Below are positions 1-64,000 of a DNA stretch of 64,000 nt, in pieces. The notes beneath the pieces were generated by a model. It was not told where the DNA came from and did no database searches. It worked only from the letters and a program-made list of their open reading frames with translations. The DNA is from Promethearchaeota archaeon (lineage in GTDB: Archaea; Asgardarchaeota; Thorarchaeia; Thorarchaeales; Thorarchaeaceae). The position numbers and the translations under genes are program-made. Position 1 is the first letter of the stretch. The number at the start of each line of letters is the position of its first letter. The stretch covers positions 1-64,000 of the forward strand of contig WJMJ01000034.1 of NCBI GenBank assembly GCA_014728035.1. Direction: 5' to 3'.

Positions 1-1848
1 ACAGCAAGTATCCAAAATAAGACGCCTAAGCATCTCATGAGAGATAATAGATAGAAATGTATCGCTCAAAATGAAACAAATCTTTCCTCCATTTTTCACT
101 CGTCTAATAGCATTTGCAAGAAAGAAACCGTAAGCATCATTACTGCCAAGCTTGTATTTGTAACTCTGTGCTTCCTTTCTATACATTTTCTTATATGCAT
201 CACGTCTTATCTTGGTCGGTTTTCCGCCGTAAGGTGGATTTCCAATAAATACATCAAATTCAGCTACTTTGAAATCCCCTATTGTTTTAGTTACATGATG
301 TTGATTTAAACCAGATTCCATCTCTTCAGAAAAATCTGTTATATCCGGACTTTTTGCAAGATGACCACTAGTTTCTGATTTATCTACTGGAACCATTCCA
401 AGACTATCGAATACAAATACATTTGGAATCTTCATGTCAGCCATATTTGAATACTTGAAGAACAATCGAATCGCAGATAGTTGAACTGCAAAAGGATCTA
501 TATCATTTCCCCAAACTTGACTAAGAGATTTAGAAATCGCTTCTTCTTCCGTGTATCCTTTATCATCATAAAGTAAATTTTTCAAATACTCAACACATGA
601 CTCTAAGAAATGTCCACTTCCACATGCGGGATCAATTATTTCATAATCAGATTTGATTCCGACATTTTCTACCATATACCTAACTGTACTCTTAGGTGTA
701 TAGAAAGCTCCAAGATGTTGTTGCTGTTGGCATTTTCTCAAAAAAGTCTGATAAAGTTCACCAACACGATATTCTGAAATTGCACTAAAATCATATTTCT
801 TAAGATTGATGATAAGATTTGTAACTATCTCATTTTCTGGATAAAAATAATCATAATCCGACTTTGAATAGACTTTTGGAAAATCAACTTCTGCAAGAGA
901 GAATGCAGCTTGAGTTATTTCATACCAAGTTTTAGTATCTATGGCTTTCTCTTTTAATTCACGCACAAATTCTCTGAATACTTCCTCATTAATTTCCGAA
1001 TCATATATTTCCAGTTTCTTCTTTAGGAAAGCAGCTGAAATTCCTGCAAATGCTTTCTCTCGTTCAGACATAGATTTCGTAATATCAAACTCTCGAAGAA
1101 CACGAAAATAAGAATCCAAATCATTATCTTCAATGAATTTAAGAAATATTATTTTATTTAGATAATTAAGTGCTGAAGTAGCAGCTATCTCTTTATGTAC
1201 TCTACTGATTGATTTTGTGTCTAGACTTTTTCCTATTCTATTCTTTAAATCCTTGTAATGATCAAATATTCCTTCAGGATATCTATTTCCATCTAAATCA
1301 GTTGATTCACTTCTCTCAATTCTCTGTAGTTGACGATATATGGAGTCTTGAAATTCATCTATAAAGGGAGATATAACTTGAATTAGCTTGGTGAGTTCTA
1401 TCATCTTCGTAGAGTATTCACCAGGTTTTTGTTTCTGAACTTCTTTCCAAGACAAGACTTTTCCTATTTTCTTATAGTCGGGATTTTTTGGGTTTCTTGT
1501 CGTCGCTTCATACATTATAAACTGAATACCATCACTAACTAAGAGATAAGGTGGAGGAGAATCAAAGTCTTCTGCATATGCGTATGGGAGAAGTTGCTCA
1601 TCTAACAGTTTCTTGAGAAGATCTTCTCTTAATTTATTAGATGAATCTGAGAGTTTTCCTTCAGCTTTTAGTTCAACCAAGACAAGGGGTTTGCCTTGAT
1701 ACATATAACATCCATCAAAAAAACCAGTTTCTAAGAATCCTTGTTGATCATATCTTTCAGGCCCTGAAGATGCGGCTGAGGGAAATCCTTTCTTTTTCAT
1801 AAAAGGATGAAATAAACGATCTCGTGTTTCATCTTCATTTTGTGGCAA
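1..1848 (-). CDS. Type IIG-like restriction-modification fusion (N-terminal PD-(D/E)xK nuclease plus N6-adenine methyltransferase), 3' end beyond the window edge
   Basis: Absent from the ORF track because no stop lies inside the window. Hand translation from TTG at 1848 (GAGGGA RBS upstream) gives MPQNEDETRDRLFHPF...FFDG...VLVELK...LLVSDG. Later motifs: QHLGAFYTPK, motif I IIDPACGSGHF, DIDPFAV, motif IV FDVFIGNPPY (~230-260). Confidence 0.85.
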   Translation of the reverse strand, partial: MPQNEDETRDRLFHPFMKKKGFPSAASSGPERYDQQGFLETGFFDGCYMYQGKPLVLVELKAEGKLSDSSNKLREDLLKKLLDEQLLPYAYAEDFDSPPPYLLVSDGIQFIMYEATTRNPKNPDYKKIGKVLSWKEVQKQKPGEYSTKMIELTKLIQVISPFIDEFQDSIYRQLQRIERSESTDLDGNRYPEGIFDHYKDLKNRIGKSLDTKSISRVHKEIAATSALNYLNKIIFLKFIEDNDLDSYFRVLREFDITKSMSEREKAFAGISAAFLKKKLEIYDSEINEEVFREFVRELKEKAIDTKTWYEITQAAFSLAEVDFPKVYSKSDYDYFYPENEIVTNLIINLKKYDFSAISEYRVGELYQTFLRKCQQQQHLGAFYTPKSTVRYMVENVGIKSDYEIIDPACGSGHFLESCVEYLKNLLYDDKGYTEEEAISKSLSQVWGNDIDPFAVQLSAIRLFFKYSNMADMKIPNVFVFDSLGMVPVDKSETSGHLAKSPDITDFSEEMESGLNQHHVTKTIGDFKVAEFDVFIGNPPYGGKPTKIRRDAYKKMYRKEAQSYKYKLGSNDAYGFFLANAIRRVKNGGKICFILSDTFLSIISHEMLRRLILDTCC

Positions 1849-1949
1849 AAACTATCCCTCAATACTTAACAAAAGATGACAACTAATAAATCGACCGAAA
1901 ATATTCTCTTTTCTGACAAATGATAATTCAAGGAAAGTGGACGCGGAAA

Positions 1950-2945
1950 TCATCTTGGTTTGATTTCTCCACCCCATTGGACCAAATCTTTAACAGTTTC
2001 TTCACGATTCCATTTTGGTTCAAATCCTAATTCATCTTTAATTTTAGAACTATCAACAATATAATTGGAACCCAACATCTTAACGCGAAATGAAGTGATG
2101 AGTGGAGGATTTGGTCTGAGAAATGCTCTATAGAGACCCCCAACAATAGCTCCAAGACCAACAGCGACTTTGTAGGGAATATTCCTGAAATCCTTTTCGA
2201 CATCTAATTCGTCAGCAACCATTTCTGCAAATTCTTTCATCTCTGTAGTAAATGAAACCACATTGTATGCATTCCCATTAGCGACATCCATTTTTTCAGC
2301 AGCTAATACTAGAGCTCTTCCTACATCTTCTCCGTGTACTATACTCTGTTTATTATTTCCACCACTGAATATGGTGTATTCACCGGACCTCATCAATTTG
2401 ATGATATTTGGGCCCGTGTACATGTCGCCATATCCCAAAACGATAGGTGGTCGAATTGCTGTTGCATTGAATCCATGCTTTTCAGAGTATTCCCAGACTA
2501 ATTCCTCTGCTGCTAGTTTTGACTTCTGATAGGCGTTTGCCGGCTTGTGGGGATAATTCTCATGCATTGGTTCTTCAGTATTTGGAAATCCATAGAGAGC
2601 CGTTGAAGAAGTGTAGATAAGATTTGGAATCTCTTTCTCTACAACAAAATCCAAGATGTTTCTAGTGCCTTCAACGTTAACCGGCCAGAAATGTTGTTTT
2701 CCACCCCAATCAGACATTATAGCCGCATTATGAAACAGCCATTCAGTATCTTCAGGGATTGCACTACTCAAAGAATCTACTTCTGTTATATCACCAATAA
2801 CCGTCCGAACTTGTACATCTTCAAGCAGATATAGATCTGATGATTCACGGACAAGTATAGTAACTTCATGTCCTTTTTGTACAAGAGTTCTGACAATATG
2901 ATTACCAATGAATCCAGTACCACCAGTCACAAAGCATTTTGTCAT
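1950..2945 (-). CDS. NAD-dependent epimerase/dehydratase (extended SDR, 3-beta-HSD/HpnA-like)
   Basis: VTGGTGFIG Rossmann motif, HNAA, NVEGT, YTSS, catalytic YQKSK. Confidence 0.9.
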   Translation of the reverse strand: MTKCFVTGGTGFIGNHIVRTLVQKGHEVTILVRESSDLYLLEDVQVRTVIGDITEVDSLSSAIPEDTEWLFHNAAIMSDWGGKQHFWPVNVEGTRNILDFVVEKEIPNLIYTSSTALYGFPNTEEPMHENYPHKPANAYQKSKLAAEELVWEYSEKHGFNATAIRPPIVLGYGDMYTGPNIIKLMRSGEYTIFSGGNNKQSIVHGEDVGRALVLAAEKMDVANGNAYNVVSFTTEMKEFAEMVADELDVEKDFRNIPYKVAVGLGAIVGGLYRAFLRPNPPLITSFRVKMLGSNYIVDSSKIKDELGFEPKWNREETVKDLVQWGGEIKPR

Positions 2946-3032
2946 ACCAGCACCGCAAATATCTATTGGGAGGACTTTTTTCAGTCTTCCGAATTTTCAT
3001 AGAAACTGATCTTAGTAATTATCCAAGTACTA

Positions 3033-3062
3033 ACACAGTACAATATTGTGTTGTGTATAAAT
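3033..3062 (+). promoter_or_regulatory. Imperfect 24-bp palindrome abutting a TATA-like box
   Basis: ACACAGTACAAT|ATTGTGTTGTGT (10/12 arm match, perfect ACAATATTGT core), followed directly by TATAAAT, ~65 bp upstream of the 3125 CDS. Confidence 0.35.
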
Positions 3063-3124
3063 GTGAACAATGATATTTTTTAGGAAGAAGGGAAACATGT
3101 AACCGCAATGTGAGTTGAAAAAGC

Positions 3125-6100
3125 TTGACAAAGTACGCCATTCTAGTAATCATGTTATTCATGATTATTTTTGCAGGGTCAACCGCTACTGAAAATACAG
3201 AAGTGACTATTGCCACAGGTACTCCCAGGCAAACAATGCAAATTGGTCAGGATGAATATGTTGTTCATGAACCAATATCAATAACTTCAAAACAAGACAT
3301 GGTAGATTTAGGACTACCTGGAGCTGGAAAAGCTGACAATCCATTCATTATTGAAGAATTTATCTTTGAGGAAAATGAAGAATCCATCTATATCCAAACC
3401 ACAGATGAATATCTGATTATTAGAAACTGCTTTTTCAGAGATAATATGGTTCCATATCAATCAGGAGATATTAGTCTGGTGGGAGCAAGTAATGTAGTAG
3501 TTACTAATTGCACATTTCAAGGTTATTACAGAGGTGGCGTCTATTCTAGTTTTTCATCAGATTGCCTCATATCTGATTGTACATTCAAGGTTTACGAATC
3601 ACAAATTCAAGTATACCAATCTCAAAGATTCAATCTTGAGAATAACTATTTTGAGATGAGATCAAGAATATTATACAGTGACTCTTTTGACTCTCAGATT
3701 CAAAATAATGAGATAAATTCGCAAATGTATTCTAATATAGGAGCTCATTTTTCTAATAATGTTTCTTTCATCAACAATCAACTGATTTTGTCACAACCTG
3801 GATATATGTCAAATCAATTGATATCATGTCAGTATACAAACAATTTTGTTTTTAGAAACAACATCGTAGAAAATTATTCGTTCGGATTGAGAATATCAAA
3901 TTGCTTGAACGCAAGGATTGAAGATAATGTGTTTGTCAATAGCGGAATCGAATTGTACTCTAATTCTAATGATCCAAATCATTTTCTACATGATATCACA
4001 AACAACACGTGCTCTGGGAAACCACTTGTGTATCTGACCCAAGAATCCAATCTGGATATCTCGTCTGCAGGACAAGTGATAGCAGTAGATTGTACAAATA
4101 TCGTAGTAAGTGAAGAAAATTTTGTTAGCACTTATCAACCTATTCAATTCGCTTTTTGCAGAGATTCCAGAATTGAAAAATGTACTTTCTTGTTGGGAAG
4201 GATTGGCATTTCTATTATCAAGAGTGAAAATATAACGATCTCAACATGTAATTTTTTGGAAATATATCAAAGTAGCATCACTATACTAGATTCTCATGAT
4301 GTTCAAATTGAGTGGAATAATATATCTCAAATAGAAACAACAACTAGAGGAATGACCATATTCAATTCAATCAATTGTAGAATCACAAATAACAGTGTGA
4401 ATGTTTCTCAATATGCATTGAGTGTACTTGAATCGGCCGATATTGATATAATTGATAATAGCTTTGAAGCTCAGTATATGGGATTTCATATTGCTGATTG
4501 TTCATTCATTAATCTTCAGAATAACACCATTGATACAAACAATGATGAATTTTGGATCGAGTTATCTAAGAATATCACACTCACTGAAAATACAATTCTA
4601 GCAAACCAGAAAAAATTTGGAATCTATATTTGTCAAAATGTATCAATGGTAAATAATGAGTTATATGGAATTCTGTTATATATTGAAGGTAGTAACAAAT
4701 CCTGTTATAAGCTGAATGTAGTAGGTAATCTAATAGATAACCATGAATTGACTTTTCTGGTAGAACAACAGGATTTGAATTTGAATTGTACTTTCTCCAC
4801 TCAAGTATTTTTGATTGATTGTCAAAATGTGAGTGTCACTAGTGGATATGAAAATATCACCAAAAGCTTGCTTTTTGCATTTTGTAATGACACCATATTT
4901 TTCAATACTTCAATAAATGATATCCAATATGTTGGACTTGAATGCATCCAATCAAGTGGGATTTCACTCACAGGAATAACTGTTGAAGATGCAAAGGATG
5001 TTGTTGAAATTCGAGAATCCCAAAATTGTATCATATCAGATAGCAAGTTTACAAATTGTAGTCACACAATTCGGCTGGATAATATAGTTGGATTGACTAT
5101 TTCTGACACCATAATTGAAACTTCAACGTACGGAATTATTCTGGATAATGGAAATGATGGTATTGTTTCAAATGTCCAACTTCTCAATATTTCACATTTC
5201 GGATTTGAAATAGTAGATTTTGATAATGTATCTATAATAGATAGTCAATTTGAGGTGACTGGATTATTTTCTATAAATATATACTACTCATCTGATGTAA
5301 TTGTAAAACGGAATGATTTCAATAATGGGGGATTTGGCATCACAGGATATAATTCGGAAAGAATACAAGTTAGGAATAGCCATTTTGAAAATTGTGATGG
5401 AGCAATAAGAATCGATAAATCATCAGACAGTATAATTACCCAGAATACGATAATTGGTTCGGGATTTGAATCAGGAATTTCAATCACTGAATCATATGAC
5501 TGTACGATATCTCTTAACACGTTGAAAGGTAACTGGGTGTCTATTCATGCTTCGTTTTCAGATGGATTAGCTCTTTCTGAAAATATATTCGAAAATGGAG
5601 GAATCTACTTCCGGTCCTTTTTCAGTTTCACTATGTCAAACAATTTTGCAAATGGCAAAGAAATTGTAAGCATCAAAGGTCAGAATGATATAACCCTCAT
5701 TGATGATGACTATGGCCAACTTATTTTGTATGATTGCATGCGAGTCACATTAGAAAATATTGAAATTGAGAATGTATCCGTCCCCATTCAGCTAATTGCT
5801 TGTTATACCAGCACTATTGATTCATGTAGGATATCAGATTCTTACTACGGAATGTCTTTTGTGAATTGTATCGATTCAGACATTCAAGATACAGATATCA
5901 CTTACTGTGAAATAGGGATGGTGTTCATGAGTTGTGATGATTGTACCACAACCTCCTCGTATTTTGCCTGGAATTCTATTGGTGCTGAAGCGGTTTCGTC
6001 ATTTGGTGTTTTGAGATTCTACGAGAATGAATTCTATAAGAATGAAATTGGTCTAAGCATTCACTATAGTAGTAATGCAATAGTCGAAGATAACCTATTT

Positions 6101-7828
6101 GATAGGTGTATTCTATATGGATTGGAATGTATCCAGACGGACAGTTGCGAAATAAACAGAAATCAATTTCAGGATTCTCTTATAGCTGCAATATTTCGTT
6201 ACGGCTCAAACAATAGATTTGAGGAAAATATATTGATCAACAATGGGATAATGATAGATGGATATTCTAATGAAGTAGTTCTTGCAAATGATAACAAAGT
6301 AAACGAGAAGGAACTATTTATCGCATACAACATCGCCAATCAAGTCATCAACGCAAACGATTATGGCCAGATAATAGTGATGAATGGTTCTGGAGTCACT
6401 ATCAAAAATGCAGAGATAAGAAACGCATCAATTGGTATTGAAATCGTACGCTCAAACGATTGTGAGATTATTAGTAATGTTCTACTACAAAATTCATTTG
6501 CGTCAATTTACGTATATGAGAGCGATCAATTATCAATCCATCATAATGTGATTTCAGATAGTGATATTGGAATTAAACAAGTTAAATCGATGTACTGTAA
6601 TATAACACAAAACGAGATTGACAATTGTGTTGTAGGTATCGAATCAAAATTAGATGGAGAGGGTACAATAGTTCAAAACAGTGTTAGTGACTCTGAAACA
6701 GGAATCAAATCAAGAGGGTCATATTCTATATCTATCCTTAACAATACGGTAACCAGTTGTGATATCGGGATAGAATTAGCTCATTATCTTGATTACTACT
6801 ATCCATTTAGATCCAGCGATTGTGAAGTCAGACAAAACATGGTATTCCGAGGAAGTATAGGTATCAAATGTGGATTAGCTGTAGAGTGTAAGCTAGTAAA
6901 TAATTCAATTTATGCGAATTCTGATTTTGGAGTATTCCTAAATAGCTCAAGTATATCCAACTTGGTTTACGAAAACAATATTGGTTGGAATGCAATTGAT
7001 GCATATGATTCAGGTTTTGATAACAAGTGGAACACGAATGATGGAATAGGGAATAATTGGTATAACCAAACTCCATCATACCCTAAAAAAATCCAAGGTC
7101 TTGCGAACAGTACAGATTTCTATCCAGTCTACGAAGAGGATACAACAGCACCGACAGTTTCTGCTAAACAAGAAATTGCATTTGAGTATGGAACACCTGA
7201 AATATTGGCAATCGTTCATTGTGATGATCTATTTCTATGGACATATTCCTTGACCATCGATAGTCAAACACCAAGTGAGTATAATATTACAAGTCGAAAG
7301 ATTGAGATTGCCGTTTCTCATTTAGAGCCAGGAGTACATAACGTAATAGTGGTTGTGGGTGATTATGTTGGGTACACCAGTAGCATTTCTATTGAAGTTG
7401 TTTCAGATACCCCACAAATACCATATCTGGACCATCCAGAAGATATTCAATATGTAGAAGGAAGCACTGGAAATCGAATAGTCTGGAATGCCTCAGATAA
7501 TTATCCAGATAGCTATATTATCTTATTAGATGGTAATGAACTCAAAAATGAAGTATGGAATGGTAGTTCAATAACATTATCTGTTGATGGACTGGCAATA
7601 TCTAGATACAACTTCACAGTGATAGTTTTTGACAAAGCTGGCAACTATGCAAACGATTCCGTCTATGTTGAAGTTGTTACACCAATAGATCCAATGATGG
7701 TTGCATTAGTCGGAATTATGATTGGAGAAGGTGTACTGGCAATCCTAATAGTTCGTTATTATGTCATGAAGAAGTCCGAAATTAGTGAAGATACACCCGT
7801 ATCTCCAGATTCAATACTCGAATCCTAA
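3125..7828 (+). CDS. Large membrane-anchored right-handed parallel beta-helix (NosD/pectin-lyase-like) surface protein with two Ig-like stalk domains
   Basis: Signal peptide, GLPGAGKADNPFIIE cap motif, many N-x-I-x-x-N / GI-x-I beta-helix rungs, GNNW end motif, DHPEDIQYVEGSTGNRIVW Ig-like domain, C-terminal TM helix (VALVGIMIGEGVLAILIV). Confidence 0.88.
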   Translation: MTKYAILVIMLFMIIFAGSTATENTEVTIATGTPRQTMQIGQDEYVVHEPISITSKQDMVDLGLPGAGKADNPFIIEEFIFEENEESIYIQTTDEYLIIRNCFFRDNMVPYQSGDISLVGASNVVVTNCTFQGYYRGGVYSSFSSDCLISDCTFKVYESQIQVYQSQRFNLENNYFEMRSRILYSDSFDSQIQNNEINSQMYSNIGAHFSNNVSFINNQLILSQPGYMSNQLISCQYTNNFVFRNNIVENYSFGLRISNCLNARIEDNVFVNSGIELYSNSNDPNHFLHDITNNTCSGKPLVYLTQESNLDISSAGQVIAVDCTNIVVSEENFVSTYQPIQFAFCRDSRIEKCTFLLGRIGISIIKSENITISTCNFLEIYQSSITILDSHDVQIEWNNISQIETTTRGMTIFNSINCRITNNSVNVSQYALSVLESADIDIIDNSFEAQYMGFHIADCSFINLQNNTIDTNNDEFWIELSKNITLTENTILANQKKFGIYICQNVSMVNNELYGILLYIEGSNKSCYKLNVVGNLIDNHELTFLVEQQDLNLNCTFSTQVFLIDCQNVSVTSGYENITKSLLFAFCNDTIFFNTSINDIQYVGLECIQSSGISLTGITVEDAKDVVEIRESQNCIISDSKFTNCSHTIRLDNIVGLTISDTIIETSTYGIILDNGNDGIVSNVQLLNISHFGFEIVDFDNVSIIDSQFEVTGLFSINIYYSSDVIVKRNDFNNGGFGITGYNSERIQVRNSHFENCDGAIRIDKSSDSIITQNTIIGSGFESGISITESYDCTISLNTLKGNWVSIHASFSDGLALSENIFENGGIYFRSFFSFTMSNNFANGKEIVSIKGQNDITLIDDDYGQLILYDCMRVTLENIEIENVSVPIQLIACYTSTIDSCRISDSYYGMSFVNCIDSDIQDTDITYCEIGMVFMSCDDCTTTSSYFAWNSIGAEAVSSFGVLRFYENEFYKNEIGLSIHYSSNAIVEDNLFDRCILYGLECIQTDSCEINRNQFQDSLIAAIFRYGSNNRFEENILINNGIMIDGYSNEVVLANDNKVNEKELFIAYNIANQVINANDYGQIIVMNGSGVTIKNAEIRNASIGIEIVRSNDCEIISNVLLQNSFASIYVYESDQLSIHHNVISDSDIGIKQVKSMYCNITQNEIDNCVVGIESKLDGEGTIVQNSVSDSETGIKSRGSYSISILNNTVTSCDIGIELAHYLDYYYPFRSSDCEVRQNMVFRGSIGIKCGLAVECKLVNNSIYANSDFGVFLNSSSISNLVYENNIGWNAIDAYDSGFDNKWNTNDGIGNNWYNQTPSYPKKIQGLANSTDFYPVYEEDTTAPTVSAKQEIAFEYGTPEILAIVHCDDLFLWTYSLTIDSQTPSEYNITSRKIEIAVSHLEPGVHNVIVVVGDYVGYTSSISIEVVSDTPQIPYLDHPEDIQYVEGSTGNRIVWNASDNYPDSYIILLDGNELKNEVWNGSSITLSVDGLAISRYNFTVIVFDKAGNYANDSVYVEVVTPIDPMMVALVGIMIGEGVLAILIVRYYVMKKSEISEDTPVSPDSILES

Positions 7829-8154
7829 ATCGATATGAATTGATGAGTCATCTAAGTAGTTTTGGATAAATAATCATAATTCCAAAATTCATGTTTAATA
7901 TCATAGAGATTATTACTCAAAAGAAGTTTTCTAAAAGCCTTAATTGTGAATATATGAGTTTATAGCAGTTAATTAGGCTCTTAGTGGTCACTTAATGCCT
8001 ATTAGTAGTGTAGAAAAAATGTAGTGATAATATCTATCCTTTTTCCCGGTTATGTACTTAATGAGTTCAACATATCGTGACGCATGGTGTTGGGCTTCCG
8101 GAGTGAATATCCCTTAGCATTTCGGCACATAAGAATTCTAGTAGGGGTAAAGAG

Positions 8155-8550
8155 ATGACAGAAGATACTGCAAATGAACCATTAATTAATACAGCTCATC
8201 CAAATATACGAGATGTTGAAGATATTGATCAATACTGGAGCTGGTTAGAGGATAGTCAGATTCAAGAAATTGACTCGGAAGAGATTCGTATCCTACAATG
8301 CCTGATGAAAGAATACATTGAAGATAGCAAGAAACTCCCTTTGGAACAAGCGGGATGGAGAAACAAGTATAACATATCCAAGAAAGCAAGAGTATCCCAA
8401 AAGAAAATCTATTGCGAAACAGGCCCAATCGAATCATTGGTGGATTTAGGTTTGATTGAAATTCGTGATTCACCAATTTCTTGGGGTGGTCAGAAATATA
8501 ATTACCGAATCAAAATCACAAAGCAGCTGATACATTATCTTGAGTTGTAG
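8155..8550 (+). CDS. Small soluble winged-helix-like protein (GWRNKY family)
   Basis: 131 aa with AGGGG RBS. Helix-turn-helix followed by L..LGLIE and a beta-wing. Homologous to the C-termini of 8622..9227 and 11197..13347. Confidence 0.7.
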   Translation: MTEDTANEPLINTAHPNIRDVEDIDQYWSWLEDSQIQEIDSEEIRILQCLMKEYIEDSKKLPLEQAGWRNKYNISKKARVSQKKIYCETGPIESLVDLGLIEIRDSPISWGGQKYNYRIKITKQLIHYLEL

Positions 8551-8621
8551 GGGAGTTATCATGGTCTTCATTCCTATCAGCAAAACTGCTATTAGGTCGA
8601 AATTGCGATATCAGACTTGGT

Positions 8622-9227
8622 ATGGAGCAAACTCGTCAATATGGTTATTTAACCAATCACATGGAGAATCTACCAAATCCAGAAGTATCAGGAAGTGTTA
8701 TACTAGCAGTTGCGATGCCAGTTATCATATTCTCGATTCTTTCACTTGGTTTCTCTATTGTAATGCTGATTTATGCAGTTCTAACAATACGAAGTCTCTC
8801 AGGTAAAAGCTCTAGAGAGGAATCGAAAGTGAGTCATGAGAAAGTCCTGATTCCAGAGTCTATAGCAAAAGAAATCACTTCAAAGAATATTATGAGTTTT
8901 CTAGAATCTCTACTCACCGAAGACGAGGTAAGAATAATCATTGCATTAGCAAAAGCAATTGTTACAGATAGAAAAAAAGAGGTTAATGATGATCAAATTG
9001 GACTAAGAAATAAGTATCAGATCAGTACAGAGTCGAATGTAGAACAGAGAGTAATTTACAGTAAAGCTGGACCAATAGACCGACTTGTCGAGGTTGGCAT
9101 CATTATGAAAATTGGTGCAGAAAAGCAAACTGGTGGACAAAAATATCTCTATGTCTTGAGTAAAGATAATTCTATCACAGCTCCTCTGATTGAAATATTT
9201 GATAGCAGAGAGGAAGTTCAAGAATAA
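8622..9227 (+). CDS. Single-TM membrane-tethered winged-helix-like protein (GLRNKY)
   Basis: Hydrophobic segment at aa ~26-56, then the same domain as 8155 (GLRNKYQI...IYSKAGPIDRLVEVGII...GGQKYLY). Start could also be ATG 8661. Confidence 0.7.
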   Translation: MEQTRQYGYLTNHMENLPNPEVSGSVILAVAMPVIIFSILSLGFSIVMLIYAVLTIRSLSGKSSREESKVSHEKVLIPESIAKEITSKNIMSFLESLLTEDEVRIIIALAKAIVTDRKKEVNDDQIGLRNKYQISTESNVEQRVIYSKAGPIDRLVEVGIIMKIGAEKQTGGQKYLYVLSKDNSITAPLIEIFDSREEVQE

Positions 9228-9267
9228 AAAACAGATTGTTTGCGTTTAGATAAAACGAGGAAATAAA

Positions 9268-11184
9268 ATGCAAAATTCACGTTCGTTTTTTTTGGTCACC
9301 TTCTCTATTATAGTCGTGTCTATTTCTTTCATATCTCCAATACCACTAACTCAGCAAAATACATCGATTTCAGCTGAATACACTTATTCAAATTCAGAAG
9401 CTATTTGCATTAGAAATACAACAGAACTTGAAAACATGGGATTGCCAGGGCGAGGAACAGAAAGCAATCCATTTCTCATAGAGAATTTACATATCCAAGT
9501 ATCAAATTCCACCGCTCTAAACATATCGCAAATTGATGGATATTACATCGCTGTCAAGAATTGTCTTTTCGAGTCCTTAATGGGCTCTCAGTATGTAATC
9601 AGTCTCAGAAAAGTTAGCAATCTGATAATTGATAATTGCACATTATCTTGCAATGAAGCTCCTGCAATGAATGTAACAGAATGTAATAACTTGAAGATAT
9701 TAGACAGCAAGATAGATGGCGCAGGAATGATGTTTTGGTTCAGTGATAATCTTGAGCTAATCAATAACGAAATTGGTGATGTGATATCTTCAGAGACCAA
9801 TTATGCATCGATATCCCCATTAGCCCTAGTGTTTTCGGTACACATGGAAAATTGTACATTCGTAATATTCACTGAAAACTGGATATACAATACTCCTACC
9901 CATGGCATGTTTGTTCGGTATAGTAATAATTTAACAGCTGCCAACAATAGAATAGACTCTATAGCATCTTGGTCATTCTATTTTTCACGCAGCTATAATG
10001 TGAAGATATATGATAATATGATTAGAGATACTGGTTGGGTACCAATTCGAATTTATAAATCGTATAACTGTGACGTAATGAACAATATTATCCTTAGAAG
10101 TGGTGAATGGGGAATTTACATTGTAGAATCTCTTCAGATAAGAATCACCAAAAACACTATCAAATACACAGAATTCATGGGTATTGCATTAGAAAGCTCG
10201 ACCTCATGCACAATGATCCATAACAGTATTTTTTATGCTGAGTCTAATGGTATAAGAATTCTAGATTCTAATAAAATGTCTATCAAAAATAATTCAATTA
10301 TTGATTCTGCTTCTGACGGAATAAGAATCCATAATACCAGTGAAGTTGAAATTGACGAATGTTATATTGCTAATTCATTATATAACGGAATAGTTTTTGA
10401 AAGGTCAATCTACGTTTTCATATCAGATAGTTACATAACAGGATGCAGAGGTTCTGGAGTCTATTTCTATCGAACAAATTCGAGTGAGATTAATATGACC
10501 TGGAGCGTGGATAATTTTCTTTCAGGCATTCAATCAACGCAAAGCAATAACCTATCAATAACAAATAACTCTCTTTGCAGAAATGACGAATATGGGATAT
10601 CACTATCTGAAACAGAGTCATCGAAAATATATCACAACAGAATTGGACTCAATACTCAAAGTGCATTCGATGATTTAGGAAATAACCAATGGAATTATAC
10701 ACATTTTGGAAATAGATGGCATGATTTTCTAGGTCCTAGCGATTCATCAATTTCTATTGCGGGATCCTCAGAATCTTCAGATTTCCATGCATACCGATGG
10801 TTTAGAACTATTCCCAATATCACCTCAATATCTCCAAGCCAGATAATTAAACAAAACTTGGAAACCATTGTTTTTGAATTAGAAGCACCAAATTTAGAAT
10901 GGTACAGGATATATGTGAATAATGAAAAAATCGTTTCACATTGGGGGCCAGCTAACACAATACAGACTACTTTGAATCTAAGTGTCGGGCAGCATAACAT
11001 AACTATCAAGGTTATCAATGTATTTGGAGAAACTAATTCAATGTCACGAATAATAACAATTACTTCTGTTGAAGCTAATATTAGTGAAGAAATCTTAGTT
11101 TCAATTATTTTAATTTCGAGCGGGATTATCCAACTTGTTGCTGGCTCTATTCTGGTTCGTGAAACAAGAAAACTCAAAGAATGA
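9268..11184 (+). CDS. Membrane-anchored beta-helix (NosD-like) surface protein with no cytoplasmic domain
   Basis: GAGG RBS, signal peptide, GLPGRGTESNPFLIE cap, beta-helix rungs, GNRW, Ig-like stalk, C-terminal TM and short basic tail. Confidence 0.85.
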   Translation: MQNSRSFFLVTFSIIVVSISFISPIPLTQQNTSISAEYTYSNSEAICIRNTTELENMGLPGRGTESNPFLIENLHIQVSNSTALNISQIDGYYIAVKNCLFESLMGSQYVISLRKVSNLIIDNCTLSCNEAPAMNVTECNNLKILDSKIDGAGMMFWFSDNLELINNEIGDVISSETNYASISPLALVFSVHMENCTFVIFTENWIYNTPTHGMFVRYSNNLTAANNRIDSIASWSFYFSRSYNVKIYDNMIRDTGWVPIRIYKSYNCDVMNNIILRSGEWGIYIVESLQIRITKNTIKYTEFMGIALESSTSCTMIHNSIFYAESNGIRILDSNKMSIKNNSIIDSASDGIRIHNTSEVEIDECYIANSLYNGIVFERSIYVFISDSYITGCRGSGVYFYRTNSSEINMTWSVDNFLSGIQSTQSNNLSITNNSLCRNDEYGISLSETESSKIYHNRIGLNTQSAFDDLGNNQWNYTHFGNRWHDFLGPSDSSISIAGSSESSDFHAYRWFRTIPNITSISPSQIIKQNLETIVFELEAPNLEWYRIYVNNEKIVSHWGPANTIQTTLNLSVGQHNITIKVINVFGETNSMSRIITITSVEANISEEILVSIILISSGIIQLVAGSILVRETRKLKE

Positions 11185-11196
11185 CATTGTTGATAT

Positions 11197-13347
11197 TCAA
11201 TTCAAATCAATCATTATTTGAAAAAGCAGATATTCGGTATTTATTCTGTATTGAAATCGCTGTCTACCCCAATATAACCTAGTAGATTCCCTTTTTGAAA
11301 TTAGTGCGTTTTTCAATAGTAAATACACTACACCATTATGGCTATAGACCTGTCGTTTGGATACCTTAGCTCCCAAATGCATCTGATATTTGTTTCTCCA
11401 TCCGTATTTTTGTGGCATACGTGAATAGTCACTAATTGAATCTTGAAGGAATTCACGGAACAGGTAAGAAACAACGGAATACATCTCTCGATTTAGGATG
11501 CGTTTAAGAAAATTCCAACATTTGTCAATTGTAAGTTTTGAAATTATATGCTGTAAATTGATAATCAAGTATTGAGAGTGTGTTCGTACCAAAGTAGGTT
11601 TCCTAGTATATTCACGGAAAAGTAAAGCTGTTCCTATTGGAAATATAATAAGAATAAAAAGAATTGAAATTGGGTTTGAAATGGATAGAATTGACGTCGA
11701 AGGTTGTAATTCATAGTCAAACGTACTTGTGCTATTGATATTACCATCTTGGTCTTGGAGAATTATTTCAAATTGGATAACATTAAAACGCCCAATCATA
11801 ATATCTGATGACCAGCTACTCTCTCTTCGTGTCATCTGAATTATATTCCAGACATTGGACGCATCAACTGAATAATTCAAACTCATTATTTCAATTGAAG
11901 AATTAGTAGAGGCAGAAAAAGTGACATAAGACATATCCTGATAAATTTCCAAATCCAAAGATACCTGAGGGGGAATATAATTCATAAAGAACCTCTTACT
12001 AATTACAGTCTCAGCACTCATGATGGGGTATAAGTCTTGTAGCCCAAATGCAATTGTGTACGGTTCGTCTGCAATGAGATCTCCATCTTCATCTTCGCCC
12101 TGATGCGAGGAATAATAATTTCCGTATTTCGCATTACAGAATTTGATACTATTAAGCTCGGTCCCTTCGATAGGATCTGAGAAAGGTTGTATGAAAGCGT
12201 TCATGAAAACTCTTCCAGAACTTTCCCAAAAACCCAAAGCTGCATTCACAGATTGATTTATGACACTCCCAAAAATACAGATATCCTCTACTCTATTACA
12301 AGATATACCCCAACCCTGGGCCAATGTAATATCATTCAGAACTACGTCAATTGCTTCAGATTCATATATCTCAATTCCATTTCCAGATGAACAATATATA
12401 GAATTAGATGAAATGCTAATATCTTCAGCATATTCAATCGATATAGAATGACAAGTATCTAAGGTATTGTTTTCGATATAGCTATTTTTACACTCAAAGA
12501 AACGGATTCCCGAGATATTGGAGTGGATAATATGATTATTAACTAGAGTTGCATTTCTTGTTTTACGAACGTGGATTGCATTTTCATTAACCGAGTCAAG
12601 GATATTATGCGATATTTTGATATTGTTTGTGTTATCAACAAACACGCCATCGAAGTGTGATCCGATTACTGAATTATTTTCGATAGAAATTTCTGAACTC
12701 CGAATAACCTCAATCGCAATACCATTCGAGTTGAGTAGATTTCCAGAAAGGATAACGTCTGACCCATAGCTTAATTCAATCCCAATTTCTGAATCTGAAA
12801 TATTGTTATTATTTAGTTGTATGTTTTCAGTGTCATGGATTTTTATTGCTACTTGAGGATGATTGAAGAAAGTGCAATTTTGAATCACCGAGTCAACACC
12901 ACTAATATGAATTAGTTCCTTTGTTGTGTATCCTGCATAGAACTCACATCTGGTCAATTCGATACTAGAACCCTCCTCAGATACGAGATACCACTCGAAA
13001 TCGCCTACGGACTTGACACATGTATCTTCTAAATTTAGGAAACCACCGTTAGTTATTATGATGTTACAATAATCTTGAGTAGCAATAATTGTGCAATTAT
13101 CAAAGAGTATCCGTTCATCTTCGGAAATATACATTGATGTTTCCAGTTCGATAATTTCATCTCGGTAAATACTTGTAAAATCAGAATTTATCCGTCCAAT
13201 CATGGTAGCTTCTAAATTTGTGGAATATGGCATGGACTCTTGAAACATACTAGTAGAATTGGTAACTATTTGAATGAAAAATAGAGATATCGCTAAGATA
13301 GAAAAAGCATGTCTGAAGTTAATCACCACCCTTCTCAACTGCCACAC
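11197..13347 (-). CDS. Receptor-like protein: extracellular beta-helix, TM helix, cytoplasmic winged-helix-like domain
   Basis: Signal peptide, beta-helix rungs, GNYY...DGDLIADEPY end motif, TM (ISILFILIIFPIGTALLF), then ~135 aa with GWRNKYQM...VYSHNG...WGRQRFQYRI. The true start may be a GTG near 13326-13329. Confidence 0.8.
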   Translation of the reverse strand: MWQLRRVVINFRHAFSILAISLFFIQIVTNSTSMFQESMPYSTNLEATMIGRINSDFTSIYRDEIIELETSMYISEDERILFDNCTIIATQDYCNIIITNGGFLNLEDTCVKSVGDFEWYLVSEEGSSIELTRCEFYAGYTTKELIHISGVDSVIQNCTFFNHPQVAIKIHDTENIQLNNNNISDSEIGIELSYGSDVILSGNLLNSNGIAIEVIRSSEISIENNSVIGSHFDGVFVDNTNNIKISHNILDSVNENAIHVRKTRNATLVNNHIIHSNISGIRFFECKNSYIENNTLDTCHSISIEYAEDISISSNSIYCSSGNGIEIYESEAIDVVLNDITLAQGWGISCNRVEDICIFGSVINQSVNAALGFWESSGRVFMNAFIQPFSDPIEGTELNSIKFCNAKYGNYYSSHQGEDEDGDLIADEPYTIAFGLQDLYPIMSAETVISKRFFMNYIPPQVSLDLEIYQDMSYVTFSASTNSSIEIMSLNYSVDASNVWNIIQMTRRESSWSSDIMIGRFNVIQFEIILQDQDGNINSTSTFDYELQPSTSILSISNPISILFILIIFPIGTALLFREYTRKPTLVRTHSQYLIINLQHIISKLTIDKCWNFLKRILNREMYSVVSYLFREFLQDSISDYSRMPQKYGWRNKYQMHLGAKVSKRQVYSHNGVVYLLLKNALISKRESTRLYWGRQRFQYRINTEYLLFQIMIDLN

Positions 13348-13381
13348 CTATCGATATTATCCACACCTATCGATATTATCC
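13342..13381. repeat. Perfect 19-bp tandem direct repeat (2 copies)
   Basis: CCACACCTATCGATATTAT at 13342-13360 and 13361-13379, plus CC. Each copy contains the palindrome TATCGATA. Confidence 0.9.
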
Positions 13382-13587
13382 GATGGTGATTTGTATTTTA
13401 TATTAATTGTGCCGTTCTATCTTGATTCATAAGTCATGGAATGCTATTTTTACAACGTTCCTAATAATTTCCAGTCGATACCACAAGGATTTATACAAGT
13501 TACACAAATATTTCTAGTTGAGGTCGCGATACAATTGAAATATGCTTTATGCTATCCTCAATTACTAGCGACTGGGAGATAATCGAA

Positions 13588-13761
13588 ATGAGCAAGAAAA
13601 TCAAAAAGTTCGTGAGTGTCATTGGCGGTAAGATGGATGTAACATGCGATGAGTGCGGCGGCAAAATGCGCCCTGGTGGTCATTATCAACTAGATCATGG
13701 CGATGATAGCTACCAATTCTGTAGCGAGAAGTGTATGGAAGCTTACGAAGGCAAGATGTAA
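13588..13761 (+). CDS. Small TRASH/YHS-like metal-binding (zinc ribbon) protein
   Basis: CDECG...YQFCSEKC (CxxC...FCSxxC); GGAG RBS before ATG 13588. Confidence 0.7.
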   Translation: MSKKIKKFVSVIGGKMDVTCDECGGKMRPGGHYQLDHGDDSYQFCSEKCMEAYEGKM

Positions 13762-13779
13762 AGACTATAGAGAATTATT

Positions 13780-13811
13780 GGGGTCTCTCCGACCCCTATC
13801 TAAATTTTTTT
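13780..13811 (+). terminator. Stem-loop plus T-tract between convergent genes
   Basis: GGGGTC-TCTCC-GACCCC followed by TATCTAAATTTTTTT. Confidence 0.55.
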
Positions 13812-15251
13812 CTAATGATGATGTTCATGTCCATCAAGTGGAGACATCGCTCCAAATGCTCTCTGTACAATTTCTGGTAAAGCAGGATGGATATGTATTG
13901 CGCGGAACATTGGCATGAAACTTCGATTCTCAGTATACATAAGGTTAACAATCTCTTGAATGAGAATTGGAGCATAAGGTCCAATTATGGTCGCTCCTAG
14001 TATCTCTCCAGATTTTCTATCAGCAATCACGCGAACAAATCCATTTGGCCGACCCATGGCCATTCCCTTGGCTGAATCCTCGTAAGCATTTTTTCCAACC
14101 AACAATTCTTTGTCTGTTTCTTTTGCTTCGCGTAATGTCATTCCGACGGTCGCTATTTGCGGATAAGAGAACACCGCTCTGGGAATTGCATGATAACTCA
14201 TACTGGCTAATTCAACCTGGTCGCTACCTTCTTCTTCTGCATTCATGACCTGAGAGATATTATGTTGAACGATTTGAGACTGGTCATTCGCAACATGACG
14301 AAACATATCATGTCCAAGTGCATCTCCAAAGGCCCAGATGTTCTTCTTGGAGGTTCTAAAAAATTCATCTACTTCAATCCAGCCCTTCTCATCAGTCTTG
14401 ACTCCTGTCTTCTCTGGTTTGAAAAGGTCTGCATTCGATTGCCGTCCCGTTGCAATTAACAGAGTTTCTGCTTTGAATTTTTTAGTCTTTCCAGATGATC
14501 TGTCTTTTGCAATGACAATTTTCATACCATTCTTTTCGTTAACCTCTATAACTTCGTGGTCAGTAAATATGTCCATCCGCTTTGATAATTCACCTTTTAA
14601 TAACTCGGACACATCCTCATCCTCTTCGGGAACCAGATACTTATTTCTTCCAAGGATAGTAACCTCAACACCCATTGCATCAAAGAAATGTGCGAACTCA
14701 GTTGCAACATAACCACCTCCAACAATAATCATCGACTGAGGTTTCTTCTTCATATCCATCAGAGTCTTGTTTGTGTGATATTCTACATTTTCTATACCCT
14801 TAATGGGAGGGATGAGTGGTCTAGCTCCAGCAGCAATTATGATATGCGGTGCAGTGATTTTCTCATCTCCAACCTTCACCGTATAGTCATCAACAAATTC
14901 ACCCGTAACCTCATACCAATCATAGTTCTCAGCTGATCTAATAGATTCAGCCATTTTACTAGAATCAGGTCTAACCTCATCTCTCATTCTATCCATGATG
15001 CCTTCAAAATCAATAGATTCTGCTTCAAACTTGACTCCTAATTTTTCAGCATGTTTTGCTTGTTCTACAAGATCAGCGACATAGGTCAGAATCTTTGTGG
15101 GAATGCACCCTCTATTCAGACAAGTACCACCCATCCTGCCATGTTCAACTAATGCTACTTCTAGTCCTCGTGAATACATAGAAGAAGCAACGTTCGTTCC
15201 TGCACCAGAACCTATTACAATTAGGTCATATTCTTTCATTGTGTAACCCAA
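13812..15251 (-). CDS. Class I pyridine nucleotide-disulfide oxidoreductase (dihydrolipoamide dehydrogenase / mycothione reductase-like)
   Basis: YDLIVIGSG, GGTCLNRGCIPTK redox disulfide, IVGGGYV, ATGR, AFGD, HIHPALPE; probable start ATG 15239. Confidence 0.9.
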   Translation of the reverse strand: MGYTMKEYDLIVIGSGAGTNVASSMYSRGLEVALVEHGRMGGTCLNRGCIPTKILTYVADLVEQAKHAEKLGVKFEAESIDFEGIMDRMRDEVRPDSSKMAESIRSAENYDWYEVTGEFVDDYTVKVGDEKITAPHIIIAAGARPLIPPIKGIENVEYHTNKTLMDMKKKPQSMIIVGGGYVATEFAHFFDAMGVEVTILGRNKYLVPEEDEDVSELLKGELSKRMDIFTDHEVIEVNEKNGMKIVIAKDRSSGKTKKFKAETLLIATGRQSNADLFKPEKTGVKTDEKGWIEVDEFFRTSKKNIWAFGDALGHDMFRHVANDQSQIVQHNISQVMNAEEEGSDQVELASMSYHAIPRAVFSYPQIATVGMTLREAKETDKELLVGKNAYEDSAKGMAMGRPNGFVRVIADRKSGEILGATIIGPYAPILIQEIVNLMYTENRSFMPMFRAIHIHPALPEIVQRAFGAMSPLDGHEHHH

Positions 15252-15431
15252 CTCTTTCTAAACTATTGTTTAATATTGTTCAATATTGATAAACTTGCTG
15301 TTTTATGAAGGTTGATGAAAAAATGAATTTACACTGTGTTGGAGCCAACAGATTAATAATTCAATTAAAGCTCGCAAGACCTGCATGAAATCAACTAAAA
15401 ATCAGTCATGCATCAGAATGGAGGAAAAACC

Positions 15432-15653
15432 ATGAAAATTACTCAGACTGCAAAAGAGTATTTGACAGACTGGAAAAATCTAGCCACACATGCCATTGTC
15501 GGAATTGTTTTGATGTTAGTGATCTTTGTAATTCCAGTTCATATACATTTTCGAATTAGCATACTGGTCTCAGTTGTATTCATCAACATGTACAGAATGA
15601 GATTAGAAAATTCAGAAGATACTGATATTAGAGAAGATATCGATTTAGAGTAA
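15432..15653 (+). CDS. Small two-TM membrane protein
   Basis: GGAGGA RBS before ATG 15432; two hydrophobic helices and an acidic tail. Confidence 0.6.
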   Translation: MKITQTAKEYLTDWKNLATHAIVGIVLMLVIFVIPVHIHFRISILVSVVFINMYRMRLENSEDTDIREDIDLE

Positions 15654-15723
15654 CATTGAGGATTTTAAATCAAATAAACAGCAATAGTTCAATAAGAAAG
15701 AAAATATAGACTACTGGGAACCA

Positions 15724-16803
15724 GTGATGCAGAGTCTTTATCCAATATATTTCATCGGATTCATATCTGCATTGTTATTATTCATAGCTTTTATTGTCAT
15801 AACTAGATTGTTCATCAGAGAGAGATTTAGTTTTGCCCTATACTTGATGGCAATGACCTTCTTTCCTCTATTGTGGGTTGTACTTTCTATGTTTGGAAAG
15901 GCATCAAACTCGTCTGATTTAGAGATACTTGCGATTGTAATTATGGTACCAATGGGATTCTTCTTTGTAATGCTGTTTGATTCATTAACTCGCGAAACAG
16001 TTGATCCTATCAAAATGTCATATGTTTCGATTATGGCTGGTATCTTTTTCCTATCAAGTATTTTACAACTATCGCATAGTAGCTTTGATTTATTCACACA
16101 GTATGGCAGGGATATCATCTTTTTTGTAAGATATATTTCATGGAATCTCTATTCTGCTCCTCTAGGCATACTCTGGATATACTACACATTGAAAATCTAT
16201 CAAATCACTCCCTCGAAACAGAAAAATTATGCTGCAATTAGCTTTTTAGGAGCTGTATTGGTGGGTATCATAAATCCGATTTTAGTAATAACACAAATTG
16301 GGTATACCATTGGTCTTCACATGCTTGCTTTTTCAACAGGTGTTTTTCTTAGTGCTATTGCATGGGCTAAAGAACCAAAACTTGCATATGTACTTCCCTT
16401 CAAAGCACTAAGGTTGGCAGTAGTTGAAACAAAAGGAGGATTACCCCTTTTCACTCATATATGGAATGACGAAGGTATATTCAAAGACACCTCAATGTTT
16501 ACTAGCATAATTCAAGCAGTAACGATTTTCATTGACGAAACAATGGAACGAGGTAGCATCAACGAGATTCATTTGGAAGAAGCGATGATTATTGTGATGC
16601 AAGATGCAAATTATGATATTGCATCAATCCTAGTTACTTCAAAAGTATCTCAGATACTGAGAAGATCCCTCGAGAAGTTTACCCGTGAATTCTTAAAGGT
16701 ATACGATAATTATCTAGAACATTCATATGACCTAGAGAAATTCAAGAGCGCTAAAAGATTAGTCAAGAAACATTTTAGATTTATTCCAGAATATAGTATC
16801 TAG
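15724..16803 (+). CDS. Multi-pass (~7 TM) membrane protein with a C-terminal longin/roadblock-like soluble domain
   Basis: About 7 hydrophobic segments, then LAVVETKGGLPLF...IIQAV..F..E...GSINEIHLE...L..F...F...Y...F....LV..HF, the beta-beta-alpha-beta-beta-beta-alpha-alpha pattern of longin-like domains. Confidence 0.65.
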   Translation: MMQSLYPIYFIGFISALLLFIAFIVITRLFIRERFSFALYLMAMTFFPLLWVVLSMFGKASNSSDLEILAIVIMVPMGFFFVMLFDSLTRETVDPIKMSYVSIMAGIFFLSSILQLSHSSFDLFTQYGRDIIFFVRYISWNLYSAPLGILWIYYTLKIYQITPSKQKNYAAISFLGAVLVGIINPILVITQIGYTIGLHMLAFSTGVFLSAIAWAKEPKLAYVLPFKALRLAVVETKGGLPLFTHIWNDEGIFKDTSMFTSIIQAVTIFIDETMERGSINEIHLEEAMIIVMQDANYDIASILVTSKVSQILRRSLEKFTREFLKVYDNYLEHSYDLEKFKSAKRLVKKHFRFIPEYSI

Positions 16804-16814
16804 TCTTTAACACA

Positions 16815-17753
16815 TCAGATATCGTAAAATCGATGAGCATTATTCCAATAGATATTCTCTAAAACTTCAAGAGGTAGATCAAGGCCGTTGATGAAGGTGC
16901 CACCAGAATCTTCTGTGTCTTTATCAATAAAGGGAAGTGGTTCATCACGAACATCGGTTTCCCACAGAAGGCGTTGAGCAACATAACGACCTTCATAGTA
17001 ATCGCGTTTACCTCTATTTGTACCAACATCGGTGCCGAATAAGATTCGGTCAGAATATTCGATTATGAAACTTCTAGCTGCATCTACGTTCTTGCTCAAC
17101 TCACGAGCCATCCAACGAGATGAGGCTGTGTCAAGAACAATATTTGGAAATCGCTTCATCCAGCTGGATAGATTTTCTAATCTATGAATCTCAGGTTGAG
17201 ACCCGAAATGAGCTATCTGTAATTTCAAAGTTGGATGTCTAGTTAAAACATTCTCCAGTTGAATAAGATTCTCCTTTTTTGTTCCATAGACTGAAGCATC
17301 TGAATATACAGTCTGGAAGTAGGTATCGGGGTCTCCAACATGGATGATTAAAGGGATTTGGTCCTGTTCTATTTTGTTGAAGAATGGATCAAGTTTCATG
17401 TTATCTAATCGAAAATGATTGTTCGCATGCTCAACGTAATCCCGCCATCTTGGTCCAAACCACATCTTAACCAACGAGAATCCCTCTTGAGATAAATTCG
17501 CGATTTCATCAAGCAATTTGGAAACATTGTAACGAATGGTTTCACTAGTAGGAAGATATTTTGCAAATACAAATTTTTCAGGGTATTTTGATTTTGCCTT
17601 TTCAAGAGCTTCTGGAGTATGGATAATTCCAATCTGTTTTCTTATACCAAATTTCTCTTCGATATCAATCATATTTGAGAGCCCTTCATGTCCAATATGT
17701 GTATGAGCATCAAATATCGCGCCAGAATACTTCCATTCAATCGTCACTTTCAT
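16815..17753 (-). CDS. Amidohydrolase family (Amidohydro_2) metal-dependent hydrolase
   Basis: DAHTH, IIHVGD, IAHFG, LDTAS, RILFGTD, IYWNNA. Confidence 0.85.
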   Translation of the reverse strand: MKVTIEWKYSGAIFDAHTHIGHEGLSNMIDIEEKFGIRKQIGIIHTPEALEKAKSKYPEKFVFAKYLPTSETIRYNVSKLLDEIANLSQEGFSLVKMWFGPRWRDYVEHANNHFRLDNMKLDPFFNKIEQDQIPLIIHVGDPDTYFQTVYSDASVYGTKKENLIQLENVLTRHPTLKLQIAHFGSQPEIHRLENLSSWMKRFPNIVLDTASSRWMARELSKNVDAARSFIIEYSDRILFGTDVGTNRGKRDYYEGRYVAQRLLWETDVRDEPLPFIDKDTEDSGGTFINGLDLPLEVLENIYWNNAHRFYDI

Positions 17754-17829
17754 TCACTTTGTAAGCAGAATAGAGCTTGAAAAGGAATTCTCTATCAGCA
17801 TATTCTTTTGAAGGAAATCTGGATAGCTC

Positions 17830-17860
17830 AAAAGAAAAATGTGCTCCAAGAAAATGGAGC
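17830..17860 (-). terminator. Stem-loop plus U-rich tract after the ferric-reductase-like gene
   Basis: GCTCCA-N6-TGGAGC (17843-17860) directly after the stop, then ACATTTTTCTTTT on the minus strand. Confidence 0.5.
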
Positions 17861-18472
17861 TCACTTCATTCTTTTCCAAACAACATATCGCTTGTAAACG
17901 AGGACTATAAGAGATAGAACCATCATCGAGCTGAATAAGACGAAAATACCTGGATTCTGAAAATCAGTGCCAATCAACACACCGTGAATATACGCTAAGA
18001 GAAGGGCTATGTAAATTGAACCATGGAGTATTTTCCAATATTTAGGAATCATTCTTCTAGCAAATCCAGCAAATAGAACAATATAGATGATGTATATAGC
18101 AGGTCTTCCTCCCAAAATGAGAAAATTCTCTAGAGAAGACACATCAGGAATAAACACAGCTAAGTTCATTTGAGAAATAGCGAGTGCCAACGGATGAATA
18201 GTGATAAGAATCAGACCAACTATTGCAAATAGATGATGAATCTTAACAAAAGGCTTTGAGAATATTTTGTAAATCTGTCTAGTAAAACTTGATAGTATTG
18301 ATGCAACGAATAATGAAACAAATCCAGTTAGAGCTGCAACACGAATAATCGAATCGAATACATTGGTAGAAGGATTCAATACGACAGGAAGTATTGCTGC
18401 CGCAAATAGAACGATAATGCTCAGGATAATGAGTATCTGCTTTCTTTGATTGTCAATTTCCATAGATGTCAA
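17861..18472 (-). CDS. Ferric reductase-like transmembrane (heme b) protein, MsrQ-like
   Basis: 6 TM helices with conserved His pairs: KIHH...TIHP and WKILH...YIHG; AGGAG RBS. Confidence 0.75.
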   Translation of the reverse strand: MTSMEIDNQRKQILIILSIIVLFAAAILPVVLNPSTNVFDSIIRVAALTGFVSLFVASILSSFTRQIYKIFSKPFVKIHHLFAIVGLILITIHPLALAISQMNLAVFIPDVSSLENFLILGGRPAIYIIYIVLFAGFARRMIPKYWKILHGSIYIALLLAYIHGVLIGTDFQNPGIFVLFSSMMVLSLIVLVYKRYVVWKRMK

Positions 18473-18855
18473 TGCTCCTAGGTACTAAGATAATAAGATA
18501 AAAAGAATACTTGAAAGTATTGATTGGGATGAATGTAATTTTTTGCCTAAAAATTCCATCTCAGCTTTTACATAATAATTCATGGCGCCAAGTAAATCAA
18601 TGATAACATGCCTCTATTTATCCACCAATTCAATTGTCATCAGGTTATCCATAGAGAGGAGAAGCAGTAGGTATCAATTAATTGTGCGAAATACGGATGG
18701 TCAAGTATAGAAAAGTCAATATGAAGCAAAACGTTCTGGATGGTAAAGAAACAACTGAGAAAGTAGACCTTGTGAATACATATTCTATTTCTTTTTTTGA
18801 ATACTACAGCAACCTTAAGAACACCTACCTATTGATAGCAAGTGAGGTCTCAAAA

Positions 18856-20745
18856 ATGAGAATGCTACAGATACACAGTGATGGATTTTCATTTGAAGCA
18901 AAGAAAAAAGCTATCAAATCTGCAGAAAAAATAGAGCAAAAGAAATACTTGACCAAAGACTCCTGTCTGGTGAATTTTATAGCAGCCGAGACCTCCGATA
19001 CACACGACATTGATCGAGCTGCTGAATTAACCACCAAGATGATTGAAGATGCAGCAAAAGAAGTGAAAGAGAACCATATTATCATTTATCCTTGGGTGCA
19101 TCTATCAGAGAAGCCATCTCCTCCAAATGCAGCTTTGAAGCTGTTGAAGAAGATAGAGAAACTTCTCAAAGAAAAAGAATTTGATGTCTTTCGAGTGCCA
19201 TTTGGTTGGTACAAAGCATTTGCCATTCATTGTAAAGGACATCCGTTAGCTGAACGTTCAAAGGTATTAGACCTGACGGAGGTTGCTAAGAGCGACGATG
19301 ACGATACAACTGAAGGAGAAGATCTTACTGCACTGAAAGCAGAACAAGAAGCGATCTCGAAATTTTTCATAATGGAACCAGATGGAAAGATGACCGAGTT
19401 CGACAAATTCGATTACACTGGATATGAAGAATTACGACTCTATGTTAATTACGAGACCGCAAAAGATAGAACCGCACATGATCCTCCAGCACATATTGAT
19501 CTAATGAAACAACTAGAACTAGTAGATTATGAGCCAGGTTCAGATGCAGGAAACTTTCGTTGGCCTTCCAGAGGTTTAACTTTGAAGAGAGCTATTGAGA
19601 AGCGAGTCACACAAGAAATGGTAGATTATGGCGCTCATGTGCTTCAAACCCCTCTAATATATGACTATCAGCATCCGGCTCTCAAATCGTATATGCAACG
19701 ATTCCCCTCAAGACAATATGTGGTCCGGTCAGGAAACAAGGATTACTTTGCTAGATTCTCAGCCTGTTTCGGTCAATTTCTCCTGATATCTCAAGCACAG
19801 GTATCCTACAAGCAGTTACCTCTCAAATTGTTTGAGATTGCACCATCTTATCGAAGAGAGCAAAGTGGTGAATTAGCAGGAATGCGAAGACCAAGAGCAT
19901 TCACTATGCCTGATATCCACGAGATTGTTAGTGACATCGAGATGGCAAAAGAAGCTGTGCTAAATCAGCTGGTCTTTGTCGAGAAATTGATGACCGAACT
20001 AGAAATAGAATATGAGGTATCATTCAGATTCCACAAACCTTTCTTTGAGGAAAATAAAGAATTCATTGATTCAGTCATTCAAAAGATAGGTAAGCCTGTA
20101 ATGATTGAAGTTTTTGAGCAAAGGTACGCATACTTTGTTTTCAAAGGTGAATGGAATGTTGTTGATGACCAAGATAAGGCCGCATGTTTGGGAACAATTC
20201 AGATAGATGTTGAAAACGGAGAACGATTCGATATAACCTATGTTGATGAAGAAGGTGAGAAGAAGCACCCTCTAATTCTGCACACATCCCCATCAGGTTC
20301 AATCGAAAGGATTCTTTATGGTGTGCTTGAGCAGGCAGTTAAGGATATGAAGAAAGGTAAGAAACCAATGTTGCCTGTTTGGATGACGCCTGTGCAAGTT
20401 CGTCTTGTACCTGTTGATGAAAGTATGGTTGACTACTGTCAAGAAATCGGAAAGGAGCTTGATGAAGCAGGCATTCGTTACGAGATTGATGACCGGGACC
20501 AAACTGTTGGCAAGAAGATTCGAGCTGCTGAGAAATTGTGGATTCCATACACCTGTGTGATTGGTGACAGAGAAAAGGAATCTGGAAAACTCTCAGTTAG
20601 AAGAAGAGTAGAAAAAGACCAAGTGAAGATACCTTTGACAGAGCTTAAAGATATGATTCACGAGATAACTTCGTTTGCACCTAACCAACGGTTGCTTCTT
20701 CCTACTTTGATATCAAAACAAGCAATATTCTCTAGAACCGTATAG
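18856..20745 (+). CDS. thrS: Threonyl-tRNA synthetase (archaeal type, N-terminal editing domain)
   Basis: MRMLQIHSD, YPWVHLS, PFGWYKAF..HCKGHPLAE, RFSACFGQF, SYRREQSGEL, FTMPDIH, HTSPSGSIER, anticodon domain; GAGGT RBS before ATG 18856. Confidence 0.97.
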   Translation: MRMLQIHSDGFSFEAKKKAIKSAEKIEQKKYLTKDSCLVNFIAAETSDTHDIDRAAELTTKMIEDAAKEVKENHIIIYPWVHLSEKPSPPNAALKLLKKIEKLLKEKEFDVFRVPFGWYKAFAIHCKGHPLAERSKVLDLTEVAKSDDDDTTEGEDLTALKAEQEAISKFFIMEPDGKMTEFDKFDYTGYEELRLYVNYETAKDRTAHDPPAHIDLMKQLELVDYEPGSDAGNFRWPSRGLTLKRAIEKRVTQEMVDYGAHVLQTPLIYDYQHPALKSYMQRFPSRQYVVRSGNKDYFARFSACFGQFLLISQAQVSYKQLPLKLFEIAPSYRREQSGELAGMRRPRAFTMPDIHEIVSDIEMAKEAVLNQLVFVEKLMTELEIEYEVSFRFHKPFFEENKEFIDSVIQKIGKPVMIEVFEQRYAYFVFKGEWNVVDDQDKAACLGTIQIDVENGERFDITYVDEEGEKKHPLILHTSPSGSIERILYGVLEQAVKDMKKGKKPMLPVWMTPVQVRLVPVDESMVDYCQEIGKELDEAGIRYEIDDRDQTVGKKIRAAEKLWIPYTCVIGDREKESGKLSVRRRVEKDQVKIPLTELKDMIHEITSFAPNQRLLLPTLISKQAIFSRTV

Positions 20746-20883
20746 GATCATTTCAAAATCTGCTTGCAGATAGCAATACTATCTGTTTAAGCAGATATAT
20801 TATTATTAAAATAGATAGTTGCTTATACGGAACTATTTTTACGTGGAGTGTCAATATACTGGATATTCCGGTGGAAGAAAAGT

Positions 20884-22026
20884 ATGAAAGTACTAGTATT
20901 AGGTGCAGGTTTAATGGGGCACGGTGCCTCGTATGACTTGGTTCGTAGTGATAGTGTGGAAAAAATTATCATTGCTGATATTGACAAAGAACGAGCTGAA
21001 AAGCTAGCAGAAGAAATGGGACCAAAAGCTACAGCACAAAAAGTGGATGCAAGCAATAGAGATGAGCTTGTTAAAGTATTCTCCAAAGTTGACGTAGTGA
21101 TTAGTGCTGTTAGCTATAAGGTCAACCACTTACATACTGAGGTAGCTATTGAAACAGGAACTCATTTGTGTGACCTAGGTGGCAATTTCAAAGTAGTAGA
21201 AAAACAGCTTGAACTGCACGAAAGAGCAAAAGAAGCTGGAGTGACAATCATACCTGATTGTGGTTTAGCACCTGGTATGGTCAGTGTTCTTGCAAGAGCA
21301 GCCATTGAAGGAATGACGAAAACAGAAGAGCTGAAGATTCGAGTTGGAGGGCTTCAACAAGAACCTAGACCCCCACTTAACTATGCATTGATATTCTCTG
21401 TTGAAGGATTGATTAACGAATATGTCGAAAAATGCATGGTACTAAGAGATGGAAAGATAGCCTACGAAGACCCATTAGTTGGATTTGAACAAATTGAATT
21501 TCCAGATCCTTTTGGAAAACTCGAAGCATTCAATACTAGTGGAGGTACCTCAACACTTCCCCTCACATACGAAGGAGTCATAGATAGTCTGGATTACAAG
21601 ACCATTAGATATCCTGGTCATGGACATAAAATGTGGACTCTCATGAAATTGGGTTTAATGGATAGCACACTTCAAGATTTTGACGGTGTGAAAATCGCTC
21701 CTAGAACTGTCCTTGAACGTCTCTTAGAGAGAAATCTTCCTGAAACATCGAAAGATGCTACTCTTGTTCGTGTTTCAACTTCTGGCTGGAAAGGAACAGA
21801 ATCCCGCTGCATTGACTATGAGATAGTTGATTATTACGATGATGACTCAGGTCTTACATCAATGATGCGTACCACTTCGTTTACTGCATCGGTAGCAGCG
21901 ATAATGATGGGAGATGGTAGAATCACAGAGAGAGGTGTAGTACCACCTGAAAGATCAATCCCACCAGAACCATTCATCGATGAATTACGTGCAAGAGGAA
22001 TTGACATTAAAGAACGCATCTACTAG
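20884..22026 (+). CDS. Saccharopine dehydrogenase / lysine 6-dehydrogenase family protein
   Basis: MKVLVLGAGLMG, DLGGN, PDCGLAPG, FSVEGLINEY, AFNTSGG, YKTIRYPGH, SMMRTT. Confidence 0.9.
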   Translation: MKVLVLGAGLMGHGASYDLVRSDSVEKIIIADIDKERAEKLAEEMGPKATAQKVDASNRDELVKVFSKVDVVISAVSYKVNHLHTEVAIETGTHLCDLGGNFKVVEKQLELHERAKEAGVTIIPDCGLAPGMVSVLARAAIEGMTKTEELKIRVGGLQQEPRPPLNYALIFSVEGLINEYVEKCMVLRDGKIAYEDPLVGFEQIEFPDPFGKLEAFNTSGGTSTLPLTYEGVIDSLDYKTIRYPGHGHKMWTLMKLGLMDSTLQDFDGVKIAPRTVLERLLERNLPETSKDATLVRVSTSGWKGTESRCIDYEIVDYYDDDSGLTSMMRTTSFTASVAAIMMGDGRITERGVVPPERSIPPEPFIDELRARGIDIKERIY

Positions 22027-22038
22027 AACCGAATGGAT

Positions 22039-22079
22039 AACCAAGCTATCACATTTCAGGTAGCTTGGTTTCTTCTTTT
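22039..22079 (+). terminator. Stem-loop plus pyrimidine/T tract
   Basis: AACCAAGCTA-N12-TAGCTTGGTT (10-bp perfect stem), then TCTTCTTTT, 12 bp after the stop. Confidence 0.65.
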
Positions 22080-22332
22080 GAAGAAATATTCTATGACTTT
22101 TTCTCCACATCCTAGGTATTCTGTTTGGAAGGACATTTCTTTAGAACTGTCAAAGAAAGAGATGAAACTGTCACCATTCATGAAGGTTAAGATACATATT
22201 AAAAATATTTGATAATTTGATATACTAAAACCTGGATAGATTCTCGATTCCTACTAAAAGATATCAGATGATTTTCAATCATTCTAGGAACTATTATCAG
22301 TCAATCATGTATCTCATTCTTGAGGTTTAGGA

Positions 22333-23553
22333 ATGAAATATGGCCACATATATGAGAAAATACTTGATGCTCGTACCGTTCTGAAAGATATTAAACACAC
22401 AACCAGACTTGATCATTCTCGAACCTTTAGTAAGTTCGCCGGTGGAGAGGTATATCTGAAATTGGAAAACCTACAGAAGACTGGTTCATTCAAGGTACGA
22501 GGCGCAGCTTATGCAATGTCACAATTAACAGATAGCGAGAAAGAAGCAGGGGTGGTCGCTGCTTCTGCAGGAAATCACGCACAGGGCGTAGCTTATGCAG
22601 CAACTCGCCTAGGAATAAAATCTACCATAATAATGCCAATTTTTTCGCCAGTTGCCAAGATACAAGCTACAGAGAGTTATGGAGCAGAAGTAGTGCTTTA
22701 TGGAACAGCATTTGATGACGCTCTAGCCCATGCTATAGAGATTTCTGAAAAGACCAAAGCAACATTTCTACACCCTTTCAATGATGAAGATGTAATTGCA
22801 GGACAAGGAACAATTGGACTTGAGATATTAGAAGAATTACCAGATGTTGATGTTATTGCAGTACCAGTCGGAGGTGGAGGTCTAGCATCAGGCATTGCGA
22901 TTGCAGCTAAACATCAAAGACCGGAAATAGAAGTCTATGGTGTTGAAGCTAAGAGTGCTGACGCTATGAAAGAATCATTAACAGCTAACAAGTTAGTAGG
23001 TGTAGAAGGGCTAGATACTATTTGTGATGGCATAGCAGTTAAAAAACCAGGGCCAATCACATTTGAAATCGCCAAAGATCTTCTCGAGGGAGTTGTAACC
23101 GTTGATGAATTTGAAGTTACTCGGACATTATTCCATCTATTAGAACGAGCCAAGATAGTTGTTGAACCTGCAGGATGTGTTGGACTTGCAGCTATGCAGC
23201 ATGGTATCATTGATGTGAAAGGCAAGAAGGCAGTAGCTATTCTATCAGGAGGCAACATCGATATGAGTATGATGTCAAGATTGATTGAAAAAGAACTATT
23301 CCGACTTGGTCGTTCAGTCAGAGTCAAGGGCGTTATCCTAGATAGGATTGGTAGCATGAACAAAGTTCTAGAGATAGTAGCAGAATCTGGTGTAAGTGTC
23401 GTTCAAATTCAACAGGATAGAAGTGACCCAGACATTGCCCCAAATAAAGCTGAATTAGAATTGGTTCTTGAGGTTCCAGACCAATCAGCCGTTGATAGAA
23501 TGCTAAAACTCCTGAAAGACAAAGGGATGGAATTTGAAATACATGAAGATTGA
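22333..23553 (+). CDS. ilvA: Threonine ammonia-lyase (threonine dehydratase, single C-terminal ACT domain)
   Basis: KLENLQKTGSFKVRGA, ASAGNHAQG, VPVGGGGL, LSGGNID, ACT domain. Confidence 0.93.
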   Translation: MKYGHIYEKILDARTVLKDIKHTTRLDHSRTFSKFAGGEVYLKLENLQKTGSFKVRGAAYAMSQLTDSEKEAGVVAASAGNHAQGVAYAATRLGIKSTIIMPIFSPVAKIQATESYGAEVVLYGTAFDDALAHAIEISEKTKATFLHPFNDEDVIAGQGTIGLEILEELPDVDVIAVPVGGGGLASGIAIAAKHQRPEIEVYGVEAKSADAMKESLTANKLVGVEGLDTICDGIAVKKPGPITFEIAKDLLEGVVTVDEFEVTRTLFHLLERAKIVVEPAGCVGLAAMQHGIIDVKGKKAVAILSGGNIDMSMMSRLIEKELFRLGRSVRVKGVILDRIGSMNKVLEIVAESGVSVVQIQQDRSDPDIAPNKAELELVLEVPDQSAVDRMLKLLKDKGMEFEIHED

Positions 23554-23745
23554 TCCAGTATAATCATTCTAGGATATCATGCATCCTACGTTCGGTATAT
23601 CACATTAACCAATGACATTTCATGTTGTTAGCTTCATTGACAGCAATTGCATAATGTCAAGGATAAAACTTCTAATAATTGTGCAGGTGATATTATCAAG
23701 AAAATACTAGGATATATATGACACGAAAGCTGGAAAAAGTGTGAA

Positions 23746-24129
23746 ATGACAGACGTAACTAGCATCATAATTGCAGATGATGAGCCTTTGCTCGTTGATC
23801 TATATTGTGATGCAATATCTAGTCAAGGCTTTCATATAACAAGGACATTTCAAAATGGCCGTGAACTAATGAATTTCCTGATGAGTACAAATGGAAGGAA
23901 GGTCATTATATTAGACCATCTTATGCCACTCTGTGACGGAATATCTATTGTTAGGAAAATCAAAAAGAATGTAAACGCAAAAGATCACTATTTCATTCTA
24001 GTTACTGGAGATGTGTCCTCAGTAGCCGAGGCTGAGAAAGCAGGTGCGGATGAAATACTCATAAAACCCTTCAGAATGCACATGCTGACGAAAGCTATCA
24101 ATAATGGCTTATCGATACTACAACAATAA
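23746..24129 (+). CDS. Stand-alone response regulator receiver protein
   Basis: IIADDE, ILDHLMPLCDG (phosphoacceptor Asp), VTG, GAD...KPF. Confidence 0.85.
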   Translation: MTDVTSIIIADDEPLLVDLYCDAISSQGFHITRTFQNGRELMNFLMSTNGRKVIILDHLMPLCDGISIVRKIKKNVNAKDHYFILVTGDVSSVAEAEKAGADEILIKPFRMHMLTKAINNGLSILQQ

Positions 24130-24137
24130 CATATTAG

Positions 24138-25850
24138 CTAGATTATTGATAATATGATAATAGTATAGATCAATGTACTCAAGACTATTGCTGGCAGGGG
24201 ATTTTTCATTTTTATTGTAGCCCAAGTAATAGTTACAGTACTTATAATCATGAGAAATGCGAAATAGATCATAAAAACTGCTACTTGAAATCCGAGGAAA
24301 ACATTAGAAATTGCAAGTAATACTACGGTATCAACGATGACTAGCATTACGAACGTTCTGGCAGCCAAAGCAAAGATGAAATTTGACATCTCGGGATATC
24401 TGTTATCCCATTCTCTTTCCGCAATGTTAAAACCGCGAATAATCAAGGATTCTACAAATACGTAGAGAAAGATAGGACCAATTATGAGGATACCTTTCAG
24501 AATAGTTGACTGACTCTGTAACACAGTGAAGAAGTCGAGAACAAAGGAAAACTCGAGAATAGTAATTAGGGGAGCTAGATACATCCAGATAATTATCCAG
24601 AAAATGCACAGTCCAGAAATAATCAGAGAAACAATCCAATCAGTAATACCTTTTTCTGAATTCCGCTGAAAGACATTCGTAGTATTGAATATCATCTTCT
24701 TTGTGTCTTTGTTATTTCCTAAAGACAATACAAAAGCTGCAAAATATAGACTGATTAAAATGCTTGCTATTAATGATATTATAGAATAAGAGAAACTCAA
24801 AAGAATTACAAGTAGAATTGATGTAAGACTAGCAAGACCGGAAGATAATCCAAATGAATTAATCATATTTGGAGCAAGTTCATTCTTCCCTAACTGTTGT
24901 GGTTGTATTCTTCTTGGAAATATCGAAATGATAATTGTGAATAGTGGAACTAATGTCCCAAAGAAAAATAGTGGAGCCAAGAACTGAGTATAGTATCCAT
25001 AATGAAATACAACAGCAGATGTTGGCAAAGTTTTGTTGAACTGTTCATTCCCTTGAACACTTCTAACTGACCATTCAACAGATGAGACCGTCGTATCAAT
25101 ATCGTTCAGTTGCATATCATATTGAGTAGGAAAAATAGTGAACTTGTAGGCAGTCTGATTTTCGAAGGACCCGTAAGTTTCTCCCAGTGAGATTTCTGAC
25201 TCTCCGGTTACATTCATTAATGATTCAGTAATCGAATCGAGCGATGTGGAGTTATATCCCATTGCAAAATACGTGTTCCCCGGTAAGGAGATTGCATCAG
25301 GAATGCTAATCATATCAGAATTTCCTATGGCAACATATGATAGAGGCTCGTTGGATGATACATTCATAGATAGAGCAATTTGAAATCCAACAGAATAACC
25401 AATTACACCATAAGTATCATTGGATAGCCGAGCATTCCTATTTGTATAATTTAGAAAAACAAAATAGATGTCCTGAGCTATAATATCGATTTGTGTCTGG
25501 TTAATTCCTGATGCAGAAACTGGCTCCTCACTGGATAAATCAAAAGACATCACAGTAAAATTTCGTCTGGCTAATTCTATATTCACTGCGTATAGAGATT
25601 CAAAAGATTGCCCCAAATCAGGGATAGTGACTATGACAGGCATTTTTTCGTAGTATGAACGGATTCTTGGAGAATAAACCTTGCATGTAAGATTATAACC
25701 AGAGATACTTTCAATCTCAACGGTCTGATACTCTATATCACCAAATCCAGTACTTGCAGAAAAACCAAGATAAAGGGAAGAAAGAGTGAGAATAGAGAGA
25801 ACAAGTAGTGTGAAATAATGATATTCTTGGTCCATATTAGTCACTCTCAC
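24138..25850 (-). CDS. Membrane protein: extracellular alpha/beta-hydrolase-fold domain plus multi-TM C-terminus
   Basis: N-terminal TM, P.IV.I, ELARRNFTVMSFD, GYSVG nucleophile elbow, then about 8 TM helices. Confidence 0.65.
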   Translation of the reverse strand: MRVTNMDQEYHYFTLLVLSILTLSSLYLGFSASTGFGDIEYQTVEIESISGYNLTCKVYSPRIRSYYEKMPVIVTIPDLGQSFESLYAVNIELARRNFTVMSFDLSSEEPVSASGINQTQIDIIAQDIYFVFLNYTNRNARLSNDTYGVIGYSVGFQIALSMNVSSNEPLSYVAIGNSDMISIPDAISLPGNTYFAMGYNSTSLDSITESLMNVTGESEISLGETYGSFENQTAYKFTIFPTQYDMQLNDIDTTVSSVEWSVRSVQGNEQFNKTLPTSAVVFHYGYYTQFLAPLFFFGTLVPLFTIIISIFPRRIQPQQLGKNELAPNMINSFGLSSGLASLTSILLVILLSFSYSIISLIASILISLYFAAFVLSLGNNKDTKKMIFNTTNVFQRNSEKGITDWIVSLIISGLCIFWIIIWMYLAPLITILEFSFVLDFFTVLQSQSTILKGILIIGPIFLYVFVESLIIRGFNIAEREWDNRYPEMSNFIFALAARTFVMLVIVDTVVLLAISNVFLGFQVAVFMIYFAFLMIISTVTITWATIKMKNPLPAIVLSTLIYTIIILSII

Positions 25851-25974
25851 ACGATTCTAGTTATGTTTGATGAATAAAGGTGACGGTGCTACTCGTTTTT
25901 TTCCTCTCGGGAATGCTGAATTGACAAATAAAATAAACAAACCCGAGGAGTGTATCTAGATATTCCAATTCGCT

Positions 25975-27510
25975 GTGATAGAATTGATTCGTAAGTTAAA
26001 TGTGATAGCAATAGTTTTCATAACACTAATGATTCTCCCATTTTTTGTGAATATAGAGCATGAATCAACACAGACAGTTGACCACCAAACACACAGTGAT
26101 GCTCCAGTTCGTTCTCATAATTCAGAGGATAATTTCCTAACATGGACATCCAGAACAAATATCGAACATACTAGAGTAATGAACGATACATCAATTTCTG
26201 GAGACCATATCAAACTAGCTATCAATCACGATACAGCGTCATATTCGAATTTTTCATCTGAGATTGAAATTAGGACATCGGGGTATCTAAACAAGACGTA
26301 TACTGGAGAGCTAGTGGTTCCTGATGAGGGGTATACATTTACTAATAGCCCAGTTTATGGATATGAGGATCAATATGTATGGATTGAGATTACAGGTTTG
26401 CAGCATGGTTATCCTGTTTTTCTTACAGGCACATTTACCAATTTAGATACTGATTTTTTGGGATTTGCAGGACATATTCCAAGTAGTGAGTACAGTTATG
26501 AAAGTAATACTCTGGGGAATAGAATGGTATCCCAACAATATCCTGAAACAACCTCTGTGTATTGGAATTTCCCTTCAGACACCTTGAGGATTGCTATTTT
26601 TTCTTGGTCTCATGACGGTGGAAATTACACGCTTCATGTGGAGCAAGGACGAACTTGGGAGAAGTCTGTTGTAAATGAGTTAGTCGAGTTTGATACATAT
26701 CAACTAGCAGATAATTTCACGGTAGATATCAACGCTTCAGTGATATCGGAAACTCAAACTCTATTCTTTCATTATTCTAATATCGAGATTAGTAATTTCT
26801 TTGCTGCAACTGTCAATAACATCCAGGTAGTAAACACACAATCGCTGGCATATCTATCATGGAATATAACTGATAGGAACATAGATGAAACTCATGTTTG
26901 CGAAATTCATATATCGAGGGCAAGTTCATTTAGTAGTTCTCTATTAGGATATGCAAATAATGAGTGGGTTTTTGAATACAATTTTACCAACTTCATTCTT
27001 GCTGACGACTATTATTTCATAATTCGAGCGATAGACTCTGGTGGTGTTTTGGGAGTTGGAGAATCAGAGGAAATTAGAGTAGGTACGCGATTTGACGTTC
27101 CATCAAGAATACTAAGAGAAATAGAAATACAAGGGGCTGAATTATTCACATTCATTAATGGGACAATAGATAACATTTTACGAATGCGTTTCTCTGGAAA
27201 CGAATCATTTCAGTTCAGAATTTTACTTGATAATAGCGTTATCCAGCATGATATCTGGAAAGAAGGAATAGTAGAAATAAATTTGGACTTCTTAGAACCA
27301 GGGACATACACCTTGACAATAGAAGCCTCCTCCCTGATACGTTCAGCTTATGGGAGGAATGAAGTTACTATTGTTGTACATAAGCCAGTATTTCATAAGA
27401 ATGCATATTTGCAATATGACATCGTTCTGATCAGTATGGGATGCTTCGTGTTTTCATTTTCTGTGCTTATTGGTGAACTTCTTATTTCATGTAAGATTAG
27501 AAAAAAATAG
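25975..27510 (+). CDS. Membrane-anchored surface protein (beta-sandwich/Ig domains), paralog of 30456..31997
   Basis: Signal peptide, C-terminal TM, motifs shared with 30456 (WTS, GDH, TFTNxDTD, M.SQ..PE, DTY, NFF, W.I.DRN). Confidence 0.75.
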   Translation: MIELIRKLNVIAIVFITLMILPFFVNIEHESTQTVDHQTHSDAPVRSHNSEDNFLTWTSRTNIEHTRVMNDTSISGDHIKLAINHDTASYSNFSSEIEIRTSGYLNKTYTGELVVPDEGYTFTNSPVYGYEDQYVWIEITGLQHGYPVFLTGTFTNLDTDFLGFAGHIPSSEYSYESNTLGNRMVSQQYPETTSVYWNFPSDTLRIAIFSWSHDGGNYTLHVEQGRTWEKSVVNELVEFDTYQLADNFTVDINASVISETQTLFFHYSNIEISNFFAATVNNIQVVNTQSLAYLSWNITDRNIDETHVCEIHISRASSFSSSLLGYANNEWVFEYNFTNFILADDYYFIIRAIDSGGVLGVGESEEIRVGTRFDVPSRILREIEIQGAELFTFINGTIDNILRMRFSGNESFQFRILLDNSVIQHDIWKEGIVEINLDFLEPGTYTLTIEASSLIRSAYGRNEVTIVVHKPVFHKNAYLQYDIVLISMGCFVFSFSVLIGELLISCKIRKK

Positions 27511-27537
27511 AAAGAGAGGAAGCTCCATAACTGGAGC
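27501..27537 (-). terminator. Stem-loop plus U-rich tract after ppdK
   Basis: GCTCCA-TAAC-TGGAGC (27522-27537), then TTCCTCTCTTTCTATTTTTTT on the minus strand. Confidence 0.55.
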
Positions 27538-27545
27538 ATATCATC

Positions 27546-30263
27546 TCAGTTCATTGTACTAGCTTCTTTAATGGCTGCTTGAGCAGCTGCCAATCTTGCG
27601 ATAGGTAATCTATACGGAGAACAAGACACATAATCGAGACCTATCTCATAGAAGAATTCAACAGACCGGGCATCTCCACCATGTTCTCCACAAATACCTA
27701 ATTTGATGTCTGGACGTGTCTTTCTTCCTCGTTCAATAGCAATCTGCATCAGTTGGCCAATTCCTCTTTTATCAATGCTAACGAATGGATCATTACGTAG
27801 AATGTGAAAATCCAAATATTTTGGTAGAAATGAGTCGATATCATCTCGACTAAACCCAAATCCCATTTGACTGAGGTCATTAGTTCCAAATGAGAAGAAC
27901 TCTGCAGTTTGTGCCATATCTCCTGCACGCATACAAGAACGAGGAGTTTCAATCATTGTACCAAGCAGGAAGTCTATTTCATCACCAGTATCTTTCTTGA
28001 AATCTTCGTGTACTTTTTCAATACGCATCTTCATAGTTTTGAGTTCAGCAGCGCCGATAGTAACGGGAATCATGATTTCCAAAATGACTTCTTTCCCTTC
28101 CTTTTTCAGCTCGGCTGCAGCTTCAAGGATTGATTTGATCTGCATCTCGTATATCTCTGGATTTGTCAAACCTAGCCTAACACCACGGTGGCCCATCATC
28201 GGATTATTCTCTCGGAGGGCATCGCCTCTCTTTCGTACCTCCTCTAAGGGAATATCAAGAGCATGAGATAATCGCTCCTGGCCAATTTTACTCTGGGGTA
28301 CGAACTCATGCAAGGGAGGGTCTAGTAAACGGATTGTCACAGGTTTACCTTCCATTACTTCCAAAGTAGCTTTGATATCTTTCTTTACGAAGGGAGATAG
28401 TTCCTTCAAAGCCTCAGTTCTTTCCGCCTTGGTTGCACTCATAATCATCTTACGAAGCAGAAAGAGTGGCTCATCAGATCCTTCACCATAAAACATGTGT
28501 TCAGTTCGGAAAAGTCCAATACCTTCAGCACCAAACTCTAAAGCTTGTTTTGCATCCTCAGGGGTTTCAGCATTAGCACGGACACCCATCTTTCTGTATT
28601 TATCAACCAAGTCCATGAATTCTTGTAATCGAGGATTCTTAGTTGAATCGATCATAGGTAGTTCGCCCAAATACACATTTCCGATGGTCCCATTTAGTGT
28701 GATAGTAGTACCTTCTTCATAGACAGTCCCATTAATCATCAATTTTTTCTGATAGGGGTCAACTTCAATTCCAGACGCTCCAACAATACAGCATTTCCCC
28801 CATCCACGAGTTACTAATGCTGCGTGACTGGTCATTCCGCCACGAGCTGTAAGAATTCCATTTGCAGCTCGCATTCCTTCTATATCTTCAGGGCTAGTTT
28901 CTTCTCGAATGAGAATTACTTTCTTACCCTCATTATTCCATTTCACAGCATCCTCAGAAGTGAAGACAATCTGACCTACTGCACCTCCAGGGCCTGCTGG
29001 AAGACCTTGAGCTAAAGGTTTTACTTCCTTCTCCGCATCAGGGTCGAGTATTGGATAAAGCAATTGTCCAAGTTGAGTAGGTGCTAATCTGAGAACTGTT
29101 GTTGATTCATCAATGAGACCTTCATCAAGCATATCAAGAGCAATATTCAAAGCTGCTGTTGCAGTTCGTTTCCCAACTCGATGTTGTACAAGAAAGAGCT
29201 TACCCTGTTCAATAGTAAATTCAATATCCACCATATCCTTACTATACCCTTCCAATTTATCTTTGATATCACATAGCTCTTTGTAGAGTTTTGGCATTCT
29301 CTCTTCGAGAGTTGGTAAGTCTTTACTCTGCTCATTCTTAGACTCCTCGTTCATGGCATTTGGAGTCCTGATACCAGCAACGACATCTTCTCCTTGTGCA
29401 TTGAATAAACATTCTCCGTAGAATTTGTTTTCTCCAGTTGCAGGGTCTCGAGTGAAAGCAACACCAGTAGCCGATTGGTCACCCATATTTCCAAACACCA
29501 TTGACTGAACAGTACAAGCAGTTCCCCAATCATCTGGAATACTTTCTATTCGTCTATAAGCAACAGCACGATTTCCACCCCAACTCTTGAAGACTGCTCC
29601 AACTGCACCCCACAGTTGTTCATAAGGGTCATCGGGAAATTCGCGACCTAGAGTATCTTTGATTCGTTTCTTGAATTCCTGAATTATTTCCTTCAATGTT
29701 TCAACTGAAAGATCGGTGTCTAACTCAGCACCTGTTTCTCTTTTGCGCTTGTTAAGAATCCATTCTAATTGCTGTCGAATCCCCTTGCCTTCCTCAGGTT
29801 GAATGCCTTCTGCTTTTTCCATAACAACATCGCTATACATCATGATTAGTCGTCGATACGTATCATAAGCAAACCATTCATTGTTTGTAACAGCTATGAG
29901 TCCTGGGAGAGTTTCGGTTGTTAAACCAACATTAAGTACGGTTTCCATCATCCCAGGCATACTCTGACGTGCTCCAGACCGTGTTGAAACAAGTAGTGGA
30001 TTTTCAGGATCTCCAAACTTTTTATCCATGATTTCTTCTATCCATTCTAGTGCTTCTTTTGCTTGTTTCTTGACTTCTTCGGGGAGACCGTCTTTTTGGA
30101 GATAAATATTGCAAACTTCTGTACCAATCGTAAAACCAGGGGGTACAGGTAATCCCAATAAAGTGGCACTAGCAAGAGCTGCTCCTTTTCCACCCAGCTC
30201 ATTTTTCATTTTACCTGTGCCATCAGCTTTACCTGCGCCAAATTTGTAAACGTATTTTGTCAA
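27546..30263 (-). CDS. ppdK: Pyruvate, phosphate dikinase
   Basis: LGGKGA, PVPPGFTI, SMPGMM, AQGEDVVAG, RGGMTSHAA (phospho-His), GLFRTEHMF, NPMMGHRG, FSFGTNDL, GICGEHGG; TTG start 30263 with AGGAG RBS. Confidence 0.97.
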   Translation of the reverse strand: MTKYVYKFGAGKADGTGKMKNELGGKGAALASATLLGLPVPPGFTIGTEVCNIYLQKDGLPEEVKKQAKEALEWIEEIMDKKFGDPENPLLVSTRSGARQSMPGMMETVLNVGLTTETLPGLIAVTNNEWFAYDTYRRLIMMYSDVVMEKAEGIQPEEGKGIRQQLEWILNKRKRETGAELDTDLSVETLKEIIQEFKKRIKDTLGREFPDDPYEQLWGAVGAVFKSWGGNRAVAYRRIESIPDDWGTACTVQSMVFGNMGDQSATGVAFTRDPATGENKFYGECLFNAQGEDVVAGIRTPNAMNEESKNEQSKDLPTLEERMPKLYKELCDIKDKLEGYSKDMVDIEFTIEQGKLFLVQHRVGKRTATAALNIALDMLDEGLIDESTTVLRLAPTQLGQLLYPILDPDAEKEVKPLAQGLPAGPGGAVGQIVFTSEDAVKWNNEGKKVILIREETSPEDIEGMRAANGILTARGGMTSHAALVTRGWGKCCIVGASGIEVDPYQKKLMINGTVYEEGTTITLNGTIGNVYLGELPMIDSTKNPRLQEFMDLVDKYRKMGVRANAETPEDAKQALEFGAEGIGLFRTEHMFYGEGSDEPLFLLRKMIMSATKAERTEALKELSPFVKKDIKATLEVMEGKPVTIRLLDPPLHEFVPQSKIGQERLSHALDIPLEEVRKRGDALRENNPMMGHRGVRLGLTNPEIYEMQIKSILEAAAELKKEGKEVILEIMIPVTIGAAELKTMKMRIEKVHEDFKKDTGDEIDFLLGTMIETPRSCMRAGDMAQTAEFFSFGTNDLSQMGFGFSRDDIDSFLPKYLDFHILRNDPFVSIDKRGIGQLMQIAIERGRKTRPDIKLGICGEHGGDARSVEFFYEIGLDYVSCSPYRLPIARLAAAQAAIKEASTMN

Positions 30264-30352
30264 TCGATATGCGCTCCTATTCGCGTTTGATGGGTCTGCT
30301 TCATTCTTTTTCAAATCGGTTTGCTAACGTATGTGAAGCAGCCACTTCAAGT

Positions 30353-30417
30353 AAAAGAGTACTCTTTTTTCCATTAAAAGGGGTTTCATCTAGACATAGA
30401 ATTCAAAATATTTTGAA
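30353..30417. promoter_or_regulatory. Two perfect 16-bp palindromes in a divergent promoter region
   Basis: AAAAGAGTACTCTTTT (30353-30368) and TTCAAAATATTTTGAA (30402-30417). Confidence 0.45.
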
Positions 30418-30455
30418 GTCTGGAAGAATCGTTTAAAACTATTCTAAGATAACAT

Positions 30456-31997
30456 ATGATTGGGAAAGTCTTGTCTTTGAAGAAACCACCGATTTTAGCT
30501 ATATCGTTATTACTAGTAATCATGTCGTTCACTATCAGCTCCACAGATGGAACAACATTAAACAATAAAGACGTAGACATTCATGGATTTGTATGTTCAA
30601 ATATGCCTGCTGGTCTACTTGAATGGACAAGCAATGAAGATTCAACACCAAAGTCGGTTTCTGAAAATAGTACTCTTGTCGGAGATCATGTCATCTTACA
30701 TTCGTCACCGGAAGTACCAGTCGGTAGAACAATTGAATCAATTCAACTAACTGTTGATAATACAACGTACCATAACTCGACACATGATTTGATAATTCCA
30801 CAACTCAACTTCGACCCATTCAATGAGGAATTTGAAATATTCAATTCGAATTTTCAGTGGGTCATTGTTCATGGAATCGAAAGTGGGTGTACGCTCGAAA
30901 TCACGGCCACATTCACAAATGAAGATACTGATGTAATGGCTTGGCACGGAGGTCAAAATCCCAATGTGTATCGGTACGATGACAACATACTAAGTGGACA
31001 AATGGCATCCCAATATAATCCCGAAGTTGGACAAATCGAATGGTTTTATCCCAATCAAACATTAATTATTGGCATTTTTGATTATTCAGAACAGGCTGGA
31101 ACTTGTAGATTAGAAATCACCAGTATCGAGGAGCAAATCGTTTCTGGGATTGATAGTGTCAGCTATGACACCTATGGCTTTCAAACTAACAGAACTGTGA
31201 ATCTTACGGTATCATATTCCCTCGATAATGGAAGTGACTATGTATACAATTTTAGAAATCTTACCTTTGATAATTTCTTTTCACCCGAGATTTATAACGT
31301 AGTAATATCACATGACCAAGCTGTTCTCACATTTGCATGGCAAATCGAGGATAGAAATTTACTGGAGAATCACACCACCGATCTTTATCTTTCTTTTGAT
31401 AACGGGCAAACATATTCAATCATCACTGCTAGACTGAATCAGACTTCCTATGAATTTGACATGACAGGTTTTTCAAATCGAGTCTACTATTTGTTGATAG
31501 TTGTATCTGATGAAATAGGATTGTCTAATAGCATTATAGAGACCTTTACCCTTACCTCATCAACCAATCCAATTTTACTTGGTGTTGAAGACCTTGGAGA
31601 CATGGTCATAGAGTATGGCTCAGAGAACTCAACGATTGTATGGCATTTGGTACAAGACGACAATCCAACTGTAAATTATAGAATTTATGTCAATGACATT
31701 GAGATGTATGAAGGAATATGTAGTGATGGAACAATAGAATTTGACTTGAGTGAGTTTCTACCAGGTGAGTATACCATAGAGTTAGAAGTATGGCAAGCTG
31801 GTCGAATCTATAATGATGCATTGGTAGTTCTAATAATTGATTCCGGATTCCCTGTTGAATTGATTGCTAGTTTTGGATTGACTCTATTGGGAGTTGCGAT
31901 TTCAATAGTTTTCTTGTATAAGATTGCTAATGCAAGAAGAAATCAAATGGGAAAATGGAAACCTGAAGAAATCCGTGTGATCGATGAAGATGAATGA
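30456..31997 (+). CDS. Membrane-anchored surface protein (beta-sandwich/Ig domains), paralog of 25975..27510
   Basis: Signal peptide, shared motifs, juxtamembrane Ig-like domain (IEYGSENSTIVW...LPGEYTI), C-terminal TM. Confidence 0.75.
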   Translation: MIGKVLSLKKPPILAISLLLVIMSFTISSTDGTTLNNKDVDIHGFVCSNMPAGLLEWTSNEDSTPKSVSENSTLVGDHVILHSSPEVPVGRTIESIQLTVDNTTYHNSTHDLIIPQLNFDPFNEEFEIFNSNFQWVIVHGIESGCTLEITATFTNEDTDVMAWHGGQNPNVYRYDDNILSGQMASQYNPEVGQIEWFYPNQTLIIGIFDYSEQAGTCRLEITSIEEQIVSGIDSVSYDTYGFQTNRTVNLTVSYSLDNGSDYVYNFRNLTFDNFFSPEIYNVVISHDQAVLTFAWQIEDRNLLENHTTDLYLSFDNGQTYSIITARLNQTSYEFDMTGFSNRVYYLLIVVSDEIGLSNSIIETFTLTSSTNPILLGVEDLGDMVIEYGSENSTIVWHLVQDDNPTVNYRIYVNDIEMYEGICSDGTIEFDLSEFLPGEYTIELEVWQAGRIYNDALVVLIIDSGFPVELIASFGLTLLGVAISIVFLYKIANARRNQMGKWKPEEIRVIDEDE

Positions 31998-32308
31998 GTA
32001 ACTAGGAAATAATAGTAAACTAGTGATGGTAGGTTTAGGGATTATATTTATCGAAAACTTGGACATTGTAGAAGAATATCTGCTAAGAACTCGTATAACC
32101 TGATACAGAATTAAGGTCAGGGTAATATATGCCAAGTCCCTGACTTGAACCGAGCCAGTCCAGTACACTTTCTGGATGGATAATGCCCGGATGTCCAACT
32201 AAAATAAATAGACGGTTACAGCTGAATCATCAGCATTATATTTTGCTACCAAACGGTAGGTTATTAGGGAGTGGACGTTCCAGTTTCTTCTTGCTAGAGG
32301 AAGCCTCC

Positions 32309-33775
32309 ATGATAGACTTATCCCGAAATGAAGAACAATTAGAGAGAACAGTAGAGAGATGTAGAGAACGGAATATTGTCATTCCAACGTTTGACCAGCT
32401 AAAAAATCCTGAGCGCATCCCTGAAAAAATCAAAGATGATTTGAAGAGTATAGACCTCTGGGCTGTAGAACCACAGAATCTCTTTCGTATAACATGGAAG
32501 AATGCACCTCAAGATAGAGGAGGTCTCTATCGCGAGTTACCAAACTATATGGAAATTCCCAAAGAACTAACTGGAATTCAAGCAAGAGTCATCGCTCTTG
32601 TTGGTAAATGGTTCCCAACAGGCGCTCACAAAGTAGGAGCGACTTTTGGATGTCTGGTACCACCTCTAGTTACTGGACAATTCGATCCAACACGACATAA
32701 AGCAGTGTGGCCAAGTACGGGAAATTATTGTCGAGGTGGAGCATACGATGCAACTCTTCTAGCATGTGAAAGTATAGCAATTCTTCCAGAAGAGATGTCC
32801 CAAGAACGTTTTGATTGGCTCAAAACAGTAGCTGGAGAGATTATAGCTACTCCTGGTAGTGAGAGCAATGTCAAGGAGATATACGATAAAGTATGGGAAT
32901 TAAGGAGAGAACGTGATGATATTTTCGTATTCAATCAATTTAGTGAATTTGGTAATTATCTTTTTCACTATGATGTGACTGGACAAGCAATGGAAGAAGT
33001 TCTAGAGAAAGAATTAGGAAACGATAGGTATCAAGGTGTTTGTCTGACAACTGGCTCTGCGGGAACTATTGCATGTGGGGATTATATGAAGCAACTCTAT
33101 CCCACATCAAAGATAGCAGCTGGTGAAGCTCTCCAATGTCCCACTCTATTACTAAATGGATACGGTGCACACCGAATTGAAGGCATCGGAGATAAGCATG
33201 TACCATGGATTCACAACACACGCAATACAGACATGGTCATTGCTATTGATGACAACGATTCGATGGCACTGATGCGACTGTTCAATGAGCCCGAAGGAAG
33301 AAGATATCTCATTGAAGAAATTGGCATCTCTGAGAACTTCGTTTTGAATCTGGATCTACTAGGTATTTCCAGCATCGCAAATCTCCTCATGTGTATAAAA
33401 TTTGCCAAGTACTATGAATTGACATCAGATGATGTTGTACTCACAGTCTTTACAGATTCTATGGAGATGTACCAATCCAGACTAAAAGAGGCAACAACAA
33501 GAGTTGGACCATATACCCGTGAAGATGCTATTCGGGACTACCATAGACATCTCCAAGGGATGAAAATGGATGCCATGCTGGAACTTAGTTATTACGAGAG
33601 AAAGAGAATTCATCATCTCAAATATTTCACTTGGATTGAGCAGCAGATGTTTGAACTTGATGAATTGAATCGCCAGTGGTATGAATATGATGAGTATTGG
33701 TCCGAAATCCAACAAATGACTCCGAAAATCGATGAACAGATTGTGAGATTTAACGAAGCTGTCGGTCTCTTCTAA
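32309..33775 (+). CDS. PLP-dependent fold-type II enzyme (threonine synthase/cysteine synthase beta family)
   Basis: FPTGAHKVGA (PLP Lys), WPSTGNY, FNQF, TTGSAGT glycine loop, HRIEGIG, GISS; GAGGA RBS before ATG 32309. Confidence 0.88.
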   Translation: MIDLSRNEEQLERTVERCRERNIVIPTFDQLKNPERIPEKIKDDLKSIDLWAVEPQNLFRITWKNAPQDRGGLYRELPNYMEIPKELTGIQARVIALVGKWFPTGAHKVGATFGCLVPPLVTGQFDPTRHKAVWPSTGNYCRGGAYDATLLACESIAILPEEMSQERFDWLKTVAGEIIATPGSESNVKEIYDKVWELRRERDDIFVFNQFSEFGNYLFHYDVTGQAMEEVLEKELGNDRYQGVCLTTGSAGTIACGDYMKQLYPTSKIAAGEALQCPTLLLNGYGAHRIEGIGDKHVPWIHNTRNTDMVIAIDDNDSMALMRLFNEPEGRRYLIEEIGISENFVLNLDLLGISSIANLLMCIKFAKYYELTSDDVVLTVFTDSMEMYQSRLKEATTRVGPYTREDAIRDYHRHLQGMKMDAMLELSYYERKRIHHLKYFTWIEQQMFELDELNRQWYEYDEYWSEIQQMTPKIDEQIVRFNEAVGLF

Positions 33776-33792
33776 ATCTACTGAGGAGGTCT

Positions 33793-34953
33793 ATGATGGA
33801 AAAAGACGAGTCTGATTCCTCTACTATTAATATACCATATTCGGGAAACTTGGGAAAACAGGTTGAAGAGGTTTCAATAGATGCCAAGAAAATCGATCTC
33901 TATCTCAGAACCATCTCAGCAATTGACCTAGCTGAAGTTTCTCGATTAAAAAACCTTGAATGTCTTGATCTCTCATTCAATCGATTGGAATCTATTGATT
34001 TATCTGGTCTCTCTACATGTAGAAAAATCAGAGATATCAGACTCCAGCATAACAATCTCTCATCTCTAAATCTTTGGCCATTGATATATTCTAATAATCC
34101 AGAGTTTGTAGACATATCCAATAATGAAATAGAATCAATAGATCTTACAGCTGTTTTCCATTGGAAAGCTGTAGCAACAGACCCTGGTTTACAAGTCCAA
34201 TTTGATCCATGTCTGCGATACTTACCTCAAGTTCTTGGAAAGACAATGATTGATGAAAGAACGAAACATAGAGATCCTCTCGCAATAGTTACATTCAACG
34301 ATTATGAATCTGCAATCAGAACCAGTGGATGGAATCATATTAGGAATAGAATAAAGGAAATCCTTCAAAAAATTACTCCAAAAGATTGGTTTGCATTTCA
34401 GAGAGGAATGCTTGAAGGATTAGGTATTAGTGAACTCGCTTGTTATGATGGTGACCCGTTTGAAATCCTGAGATTTGGCTTTGAAGAGGATGATTATGAT
34501 AGGGCAAAAATAAACATGTATACTGGAACTGTAAGTCTACTCGAAAAGCAAATAGAAAGAAATGGACCAACTACTTTTCTAGATATTCGAAAAATGTTAG
34601 AAACAGAAGCATGTACATTGGTACCAAAAATTATTGAACGTCGCAAAGAAGAGATAGAATATACCGTAATTCCACAAATTGATGATAGGGTCATTCTAAT
34701 GCCTCTGTGGATAACTGCTAATGGTCACAGTATATTATCTGCTCTGGAATTAGGTTTGCGTACTAATTCCAATGTATTGCAGATAATTAGAGAGCAATTT
34801 GCAAAGTTAGATCAGGAGCTTCATGTTTTGCGAGATGGACCGATCAAAGATTCCTATGGACTTGAATGCACTCTTTCATATCGAAGACATATCGCACAGA
34901 TAGTCCAACATAATCAGCCACCACCAAGATATATCAGCTCACGGAAATTGTAG
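33793..34953 (+). CDS. Leucine-rich repeat protein with an uncharacterised helical C-terminal domain
   Basis: LxxLDLSxNxLxSIDL repeats (aa ~30-120); GAGGAGG RBS. Confidence 0.8.
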   Translation: MMEKDESDSSTINIPYSGNLGKQVEEVSIDAKKIDLYLRTISAIDLAEVSRLKNLECLDLSFNRLESIDLSGLSTCRKIRDIRLQHNNLSSLNLWPLIYSNNPEFVDISNNEIESIDLTAVFHWKAVATDPGLQVQFDPCLRYLPQVLGKTMIDERTKHRDPLAIVTFNDYESAIRTSGWNHIRNRIKEILQKITPKDWFAFQRGMLEGLGISELACYDGDPFEILRFGFEEDDYDRAKINMYTGTVSLLEKQIERNGPTTFLDIRKMLETEACTLVPKIIERRKEEIEYTVIPQIDDRVILMPLWITANGHSILSALELGLRTNSNVLQIIREQFAKLDQELHVLRDGPIKDSYGLECTLSYRRHIAQIVQHNQPPPRYISSRKL

Positions 34954-35018
34954 AGTTTATAGAACACCCTGAATGAAACACTATCCTTTTGTATGAAAAG
35001 TGACAAGAAGGGTATGCA

Positions 35019-35966
35019 ATGATTTCTGAAACATCGATAGTCCAACCATACAAATCAGATGATGGTGATATAGACACTTTGCTAAAATTCCTAAGAACGG
35101 TTACAAAAATAATTGATAATAGTTTCAATCCACCTGACTCTAAATTTGACAAGCACTCTGACTCGGCAGATTATGATTTTGTTGAGGAGAAATACAAACT
35201 AGGGAATCAAAGTATATTTTTCTCAATTATGCATAGAATGGAATTTGAAGCAAAGTATGGAGGTCACGCTGTTGACATTGTAATAATTCAATCTCATGGT
35301 TTATCTGAAAATCAAAGTATCTCTATCGAGGTTTCAAGAAGATATAGTACTCCTCGGTTTGCAAAACTAAGTATTTCTGTTGTCGACGAGAACATTTCTA
35401 AGAAAATTATCGAGATGTTTCAAAAGGAGTTCGATGCTAGGTCTCAACTCGATGAAACAGACATCAAAAGACATGTAACAAGTGCACTGGTTGCAGTTAG
35501 AAGAGGTGCGTGGAGCGGTGCTGAATCTCATGCAAAGATTGTGCTTGATAATGACCCGAACAATGCTGAAGCATTATTGTATTTGGGTATCGCTCGAGCC
35601 GCTCAAGGCGATTTGACCAATGCTGAAAAAATATTGAAAGAAGTACTCGAAAAAGACCCTAGTAATTATGATGCATATTATAACCTAGGTCTTGTGTACA
35701 AAAATTCCGACAGACTCGAGGAATCTGTAATTCTCTATCAAAAGGGATTAGAAGTCAATCCCGATAATCACGCAATACAATTTCAACTTGCTCGAGCATA
35801 TGAAGAAATCGGAAATAAGGAGAAAGCACTATTCTATTATAGAGAAGCTCTCAGAACTAGTCCAAATCCTGATGGTGCGTTTCATTACACAGGAATGGAC
35901 TTTACAACCCATTCAAAAGACGGAATTGCAAGACTGGAAAAAGAATTGAATGGTAATGATTCTTAA
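35019..35966 (+). CDS. Tetratricopeptide repeat protein
   Basis: About 4 TPRs (DPNNAEALLYLG, DPSNYDAYYNLG, NPDNHAIQFQLA...A...Y..AL). Confidence 0.85.
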   Translation: MISETSIVQPYKSDDGDIDTLLKFLRTVTKIIDNSFNPPDSKFDKHSDSADYDFVEEKYKLGNQSIFFSIMHRMEFEAKYGGHAVDIVIIQSHGLSENQSISIEVSRRYSTPRFAKLSISVVDENISKKIIEMFQKEFDARSQLDETDIKRHVTSALVAVRRGAWSGAESHAKIVLDNDPNNAEALLYLGIARAAQGDLTNAEKILKEVLEKDPSNYDAYYNLGLVYKNSDRLEESVILYQKGLEVNPDNHAIQFQLARAYEEIGNKEKALFYYREALRTSPNPDGAFHYTGMDFTTHSKDGIARLEKELNGNDS

Positions 35967-37402
35967 TCATTCTGTGATCTCCGTTTTCTAGTTTCATAAT
36001 AATCACAGGCTTTGGATAAAGCAGTTATAGCCTCTTGCATATTTCTGAAAACAGGAAGTTGCTTATCTACAAAGACGTCCCAAGCTTCTTTTCTTGCTTT
36101 CGGATAAGCAACATCAGGAACTGCAATAAGAACTGGTTTATTTTCACGAATAGAAACCTCTCTCGCAGCTTCCGCCATATCTCTCCAAAAATCAATCACA
36201 GCATCTGCTGCACCCATAATTGTAGCAACCTGATGTATATGATGTACATCAGCTTCAAAAATCAATGAATCGAATTTGGAGTCAGAACCAACAATTCGAA
36301 GAACTTCTGTAGTTGTTTGATCAGAATAATAATCTGCAGCAAGGTCTATCGGATTTTTTAGAGAAGTACCCACATCTCGAATCAACGGATCAAGCTTTTC
36401 AAGAGTTTCATTGGAAGTAGTAGGTACTTTGAGACCCGCGTCAATACACATGTCAGTATAGATTACACTTGTACCTCCACTAATTGCAATCATACCAACA
36501 TTTCTAGATGCTGGCTCCGGACAAAGAGAGAATACACTGAGTGTAGCAACAAGTTCCTCCAATGTAGAAACGGTGGGTACATTTGCTTGTTTGAACGCTG
36601 CAGACCAGAGTTCACGATTTCCAGCCAAAGCTCCCGTATGTGATGACACTGCACGGGAACCTTCAACAGACCTCCCACCTTTTAATACCACTACAGGTTT
36701 TTTATCCGCAAGAATCTTAAGCTCATGAAGAAGTTCACTTCCAGACTCTGTACCTTCAATGTATGCTCCTATAACATTGGTTTCTTCATCTCCCTGAAAA
36801 TATCTAATTAGCTCAGGAGGTTTGATATCAACTGAATTACCAAAACTAAACAACTTACTAAAACCAACACCGGACTCGGCAGCAGCAGTATAGGTACTTA
36901 TTGCAACACCACCTGACTGTGAAATGAAACCCACATCACCCACTCTTTGGATAATGGTAGGTGCAAAAGCAAATCCTAGTTTAGGATAACAAATACCCAT
37001 GCAATTAGGCCCAAACACTCTCATTGAAAGGTTACTTACCATATCTAAGAATTTCTTTTCTTCAGATCGACCCTCATCTGTTCCTAATTCTGAATAGCCG
37101 CTAGTAAATACAGTAGCTCCTTTTGCACCTTTATCAGCTACCTGTTTGATAACTTCAGGTACCACTCGTCTTGGAACAGCTATAATAGCATAGTCAATGT
37201 TCTCAGGGATATCATCCAAGCTTGAATGAATCTTATGACCAAGAACCTCACCCTCCCTGTGGGAAACCAACCAGACCTTTAGGTCATGGGGCCATTGAAG
37301 CATTGAGTGAACCCAGTAATAGCCAAGCTTCATTGAAACACCAATGATAGCCACGGATTTGATTTCCAGCATTTCTGAGATAGAGGGTTTCTTCACCGAC
37401 AT
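35963..37402 (-). CDS. NDP-forming acyl-CoA synthetase alpha subunit (CoA-binding, AcdA-like)
   Basis: SVAIIG, SGYSE, GPNCMG, FISQSGG, SFGN..D, KPVVVLKGGR, SHTGALAG (phospho-His), SGG, NPIDL. Confidence 0.85.
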   Translation of the reverse strand: MSVKKPSISEMLEIKSVAIIGVSMKLGYYWVHSMLQWPHDLKVWLVSHREGEVLGHKIHSSLDDIPENIDYAIIAVPRRVVPEVIKQVADKGAKGATVFTSGYSELGTDEGRSEEKKFLDMVSNLSMRVFGPNCMGICYPKLGFAFAPTIIQRVGDVGFISQSGGVAISTYTAAAESGVGFSKLFSFGNSVDIKPPELIRYFQGDEETNVIGAYIEGTESGSELLHELKILADKKPVVVLKGGRSVEGSRAVSSHTGALAGNRELWSAAFKQANVPTVSTLEELVATLSVFSLCPEPASRNVGMIAISGGTSVIYTDMCIDAGLKVPTTSNETLEKLDPLIRDVGTSLKNPIDLAADYYSDQTTTEVLRIVGSDSKFDSLIFEADVHHIHQVATIMGAADAVIDFWRDMAEAAREVSIRENKPVLIAVPDVAYPKARKEAWDVFVDKQLPVFRNMQEAITALSKACDYYETRKRRSQND

Positions 37403-37605
37403 CTGAATGACCTTCAGTATTGCGTTTTCTACTAATGCGAGATTTAAGAGTACCTGATTGGGATAGATTTTGTGAGTTTCCTTCGTTTGATGATTTCTCT
37501 ATTTAGCCAAGTTAATTTAGTTAGAAAAAATAAACAATCTTGAACAATCAGAAAGAGTTTTCTTTGTTGGAATATCTCAAATCTCACATAACTGAGGAAG
37601 GGTAG

Positions 37606-38748
37606 ATGGAAATGCTTACTCTACGAGGAACAATCAAGAAATTCAAGAAACACTTGGTAGTTTCTATCGTCATCTGGAGCATAGTTGTTCCAATAGCTGA
37701 CGGTTTCATTGTTCAGCGAGATAGGAATCGCAATATGCTCTATGGCGAATTGTTTTGGAGTGAGGGGTTTCATGTATATGATTTGACTGATGAAGATTTG
37801 AATAACACAATCCCAAATATTCCAAATGATCATCTATTAACAGATGTATTGAATGTAACATACGAATATCCAATCATAACATTGATGTTCTATGCAGGTA
37901 TAGCTTTGATTGAACCTGGGATATATGGTCCCCATTTTCTTGCAAATTGGATTCTGGTTATGATATTTCATCTGAGTCTTTTACTTTTTGTATTTCTTAG
38001 CCAGAAATATTGGCAGCATCAGTGGTACAAAGAGGTATTTGGAGCTTACTACTGTTATGGATTTTTTCTTACAGTAGGCTTTGCTAAGATTGAACCATTT
38101 GTCGATCTTTTGTTTCTCTGTGCAATTTACTTCTTACGTAAGAAGAAATACTTCCAAGCAAACATCATGTTAGGGCTTGCTTTTCAAACAAAATTGTATC
38201 CTGCATACGCATTACCATACTTTTTCGTATCAAATCCAGTAGCATCTATTGCATTTTTCTTGACGACAATCAGTCTTTTCTTGCCACTCCTTATTACAGG
38301 TGTTTCAAACGAATCATTAATTGCACACTTGTTGAATAGCTCAAGCTATTCAGATATTATCACAAATCCATTCTATATCGGTTGGGTAGCTCAAAATCCA
38401 ATCTCAATACTTGCTCCACTGGTCTTGTTTATAGCATTTCTATACTGCACATTAGAAACAAAGAATTGGAAAGGAATCCCGATATTACAACCCAGATTTA
38501 GAATACAACAACCATTGGCAATATTGCTCTATCTCATCCCTCTTGGTCTTGTTTTTCTATCCTGGGTACTAATATGGTACTATGCTTGGTTCTTCTTTAG
38601 CATCCTTCTATTTGAACGCGAAATAAATGCAAGAAAGTATAGATATATCCTAGTCGGATTCGCTATTGCACATATAGTAGGAGTCTTAGTGAATCCAGGA
38701 TATTTCTTGGTAGGCCCACTTCAAGAGTTCCTTAATCATTTCAAATAA
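37606..38748 (+). CDS. Polytopic membrane glycosyltransferase (GT-C fold, GT87-like)
   Basis: First-loop acidic residues, YEYP motif, GLAFQTKLYP, WYYAW, about 9-10 TM helices. Confidence 0.6.
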   Translation: MEMLTLRGTIKKFKKHLVVSIVIWSIVVPIADGFIVQRDRNRNMLYGELFWSEGFHVYDLTDEDLNNTIPNIPNDHLLTDVLNVTYEYPIITLMFYAGIALIEPGIYGPHFLANWILVMIFHLSLLLFVFLSQKYWQHQWYKEVFGAYYCYGFFLTVGFAKIEPFVDLLFLCAIYFLRKKKYFQANIMLGLAFQTKLYPAYALPYFFVSNPVASIAFFLTTISLFLPLLITGVSNESLIAHLLNSSSYSDIITNPFYIGWVAQNPISILAPLVLFIAFLYCTLETKNWKGIPILQPRFRIQQPLAILLYLIPLGLVFLSWVLIWYYAWFFFSILLFEREINARKYRYILVGFAIAHIVGVLVNPGYFLVGPLQEFLNHFK

Positions 38749-38910
38749 CGGCCAGATTTGGCATAATGCATAACCTTTTTGTCCATGTACGAAGTTTTCC
38801 AGATAGATTCATTGCACATATAGCAAAAGACCTTAATGTGGGAATAAAATCCGTACTAATCTCAGGGTCTCTATAAGTAAATCCCTCATATTAATAGGAG
38901 TAGAAAATGA

Positions 38911-40725
38911 ATGCGAGTATATCTAGATGCAAATTTCTTCATATCAGGTTTTTCAGATAGACCAAAGGACGTATACGTAATCCAAGAAGCAGCTGAAATG
39001 GTTGGATGGGAACTATGGATTACAAGACAGGTTTTCCACGAACTAAGATGGTATCTTCGACGTGAAGTTGAGAATATGATTCAGATAGATGAGACCCTTA
39101 AGAAAGAGATTCAAAACTTCATGAAGCAGTTTACAAAACCAGAGAGCGCACTACCACAGTTGAATGACATGTCATTAGTTCTTGGTGCACATAGAACATC
39201 TGGGGATGCAAAAATCGTTACAAGTGATCTAAAACTATTACGAACAATCGAAGATTTTGAAATGAATTTCGAAGGTATGGTTGGTTCCGCATTTGTTCTT
39301 CAACTTATGGAAATGATAGATGATGAAGGTCTGAAAAAGAAACTTAGAAAGATAAGAGACCGGATTTACACTGAAGAAGTAAGATATAGCATATCTCGAC
39401 AAGGAGCATACGACCCTGTTGCTCGGATAAGGGTGATTGAAGAACACGCAATGAGTGTTCTACGCGATGTAAAGAGACCAGCTGAAGTTGACCAAAAATT
39501 ATCAAAAGGACAACCCCTCTTTGTTCTTGACTTTCTTGAAGATATCAAAGCTGGAATACCGGATATGTTTGAAGACTTCAAAGCTGGAAAGTACGACACT
39601 CTTGCTCTGGAAATTGAAACTGTTCAGAATGAAATCGAAAGAATGCTTATTGCTTCAACTCTGACTCAGGACAAGGAAACACATGATGCTCTTGTGAATC
39701 ATGCGTCAGACCTTACATTGTTCTTGTATTTCCTTGAGATGATTTGTCATCTTTACAGAGGCACTCGTGATGGCATAGAATACGCTCTAAAAATAAGTGA
39801 AGAAGCTTTCAGACTTCTCATGTTTGCAGGAATAACTAATGATGAACTAAAGGCATCGGTTTTCTTTGTCAGAATTGTATTGTACATCGTGAGAGAGGAT
39901 TATAATGAAATTGATTACTATTATTCTCTCTATGATTCAATGCTAGAACGAGCTGGACTTAAAGAGATGAACAGGACCTCTGAAGGCCTCTATGTCACAA
40001 TGCAAATTCTGCGAGAGTTCATGGGTGGTTTTTCACTTCGCAAGACAAAGCTCAGTCATCCAGAAGTAACCATTGCCATGCTTAATGATATGGCAAAATA
40101 CGCGATTCAATTTGATAATCATGAAAATGCATGGCAATTATCAGTTAATGCCTACAAGATTGGTGTTGCATACAACAAAGAAGAAGGAGCTCTCACGTCA
40201 TTTCTCATGCTCTATAAGATATCTTCTTCTGCACATGATAAATTCGAAAATGCGCTCGAAAAAATTGCTGAGCATGCATTGAAGGTGTTTGTGAAGAAAG
40301 GATGGAATACCGCAGCGATCACTCCGATTCTCAACGAATTACAAGGTTCTCTAGTACCAGTTGAAGACTTCACTATGGACAAAGTACTCGAAATAGAGGA
40401 TTTGCCAGAAGCTTTACAAGGTTGGATGGATGTGCTTATGCTAACCAAAGTTGGTGAAAAGGAGTTCCTAATTGTACGGAATGACAACATTCATGCCCGT
40501 ATATGTATAGATGTAAGTAAGCACCCCGAATTGAAAATATTGATGACGGGGCACAAAGTAGCTTTGACTCATGGGCAATTCACATTAGCAACTCCTCCAA
40601 AGGCACTTACTAACAAATATGCAGTAGTTCTATTGATTACACCTGCGGAAGGAGCAGAGGTGTCATTTGAAGGAGAATATGGTTTCTCATATCTCAAAGT
40701 TGCAGAACCACAAAATGAAGAATAG
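38911..40725 (+). CDS. PIN-domain protein with a long helical (TPR-like) region and a C-terminal beta domain
   Basis: VYLDANF, V..EL, NDMSLV, IVTSD..L acidic PIN residues; AGGAG RBS. Confidence 0.75.
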   Translation: MRVYLDANFFISGFSDRPKDVYVIQEAAEMVGWELWITRQVFHELRWYLRREVENMIQIDETLKKEIQNFMKQFTKPESALPQLNDMSLVLGAHRTSGDAKIVTSDLKLLRTIEDFEMNFEGMVGSAFVLQLMEMIDDEGLKKKLRKIRDRIYTEEVRYSISRQGAYDPVARIRVIEEHAMSVLRDVKRPAEVDQKLSKGQPLFVLDFLEDIKAGIPDMFEDFKAGKYDTLALEIETVQNEIERMLIASTLTQDKETHDALVNHASDLTLFLYFLEMICHLYRGTRDGIEYALKISEEAFRLLMFAGITNDELKASVFFVRIVLYIVREDYNEIDYYYSLYDSMLERAGLKEMNRTSEGLYVTMQILREFMGGFSLRKTKLSHPEVTIAMLNDMAKYAIQFDNHENAWQLSVNAYKIGVAYNKEEGALTSFLMLYKISSSAHDKFENALEKIAEHALKVFVKKGWNTAAITPILNELQGSLVPVEDFTMDKVLEIEDLPEALQGWMDVLMLTKVGEKEFLIVRNDNIHARICIDVSKHPELKILMTGHKVALTHGQFTLATPPKALTNKYAVVLLITPAEGAEVSFEGEYGFSYLKVAEPQNEE

Positions 40726-40733
40726 GGAAAAAA

Positions 40734-41189
40734 ATGAACGTGTTCGTTTGGGTAATAGTAATAGTTGGCACAATGATTCTGATGTTGTTCAACTACTATC
40801 TAAACAAAGCACCAGGAGCAGATCCTGACGATTACGTAGTAGGACCGCCAGAATTAGGCATAACCTGCGATTGTTTCCTGAATGTCCTCATCTTAGGAGG
40901 AATTGCAGTTATTGCAATATCAACAAATTCCGCATTATTTGATAGCAGATTAGAGCTCTATACAGTAGGAATTGTCGCATTCTTTGCGATTACTATCGCC
41001 GGATATTTTGGGAGAAGAGAACGACATCGCGAATGGAGAGAGTTGCGTAAAACATTCCAAAGAGTTATCCCAGAATCATCTACGAGGTCTTTTGGTAGGC
41101 CTTCATTCGAAATATTTTATGATGAGGATTATTTCGATGAATATGAAGAGAATGATGATGACGAAGAAGATTGGAGATATGATCCTTAG
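40734..41189 (+). CDS. Three-TM membrane protein with an acidic C-terminal tail
   Basis: Three hydrophobic helices; DEDYFDEYEENDDDEED tail. Confidence 0.65.
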   Translation: MNVFVWVIVIVGTMILMLFNYYLNKAPGADPDDYVVGPPELGITCDCFLNVLILGGIAVIAISTNSALFDSRLELYTVGIVAFFAITIAGYFGRRERHREWRELRKTFQRVIPESSTRSFGRPSFEIFYDEDYFDEYEENDDDEEDWRYDP

Positions 41190-41190
41190 A

Positions 41191-41547
41191 TTATATCACC
41201 TGTACTTTGTCATCTTTTAGATTGGGAATCTTAATAGCTATGATTGTTACTTGTTCATCGTATGTCAAAAAGTAATGAGATTCAGATGGATCGACAATGA
41301 CGATATCACCTTTTTCTAATTCAAATACTTGAGACCCAACACCAATTTTAGTTCGATTCAAAGTGACAAAAATCTCTTGCAATTCCGTATGTGCATGAGG
41401 AACAGTTCTAGTCTTAGAGGGTATTTGAACAAGAATGAATCCTGCAGAATCTACGTTTTTCTGAAGAGTAATGTCAGCAACATATTCAGCAATATAACCG
41501 GCTTTCCCTTTAGTTGGTGCATGAGCACGTCGAAAGATACGAACCAT
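41191..41547 (-). CDS. Cupin domain protein
   Basis: PHAH...EIF and GD...V.P...H cupin motifs; probable start ATG 41547. Confidence 0.8.
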   Translation of the reverse strand: MVRIFRRAHAPTKGKAGYIAEYVADITLQKNVDSAGFILVQIPSKTRTVPHAHTELQEIFVTLNRTKIGVGSQVFELEKGDIVIVDPSESHYFLTYDEQVTIIAIKIPNLKDDKVQVI

Positions 41548-41645
41548 ACTAATCAGTGTAACATATTCTCTCTGGTAAAAAAGATGTAGGAAAGGTGGAG
41601 GGGAACGACTGGTTTGCCGTTCACCCAATATGCGACCAATTCGAT

Positions 41646-41789
41646 TCAGGTCTTTTCTTCCCTTTCCGAGTCATCCTCGACTTCGGGAATCTCGTCTGGA
41701 AAATCGTCAAGGTCAGCCGCTTTTCGTGATTCATCACCACGAAGCAAATGTTTATTGAATTTCGGCTTCATTATTTCCTTTGTCTCCAT
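41646..41789 (-). CDS. Small acidic hypothetical protein
   Basis: 47-aa ORF (METKEIMKPKF...EVEDDSEREEKT) with protein-like composition, filling an intergenic gap. Confidence 0.4.
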   Translation of the reverse strand: METKEIMKPKFNKHLLRGDESRKAADLDDFPDEIPEVEDDSEREEKT

Positions 41790-42123
41790 GAGGACAACTG
41801 ACTCAATGTAGAGAATAGCAGTCATTAATGTGAGGAACACCCAGACAATACTAGGATTAGTATTCCAGTATTAGCTAATCTCTGAAACTGGAGATTCTCT
41901 ATCAGATTCAATGAAACATGGTAAACAGTGATACCTGAGAAACTCCTTATTGAGCAGAGATGTCAAATCTCCAACTCTATATTATACTCGAATACTATAA
42001 ACACCTACAAGACTAGAAAAAGGTAATATTGAAACTAGTAATAATTATCAAGACGTAACCTCCTCTGAAAGAAAGACATTAGTCTGAAGCTAGGAGTTAT
42101 TAATTCAAAATTACAAGGGTATA

Positions 42124-43242
42124 ATGATGTCTTCCACTGAAACACAACCTGAATTACGTCAAATCTATAAAACGGTAATTCTGGGGCGTGATACAACTCT
42201 GCAATCGGGGTTCTTATCTGAAGCCTCAGGTGAGCAGATTTCATACCAATTGTATCATTTTTTACGCGTGGGCATAGGTGTTTGTAGAGTTCATCATGAC
42301 TCAGGTCACACCATCTTTCAGATGTGGTCACTTCCTGATGGAGACAAACTGAATGAAATAACCAAGAGTTTTCTTAATGGTCATTCTGCAGCAGTTATTG
42401 TTGTAAGACCAAGCGACATCGATTACGTTCAAGATTTAGTTTCACTCGGTATCGAAACACGTAAAGTCACAGCAGTTGTGGTTGTGGGGTCGATTCAAAA
42501 TGCAGAAATAATCGCATCGGAATTATTCGGACATCACAAACACACCTTAAATGTTGAATCAGCTAGATCGGTTAATGAGGTTATGAAAACTGTGTCAGAC
42601 ATGCTGCTTAGAAAGCAGTCGCAGTCGCACATTTTGAAGGTTCTCTCGGTGGATCCATCAGCGTGCATGCCTTTTGAACCAACTCTTCATAGTTCTCAAA
42701 CACCCTTGAATACAAGTCAAGAAATCAAACAAATAATAGAATTTTGTGATTCCTTTGCTACTAAGACAGCAGAAAAAGAATGCATCATCGATATCGATGA
42801 AGGGCTTGCATCTATCGACCTAACTACTGGTGCTGTAAGGTTTAAGCCTGAGTTATGCAAATTCTGTGAGAGAGATTGTCCTCGTTCGATACACATCTGT
42901 ATTGTTGGAATCGACTCGGGTTGGTCTTCAGAAGGATTGGGAACCAGAGCCCTATTAACAATGGCAAAAATCTATGCATTAGCTAATCGGGAATTGCCTG
43001 CACATGTCGAAAAGCAACTTCATTTTGCATCACGATGTAAAAATTTCAGTTTAAAAAGAGAATTAGAAAATGACGAGTATACAGCAGCTGTGTTGTCTGA
43101 TTTGGGATATGAACCAGTTACATCAAAAACAGACCTACTAGAAGCTGCTATGAAACGAGTTCGAGAAGGACGAATGTCAGCATCTTTATACTCATTTTTG
43201 CGAGGTACTCTACAACGAATCCGTGAAACTAGTGATTCGTAG
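42124..43242 (+). CDS. Degenerate Ras/Rab-like small-GTPase domain fused to a Cys-rich domain
   Basis: IYKTVILG(RDTTLQS), IFQMWSLPDG, KSFLNGHSAAVIVV, VVVVG follow Rab secondary-structure order but lack GKS/T and DxxG. C-terminal CKFCERDC...HIC...RC. Confidence 0.55.
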   Translation: MMSSTETQPELRQIYKTVILGRDTTLQSGFLSEASGEQISYQLYHFLRVGIGVCRVHHDSGHTIFQMWSLPDGDKLNEITKSFLNGHSAAVIVVRPSDIDYVQDLVSLGIETRKVTAVVVVGSIQNAEIIASELFGHHKHTLNVESARSVNEVMKTVSDMLLRKQSQSHILKVLSVDPSACMPFEPTLHSSQTPLNTSQEIKQIIEFCDSFATKTAEKECIIDIDEGLASIDLTTGAVRFKPELCKFCERDCPRSIHICIVGIDSGWSSEGLGTRALLTMAKIYALANRELPAHVEKQLHFASRCKNFSLKRELENDEYTAAVLSDLGYEPVTSKTDLLEAAMKRVREGRMSASLYSFLRGTLQRIRETSDS

Positions 43243-43256
43243 TTCTGGCGAGTGAC

Positions 43257-43760
43257 ATGACCAAACGCACAATATCAGTTATAGGTGGTTCTGAAGTAGA
43301 CTCTGAAACTATCAAGATTGCATACGAAGTCGGAGCTGAGATAGCAAGAAGAGATATCGTTCTCATTTGTGGTGGAATGGGAGGAGTTATGGAATCTGCT
43401 TGTAAAGGAGCAAAAGAAATGGGAGGCACAACAGTGGGCATCCTGCCGACAGACACAAGAGAACATGGAAATCAGTATTTAGATATCGCAATACCTACTG
43501 GACTAGGGTATACAAGAAACTTCATTGTTGCTAAAGCAGCGGACGGAGTAATAGCTATTAACGGATCAGCGGGAACTCTTAGTGAAATGGCAATAGCTTG
43601 GTTTTCCGATATACCGATAGTAGCACTTACAATTTCCGGAGGATGGGCAGAAAAACTAGCGGGTAAAAAGATTGACCATAGAAGAGAAGATATCATATTT
43701 CCTGCAAATACTGCACATGAAGCTGTTCAAGCTATTTTTACAGCAAATAAATGGGACTAA
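43257..43760 (+). CDS. TIGR00725 family / LOG-like (SLOG) Rossmann-fold nucleotide-binding protein
   Basis: ISVIGGS, CGGMGGVME, GGTTVGILP, TGLGYTRN, GSAGTLSE. Confidence 0.9.
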   Translation: MTKRTISVIGGSEVDSETIKIAYEVGAEIARRDIVLICGGMGGVMESACKGAKEMGGTTVGILPTDTREHGNQYLDIAIPTGLGYTRNFIVAKAADGVIAINGSAGTLSEMAIAWFSDIPIVALTISGGWAEKLAGKKIDHRREDIIFPANTAHEAVQAIFTANKWD

Positions 43761-43777
43761 GACTAATGGTGTTTTGA

Positions 43778-44614
43778 ATGGAACTGACGAGGCGAATTAT
43801 TGATGGAGAAGAGAGGCCTTCAATAGACGACGTGAAAAAAATACTTGAAAATGTCCATGAATTATACAGCGAGAAGCCAAACGTAGTAAGCACTCCAAAC
43901 ACCTCAATATATTATATCGGCGACCTTCACGGTGAATACCAATCAGCCAAGACAGTTGCAGAAAAAATCCAACACAGCAAAGCCCATTTTGTATTTCTCG
44001 GAGATTATGCTGACCGAGGCCCTGCACAGGTGGAAACTGTAATTCTACTTCTAGCTTTAGCGATAGAATATCCAAAACGAGTGACTCTTCTGAGAGGGAA
44101 TCATGAATCTGAAGAGATTGCAAAAAGTTATGGTTTCTATATGGATATTTCTAGAAAATATCGGGATTCTTTATTCTATAACTTCATCAAAACATATTCA
44201 GTCCTACCTCTTGCTGGTCTAAGTAGGAATGGAATCTTTTGTTGTCATGGAGGTATCCCAGAAGGAGTAAAATCTATAGATCAGATACAGACGATTGATA
44301 GATTCGACCCGAATTTCCCAGATGATATTGCATTTCAGATTGTATGGAACGACCCTGTAGACGCATCCGTGCGCTTTCGTAGAAACATGAGGTCATCAAG
44401 AGCTCGAGAATTTGGTGAGAAAGCATTTCAAGATTTTTGTGAAGAAATTGGTGTTAATTTATTCTTTCGTGCTCATGAAGCATATAAAGAAGGATACAAG
44501 ACATTCTTCGATAATAAGTTGGTAAGCATTTTCAGTACATCATATCGAGATAAAATATCTCCAAAAGTAGCTTTTGTCGATACAAAAATAGAATACGAGA
44601 TAGAGAGCTTGTAA
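43778..44614 (+). CDS. PPP-family Ser/Thr protein phosphatase (PP1/PP2A-like)
   Basis: GDLHG, GDYADRG, LRGNHE, YGF, CHGGI, WNDP, FG, RAHE...GY, LVSIFS. Confidence 0.92.
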   Translation: MELTRRIIDGEERPSIDDVKKILENVHELYSEKPNVVSTPNTSIYYIGDLHGEYQSAKTVAEKIQHSKAHFVFLGDYADRGPAQVETVILLLALAIEYPKRVTLLRGNHESEEIAKSYGFYMDISRKYRDSLFYNFIKTYSVLPLAGLSRNGIFCCHGGIPEGVKSIDQIQTIDRFDPNFPDDIAFQIVWNDPVDASVRFRRNMRSSRAREFGEKAFQDFCEEIGVNLFFRAHEAYKEGYKTFFDNKLVSIFSTSYRDKISPKVAFVDTKIEYEIESL

Positions 44615-44715
44615 TAATTACTTGTACATAATTTGCTCTTGAGTCAAATACTTAAGAGGGACAAATAACGCAAACACGACTGTAAACTTCATAAGCTACG
44701 AAGTCTGCTAACGAG

Positions 44716-45804
44716 ATGATTGAAATGCCCAAAGTTGCCGTTGTGAAGACAAGTCCAAAAACCATTAATGAAGACATTGCGCGTCTTCTAGACTTGGCGG
44801 AGTATGAAAAACACGTTGACAAGGATGTCGCTACTTCAATAAAGCTGAATCTTTCTTGGAGTAAATTTTATCCTGCATGTTCTACAAACCCCTATATTCT
44901 AGATGGATTATTGAAAAAGATGATAGCAGATGGATTCGACCCCAGGTCAATCCAGGCTGTTGAAAACGAAACGGTAGTCACCAATATTTGGGCAGGAGTA
45001 AAGGGAAACAATTGGTGGCCAGTTATGCGCAAACACAAGATTAGCTTCCTTCCACTGATAAATGCCACTTATGTTCCTGTTGAATTACCTCAAGAAACAC
45101 TTGTACTTGAAAAAATATTTGGCGAAGTCATAGCTCCAGAAGAAATTTTCAATACAAATATCATTCACTTGCCGACTGTCAAGACCCATGGACATACTCA
45201 AATGACTGGAGCGTTAAAAGATTCTTTTGGCCTCTATCTAACCAAGAATAGACACCTTGCGCATCTAAAAATTCACGAAGTGCTCGTTGACCTGTTATTA
45301 TTACAGCAAACAATATCTCATTCGGAATTTGTTCTGACCGATGGAACAGTGATGGGTGATGGCGCAGGCCCAAGAACAATGATACCAAAGATTGGCAATA
45401 TTCTCATCGCAACCAACGACATGGTTGCTGCAGACACGATTCAAAGTAGACTCATGGGTATTCCTTTGAATTTGGTCAAGAAAATACAAATCGCACACGA
45501 ACTTGGTCTTGGTGTTGCTGACCCTGAAGAAATAGAAATAGTGGGTGATTTTGAATCATATCAAGATCTACCCAATTTCCATATGCAGACGAGTAAAAGC
45601 CCTGTTATCACTTGGAATAGAGGATTCCTCAAATTCCCAGGAATGGAAACTCTTCTTTTCAGGTCACCTCTTATGTGGTTGCCTACTCAACTATCCGGCC
45701 TATATCACGACGGTATCTGGTTACCACTTAAAGGAAAGAAATGGGTCAACTGGTTCCTCGAAGAAACTGAATGGGGCGAACTCTGGAAAAGCTACTCAGA
45801 ATGA
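44716..45804 (+). CDS. DUF362 domain protein
   Basis: IKLNLSW...ACST, IIHLPTVKTHGHT..TGALK..FG, DGT..G.G.GP, D.VA.D, A...GLG. Confidence 0.8.
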   Translation: MIEMPKVAVVKTSPKTINEDIARLLDLAEYEKHVDKDVATSIKLNLSWSKFYPACSTNPYILDGLLKKMIADGFDPRSIQAVENETVVTNIWAGVKGNNWWPVMRKHKISFLPLINATYVPVELPQETLVLEKIFGEVIAPEEIFNTNIIHLPTVKTHGHTQMTGALKDSFGLYLTKNRHLAHLKIHEVLVDLLLLQQTISHSEFVLTDGTVMGDGAGPRTMIPKIGNILIATNDMVAADTIQSRLMGIPLNLVKKIQIAHELGLGVADPEEIEIVGDFESYQDLPNFHMQTSKSPVITWNRGFLKFPGMETLLFRSPLMWLPTQLSGLYHDGIWLPLKGKKWVNWFLEETEWGELWKSYSE

Positions 45805-45814
45805 AGGTGAAGAA

Positions 45815-46768
45815 ATGGGATTAAAAGCATACGTGAAATTAATGCGTCCGCATCAGTGGTACAAAAATCTACTAGTATTTATTGCCTTGATATTTGCAGG
45901 AGTTAGAGCAGACCAACCGAATCGCATGTTTGACTATTTGAATATTGAGAGCCTAACCCCACTCATATTAGGTTTCTTAGCTTTCTGTGCAATCTCAAGC
46001 TTTGGATATATAATCAATGATATTGCCGATAGAAAAGAAGATGCGGTGCATCCTGAAAAGAGGAATAGACCCATTCCCTCAGGAGAGGCGAAATTTTCCA
46101 TAGCTATCATTTTAGCGATGGTACTGTTTGCTAGCGGGCTTGTTACTTCATATATACTGCATCCATTATTCTTCTTGATGGTAGTTCTCTATATCATAAA
46201 TTCTCAGTTCTATAATTTCTATTTGAGAAATTGGGCAATTGTGGATGTAGCATCTATCGCTTTTGGCTTCATCCTTCGTGCAGTATCTGGCACATTCCTA
46301 TTACACGTACCATTCACTTCTTGGTTAATTGTTGGAATCTTCTTCTTCGCATTAGTACTGGGATTTGGTAAACGCTACAATGAATTACAATTGCTGGGAG
46401 ATGATGCTGCAGATCATAAATTCGTGTTCACTCAGTACAACAGAGAAATATTGCAACAGGCAATTGGTGCATCTTCTACATGGGTTGTGATGTTCTATGC
46501 CCTCTACACATATCAGAATTTCATGGACATCATGGCTGATTTTCCTGTTATGCTTACTGTGCCCATAGCTGCCGGACTAATGCTAAGATATGTCTATCTT
46601 ATCTATAGTGGAAGTCCAGTTGGAAGAAAACCACATCTTGCATTCAAGGATAAAGGTATCATAGTTGGTACTATCCTTTTTGCTTTCGTATTCTTCTTGA
46701 CTCTGTATTATTGGGTACCTCTAAGGGATTTCATTCTCTCTCTATTTCCAAATATTGAATGGTGGTAG
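45815..46768 (+). CDS. UbiA-family polyprenyl-phosphate phosphoribosyltransferase (DPPR synthase-like)
   Basis: MRPHQWYKN, YIINDIAD..ED..HPEKRNRPIPSG, GFILRAVSG, GKRYNEL, YALY, RY; GAAGGTGA RBS before ATG 45815. Confidence 0.88.
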   Translation: MGLKAYVKLMRPHQWYKNLLVFIALIFAGVRADQPNRMFDYLNIESLTPLILGFLAFCAISSFGYIINDIADRKEDAVHPEKRNRPIPSGEAKFSIAIILAMVLFASGLVTSYILHPLFFLMVVLYIINSQFYNFYLRNWAIVDVASIAFGFILRAVSGTFLLHVPFTSWLIVGIFFFALVLGFGKRYNELQLLGDDAADHKFVFTQYNREILQQAIGASSTWVVMFYALYTYQNFMDIMADFPVMLTVPIAAGLMLRYVYLIYSGSPVGRKPHLAFKDKGIIVGTILFAFVFFLTLYYWVPLRDFILSLFPNIEWW

Positions 46769-47442
46769 AAATGGACTCACGCCTTTCTGCATTTGACTTG
46801 CACAGTCATACATTGCATTCGAAAGATGGCCTCAACCGAGGTCGGTATCTGTTCAAATGGATGAAGAAGAAAGGTCTCAGGGGGATGGCATTAACAGAAC
46901 ACTGGAGTCCTTCGATAACAAAGCCAATTGTTCATGATGGCAGATTCCTACTGAATGGTTGTGAGTTTAAAACGACAGATTATGGAGAGCTGATTGGTCT
47001 TTTCGTTACAGATACAATCGAAAATAGATCATTCGTTGAAGTTGCAGAAGATATCCATGAGCAAAATGGCCTAACAATTCTGCCACATCCGAGAGACCCC
47101 ACACGAAAACATACTGCTGTTAGAAGAGGCCTCCCAGATGAGCTCATTTCAAAACATGTTGATCTGATAGAGGGAATCAATTCTAGATGCCTATTACCAA
47201 TTTTTAATACATGGGCACAAAAATTGGCAGAAAAATTGAAGAAACCTGTCACTGCTGGAAGTGATGCTCATTCATGGTTAGAAATAGGGCATGCAAGAAC
47301 ATATCTACAAGATATCGAGACCGTCAGTGATATATATGACAGATTGAAAAAGGGACAAACTCAGATATCCGGTTATCCATCCTTTTTCTGGGTTCACATT
47401 CCTACAATGATATGGCAAAGAATACGGAAGCTAGCAAAATGA
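46759..47442 (+). CDS. PHP-domain metal-dependent phosphoesterase
   Basis: DLHSHT.HSKDG, ALTEH, GCE, PHP, IEGINSR, AGSDAH; overlaps the ubiA-like stop. Confidence 0.88.
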   Translation: MVVEMDSRLSAFDLHSHTLHSKDGLNRGRYLFKWMKKKGLRGMALTEHWSPSITKPIVHDGRFLLNGCEFKTTDYGELIGLFVTDTIENRSFVEVAEDIHEQNGLTILPHPRDPTRKHTAVRRGLPDELISKHVDLIEGINSRCLLPIFNTWAQKLAEKLKKPVTAGSDAHSWLEIGHARTYLQDIETVSDIYDRLKKGQTQISGYPSFFWVHIPTMIWQRIRKLAK

Positions 47443-48482
47443 CAGAAATAGAAGATTGTGCAGTTGAAACAGACGAATCATTCATCAGTATACGGAAGGT
47501 CGTATTGTTTGTTCTTATTGGGATTATTCTGTATTTGGCAATTACTTTGATTTCCAATGTTGAAGATATTGTCAATGCACTGGTAGAGATTCAATGGTGG
47601 TGGGTATTGCCAACAATGATGCTCTTGTCATTTGGAAACTATTTGTTTAGGTATGTCAAGTGGCAATATTACCTTCAGAAGATTGATGTCAATCTTTGCC
47701 ATAAGGATAGTTTCACAATATTCCTTGCAGGATTTACACTTACAACAACACCCGGAAAGATAGGAGAAGCTATCAAGGGTGTGTTCTGTAATGAAGTAGA
47801 TGGAGCTCCAGTAGCAAAAACAGTACCAGTAGTGGTATCAGAGAGAGTAACAGATCTTCTAGCAATGGTTCTGTTAGCTATGATTGGTTTTGTGATAGGA
47901 GTCAATACTGAAAATCAATTATTACAAGTTCTAATGCTTGGTGGTCTAGTCTTGGTTGGTGCAATTATTCTTGGACGCCCATCATTCTACAATAAGATTG
48001 TCAAAAAGATGACGACGATAGGTCCATTGAAACGGTTTCAGGATAGTTGTGATCTAATTGAAGATACAATGACAAAGACCTTAGCTCCAAAACCGATGAT
48101 ACTCTCCACACTTGTTAGTGTGCCAGGATGGTTCATGGAATGCCTTGAGCTTTGGTTGCTGCTTAGCTTGCTAAGTGGAGCTGGTCTACCTTCACTTACT
48201 GCTCCATCACTGATTCTATTGTTGGAAGCAACATTCATTCACTCCACTGCATCAATCATAGGCGCAATATCTTTCACTCCAGGGGGATTGGTTGGTTACG
48301 AAGCTGTTTCAATCTTCTTGATAACAACATTGCTTGGCTTTCCATTAGCAGATGCAAGTGTAGCAACTATTCTGATTCGATTCGTAACGCTTTGGTTCAG
48401 CGTCATTGTCGGATTCATCGCCTTAGGAGTTCTCACAAAGATGAATAGAAATAGGGAACAAGATGCAATCCATCAAGCTTAA
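47439..48482 (+). CDS. Lysylphosphatidylglycerol-synthase TM / UPF0104 flippase-like membrane protein
   Basis: RY.KW..YL, TTPGKIGE..K, SERVTDL, TPGGL...E, RFVTLW; ATG overlaps the PHP stop (ATGA). Confidence 0.85.
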   Translation: MTEIEDCAVETDESFISIRKVVLFVLIGIILYLAITLISNVEDIVNALVEIQWWWVLPTMMLLSFGNYLFRYVKWQYYLQKIDVNLCHKDSFTIFLAGFTLTTTPGKIGEAIKGVFCNEVDGAPVAKTVPVVVSERVTDLLAMVLLAMIGFVIGVNTENQLLQVLMLGGLVLVGAIILGRPSFYNKIVKKMTTIGPLKRFQDSCDLIEDTMTKTLAPKPMILSTLVSVPGWFMECLELWLLLSLLSGAGLPSLTAPSLILLLEATFIHSTASIIGAISFTPGGLVGYEAVSIFLITTLLGFPLADASVATILIRFVTLWFSVIVGFIALGVLTKMNRNREQDAIHQA

Positions 48483-48517
48483 AACAAATTGAAAATGTAC
48501 TCGCCTTGGCGAGTGTA

Positions 48518-49531
48518 ATGACCAATACGCTAGAGAAGGCAATTGCTAATGCAGAGGAAGTTGTGACTACTGAAGAAGTTGAAGAGGCAATTGAAAAGCC
48601 CTCCTTCAATTTCTATTATGGTACTGCTCCAACAGGCCCTTTTCATTTTGCATATTTAATCCCACTAAACAAGCTTGTTGAATTATCAGAGTTGGGAGGA
48701 AAGGGTACGATTCTCTTGGCAGATTATCATGCACACCTTGACGACCAAAAGACATCTTTTGAACTCATGGAACTTCGCTCTAAATACTATGAGGAATGTA
48801 TTCGTGGAGTGATGGGAAAACATGCAAATAATTTTGAATTCCTGCGTGGTTCATCCTATCAACACAAAAGAGATTATGTTGAAGACCTATACAAAATTGC
48901 AGCACGGGTAACTACAAATCGAGCTAAACGTGCATCAAGTGAAGTGGTAAGACAGAGAGGAGAAGCAAAGGTTTCTGAATTGTTGTATCCCCTACTTCAG
49001 ATTCTTGATGTAAAATATCTCCGAGCGGATGTTACAGTTAGTGGAATCGACCAGAGAAACATCTACATGCTTGGCAGGGAAATCCTCGAAAGTGTCGACT
49101 ATAAGAAAGGATCCTACATATTCATGCCACTACTCCCCTCCCTCAAAGGAGATGGTGCAAAGATGTCTGCTAGCGATCCGCTCTCTCACATCCGTGTTAC
49201 TGATAGTCCAGCAAGTATTAAGAAAACTATCAAGAAAGCATATTGTCCAGCTGGAAACCTCGAACAGAATCCTATCACATCAACAATGCGATTCATTGTA
49301 TTCCCACGTTACAATGAAATATTAATTAAAAGAAAAGAGAAATTCGGTGGAGATGTTGAATTCAAAAGCATAGATGAATTCGAGAAAGCTTTTGTAGAGG
49401 GAGATATTCACCCAATGGATGCAAAGAATGCTGTAACTGAATATCTAATCGATCTCCTAGAACCTGCAAGAAAGTATTTTGAAAAGAATCAAAATATTCT
49501 TGTTGAGATAGAAAAGACCTTTGAAAAATAG
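48518..49531 (+). CDS. tyrS: Tyrosyl-tRNA synthetase (archaeal/eukaryotic type)
   Basis: YYGTAPTGPFHFAY (HIGH), LLADYHAHLD, YPLLQILD, GIDQR, KMSAS, AYCPAG, EKFGG, HPMDAK. Confidence 0.95.
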   Translation: MTNTLEKAIANAEEVVTTEEVEEAIEKPSFNFYYGTAPTGPFHFAYLIPLNKLVELSELGGKGTILLADYHAHLDDQKTSFELMELRSKYYEECIRGVMGKHANNFEFLRGSSYQHKRDYVEDLYKIAARVTTNRAKRASSEVVRQRGEAKVSELLYPLLQILDVKYLRADVTVSGIDQRNIYMLGREILESVDYKKGSYIFMPLLPSLKGDGAKMSASDPLSHIRVTDSPASIKKTIKKAYCPAGNLEQNPITSTMRFIVFPRYNEILIKRKEKFGGDVEFKSIDEFEKAFVEGDIHPMDAKNAVTEYLIDLLEPARKYFEKNQNILVEIEKTFEK

Positions 49532-49538
49532 AGGTAGT

Positions 49539-49560
49539 GAGCGACTGGTACGAGTCGCTC
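49539..49560. terminator. Stem-loop between convergent tyrS and the giant surface-protein gene
   Basis: GAGCGACT-GGTACG-AGTCGCTC, an 8-bp perfect stem in a 40-bp gap. Confidence 0.6.
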
Positions 49561-49571
49561 TATTCCCATGT

Positions 49572-52500
49572 TTAGCTATCAATTCCAAGACTCTTCAGGA
49601 GAGCTTCCATATCTGCTTTTGAGAGGTCATGTGCTTGCTCTAGAATGATTTCAATTTCTTCCTTCGCAATACCTTTCTGCATTAGCTTCTTTCGGAACTC
49701 TTCCAGAACTTCTGGTTGTTCACCAAGTGTCTTGGGGCCCACTGAAGGTGTGGTTTTTGATTCAGGAGTAACAGGGGTCTCTACTTCAGGTTTAGCTTCA
49801 ACCTTTTCGGGTTTAGTTGTTTCCGTAACATCAACCTCAGGCGACTCAGATATCTCAGCTTCAACAACAGGTTTAGTTTCAGCTTCTGCAATTGCTTCAG
49901 CACGACGAGCTTCTTCTTGTGTAATAACCTCTTTTAGGAAGCCAATCCGTTCACTGACTTTCATCCTTGCTAAATCAGACTTAAAGGCTTCAAGGTCTGA
50001 TTCTCCGAGACCTGTTATCTCAGTCAACCGGTCGAGTAATTCATTCAACTCGGGTACATCAATTTGAATTGGTGGAGAATGAACCTTATCTGGATCAGGC
50101 TCTATCTTTGTCGCTGCAAATTCTTCCCTAAGAATAGCAACAGTCAAATCCTTTCTAGACTGTGCAGGATATGGTTTAGGTACCTTACCCTTGCTTACAT
50201 TAGAAATCATACTGTTCAAAACTCTAATCATCTTGGGAACACTATAGATTCGTACATAGTATACAATACCGAGTGCGACGAATATGAAGCTTAGTCCACC
50301 AAGAACCTGAGCAGCTTGTATTAAGGCTTGAGTAGCAGATATGTCAGAAATAACCTCAATGTCAATCGTTTGAGTGACATAGTTTTCCTTTGCCATCGAA
50401 ATACGTATTGTGAACGTCCGACCAACATTGACCTGGAAATACAGAGTATAGACGCCGGGTTGAGTTTCACGAGTCCTATCAGGATAGTAGGTCACATTTC
50501 CTTCATTAAATGAAATATCAGGTATCACACCAGAAACTGGGACGTTATGATCAAGATCATAGTAACGAATCTCAATTGTGATAACGCTACCAGGAGTAGT
50601 TTGAATTCTTGTCTGAGAAGCAGTAAGATTAGTTCGAATCAAATCTACCGAGATGAATACAGTCTTGGTGGAAATTGCGTAGATTTCTGTTGGAAATGCA
50701 ACTTCTACCTGATAAGTACCTAGAATCAAATCGTCAGGAATTGCTAGTGCATACCCATTCGGGCTATTCTCAAGGGAGAACTGTCCAATACCAGTCCAAA
50801 CTGCAATACCATTTAGGTCATCAATAAGTTCGCCAGTTAGTGTGTTAGTGACGTTAAAGTAGATTGTATTAGTTTCATTGATTGGTGTTGAGAATGTATC
50901 AGGTCCATGTATTATTGCTTCAGTAGGCAAGATCGTAACAGCAAGGGCGATATTTGCTGTTTGATAATTCTCTTTTCCGATACTTACCGAAATATCATAG
51001 AATTGTGGTAGTGTCAGGTTGAGATAGAATTCTATGAGATAGCTGCCATTCTGTAAATCAGTTGCTACTGGATTGGGACCAACCCATGAAATTGACAGAG
51101 TTCCGTTCAAAATTGGTTGATTTGTATAAGTGTCATTGAAGTAAACAACAAATGATACATATTCGCCAGTATATCCGTCTTGCAATGAGCTTTGAGTTGT
51201 TAGTTCAGTGGAATGAGGACGGACTGTCAAAGTCAAGGTTCGCTTAGATACCGTATAGCCAGATTTTATTGCAGTGATACTAATGTAGAATGTTTTAGCA
51301 GATAGAAGAGAAGTGTTAATTGAGGCGGAGTAAGAACCATCAAGTTGCTGCTCAAGACTCCCTGATAATTCGCCTACACTGTAAGATATGGAAGCATTAT
51401 CAATGGAAACATCATAATGGGTATCATTGAAAGTAAATTCCAAAAATACCAATTCATTATAGAACACCGTAAGACCAGCTTGATCAGTTAGAAGTGTGAG
51501 TTTTGATGGAATAAGATCAACTGAAACTACTATTTCAGAAGAAAGAATGTCGTAATTAGTAGAACTTGCACTGAATGCTAGATTGTACTGTCCATAACCA
51601 AACCCAGTTACATTTACTGAGCCGAAATAGAACCCGATTGTGCCATTATTAGATAGTGTTACAATAGTATCGTTCCACTCAGCTGTCACTGATGCAGACT
51701 GAATAGGTTGGTCATTTGTAGAATCATAGAGATAGACATAGTAGTAACCAGTCGTGTTTGCAATTACAGAAAGCAAACTATTACTTGGTTCGATGTATCC
51801 AGTTGCTTTGGATATTACTAATGATAATGTAGTCTGCCGAGTCTGATAATATTCACGAGTTACTGTTATCTGCGGTGAATAGATTCCCCAATCCACAACG
51901 CTTGTATCAAGTATGAGAGAATAGCTTCCATCGTCTAAATCAGTGAAATAGTAAGTGGTACCATTCAACAAGAGGCTACCATTCATTCCTTTCACCAGAG
52001 TTCCACGATATGTGTCCTCCACATTGAATCGAATTTCTACAGACTGACCCCAATCAGCGTAGTAAGTTGTTTGGGCTAAGAGAATCACTACAGAACCTGA
52101 ACCAGGTTGTACGCTGATAGTAATGTTAACTGTTGCGTAATATTGCTTAGTAGCCTCTACTGTGAAGACATACTCTTGAGCTACAAGCCCAGTTGTGTTA
52201 AGTGATATTCTGTACTCACCATTATCAATCTCATTGATAGTCGCTGAAAGGCCTGTAATGTCAGTCCAATCAGTACTTAGAGTTGCACCAAGAATGGGAA
52301 CTGAATGATCGAAATCTATTAACGTCAGATTTACGAGAATTGGATCACCGACTGGAATTGTTCCAGCACCTGGTACTTCAGAAATTAATGAGGTTTGAAT
52401 AGCTCTGATCGAGGCAGGAATATCAGATTCTGTTCTGCTTGCGTAAAATGGGGTACCACTCTTACTTAACGTTAATTCAAGGAGAATGTTCCCGAGACCA

Positions 52501-55500
52501 CCGAATTGGTCGGATGGGATAGTTAAGACGTAGATTCCACCAGAGAAATTCTGAATATACCATACTGGTGTTGTGAGGTTGGTTATGACCAAATCCACAT
52601 TAGCATCATTTATTCCTGAGCTCGTTAAATAATCTATGAATTCAAATTCTATTGTGATGTTATCACCGTAAGGTGTTTCTTCAACAGAGGGGAATAGAAT
52701 TTGTGTAGGACGCTCAATAGTATTCGCTACAGTTGATATTGTTCTAACAGTATAGTATGGTATTCCAACGCTCTTATTGATGAGTAGTTTGATTGTGTGA
52801 GAGCTAACTAACTGAGAGGGATCTAGGATAGTAGAATTGAAGGTTATCTCATAGTAGCTTGCATAAGCCCAGAGTGTGTAATCAGATTGGTCAATGACTG
52901 TATCTAGTGGACCATGGGTTAATGTGATATGGCTCTGATTAATGTAGATATTCTCGCCCGTGAAAAAGTCTTCAAATCTGAATGTGAAAGATATATCTTC
53001 AAGAAATGAAGTGTCACCTGGTGTCTTGGTTAGAATTATCTGAGTTGTTCTCTCAATTACCCGTGCATTAACATTTTGTGACAATGGGAGATAGTAAGGT
53101 TGTCCTACATAACTTACCTGGAACTCAATAGTGTAGATATCTGGGCTCCCTAGAGCTGAAGTGTTTACATCAATTCTATACTGCCCATCTTCAATGTAAG
53201 TTATCCAATATGTTGTATTCTCAACTAGGGGTTCCACAGATTCACTACAATTTAGAATGACTATCGCATCCTCAATACCATTACCAGTTGAATCATCAAC
53301 ATAGGTAATCAATATTGTAGAGTTTCTTCCATATGGAGCTGAATCTGGACTTTCGTATCCTAATTGTGTGCTTCTTTTCAAAACATTGATTGTGAAATAA
53401 TGAATTGCATCAGCTGCATTGTTAGAACCTGTGTATAAGATGGTTGCATTGAGGGTATAGGTTCCATCTGAAGGAAAGCCGGTGGAATCTAAAACAACCC
53501 TGTATTCTCCATCTCCCAAGTATGATACATAATACCAACCACTCAAGGATATATTTAGAGATAAATCACCCGTCATTCCAGATGAGCTACCTGCTACCAA
53601 GTCAGTATAGACGAAATCAATAGTGACATTATTCCCCCATTGAGGAGAATTAAATGCTAAATTGCTAAGTTGTGTGGTTCTGAGTGTAATTGTAACAGTG
53701 AATGCAAGACTGGATACTGCCGCGTAATTCGGTAATCCAACCCAAGTCAGATTCAAATGGAGTGAATAAGATCCAACTCCACCAACAGTAGAAGTATCAA
53801 TATACAACGTGAAGGTTCTATCTACATCATTATAACTCAGAGTGAAAATTATCCCACCTTCATTTAGACCAATAGTTAACTCTGAAGAATTGGAAATCTT
53901 GGTTGTTGATAAAGAGTCCACATAGTTGAATGAGAATTCTGCGGTTTCACCATAAGGAGTACTCTGAACAGGAGTATAGTCAACATAGGTTGGACGTTGT
54001 AAAACAATGAGTGTAACAGTAAGACTCTGATTCTCATAGAGCGGAGATATACCTGCTCTCCACATGAAGTCCAACTTGAATCTGAATGTTCCAGTTGTGA
54101 TAAACAAAGAACTATCCAAATTGAATTCATATGTTCCCGGATTAGTTCCAGATTCTACTACATAGAAATCCGATTGAATAACCGGATGACCTGAAGTAAT
54201 AGGAGCAATTTGTAGTAACACATTATCAGTATCATTAGAGATACGTGTGCTTGTGTCAAATTCTTTGTAAACTACTGTAAAGGTGAAGTTTTCAAGACAG
54301 TAGGTAGCAGAAGGAGCTATTTCTAAGAATACAATCGTATCAGTCCCTTTAATCCGTACGGATGAATTTAGGTCACCTTCAACATATTTTACAGCGCCAT
54401 CCCACCAGATGGAAATAATGAGGTTTTTCGTGCCAATAGTTCCCCATTGATCACTTGGAATGGAGATATTGTAGTGCCCATCTCCATAATTGGAATTACT
54501 AACCCAGTATTGTATACTGGAGATACCAGGGGAGCTCACTGTTATTCGGACGTTACCAGAAATGTTGGTAATTGGTATACTAAGATCAGTATCTTCGTAG
54601 TAGACTAGAGCTGTTATGTTTTCACCAAATTGTGTTTGCTGAATTGGTGAATCAAACTTGAATAGAGTTTGATGCTGTCTAACTAGAACATCGATAGAAA
54701 ATGTGTGATTCTGATAGTTCGGTCGTTCAATAGTAAAATTAACTGTGTACCACTTCTGATCCGCACCTTGTGTGTCATCATCTTCTGTGAATATGGTAAT
54801 CTCATATTTACCTGCAGTAGCAGTTTCAGAAATAGTGTAGTTATCCTCACCCAGTGTATGATATGTATCCCAATCACATACTATGTATGAAGCTGCACCA
54901 GCTATTGGACTTCCACTATCCTCAGTCCATGTAAGGAAGAATGATTGATTAGAACCAACAGGAATTGATAGTTGATTTGCAGTATAACTAATAGAGTTGT
55001 ACACCTCTCGTACCTCAACTAGAAGGAACATCTGAACGGGATTAACAAAGTCAGCTGTTGCATTGATCAGGAGTTTGTAAGTTCCAAGAGGTACACCAGT
55101 TCCGTCAAGCTTGAAGTCATATGTGCCATCAAGGTTATCCGTTACAGAATAACTTGTAGACCAATTGCACCATAGAACTCCACTAGAAATCCCAGTTGGG
55201 ATAACAGCATCTCTTCTGAAATTAACCGTGAATGATTGATTGTTACCAATTCTATCTGATATCCCAGGATATTGGTCAGATGTAAGAGTAGCATCGTAAT
55301 TAGCATTGATTGTCAATACACCTGAAGTATCATCATAGAAAGTCCGAGACCAGTTCATAACCATAGAGTATTGTCCTTTATCAGGAAGGTCTTCGGTTTC
55401 AAATACCAAAGTGTATTCACCATTTCCACTGCCTGAAAATGAACCTGTTAGAATAACATCATTTGTTGAATTACGAATCTCATATGACATAGTTCCTTGG

Positions 55501-57461
55501 GCAATTGCTACTGAGCTATCAATATCATTTGCCTGAATTATGACGTATAGAAGGTCGCCATAAGTTACATTTGTAAGCCAAGTACCTATCGCATCACTTG
55601 GTCCAACTACTTCTAAATCAGTATTGTGCGTTATCGAGAAAGTTCTCAAGAAATACCCTGTAGAATTCCATGTACTGCTGTCTGCACGATTGTCTGTAAG
55701 CGCTCTAACTGTCCATTCTCCTGCTGTTGCATTTGCGCCTGCAAAATTGAGATAGTCAGAGATAGCGTAGCCACTTGCATCAACAGTCGCATTTACACTT
55801 CCCCAAAATACATTATCAGGGTCATAAATTGAGATATTTACTACAGAATTCTCATATTCAGATCCAACATTGATTCGGAATCTAGTATCGTCACCAGCTC
55901 GAATGTTTACAAACTGATTCCAAAGACTACTAATGGGATTTTCAAGTTCGATGTCTGTAATCATATTGGGTGATGTACTCAATATTCGCCAATATCTATA
56001 CCGTCCAACTTCATTTGTAATGTCATAAGTTGATACATTGAGATATCCATCACCATAATTGCCGCCTGAAACCCCTGTAGTTACATTATTTGTTGGATTG
56101 AGAAATGTCGCAACGTGAAATACATCACGATTGAGAGGGATGCTAATGTTGTAGAAATACCGATTAACATAACCATCGGGAATATCTGCATAGAAATATG
56201 TGGTGAAATTGGCCTGAGTTGCATTTTGAATCTGTACGAATTCACCATAAGAAGTCTGATCTATTTGATATACGGTCGGAACATCATATCTCCTACTGAA
56301 GAGGTTTGTATCAACATCGAAATCAATGATAATAGTTTCATTTGGGTCCGGATTTGTTGGTATCGGAGTCCATGAAAAGACAAGGTCTACTGGATCTGTT
56401 GACCATGGAGTAGAAGGCATTTGCGAGATAGAACCAAGTCCGCGAACAGCTCCATCGAGTACATCCAGACCGTTCATCTGAAGATTGATTTCACTGGGTG
56501 AAACCTTGGTCTTTAGATATAGATGAATATTGTCCATTCTTGCGTTAGGTCCAATCTCAGGGTCATACCCAACAGTATCTGTACACCAAAGACCAACTTG
56601 TAGAGTAATAGTATTATCAGTGAATATTGATGTGGGTACGCTAACTAGACCAGAGCTGAACCATTGTGCCTCTGCAGCTATATCACCAAATGCAAGAGCC
56701 CAAATCGAATTTGCAGGATTAGTGTCCTCAATCATTGCATAGATTGAGAAACTTCCACTTAGGTCATAAGAAACGTCATCATAAGTGTCGGCGAAGTAAT
56801 CTAAGGATAGACCAGCCCAAACAACATCTCCACGGTCAATCGTGACGGATTGCTCAGCGTATGCACGGTCTCCTGAATCATAGAAATAGGGTGCTGAACC
56901 TGATGTGGAATTCAATTCGAATTTTACACAATCATCTCCAGCTCCATGTCCATTGTCCATCCAATTGGTATAGGGAATGCTATACCCACCCCCAGCACCA
57001 TTAGTGCCTAAAGTCCAACTTGATGCATCTCCAGTAAATCCTGGATTCAAGTACCAAGTTCGATTTTCAGTAAGGTCAGATATTTCTGTTTGAACATTGT
57101 ATGACTCCCAGCCAGTTCCTGAAGGGATTTGGATGGTATCAGAAGTTGTTGTATTGTCAGGATAATAGAACATGGTTCGATCATCCCATATATCAGACCG
57201 ATTACCATATTCAGATCCTAGTAGTGGAGAAGATGTATCATTAACCTCGACCCATCCATCTTCTGTTAGCATGAATTTGTGCAGCTGCTCATCAGGCGCA
57301 ACTTCGATTGTTTCACCATTTCCGATGTCTACTAATCTAGATCCATCTGGTAAAGCTACTCCTGAATCAGAGTACAAGTCAAACGGAGTGACTGAAGACA
57401 TTTGGAATATTAGCAATATAGCAAACACCGCAACTATAATTTTCCCATGTACTTGCTTCAT
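49572..57461 (-). CDS. Giant (2629 aa) single-pass membrane protein with tandem Ig-like repeats and a ~225-aa cytoplasmic domain
   Basis: Signal peptide; repeated ~95-115 aa units (T..PYG...I...Y.D...I..A...G.Y....DT..L..G.Y.L...W.G.P.Y); many NxS/T sequons; TM VLGGLSFIFVALGIVYYV; charged cytoplasmic tail. Confidence 0.9.
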   Translation of the reverse strand: MKQVHGKIIVAVFAILLIFQMSSVTPFDLYSDSGVALPDGSRLVDIGNGETIEVAPDEQLHKFMLTEDGWVEVNDTSSPLLGSEYGNRSDIWDDRTMFYYPDNTTTSDTIQIPSGTGWESYNVQTEISDLTENRTWYLNPGFTGDASSWTLGTNGAGGGYSIPYTNWMDNGHGAGDDCVKFELNSTSGSAPYFYDSGDRAYAEQSVTIDRGDVVWAGLSLDYFADTYDDVSYDLSGSFSIYAMIEDTNPANSIWALAFGDIAAEAQWFSSGLVSVPTSIFTDNTITLQVGLWCTDTVGYDPEIGPNARMDNIHLYLKTKVSPSEINLQMNGLDVLDGAVRGLGSISQMPSTPWSTDPVDLVFSWTPIPTNPDPNETIIIDFDVDTNLFSRRYDVPTVYQIDQTSYGEFVQIQNATQANFTTYFYADIPDGYVNRYFYNISIPLNRDVFHVATFLNPTNNVTTGVSGGNYGDGYLNVSTYDITNEVGRYRYWRILSTSPNMITDIELENPISSLWNQFVNIRAGDDTRFRINVGSEYENSVVNISIYDPDNVFWGSVNATVDASGYAISDYLNFAGANATAGEWTVRALTDNRADSSTWNSTGYFLRTFSITHNTDLEVVGPSDAIGTWLTNVTYGDLLYVIIQANDIDSSVAIAQGTMSYEIRNSTNDVILTGSFSGSGNGEYTLVFETEDLPDKGQYSMVMNWSRTFYDDTSGVLTINANYDATLTSDQYPGISDRIGNNQSFTVNFRRDAVIPTGISSGVLWCNWSTSYSVTDNLDGTYDFKLDGTGVPLGTYKLLINATADFVNPVQMFLLVEVREVYNSISYTANQLSIPVGSNQSFFLTWTEDSGSPIAGAASYIVCDWDTYHTLGEDNYTISETATAGKYEITIFTEDDDTQGADQKWYTVNFTIERPNYQNHTFSIDVLVRQHQTLFKFDSPIQQTQFGENITALVYYEDTDLSIPITNISGNVRITVSSPGISSIQYWVSNSNYGDGHYNISIPSDQWGTIGTKNLIISIWWDGAVKYVEGDLNSSVRIKGTDTIVFLEIAPSATYCLENFTFTVVYKEFDTSTRISNDTDNVLLQIAPITSGHPVIQSDFYVVESGTNPGTYEFNLDSSLFITTGTFRFKLDFMWRAGISPLYENQSLTVTLIVLQRPTYVDYTPVQSTPYGETAEFSFNYVDSLSTTKISNSSELTIGLNEGGIIFTLSYNDVDRTFTLYIDTSTVGGVGSYSLHLNLTWVGLPNYAAVSSLAFTVTITLRTTQLSNLAFNSPQWGNNVTIDFVYTDLVAGSSSGMTGDLSLNISLSGWYYVSYLGDGEYRVVLDSTGFPSDGTYTLNATILYTGSNNAADAIHYFTINVLKRSTQLGYESPDSAPYGRNSTILITYVDDSTGNGIEDAIVILNCSESVEPLVENTTYWITYIEDGQYRIDVNTSALGSPDIYTIEFQVSYVGQPYYLPLSQNVNARVIERTTQIILTKTPGDTSFLEDISFTFRFEDFFTGENIYINQSHITLTHGPLDTVIDQSDYTLWAYASYYEITFNSTILDPSQLVSSHTIKLLINKSVGIPYYTVRTISTVANTIERPTQILFPSVEETPYGDNITIEFEFIDYLTSSGINDANVDLVITNLTTPVWYIQNFSGGIYVLTIPSDQFGGLGNILLELTLSKSGTPFYASRTESDIPASIRAIQTSLISEVPGAGTIPVGDPILVNLTLIDFDHSVPILGATLSTDWTDITGLSATINEIDNGEYRISLNTTGLVAQEYVFTVEATKQYYATVNITISVQPGSGSVVILLAQTTYYADWGQSVEIRFNVEDTYRGTLVKGMNGSLLLNGTTYYFTDLDDGSYSLILDTSVVDWGIYSPQITVTREYYQTRQTTLSLVISKATGYIEPSNSLLSVIANTTGYYYVYLYDSTNDQPIQSASVTAEWNDTIVTLSNNGTIGFYFGSVNVTGFGYGQYNLAFSASSTNYDILSSEIVVSVDLIPSKLTLLTDQAGLTVFYNELVFLEFTFNDTHYDVSIDNASISYSVGELSGSLEQQLDGSYSASINTSLLSAKTFYISITAIKSGYTVSKRTLTLTVRPHSTELTTQSSLQDGYTGEYVSFVVYFNDTYTNQPILNGTLSISWVGPNPVATDLQNGSYLIEFYLNLTLPQFYDISVSIGKENYQTANIALAVTILPTEAIIHGPDTFSTPINETNTIYFNVTNTLTGELIDDLNGIAVWTGIGQFSLENSPNGYALAIPDDLILGTYQVEVAFPTEIYAISTKTVFISVDLIRTNLTASQTRIQTTPGSVITIEIRYYDLDHNVPVSGVIPDISFNEGNVTYYPDRTRETQPGVYTLYFQVNVGRTFTIRISMAKENYVTQTIDIEVISDISATQALIQAAQVLGGLSFIFVALGIVYYVRIYSVPKMIRVLNSMISNVSKGKVPKPYPAQSRKDLTVAILREEFAATKIEPDPDKVHSPPIQIDVPELNELLDRLTEITGLGESDLEAFKSDLARMKVSERIGFLKEVITQEEARRAEAIAEAETKPVVEAEISESPEVDVTETTKPEKVEAKPEVETPVTPESKTTPSVGPKTLGEQPEVLEEFRKKLMQKGIAKEEIEIILEQAHDLSKADMEALLKSLGIDS

Positions 57462-60400
57462 TAGTCCATCCCTCCAATTTGGTCAATTAGAGCTTCGACC
57501 TCAGCCTTTGATAGCTCTTTGGCTTGTTCAATCATAATTTCAACCTCTGATTCACTAATTCCCATTTTTCGTAGTTTTTCTCGAAGATCATCTAGTTCAG
57601 CATCAGTAAGTTTCTGTTCAACATCTTCATCAGCAGATTCAGCAGCTGTTTCCTCAGCTAACTCCTTTGCACGACGAGAACGTTCTTGTCGAATAACCTC
57701 AGAGATGAAGCCAGCCCGTTCACTTGGTCGCATTGCTTCCAAATTTATTCTCAACGTTTGGATATCATCCTCAGTTAGACCAACAACTGTAGCTAGTTCA
57801 TGAAGAAGCTCCTCAACATCAAGAATCTCTACTTGGATTGTTGAACGCGATATATCATCAGATGTTTTTATGATACCAACCGGCACCAGATCTTGATTCA
57901 TCATAGACAGAAGCATTTCCCTTCTATCTGAGGTGTCGTAGGGTTCTGGTATACCACCCTTTGAGATTGTGTTGATCATTTTCTGAATCTTTCTAACTTG
58001 TTTTGGAACAGATAGAACCCGGATATACACAGCAGCTAGAATCGCAAATCCAATAACTGCGATGGCAATATTTCTGAATCCAGTTACAAGAGCCTGTTGT
58101 TCTGGAGGAATTTCAGAAAATATCACAATATTGACAGTTTGAGATTCGTAATCATTCAAACTCATTGTGACTGTGAGTTCATAAGTTGCTACACCAGGTG
58201 GAATGAAGGCAAATACATACGTACCATTACCATAATCAATCTCTCGGTCTAGTATTCGTGTAAGCCCTGGATTTGTTGTTGCATTATTTGCATTAGGAAT
58301 TGCAGTAGCATGATCGAGGTCGTAATAGGTAACTCGAACAAATAGGATGTTTCCAGCAAATACAGATGGAGGTAGCGGCTCATAGGTCAACTCTGTTGCT
58401 ATTTCTCTGATTACAAGATTCAGAATTATCTCTGTTTGACTATAATTCAATTTGCTGATAGAAATCCTCACGCGATATGGCTCATCTTTTATTTCTAGTC
58501 TGTCAATACCTGTTGCACTAGGACTGAAAACATAAGTTCCATTTCCAAGGTCTTCTAGGATAGCATTACCAAACTCCCAGATTGCTGATGCAGTTGCCCC
58601 AGAGATCAACTCATCATGAAGACTGTCAAGATAATCAAATGAAACTGAGTAATCATCACCAACAGGATAGGTTATCTCTTCTGGTCCATCGATAGTTGTA
58701 CTGATTGGCTTCACGATTAATTTGACATTTGTAAAGGCATAGGCATGATTATCTTTCCTCATGGTAATCGATATTCTTCTTGCGCTACTACCTGCGATTA
58801 CAATCGATGAGTTTAAGGTTAGTGAATAATTTCCACCACCTTCATTTACCAATAATCCCGAAAATCCTTCAAATACAAAATTCGTAGTAGCATTATCTAT
58901 CCCAATGTTCGAATGAGTATTATTGTAATAAAGTGTGAATGTTGCATTTTCACCATGAAATACAGTAAGCAATGCTGGCCCAATAATTTCAATTTTCGTT
59001 GGTATTGGTGTGACATCCAAAGTCACTTCAATAGAAGCTGGTTGGTAACCTGACTGACTGCTAGAGACTGTCAATATCCATTCACTAATAGCAATTGAAC
59101 TGGTTGGAACCATTGCAGAATACCAACCATTTCCTAATTCAGTCATATTGCCAACAATCGTTCCAACGCTGTATGTGAGTGTTGAATTAAGGACTGGAAG
59201 GTTAAGGTCAGTATTATTAAGGTATACAGTCACATTGACCTCATCACCATAGACTGCAGGGAGGACGGAGATGTCATTAAGAACAGATAATTCCGTCGAT
59301 GCTTCACTAACTTCAATAGTTAATTGAGTTGTGACAGTTTTGTAATTTGTAGATGATGCGGAAACCTGGACTTGGTGAGATCCAACAGTTACACCTGAAA
59401 TAGTAAATTGCCCAACATATTTTGATTCGATTGCATTCCAAAAGATTTGTCCAGCCCCTCCAGTCCAGGTATATGTTACAATGCCAGAAGAAATTGGAGA
59501 TGAATCGGACTGAATCACATACTCAACTTCTACAGTTACTGTTTGACCATTGACAGTAACATATGAATCTAGGTCTGCATTAATTGATGTACTGACTTTT
59601 GCAATTTTTATCTGGAAATCTCTTTGTCTGCTCTCATGATTCAGTAAGGAGGATGAGAAAGTAATCGAATACTCTCCCGCATTGAATGAGGAAGAGAGAA
59701 GTGTTCTATTATAGATACCAGGTGCAACTTCGATTAAATCATAGTACTGGCCACTTATGGTCATGTTCACACTAGCATTGATAATCGCTGAACCGTCACG
59801 AGCATCGGTCAGATTGACCGAGAACTCCATTGATTCGCCCCATATCGGTTCCGTAGGAGTAGCATCTATATCCATTAAAACAGGTACTGGTGCTAAAATA
59901 ATATCAGCTAGTATTGTTCTGTTAACATGCAAGTATTTCTCAGCAGTAAGTGAGAAGCTGTAGATTTCTGCATCGAGCCCAGTCGTTTCAATAGTTATAT
60001 TGTAAATTCCATCACCTAACTCAATAATGGTTATTGAGGTGCCATACAAAGAGTTCCAGTTTGATTGAATATCAGCAGCCTCAATCCCATCACCAGAGAT
60101 TTGATTGATAAAAGTTAGATTTCCAATAATAATATCACCAAGATAGTTGGTAGACTCGTCAGATACTGCAAATGATAAAGTGGTTGACACCGGATTTACA
60201 ATGATTGTAAACCGTAATAATGTCTTATTTTGATAATACGGAGTACCTGTCCAAGAGAAGTTTGCATAGAAGATAAATCGACCCAGAGTAAGTAATTTCG
60301 TGGTATTGATCTTCACACCATATGTACCATCGAAATTGTTGATAATCCAATATTGAATTGGAGTTATATTGCTACAAGAAATACTAACAGACGCATTTTC

Positions 60401-63400
60401 TATACCTATGCCATCAATATAATCACTGTAAGAAACAGTGGCAGTCGCATTCAAAGTGAAATATGCAGGAGGTGTCGAAAGCACCGCAACTTGAGTAGGT
60501 CTTGAAGTAATGGTTACTTCCGTACTGACTGTGGCGTTGGCATAGAAAGGTTCGATGTCGCTCCAATAAAACCTCACAGATATCTCATGACCAGACTCAA
60601 GTGTTGAAGTTAGAATTGTTGATAGAATTGAGATTGTATAGGTACCAGATGATCCGGTGAATGAGTACTGACTAGGTAAGATTTCCACACTGCCAATATG
60701 AGTCAGAATCAAACTGGACTTATTGATATCTATTGGAGAGTTCAATAGGGAATCAGTTATGGTAATCTGGAAACTTACATTCTCTCCAAATGGCGTATTT
60801 AGAGGTGACTTTGACACTATAAGAGATACGATTCTTCTTGAGACCTCAATGTTCACATCACGACTTCGGGATTGATAGAATGGACTTCCGGTATAGTCCG
60901 CGGTTACTGAAATTGTATAGGTACCGAAATTACCAAGAGCTTCAGTGTCAATACTAATCACGTAATACCCATCACCCTGGTCAACATACCAATAATTATC
61001 GTTTAGAACCAGCGTAGCTTCGGAACAGGTTGCTGAAATTGTAGTTCCAATAATGCCAGTTCCAGTGTTATCATCGGTATAATAAATGGTGATATTCGCA
61101 AGACTCAGGTATGGTGTGAGGTCAGGCAGCTCGCTTGTCAATTGCGCTCGCCGGTTTGTGATAGTTATGTAAAACAAGTCAGAAGCATCAGTAGCATATC
61201 GAGCCCCACCATAGATTGCATCCACAGATACGACGTAAGTACCTATGTTCCCAAATCCAGTAGTGTTGAGATGTAATGTGTATGTCCCATCACCATTATC
61301 AACGAAATAGTAGTATCCAGATAATGAGCTATTCAATGTTAGAATAGCATTATTCATTCCTAAAGATGTTCCATCATCTGTATCGGTATAAGTGAATAGA
61401 AGAGTCAGATTGTTCTGATATTGTATAGGTGAAAAGGTTCCATGAGTCAGTTCTGTATATCTTTCTCGAACATTTATCTGAACAGCAATAGAACTCTTAT
61501 TCTGATAGAATGGAGAGCCCACCCACGTTATATCAATGTGGAAAGTATAAGTTCCAGGAGTCCAAGAAGAAGTGTCCAATTCTATCTTGAATACTCCCGT
61601 AATATCGCCTTCATAGAATATCTGGTAAGTTATTGCTTCTTGAATTGAGATTATAAGCTTGGTACTATTTCTAATAGAATCATCAGACAGGACATCTTTG
61701 TAGACCAAGGTCAGATTCACCAATTCATCATAGGGAGTAACTGGTAAAGGATTCCATTCTGCAGTTGTCTGTCTATAGGTAGAGTAGACAGTAATGACAA
61801 TTGATTGATTCTCATACAGAGGTAACTCACCATTTGTCCAATTGAACATGATTCGGAGTTGACAACCAACTAATCCACTCAGTAGCGAGGTATTAAACTC
61901 AAAACGATATTCACCAGAATTGTTGAATGGATCTATTTCTGTGATTGTGAAATCAGACTGGGTTAGAGTTTCACCTGCAGTGAGAACAGTGATATAGATG
62001 TGAACATTTCCAGCGTAAGCTCCGGTTGAATTGACAATTCCAGTTGCGTTTGCAGTGTCATAATATATTATTGAGAATGAAAGGTCTTCTAGATATGGAG
62101 TCATGATAGGACTATCACCGATGAAGATATCTGTAGGAGTACTGGTGATAGTTACAGAGGTCTCAATAACCAAATCTTCATACTTTTCAGTGATTCCAGT
62201 CCAGAATATTTCAATTGTAAGATTTCGTTCTCCAATTGCACCCCATTGATCTGCAGGAACGAGAATGATATATTCGCCTGGATTTGACCCGTTAACAACT
62301 GAAAATGTGATTGGACTTCCATCACTAGTCACATTTATCAAGACTGCAAAATCATTCAATGTTCCATTTGTAATTCCAGCATCCACATCTGAATCATAAT
62401 ACAGCACGGTTGCTTCAACATTTGCGGTATATGGCGTTGGATCGATTGGATTGACAAGTTCAAAGGAAGTAAGATGCGTCCGTAATTCAACTGTAATACT
62501 GAAGGTATGATTTTGTGAACCGTATCGTTCTATATCGAATATAACAGTAAAGCTGCCAAGTGGGTCATCATTAAACGAAATTAGCTCGATAGTATATTCT
62601 CCTGGGGAGGTTTCAGTTACAGTGTAGTTCGTATCTCCCAAACTATGAAATTCAGTCCAATTGCAGGATATCTCACTCTCAGCAAATTGAATTGGTTCAT
62701 TTGCATCTGTATCGGTATAAGTCACCGTAAGAGTTCCAGTGTAACCTACAGGAATAGAAACGAAACTAGTTGACCTAATTACTGAAGTATGAACATCCCT
62801 GACTTGCACGGAAAGAAATATTGTTCGCGATTCACAGTAATCATTTGATGCAGTTATGTTCAAATCATATAATCCAAGAGATACTCCACTTGTGTTGAAA
62901 CTAATTTTGTAATACCCTGGTTGTCCAATGACAGGATCAACGTTATAGCTGCTGTATGTCCAGTTTGTGACAATGGAAGCACCAGTAATTGGCTGTCCAA
63001 GCTGGTCTTCATAGTAAACCTCCATTTCAGCAACATATCCACTTGGAATATTGATACCAGGTGCATCGTTCGAGAAGAACTCAGTCGTATAGATTACATT
63101 TAAGATGAATACCTCATTTACTGAATCGTAGTTATCCTTAGACCAATCTAGCTGAATTGGATATTGTCCATTTCCAGAGAGAAGAGTTGTGTCAAGTGAA
63201 ACACTGTATTCTCCAGTTCCCATATTACTAACAATTCCCGTACCTGCAGCCCAATCATAAGTCATGAATCCATCAGCGACTAACGTATCTGCATCTGTAT
63301 CATTTATCTGCAACTGCAATAACACAACATCACCATAAGTGACGTCCTTGCTCCAAGATGTTTCTGAACCAATTGGATATTTAACAAGCATCTCTGTACT

Positions 63401-64000
63401 ATGGTCGATTTCAAAAGACCGTCTGAAGAATCCTATATTATGAATTTCATTAGAGCTACTGATACCATCATTGACAACTGCTTGAACCTCCCAATTTCCA
63501 ACTGACGCATTATTCGCTTCGAGATAGACATAATCAGTTATAGCATAACCAGATGATACTGTAGCTGATAGAGAGTACCACAAACTATCTGAGGAGTCAT
63601 ACACATCAAATGTTACTAAATCACCCTCGTAAGTACTAGGAACAGATGCTCTGAAACGTGTTGGTTCGTTTGCTCGAAATGTTCTCGTAGTAGTCCACTG
63701 GGACTGAGTAGAATCCCAGACTTCCAAATTTGTTATCATATTTGGCGAATTACCTTTCAGTAACCAGAAACCATTCTGATATGTTGTAGTTATATCAAAA
63801 ACTGAAACATTTACTACTCCATCACCTGGTTGTCCTTGATTCCATCCACTGCTGAGATTGGTAGCTCTATCAAATGGCTCTGCGACAAAGGTAATGTCTC
63901 TGTTCAGAGGTGTTGATATATTGAAGGAATATTCAGGTTCATACCCATCTGGAACTGCAGCATAGTAGTTTGTAGTCCACTTTACGTTAGAAGCATTAGT
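57461..64000 (-). CDS. Giant Ig-repeat single-pass membrane protein, paralog of 49572..57461, 5' end beyond the window
   Basis: The frame stays open from 63739 to 64000 (TNASNVKWTTNYYAAVPDGY...SPNMITNLEV), aligning with YFYADIPDGY...SPNMITDIEL of the paralog. Same repeats, TM and cytoplasmic domain. Its TAA overlaps the ATG of the downstream gene (TAATG). Confidence 0.9.
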   Translation of the reverse strand, partial: TNASNVKWTTNYYAAVPDGYEPEYSFNISTPLNRDITFVAEPFDRATNLSSGWNQGQPGDGVVNVSVFDITTTYQNGFWLLKGNSPNMITNLEVWDSTQSQWTTTRTFRANEPTRFRASVPSTYEGDLVTFDVYDSSDSLWYSLSATVSSGYAITDYVYLEANNASVGNWEVQAVVNDGISSSNEIHNIGFFRRSFEIDHSTEMLVKYPIGSETSWSKDVTYGDVVLLQLQINDTDADTLVADGFMTYDWAAGTGIVSNMGTGEYSVSLDTTLLSGNGQYPIQLDWSKDNYDSVNEVFILNVIYTTEFFSNDAPGINIPSGYVAEMEVYYEDQLGQPITGASIVTNWTYSSYNVDPVIGQPGYYKISFNTSGVSLGLYDLNITASNDYCESRTIFLSVQVRDVHTSVIRSTSFVSIPVGYTGTLTVTYTDTDANEPIQFAESEISCNWTEFHSLGDTNYTVTETSPGEYTIELISFNDDPLGSFTVIFDIERYGSQNHTFSITVELRTHLTSFELVNPIDPTPYTANVEATVLYYDSDVDAGITNGTLNDFAVLINVTSDGSPITFSVVNGSNPGEYIILVPADQWGAIGERNLTIEIFWTGITEKYEDLVIETSVTITSTPTDIFIGDSPIMTPYLEDLSFSIIYYDTANATGIVNSTGAYAGNVHIYITVLTAGETLTQSDFTITEIDPFNNSGEYRFEFNTSLLSGLVGCQLRIMFNWTNGELPLYENQSIVITVYSTYRQTTAEWNPLPVTPYDELVNLTLVYKDVLSDDSIRNSTKLIISIQEAITYQIFYEGDITGVFKIELDTSSWTPGTYTFHIDITWVGSPFYQNKSSIAVQINVRERYTELTHGTFSPIQYQNNLTLLFTYTDTDDGTSLGMNNAILTLNSSLSGYYYFVDNGDGTYTLHLNTTGFGNIGTYVVSVDAIYGGARYATDASDLFYITITNRRAQLTSELPDLTPYLSLANITIYYTDDNTGTGIIGTTISATCSEATLVLNDNYWYVDQGDGYYVISIDTEALGNFGTYTISVTADYTGSPFYQSRSRDVNIEVSRRIVSLIVSKSPLNTPFGENVSFQITITDSLLNSPIDINKSSLILTHIGSVEILPSQYSFTGSSGTYTISILSTILTSTLESGHEISVRFYWSDIEPFYANATVSTEVTITSRPTQVAVLSTPPAYFTLNATATVSYSDYIDGIGIENASVSISCSNITPIQYWIINNFDGTYGVKINTTKLLTLGRFIFYANFSWTGTPYYQNKTLLRFTIIVNPVSTTLSFAVSDESTNYLGDIIIGNLTFINQISGDGIEAADIQSNWNSLYGTSITIIELGDGIYNITIETTGLDAEIYSFSLTAEKYLHVNRTILADIILAPVPVLMDIDATPTEPIWGESMEFSVNLTDARDGSAIINASVNMTISGQYYDLIEVAPGIYNRTLLSSSFNAGEYSITFSSSLLNHESRQRDFQIKIAKVSTSINADLDSYVTVNGQTVTVEVEYVIQSDSSPISSGIVTYTWTGGAGQIFWNAIESKYVGQFTISGVTVGSHQVQVSASSTNYKTVTTQLTIEVSEASTELSVLNDISVLPAVYGDEVNVTVYLNNTDLNLPVLNSTLTYSVGTIVGNMTELGNGWYSAMVPTSSIAISEWILTVSSSQSGYQPASIEVTLDVTPIPTKIEIIGPALLTVFHGENATFTLYYNNTHSNIGIDNATTNFVFEGFSGLLVNEGGGNYSLTLNSSIVIAGSSARRISITMRKDNHAYAFTNVKLIVKPISTTIDGPEEITYPVGDDYSVSFDYLDSLHDELISGATASAIWEFGNAILEDLGNGTYVFSPSATGIDRLEIKDEPYRVRISISKLNYSQTEIILNLVIREIATELTYEPLPPSVFAGNILFVRVTYYDLDHATAIPNANNATTNPGLTRILDREIDYGNGTYVFAFIPPGVATYELTVTMSLNDYESQTVNIVIFSEIPPEQQALVTGFRNIAIAVIGFAILAAVYIRVLSVPKQVRKIQKMINTISKGGIPEPYDTSDRREMLLSMMNQDLVPVGIIKTSDDISRSTIQVEILDVEELLHELATVVGLTEDDIQTLRINLEAMRPSERAGFISEVIRQERSRRAKELAEETAAESADEDVEQKLTDAELDDLREKLRKMGISESEVEIMIEQAKELSKAEVEALIDQIGGMD

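Follow-up and report, generated by a model that had tools for sequence, protein, structure and literature searches.

An unnamed winged-helix family beside beta-helix surface proteins in Asgard archaea: candidate transmembrane regulators

Genes of the locus

The window, a stretch of 64,000 nucleotides from a Promethearchaeota archaeon (contig WJMJ01000034.1, assembly GCA_014728035.1), carries a cluster in which genes sharing one domain of about 110 residues lie among genes for beta-helix surface proteins (Table 1). The domain makes up most of a soluble protein (8155-8550), follows a single transmembrane (TM) span in a second protein (8622-9227), and forms the tail of a long surface protein (11197-13347). 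This is the arrangement, three neighbouring genes with one domain in three topologies, that a preliminary description of the locus had put forward, and open reading frames, alignment and profile agree on it. The hydrophobicity scan of the soluble protein found no hydrophobic span. The anchored gene is followed after 40 nt, on the same strand, by the surface-protein gene 9268-11184. The beta-helix assignments rest on Pfam matches to Beta_helix and NosD in 3125-7828 (E 4e-71 and 2.5e-67) and in 11197-13347, which has a hydrophobic N-terminus (E 3e-21 and 1e-20), and to Beta_helix in 9268-11184 (E 4e-42). The proteins of 3125-7828 and 9268-11184 are, as had been described, TM-anchored beta-helix proteins without a signalling tail, the tail being only short and basic, and the winged helix discussed below is absent from the 3125-7828 protein. 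Throughout the genome, 118 Beta_helix matches are spread over roughly 35-40 ORFs. An Eco57I-type methylase gene occupies positions 1-1848 of the window.

Table 1. Features of the cluster, with positions counted in the window
Feature	Position	Strand	Size	Details
Surface protein	3125..7828	+	1567 aa	Signal peptide, many NosD/Beta_helix repeats, PKD-like stalk, C-terminal TM helix, short tail; hydrophobic spans at residues 1-24 and 1513-1548
Degenerate copy of conserved promoter-region element	8011..8047	+		Purine box, 12-nt insertion, then CTATCCTTTTTCC
Soluble member	8155..8550	+	131 aa	Acidic N-terminus, predicted winged helix at residues 22-131; core pI 9.8
Membrane-anchored member	8622..9227	+	201 aa	21-residue outside stub, single uncharged TM span at residues 22-56 (8685-8789), linker, predicted winged helix at residues 85-197 (8874-9212)
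Surface protein	9268..11184	+	638 aa	Signal peptide, beta-helix, C-terminal TM helix with Gln (IIQL), tail RETRKLKE
Fusion protein	11197..13347	-	716 aa	Signal peptide, NosD-type beta-helix at residues ~124-417, TM helix at residues 550-581 (11605-11700), two juxtamembrane helices, predicted winged helix at residues 605-716 (11200-11535)
Tandem 19-nt direct repeat	13344..13381	-		Two copies of GGATAATATCGATAGGTGT; adjoins and overlaps the GTG start codon of the fusion gene

Aligned, the three copies of the domain have 17 invariant columns, and the other two are 40% and 31% identical to the soluble copy (30-40% in summary). A profile built from them recovers each copy from the genome at E 1e-48 to 1e-51, together with a fourth copy on another contig (C111) at E 1.5e-17. 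The DNA that encodes GWRNKY was reported as 17/18 identical between two of the genes, and a recount gives the same figure (8353-8370 on the plus strand, 11403-11386 on the minus strand). The likeness among the copies is not due to chance; the family recurs in related genomes with E-values down to 1e-44. Its signatures are G-W-R-N-K and W-G-x-Q-K-x-x-Y-R. The source MAG has an estimated contamination of 8.5%, and the same cluster is present in a second genome of the genus.

Fold and membrane topology of the shared domain

The domain models as a winged helix whose closest folds are those of the MarR, ArsR, TrmB and Lrs14 regulators. Two independent models, one by AF2 of the soluble copy's domain (pLDDT 86) and one of the tail of 11197-13347 (core pLDDT 81-97), both contain helices, then two strands, then a C-terminal helix, and the three-helix core followed by a beta-hairpin wing that typifies winged helices is found in the domain. 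Foldseek matches the soluble copy to MarR, CzrA, PadR and CodY at a probability of 1.0, and VIA matches it at Z 9-10 to the winged helices of MarR, ArsR, PagR and Rio2, with Rio2 as the top VIA match. The fusion tail reaches Z 9.2-9.5 with ArsR, TrmBL2 and ST1889, and Z 8.8 with AbfR2. These structural matches extend over about 80 residues at an rmsd of about 2-3.5 A, and the winged helices of ORC, RPC62 and TFE are also among them. In the ESM Atlas, the structure rows are PadR, MarR, RepA_N and EarA winged helices, and the feature search gave low-score unnamed clusters only. The models and the VIA scores of Z 9-10 support the winged helix that the preliminary description had proposed from the sequence pattern.

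At the level of sequence, the domain stays below the cut-off of every Pfam, NCBIfam and PADLOC model. The TrmB model (PF01978) gives the soluble copy 13.5-14.1 bits against a cut-off of 25.6 bits and matches 6/33 members, all below threshold (best E 0.002), and the NCBIfam models for Sta1 and Lrs14 give 18.5 bits against 80 and 17.3 against 90. Membership in the TrmB, MarR and Lrs14/Sta1 families was rejected, as the curated cut-offs are not reached. A search of PDB sequences with the family profiles returned nothing significant, and its best matches, to ST1889 (E 0.28), RovC (E 0.21) and uS4 (E 0.23), were treated as chance or generic. Trans_reg_C does not match the domain even at E up to 1, and the domain lies C-terminal to the TM helix, which sets it outside the ToxR/CadC family. 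ArnR-type regulators were likewise set aside on the reversed architecture and the lack of a HAMP match in the Pfam/domain scan of the locus proteins, and an ArnR1-like/EarA cluster is a structural neighbour only (TM 0.54). With PADLOC, none of the winged-helix or beta-helix proteins gave a significant match, and only the PRTase-like protein encoded next to the C111 copy gave a weak one, to PRTase_III-A (E 4e-6). On this result the locus is not read as a defence island, despite the methylase gene.

The domain core is basic in nearly all family members (pI 9-11), and its conserved polar or basic positions (RNK, SQK, QK..YR) map to the beginning of helix 2, to helix 3 and to the wing. A conserved G-I-I insertion interrupts the predicted recognition helix. 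Summed over 17 anchored members, the TM span has 11 K+R residues on its N-terminal side and 45 on its C-terminal side; by the positive-inside rule this predicts a cytoplasmic winged helix, in keeping with the side of the membrane that had been assigned to it before. The anchored branch is N-out/C-in and has almost no outside part, with a stub of up to 40 residues, and no sensor domain of their own was detected in the anchored copies. The C111 copy, which has an N-terminal TM span, represents a second type within this branch. More than half of the family members are membrane-anchored.

A conserved cassette and its intergenic elements

The profile search found only 46 representatives among 1.84 billion proteins, and the family is confined almost entirely to a single taxonomic family of Thorarchaeota-type Asgard archaea, a narrow distribution that limits its wider relevance. 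It has two old branches, one soluble (with 8155-8550 in the soluble clade of the tree) and one N-terminally anchored (8622-9227, in the TM clade, and the C111 type). At least two copies lie within 3.5 kb of each other in 14 of the 19 genomes of the taxonomic family that have a match, and all cassette-carrying genomes belong to one taxonomic family. The pair is flanked in five genera by beta-helix proteins with a signal peptide and a C-terminal TM helix, while other neighbours vary, and the beta-helix gene is in most genera transcribed divergently from the soluble gene. Synteny among related genomes is not independent evidence. The association of the family with surface proteins is real, because the co-localisation noticed at first in this window, of the copies with each other and with beta-helix proteins, recurs in other genera; it is reinforced by a fusion of these neighbours.

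This fusion is 11197-13347. Its ectodomain is the orthologue (blastp 8e-31 to 4e-19) of the conserved beta-helix neighbour, which in other genera is a protein of 532 aa with a tail of only 5-8 residues. Its own tail groups as sister with the soluble copies of the genus (98/95 support) and is a genus-specific duplicate of the soluble gene. Taken together, the two relationships identify it as a fusion of neighbouring partners. The receptor-fused form was found only in this genus. Distant copies of the domain lie at the C-termini of TPR/MalT-like proteins, a position that suggests an output domain.

A conserved imperfect palindrome, AGAAAAAGA-N2-TAT-N-CTTTTT, precedes the soluble gene in 12 loci that represent six genera. 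In each of five genomes tested, the full element matches at one or two sites, and the soluble-gene promoter is always among them. The possibility that CTATNCTTTTT is a general promoter motif was discarded, as it has only 42 matches in 4.3 Mb. An AGAAAARGA box occurs 3.8 times per kb in the cassette intergenic regions and 0.21 times per kb in the surrounding loci. Both the purine box and the palindrome are degenerate in this window. Each copy of the tandem repeat at the start of the fusion gene contains the palindrome TATCGATA, and the 15-mer core of this repeat has exact copies nowhere else in the genome. A sigma-70-type promoter scan was also run, with a bacterial-type model that is uninformative for an archaeon.

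Regulators of the adjacent genes, and the alternatives

The reading preferred here, with a probability of about 0.5, is that of an unnamed winged-helix family within the known class of transmembrane regulators, which controls the adjacent surface-protein genes; its DNA binding and signalling are what we infer from the features above. The domain would bind DNA, and the cassette proteins would be local transcription regulators of the cassette. The soluble form would act on its own promoter, with the conserved imperfect palindrome, and on the beta-helix gene, and the anchored forms would couple the availability or activity of the regulator to the membrane or to the state of the surface protein, as in transmembrane one-component regulators or in ToxR/ToxS and other co-component pairs. 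On this view, the fusion protein would combine these functions in a single chain. The fold close to MarR, ArsR and TrmB regulators, the basic core with its conserved polar positions, and the sub-threshold matches to the DNA-binding families TrmB, Sta1 and Lrs14, the only sequence hints, all argue for this reading, as do the predicted cytoplasmic topology, the kept cassette and the fusion of neighbours. So do the palindrome that is nearly unique per genome, the enriched AGAAAARGA box, the distant copies in TPR/MalT-like proteins, and precedents among transmembrane transcription regulators (PMC10269533) and in ArnR (PMC6396743). Against it stand the failure of every curated DNA-binding family to reach its cut-off, the interrupted recognition helix, the degenerate elements in this window, anchored copies that lack a sensor domain, the dependence among syntenic genomes, the contamination of the MAG, and the use of the same fold for binding protein or RNA, as Rio2, ORC, RPC62 and TFE among the matches illustrate.

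The last point leads to a rather unlikely alternative, in which the winged helix is a protein-protein adaptor under the membrane that docks, sorts or anchors beta-helix proteins or links them to cytoplasmic machinery, with the soluble paralogue as a free subunit. The four winged helices just named score as well as regulators, an interrupted recognition helix and anchored members without a sensor suit an adaptor, and a direct fusion to the tail of a surface protein would be natural for one; however, the core is strongly basic, the sequence-level hints point solely to DNA-binding families, the soluble gene's promoter has its (nearly) unique imperfect palindrome, and the conserved beta-helix neighbour offers a docking partner only its 5-8-residue tail. 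Clearly less probable is the mechanism of the preliminary description, in which a beta-helix receptor senses a glycan or another ligand, its winged helix heterodimerises with the anchored and soluble paralogues or is titrated by them, and intramembrane proteolysis releases one form. MarR- and ArsR-type winged helices usually act as dimers, which counts for this mechanism along with the three paralogues of three topologies in one cluster and the soluble and anchored branches kept together across genera. No protease gene was seen among the conserved cassette neighbours, however, the binding of a ligand by the beta-helix is purely conjectural, and the receptor-fused form, being confined to this genus, cannot be what the system is built on; titration through heterodimers and release by proteolysis are speculation.

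It is very unlikely that the soluble protein instead binds RNA and regulates its own expression through the leader of its mRNA. This leader of about 140 nt is conserved across genera, and the variants of its hairpin GGTTC-N4-GAACC keep their pairing through G-U wobbles on the sense strand; in one genus a different, longer hairpin stands at the same position. The Rio2 winged helix as top VIA match and the weak local likeness to the rRNA-binding protein uS4 would also fit. Yet RNAalifold on 12 leaders yields a weak consensus of 5 pairs (-1.8 kcal/mol), the Rfam scan of five loci with the conserved leader gave no match at E up to 1, one genome has the hairpin without its 5' arm, the uS4 match is below significance and differs in spacing, and the anchored and fused forms are left unexplained. 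Least probable is that these are lineage-specific paralogues with no functional tie to the beta-helix genes, their adjacency being inherited synteny. The abundance of Beta_helix ORFs in this genome and the single taxonomic family of the cassette genomes would allow it, but the cassette persists in genera whose other neighbouring genes are not the same, and the constant neighbour is the same orthologous beta-helix protein, the one fused to the domain.

A more ambitious version of the regulator reading makes the cassette a split surface-to-gene signalling device of Asgard archaea, and it is unlikely. The beta-helix protein would sense something outside the cell and, by intramembrane contacts, convey its state to the anchored winged-helix protein, which would set how much of the soluble paralogue reaches the palindrome at the cassette promoter; in this genus, sensor and output would be welded into one receptor-like chain. 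Complex prediction for the soluble protein and the cytoplasmic part of 8622-9227, both entered as alignments, gave a score of 0.04 (mark 0.32), a value that bears on binding in neither direction.

Transmembrane transcription regulators form an established class, widespread in both bacteria and archaea (PMC10269533), and archaeal membrane-bound regulators of surface structures, such as ArnR, exist (PMC6396743); the initial claim of a new signalling system was thus overstated. New here are the domain family itself, the reversed anchor topology, the pair of soluble and anchored forms, and the fusion. Of the at least one predicted TM region that characterizes the class (Demey et al. 2023), 8622-9227, 11197-13347 and the C111 copy each have an example, and 8155-8550, without one, is outside the class. 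As in ToxR, TcpP and CadC (PMC10269533), a cytoplasmic winged-helix-type domain is tied by one TM helix, 11197-13347 has an outside domain, and the genes lie beside likely targets. In place of the recognised DNA-binding domain of that class (PMC10269533), the family has a winged-helix fold like MarR/ArsR/TrmB that reaches no Pfam or NCBIfam cut-off. In contrast to the class, the domain is not an OmpR/Trans_reg_C one, and a survey built on Pfam would overlook it, since none of the Pfam DNA-binding models matches; the parts come in reverse order, with anchor or ectodomain first and the DNA-binding-type domain last; and 8622-9227 has no outside sensor, while a soluble paralogue stands within the cassette.

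ArnR and ArnR1 of Sulfolobus acidocaldarius are likewise an archaeal membrane-bound one-component paralogue pair that controls genes for cell-surface structures (PMC6396743). ArnR, whose binding to DNA is shown, combines an N-terminal HTH with HAMP-like and sensor domains and two C-terminal TM helices (PMC6396743), whereas the anchored members here have an N-terminal TM helix and no detected HAMP or sensor domain. In the co-component systems VtrA/VtrC and ToxR/ToxS, the gene of a tethered regulator likewise has as its neighbour the gene of a second protein, anchored in the membrane and facing outside (Kinch et al. 2022, PMC9214523), and here, too, the cassette is fast-evolving and the neighbouring outside protein could supply sensing. 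Those partners interact through periplasmic domains in an obligate complex encoded by overlapping operons (PMC9214523). In the present family, where the conserved adjacency is that of genes, the anchored regulator exposes only its stub, which leaves the membrane itself as the place for any contact. With MarR, ArsR/SmtB, TrmB and Lrs14/Sta1 the family shares the fold (Z 9-10), the basic core and sequence similarity below threshold, and like them it has a small soluble form whose gene lies next to the probable target and has an imperfect palindrome in its promoter; it differs from them in reaching no cut-off, in the recognition-helix insertion, in its own signatures and in its mostly anchored members.

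How Asgard archaea perceive their environment and regulate their exceptionally rich repertoire of surface proteins is poorly known, and domain-based censuses of signal transduction would miss this family because no curated model recognises it. The cassette of soluble form, anchored form and surface protein, with its natural fusion, makes a compact, testable hypothesis, for which the conserved promoter element is a concrete DNA probe. If DNA binding holds true, this would be a new domain family and a new topology for membrane-bound transcription regulators, and in the archaea most closely related to eukaryotes, regulators would be physically linked to surface proteins. Notch, SREBP and ATF6 are eukaryotic membrane-tethered transcription factors. 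There is no homology to them, no nucleus to reach, and the fusion is confined to one genus, but the layout of an ectodomain, one TM helix and a cytoplasmic DNA-binding-type domain is the same as that predicted for 11197-13347.

Three architectures of one winged-helix domain

The ORFs match their first description, and the C-terminal regions of the soluble, anchored and fusion products align across ~110 residues with 17 invariant columns. The 18 bases of DNA encoding G-W-R-N-K-Y differ by a single mismatch between 8353-8370 and 11403-11386. The fusion product (11197-13347) matches Pfam Beta_helix (E 3e-21) and NosD (E 1e-20). A whole-assembly profile search yielded a fourth family copy on contig C111, where the ORF is 237 aa long and N-terminally anchored.

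Features of the winged-helix cassette and of its upstream regions (window positions unless a locus is named)
Feature	Position	Details
Soluble member	8155-8550	131 aa; without hydrophobic span
Anchored member	8622-9227	201 aa; single uncharged span, residues 22-56
Fusion gene	11197-13347, minus	716 aa; hydrophobic N-terminus, TM span 550-581, 135-residue tail
Beta-helix proteins	3125-7828 and 9268-11184	signal peptide, C-terminal TM helix, tail merely short and basic
Conserved ~150-nt promoter and leader	7990-8154; L010:1855-2023; L016:1246-1413; L020:1858-2020; nine further loci	six genera
Degenerate palindrome element	8011-8047	split by 12-nt insertion
Tandem 19-nt direct repeat	13344-13381	two copies; overlaps GTG start of fusion gene
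Imperfect palindrome	3033-3056	13-nt arms, ACACAGTACAATA / TATTGTGTTGTGT; ~70-90 nt upstream of 3125 start

The winged-helix fold proposed in the preliminary description is borne out by structural modeling. In the AlphaFold2 model of the soluble copy's domain (mean pLDDT 86), a long helix comes first, followed by three short ones, a wing of two strands and a final helix at the C-terminus. Foldseek ranks MarR, CzrA/ArsR, PadR and CodY at the top (probability 1.0, TM ~0.6). In an exhaustive search with VIA-align, Z is 9-10 for the winged helices of Rio2 and ORC, and for MarR, ArsR/SmtB and TubR. Modeled separately, the tail of the fusion protein runs from the TM helix through two juxtamembrane helices into the same winged-helix fold (core pLDDT 81-97), with ArsR, TrmBL2 and the Lrs14-like ST1889 (Z 9.2-9.5) and AbfR2 (Z 8.8) as its best matches. 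No Pfam, NCBIfam or PADLOC model matched the domain at its cut-off; the matches that recur below threshold, to TrmB (6/33 members), Sta1 and Lrs14, are all to DNA-binding winged helices of archaea. The core, from G-W-R-N-K through the wing, is basic in nearly all members (pI 9-11). Unlike in classic regulators, a conserved G-I-I segment breaks the predicted recognition helix of this family. Searched with the family profile (A3), PDB chain 9axt_AM gave E 0.23: two short stretches, G-L-R-N-K-H-E-I and I-I-R-R-L-V-R-L-G-I-L, look like parts of the uS4 ribosomal protein's N-terminal domain; the spacing differs, and this resemblance is probably due to chance.

Summed over 17 anchored members, Lys and Arg number 11 in the 15 residues ahead of the uncharged span and 45 in the 15 residues behind it. 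Their N-terminal stubs (0-40 residues) have no positive n-region such as signal peptides carry, and R-E-Y-T-R-K follows the TM helix of the fusion protein. By the positive-inside rule, the domain is therefore placed in the cytoplasm in all anchored forms, as had been expected. By eye, Ser and Thr abound in the TM helices of the anchored members, where a Tyr close to the inner end is conserved, and the TM helix of the conserved beta-helix neighbor bears a conserved polar motif, (N/S)-(S/A)-x-I-Q (L036:7624-9222, L039:10969-12603, L042:10682-12310, L038:7694-9454, L037:10161-12014). In this genus a similar motif, S-G-I-I-Q, is seen in the C-terminal TM helix (11077-11160) of the 9268-11184 protein, and the fusion protein is without it. 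Such features may mark a helix-helix contact site.

Distribution of the family and origin of the fusion

A five-copy profile searched in 1.84 billion representative proteins matched 46 proteins at E <= 0.001, 34 of them at E <= 1e-10; the sole named homolog is from a Candidatus Thorarchaeota MAG. Matches are present in 25/400 genomes of the phylum, 18 of which belong to the window's taxonomic family, where 85 other genomes were searched. There are two length classes: members of ~105-147 aa have no TM helix, and those of ~175-231 aa carry one at the N-terminus. In a maximum-likelihood tree the soluble and anchored clades are split at 94/88 support. In the same tree, the fusion tail and its ortholog are sister to this genus's soluble copies (98/95), which makes the tail a recent duplicate of the soluble gene. 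Distant relatives (E 1e-8 to 1e-15) in other Asgard families form the ends of TPR/MalT-like proteins and of a six-TM DUF835 protein (loci L025:1-1797 and L027:1-1815; proteins P0047 and P0048), a C-terminal placement that is consistent with an output domain. The TPR/MalT-like proteins are large, and the signature of these distant copies of the domain is G-W-R-T ... G-E-R-G-R-G-G.

The predicted co-localization of copies recurs in related genomes, with at least two copies within 3.5 kb in 14/19 matching genomes of the taxonomic family, and the anchored and soluble genes are convergent in most genera. In ten loci mapped by ORF, large proteins flank the pair and other neighbors are not conserved. 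The flanking proteins are NosD/Beta_helix proteins by Pfam in five genera; all carry a signal peptide and, toward the C-terminus, a TM helix followed by a 5-8-residue tail. In two loci of one genus they are other surface proteins, with epimerase-like barrels or carbohydrate-binding (CBM) domains, and an FG-GAP protein lies near the cassette in one locus of a different genus. The 1567-aa gene starting at 3125 is seemingly absent from the sister genome.

The proposed link to surface proteins also holds. Adjacency alone is weak evidence because the genome is rich in beta-helix ORFs (118 domain matches), and it is orthology and fusion that carry the case. The constant neighbor is a 532-544-aa beta-helix protein, usually divergent from the soluble gene. 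The ectodomain of the fusion protein is colinear with this neighbor (E 8e-31 to 4e-19), versus only 1e-6 with the window's two other beta-helix proteins. By this comparison, the conserved partner itself has gained a copy of the soluble domain in this genus, and such a fusion of neighboring genes argues for a functional link between the domain and the beta-helix protein.

Conserved elements upstream of the genes

Four features are common to the region upstream of the soluble gene in 12 loci of six genera: an imperfect palindrome (AGAAAAAGA, N2, TAT, N, CTTTTT), a hairpin (GGTTC-N4-GAACC) ~20 nt downstream of it, a G-rich/C-rich block, and a conserved Shine-Dalgarno-like stretch ahead of the start codon. 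In one genus, a longer, unrelated hairpin occupies the same place. The full palindrome has 1-2 matches per genome, always including the soluble-gene promoter (five genomes tested). Its right half was considered as a general promoter motif and rejected. Hairpin variants retain pairing via G-U wobbles on the sense strand, a hint of structure in the RNA, but RNAalifold gives a weak consensus and Rfam had no match to the conserved leader. This region could be an operator, a structured 5' UTR, or both.

Ahead of the anchored gene, too, there is a purine box, AGAAAARGA, which also occurs in the shared intergenic region on its beta-helix side; intergenic DNA of the cassettes carries this box at ~18x the density of the surrounding loci. 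Each copy of the 13344-13381 repeat contains the palindrome TATCGATA. The 15-mer core of this repeat has no other exact copy in the assembly; a part of it, GATAATATC, recurs at 8025-8033, within the insertion that interrupts the promoter element.

Relation to known membrane-bound regulators and to other genes

Overall, the signaling system envisaged in the preliminary description is supported in part, namely in its fold, cytoplasmic location, co-localization and surface-protein link; DNA binding, titration between paralogs, ligand sensing and proteolytic release are hypothetical parts of it. Transcription regulators bound to the membrane form a known, widespread class, with 1,384 in 404 archaeal species in a Pfam-based census (PMC10269533). 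Archaellum and pilus genes of Sulfolobus are activated by two regulators seated in the membrane, ArnR and ArnR1 (PMC6396743), and in ToxR/ToxS and VtrA/VtrC a tethered regulator is coupled to a sensor outside the membrane, a separate protein whose gene is adjacent (PMC9214523). The putative mode of action of the cassette is most like that of these regulators, but the cassette belongs to none of their families: its domain comes from another family, one without annotation, anchor and domain stand in the opposite order, the anchored form lacks a sensor, and a soluble paralog is part of the cassette.

The C111 copy (L004:1432-2145, minus strand, G000), whose true start is probably internal, sits between a PRTase-like gene, with weak matches to PADLOC PRTase_III-A (E 4e-6) and Pfam PRTase-CE, and a DeoC-type aldolase gene; the sister genome (L031) has the same gene order. 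A faint match to Pfam wHTH-PRTase_assc (E 0.086) came from one family member. At the window edge, an ORF on the minus strand (1-1848, crossing the edge) combines methylase domains of the Eco57I/N6_Mtase/MmeI type with a weak match to HSDR_N, and is probably a type IIG/IIL restriction-modification enzyme.
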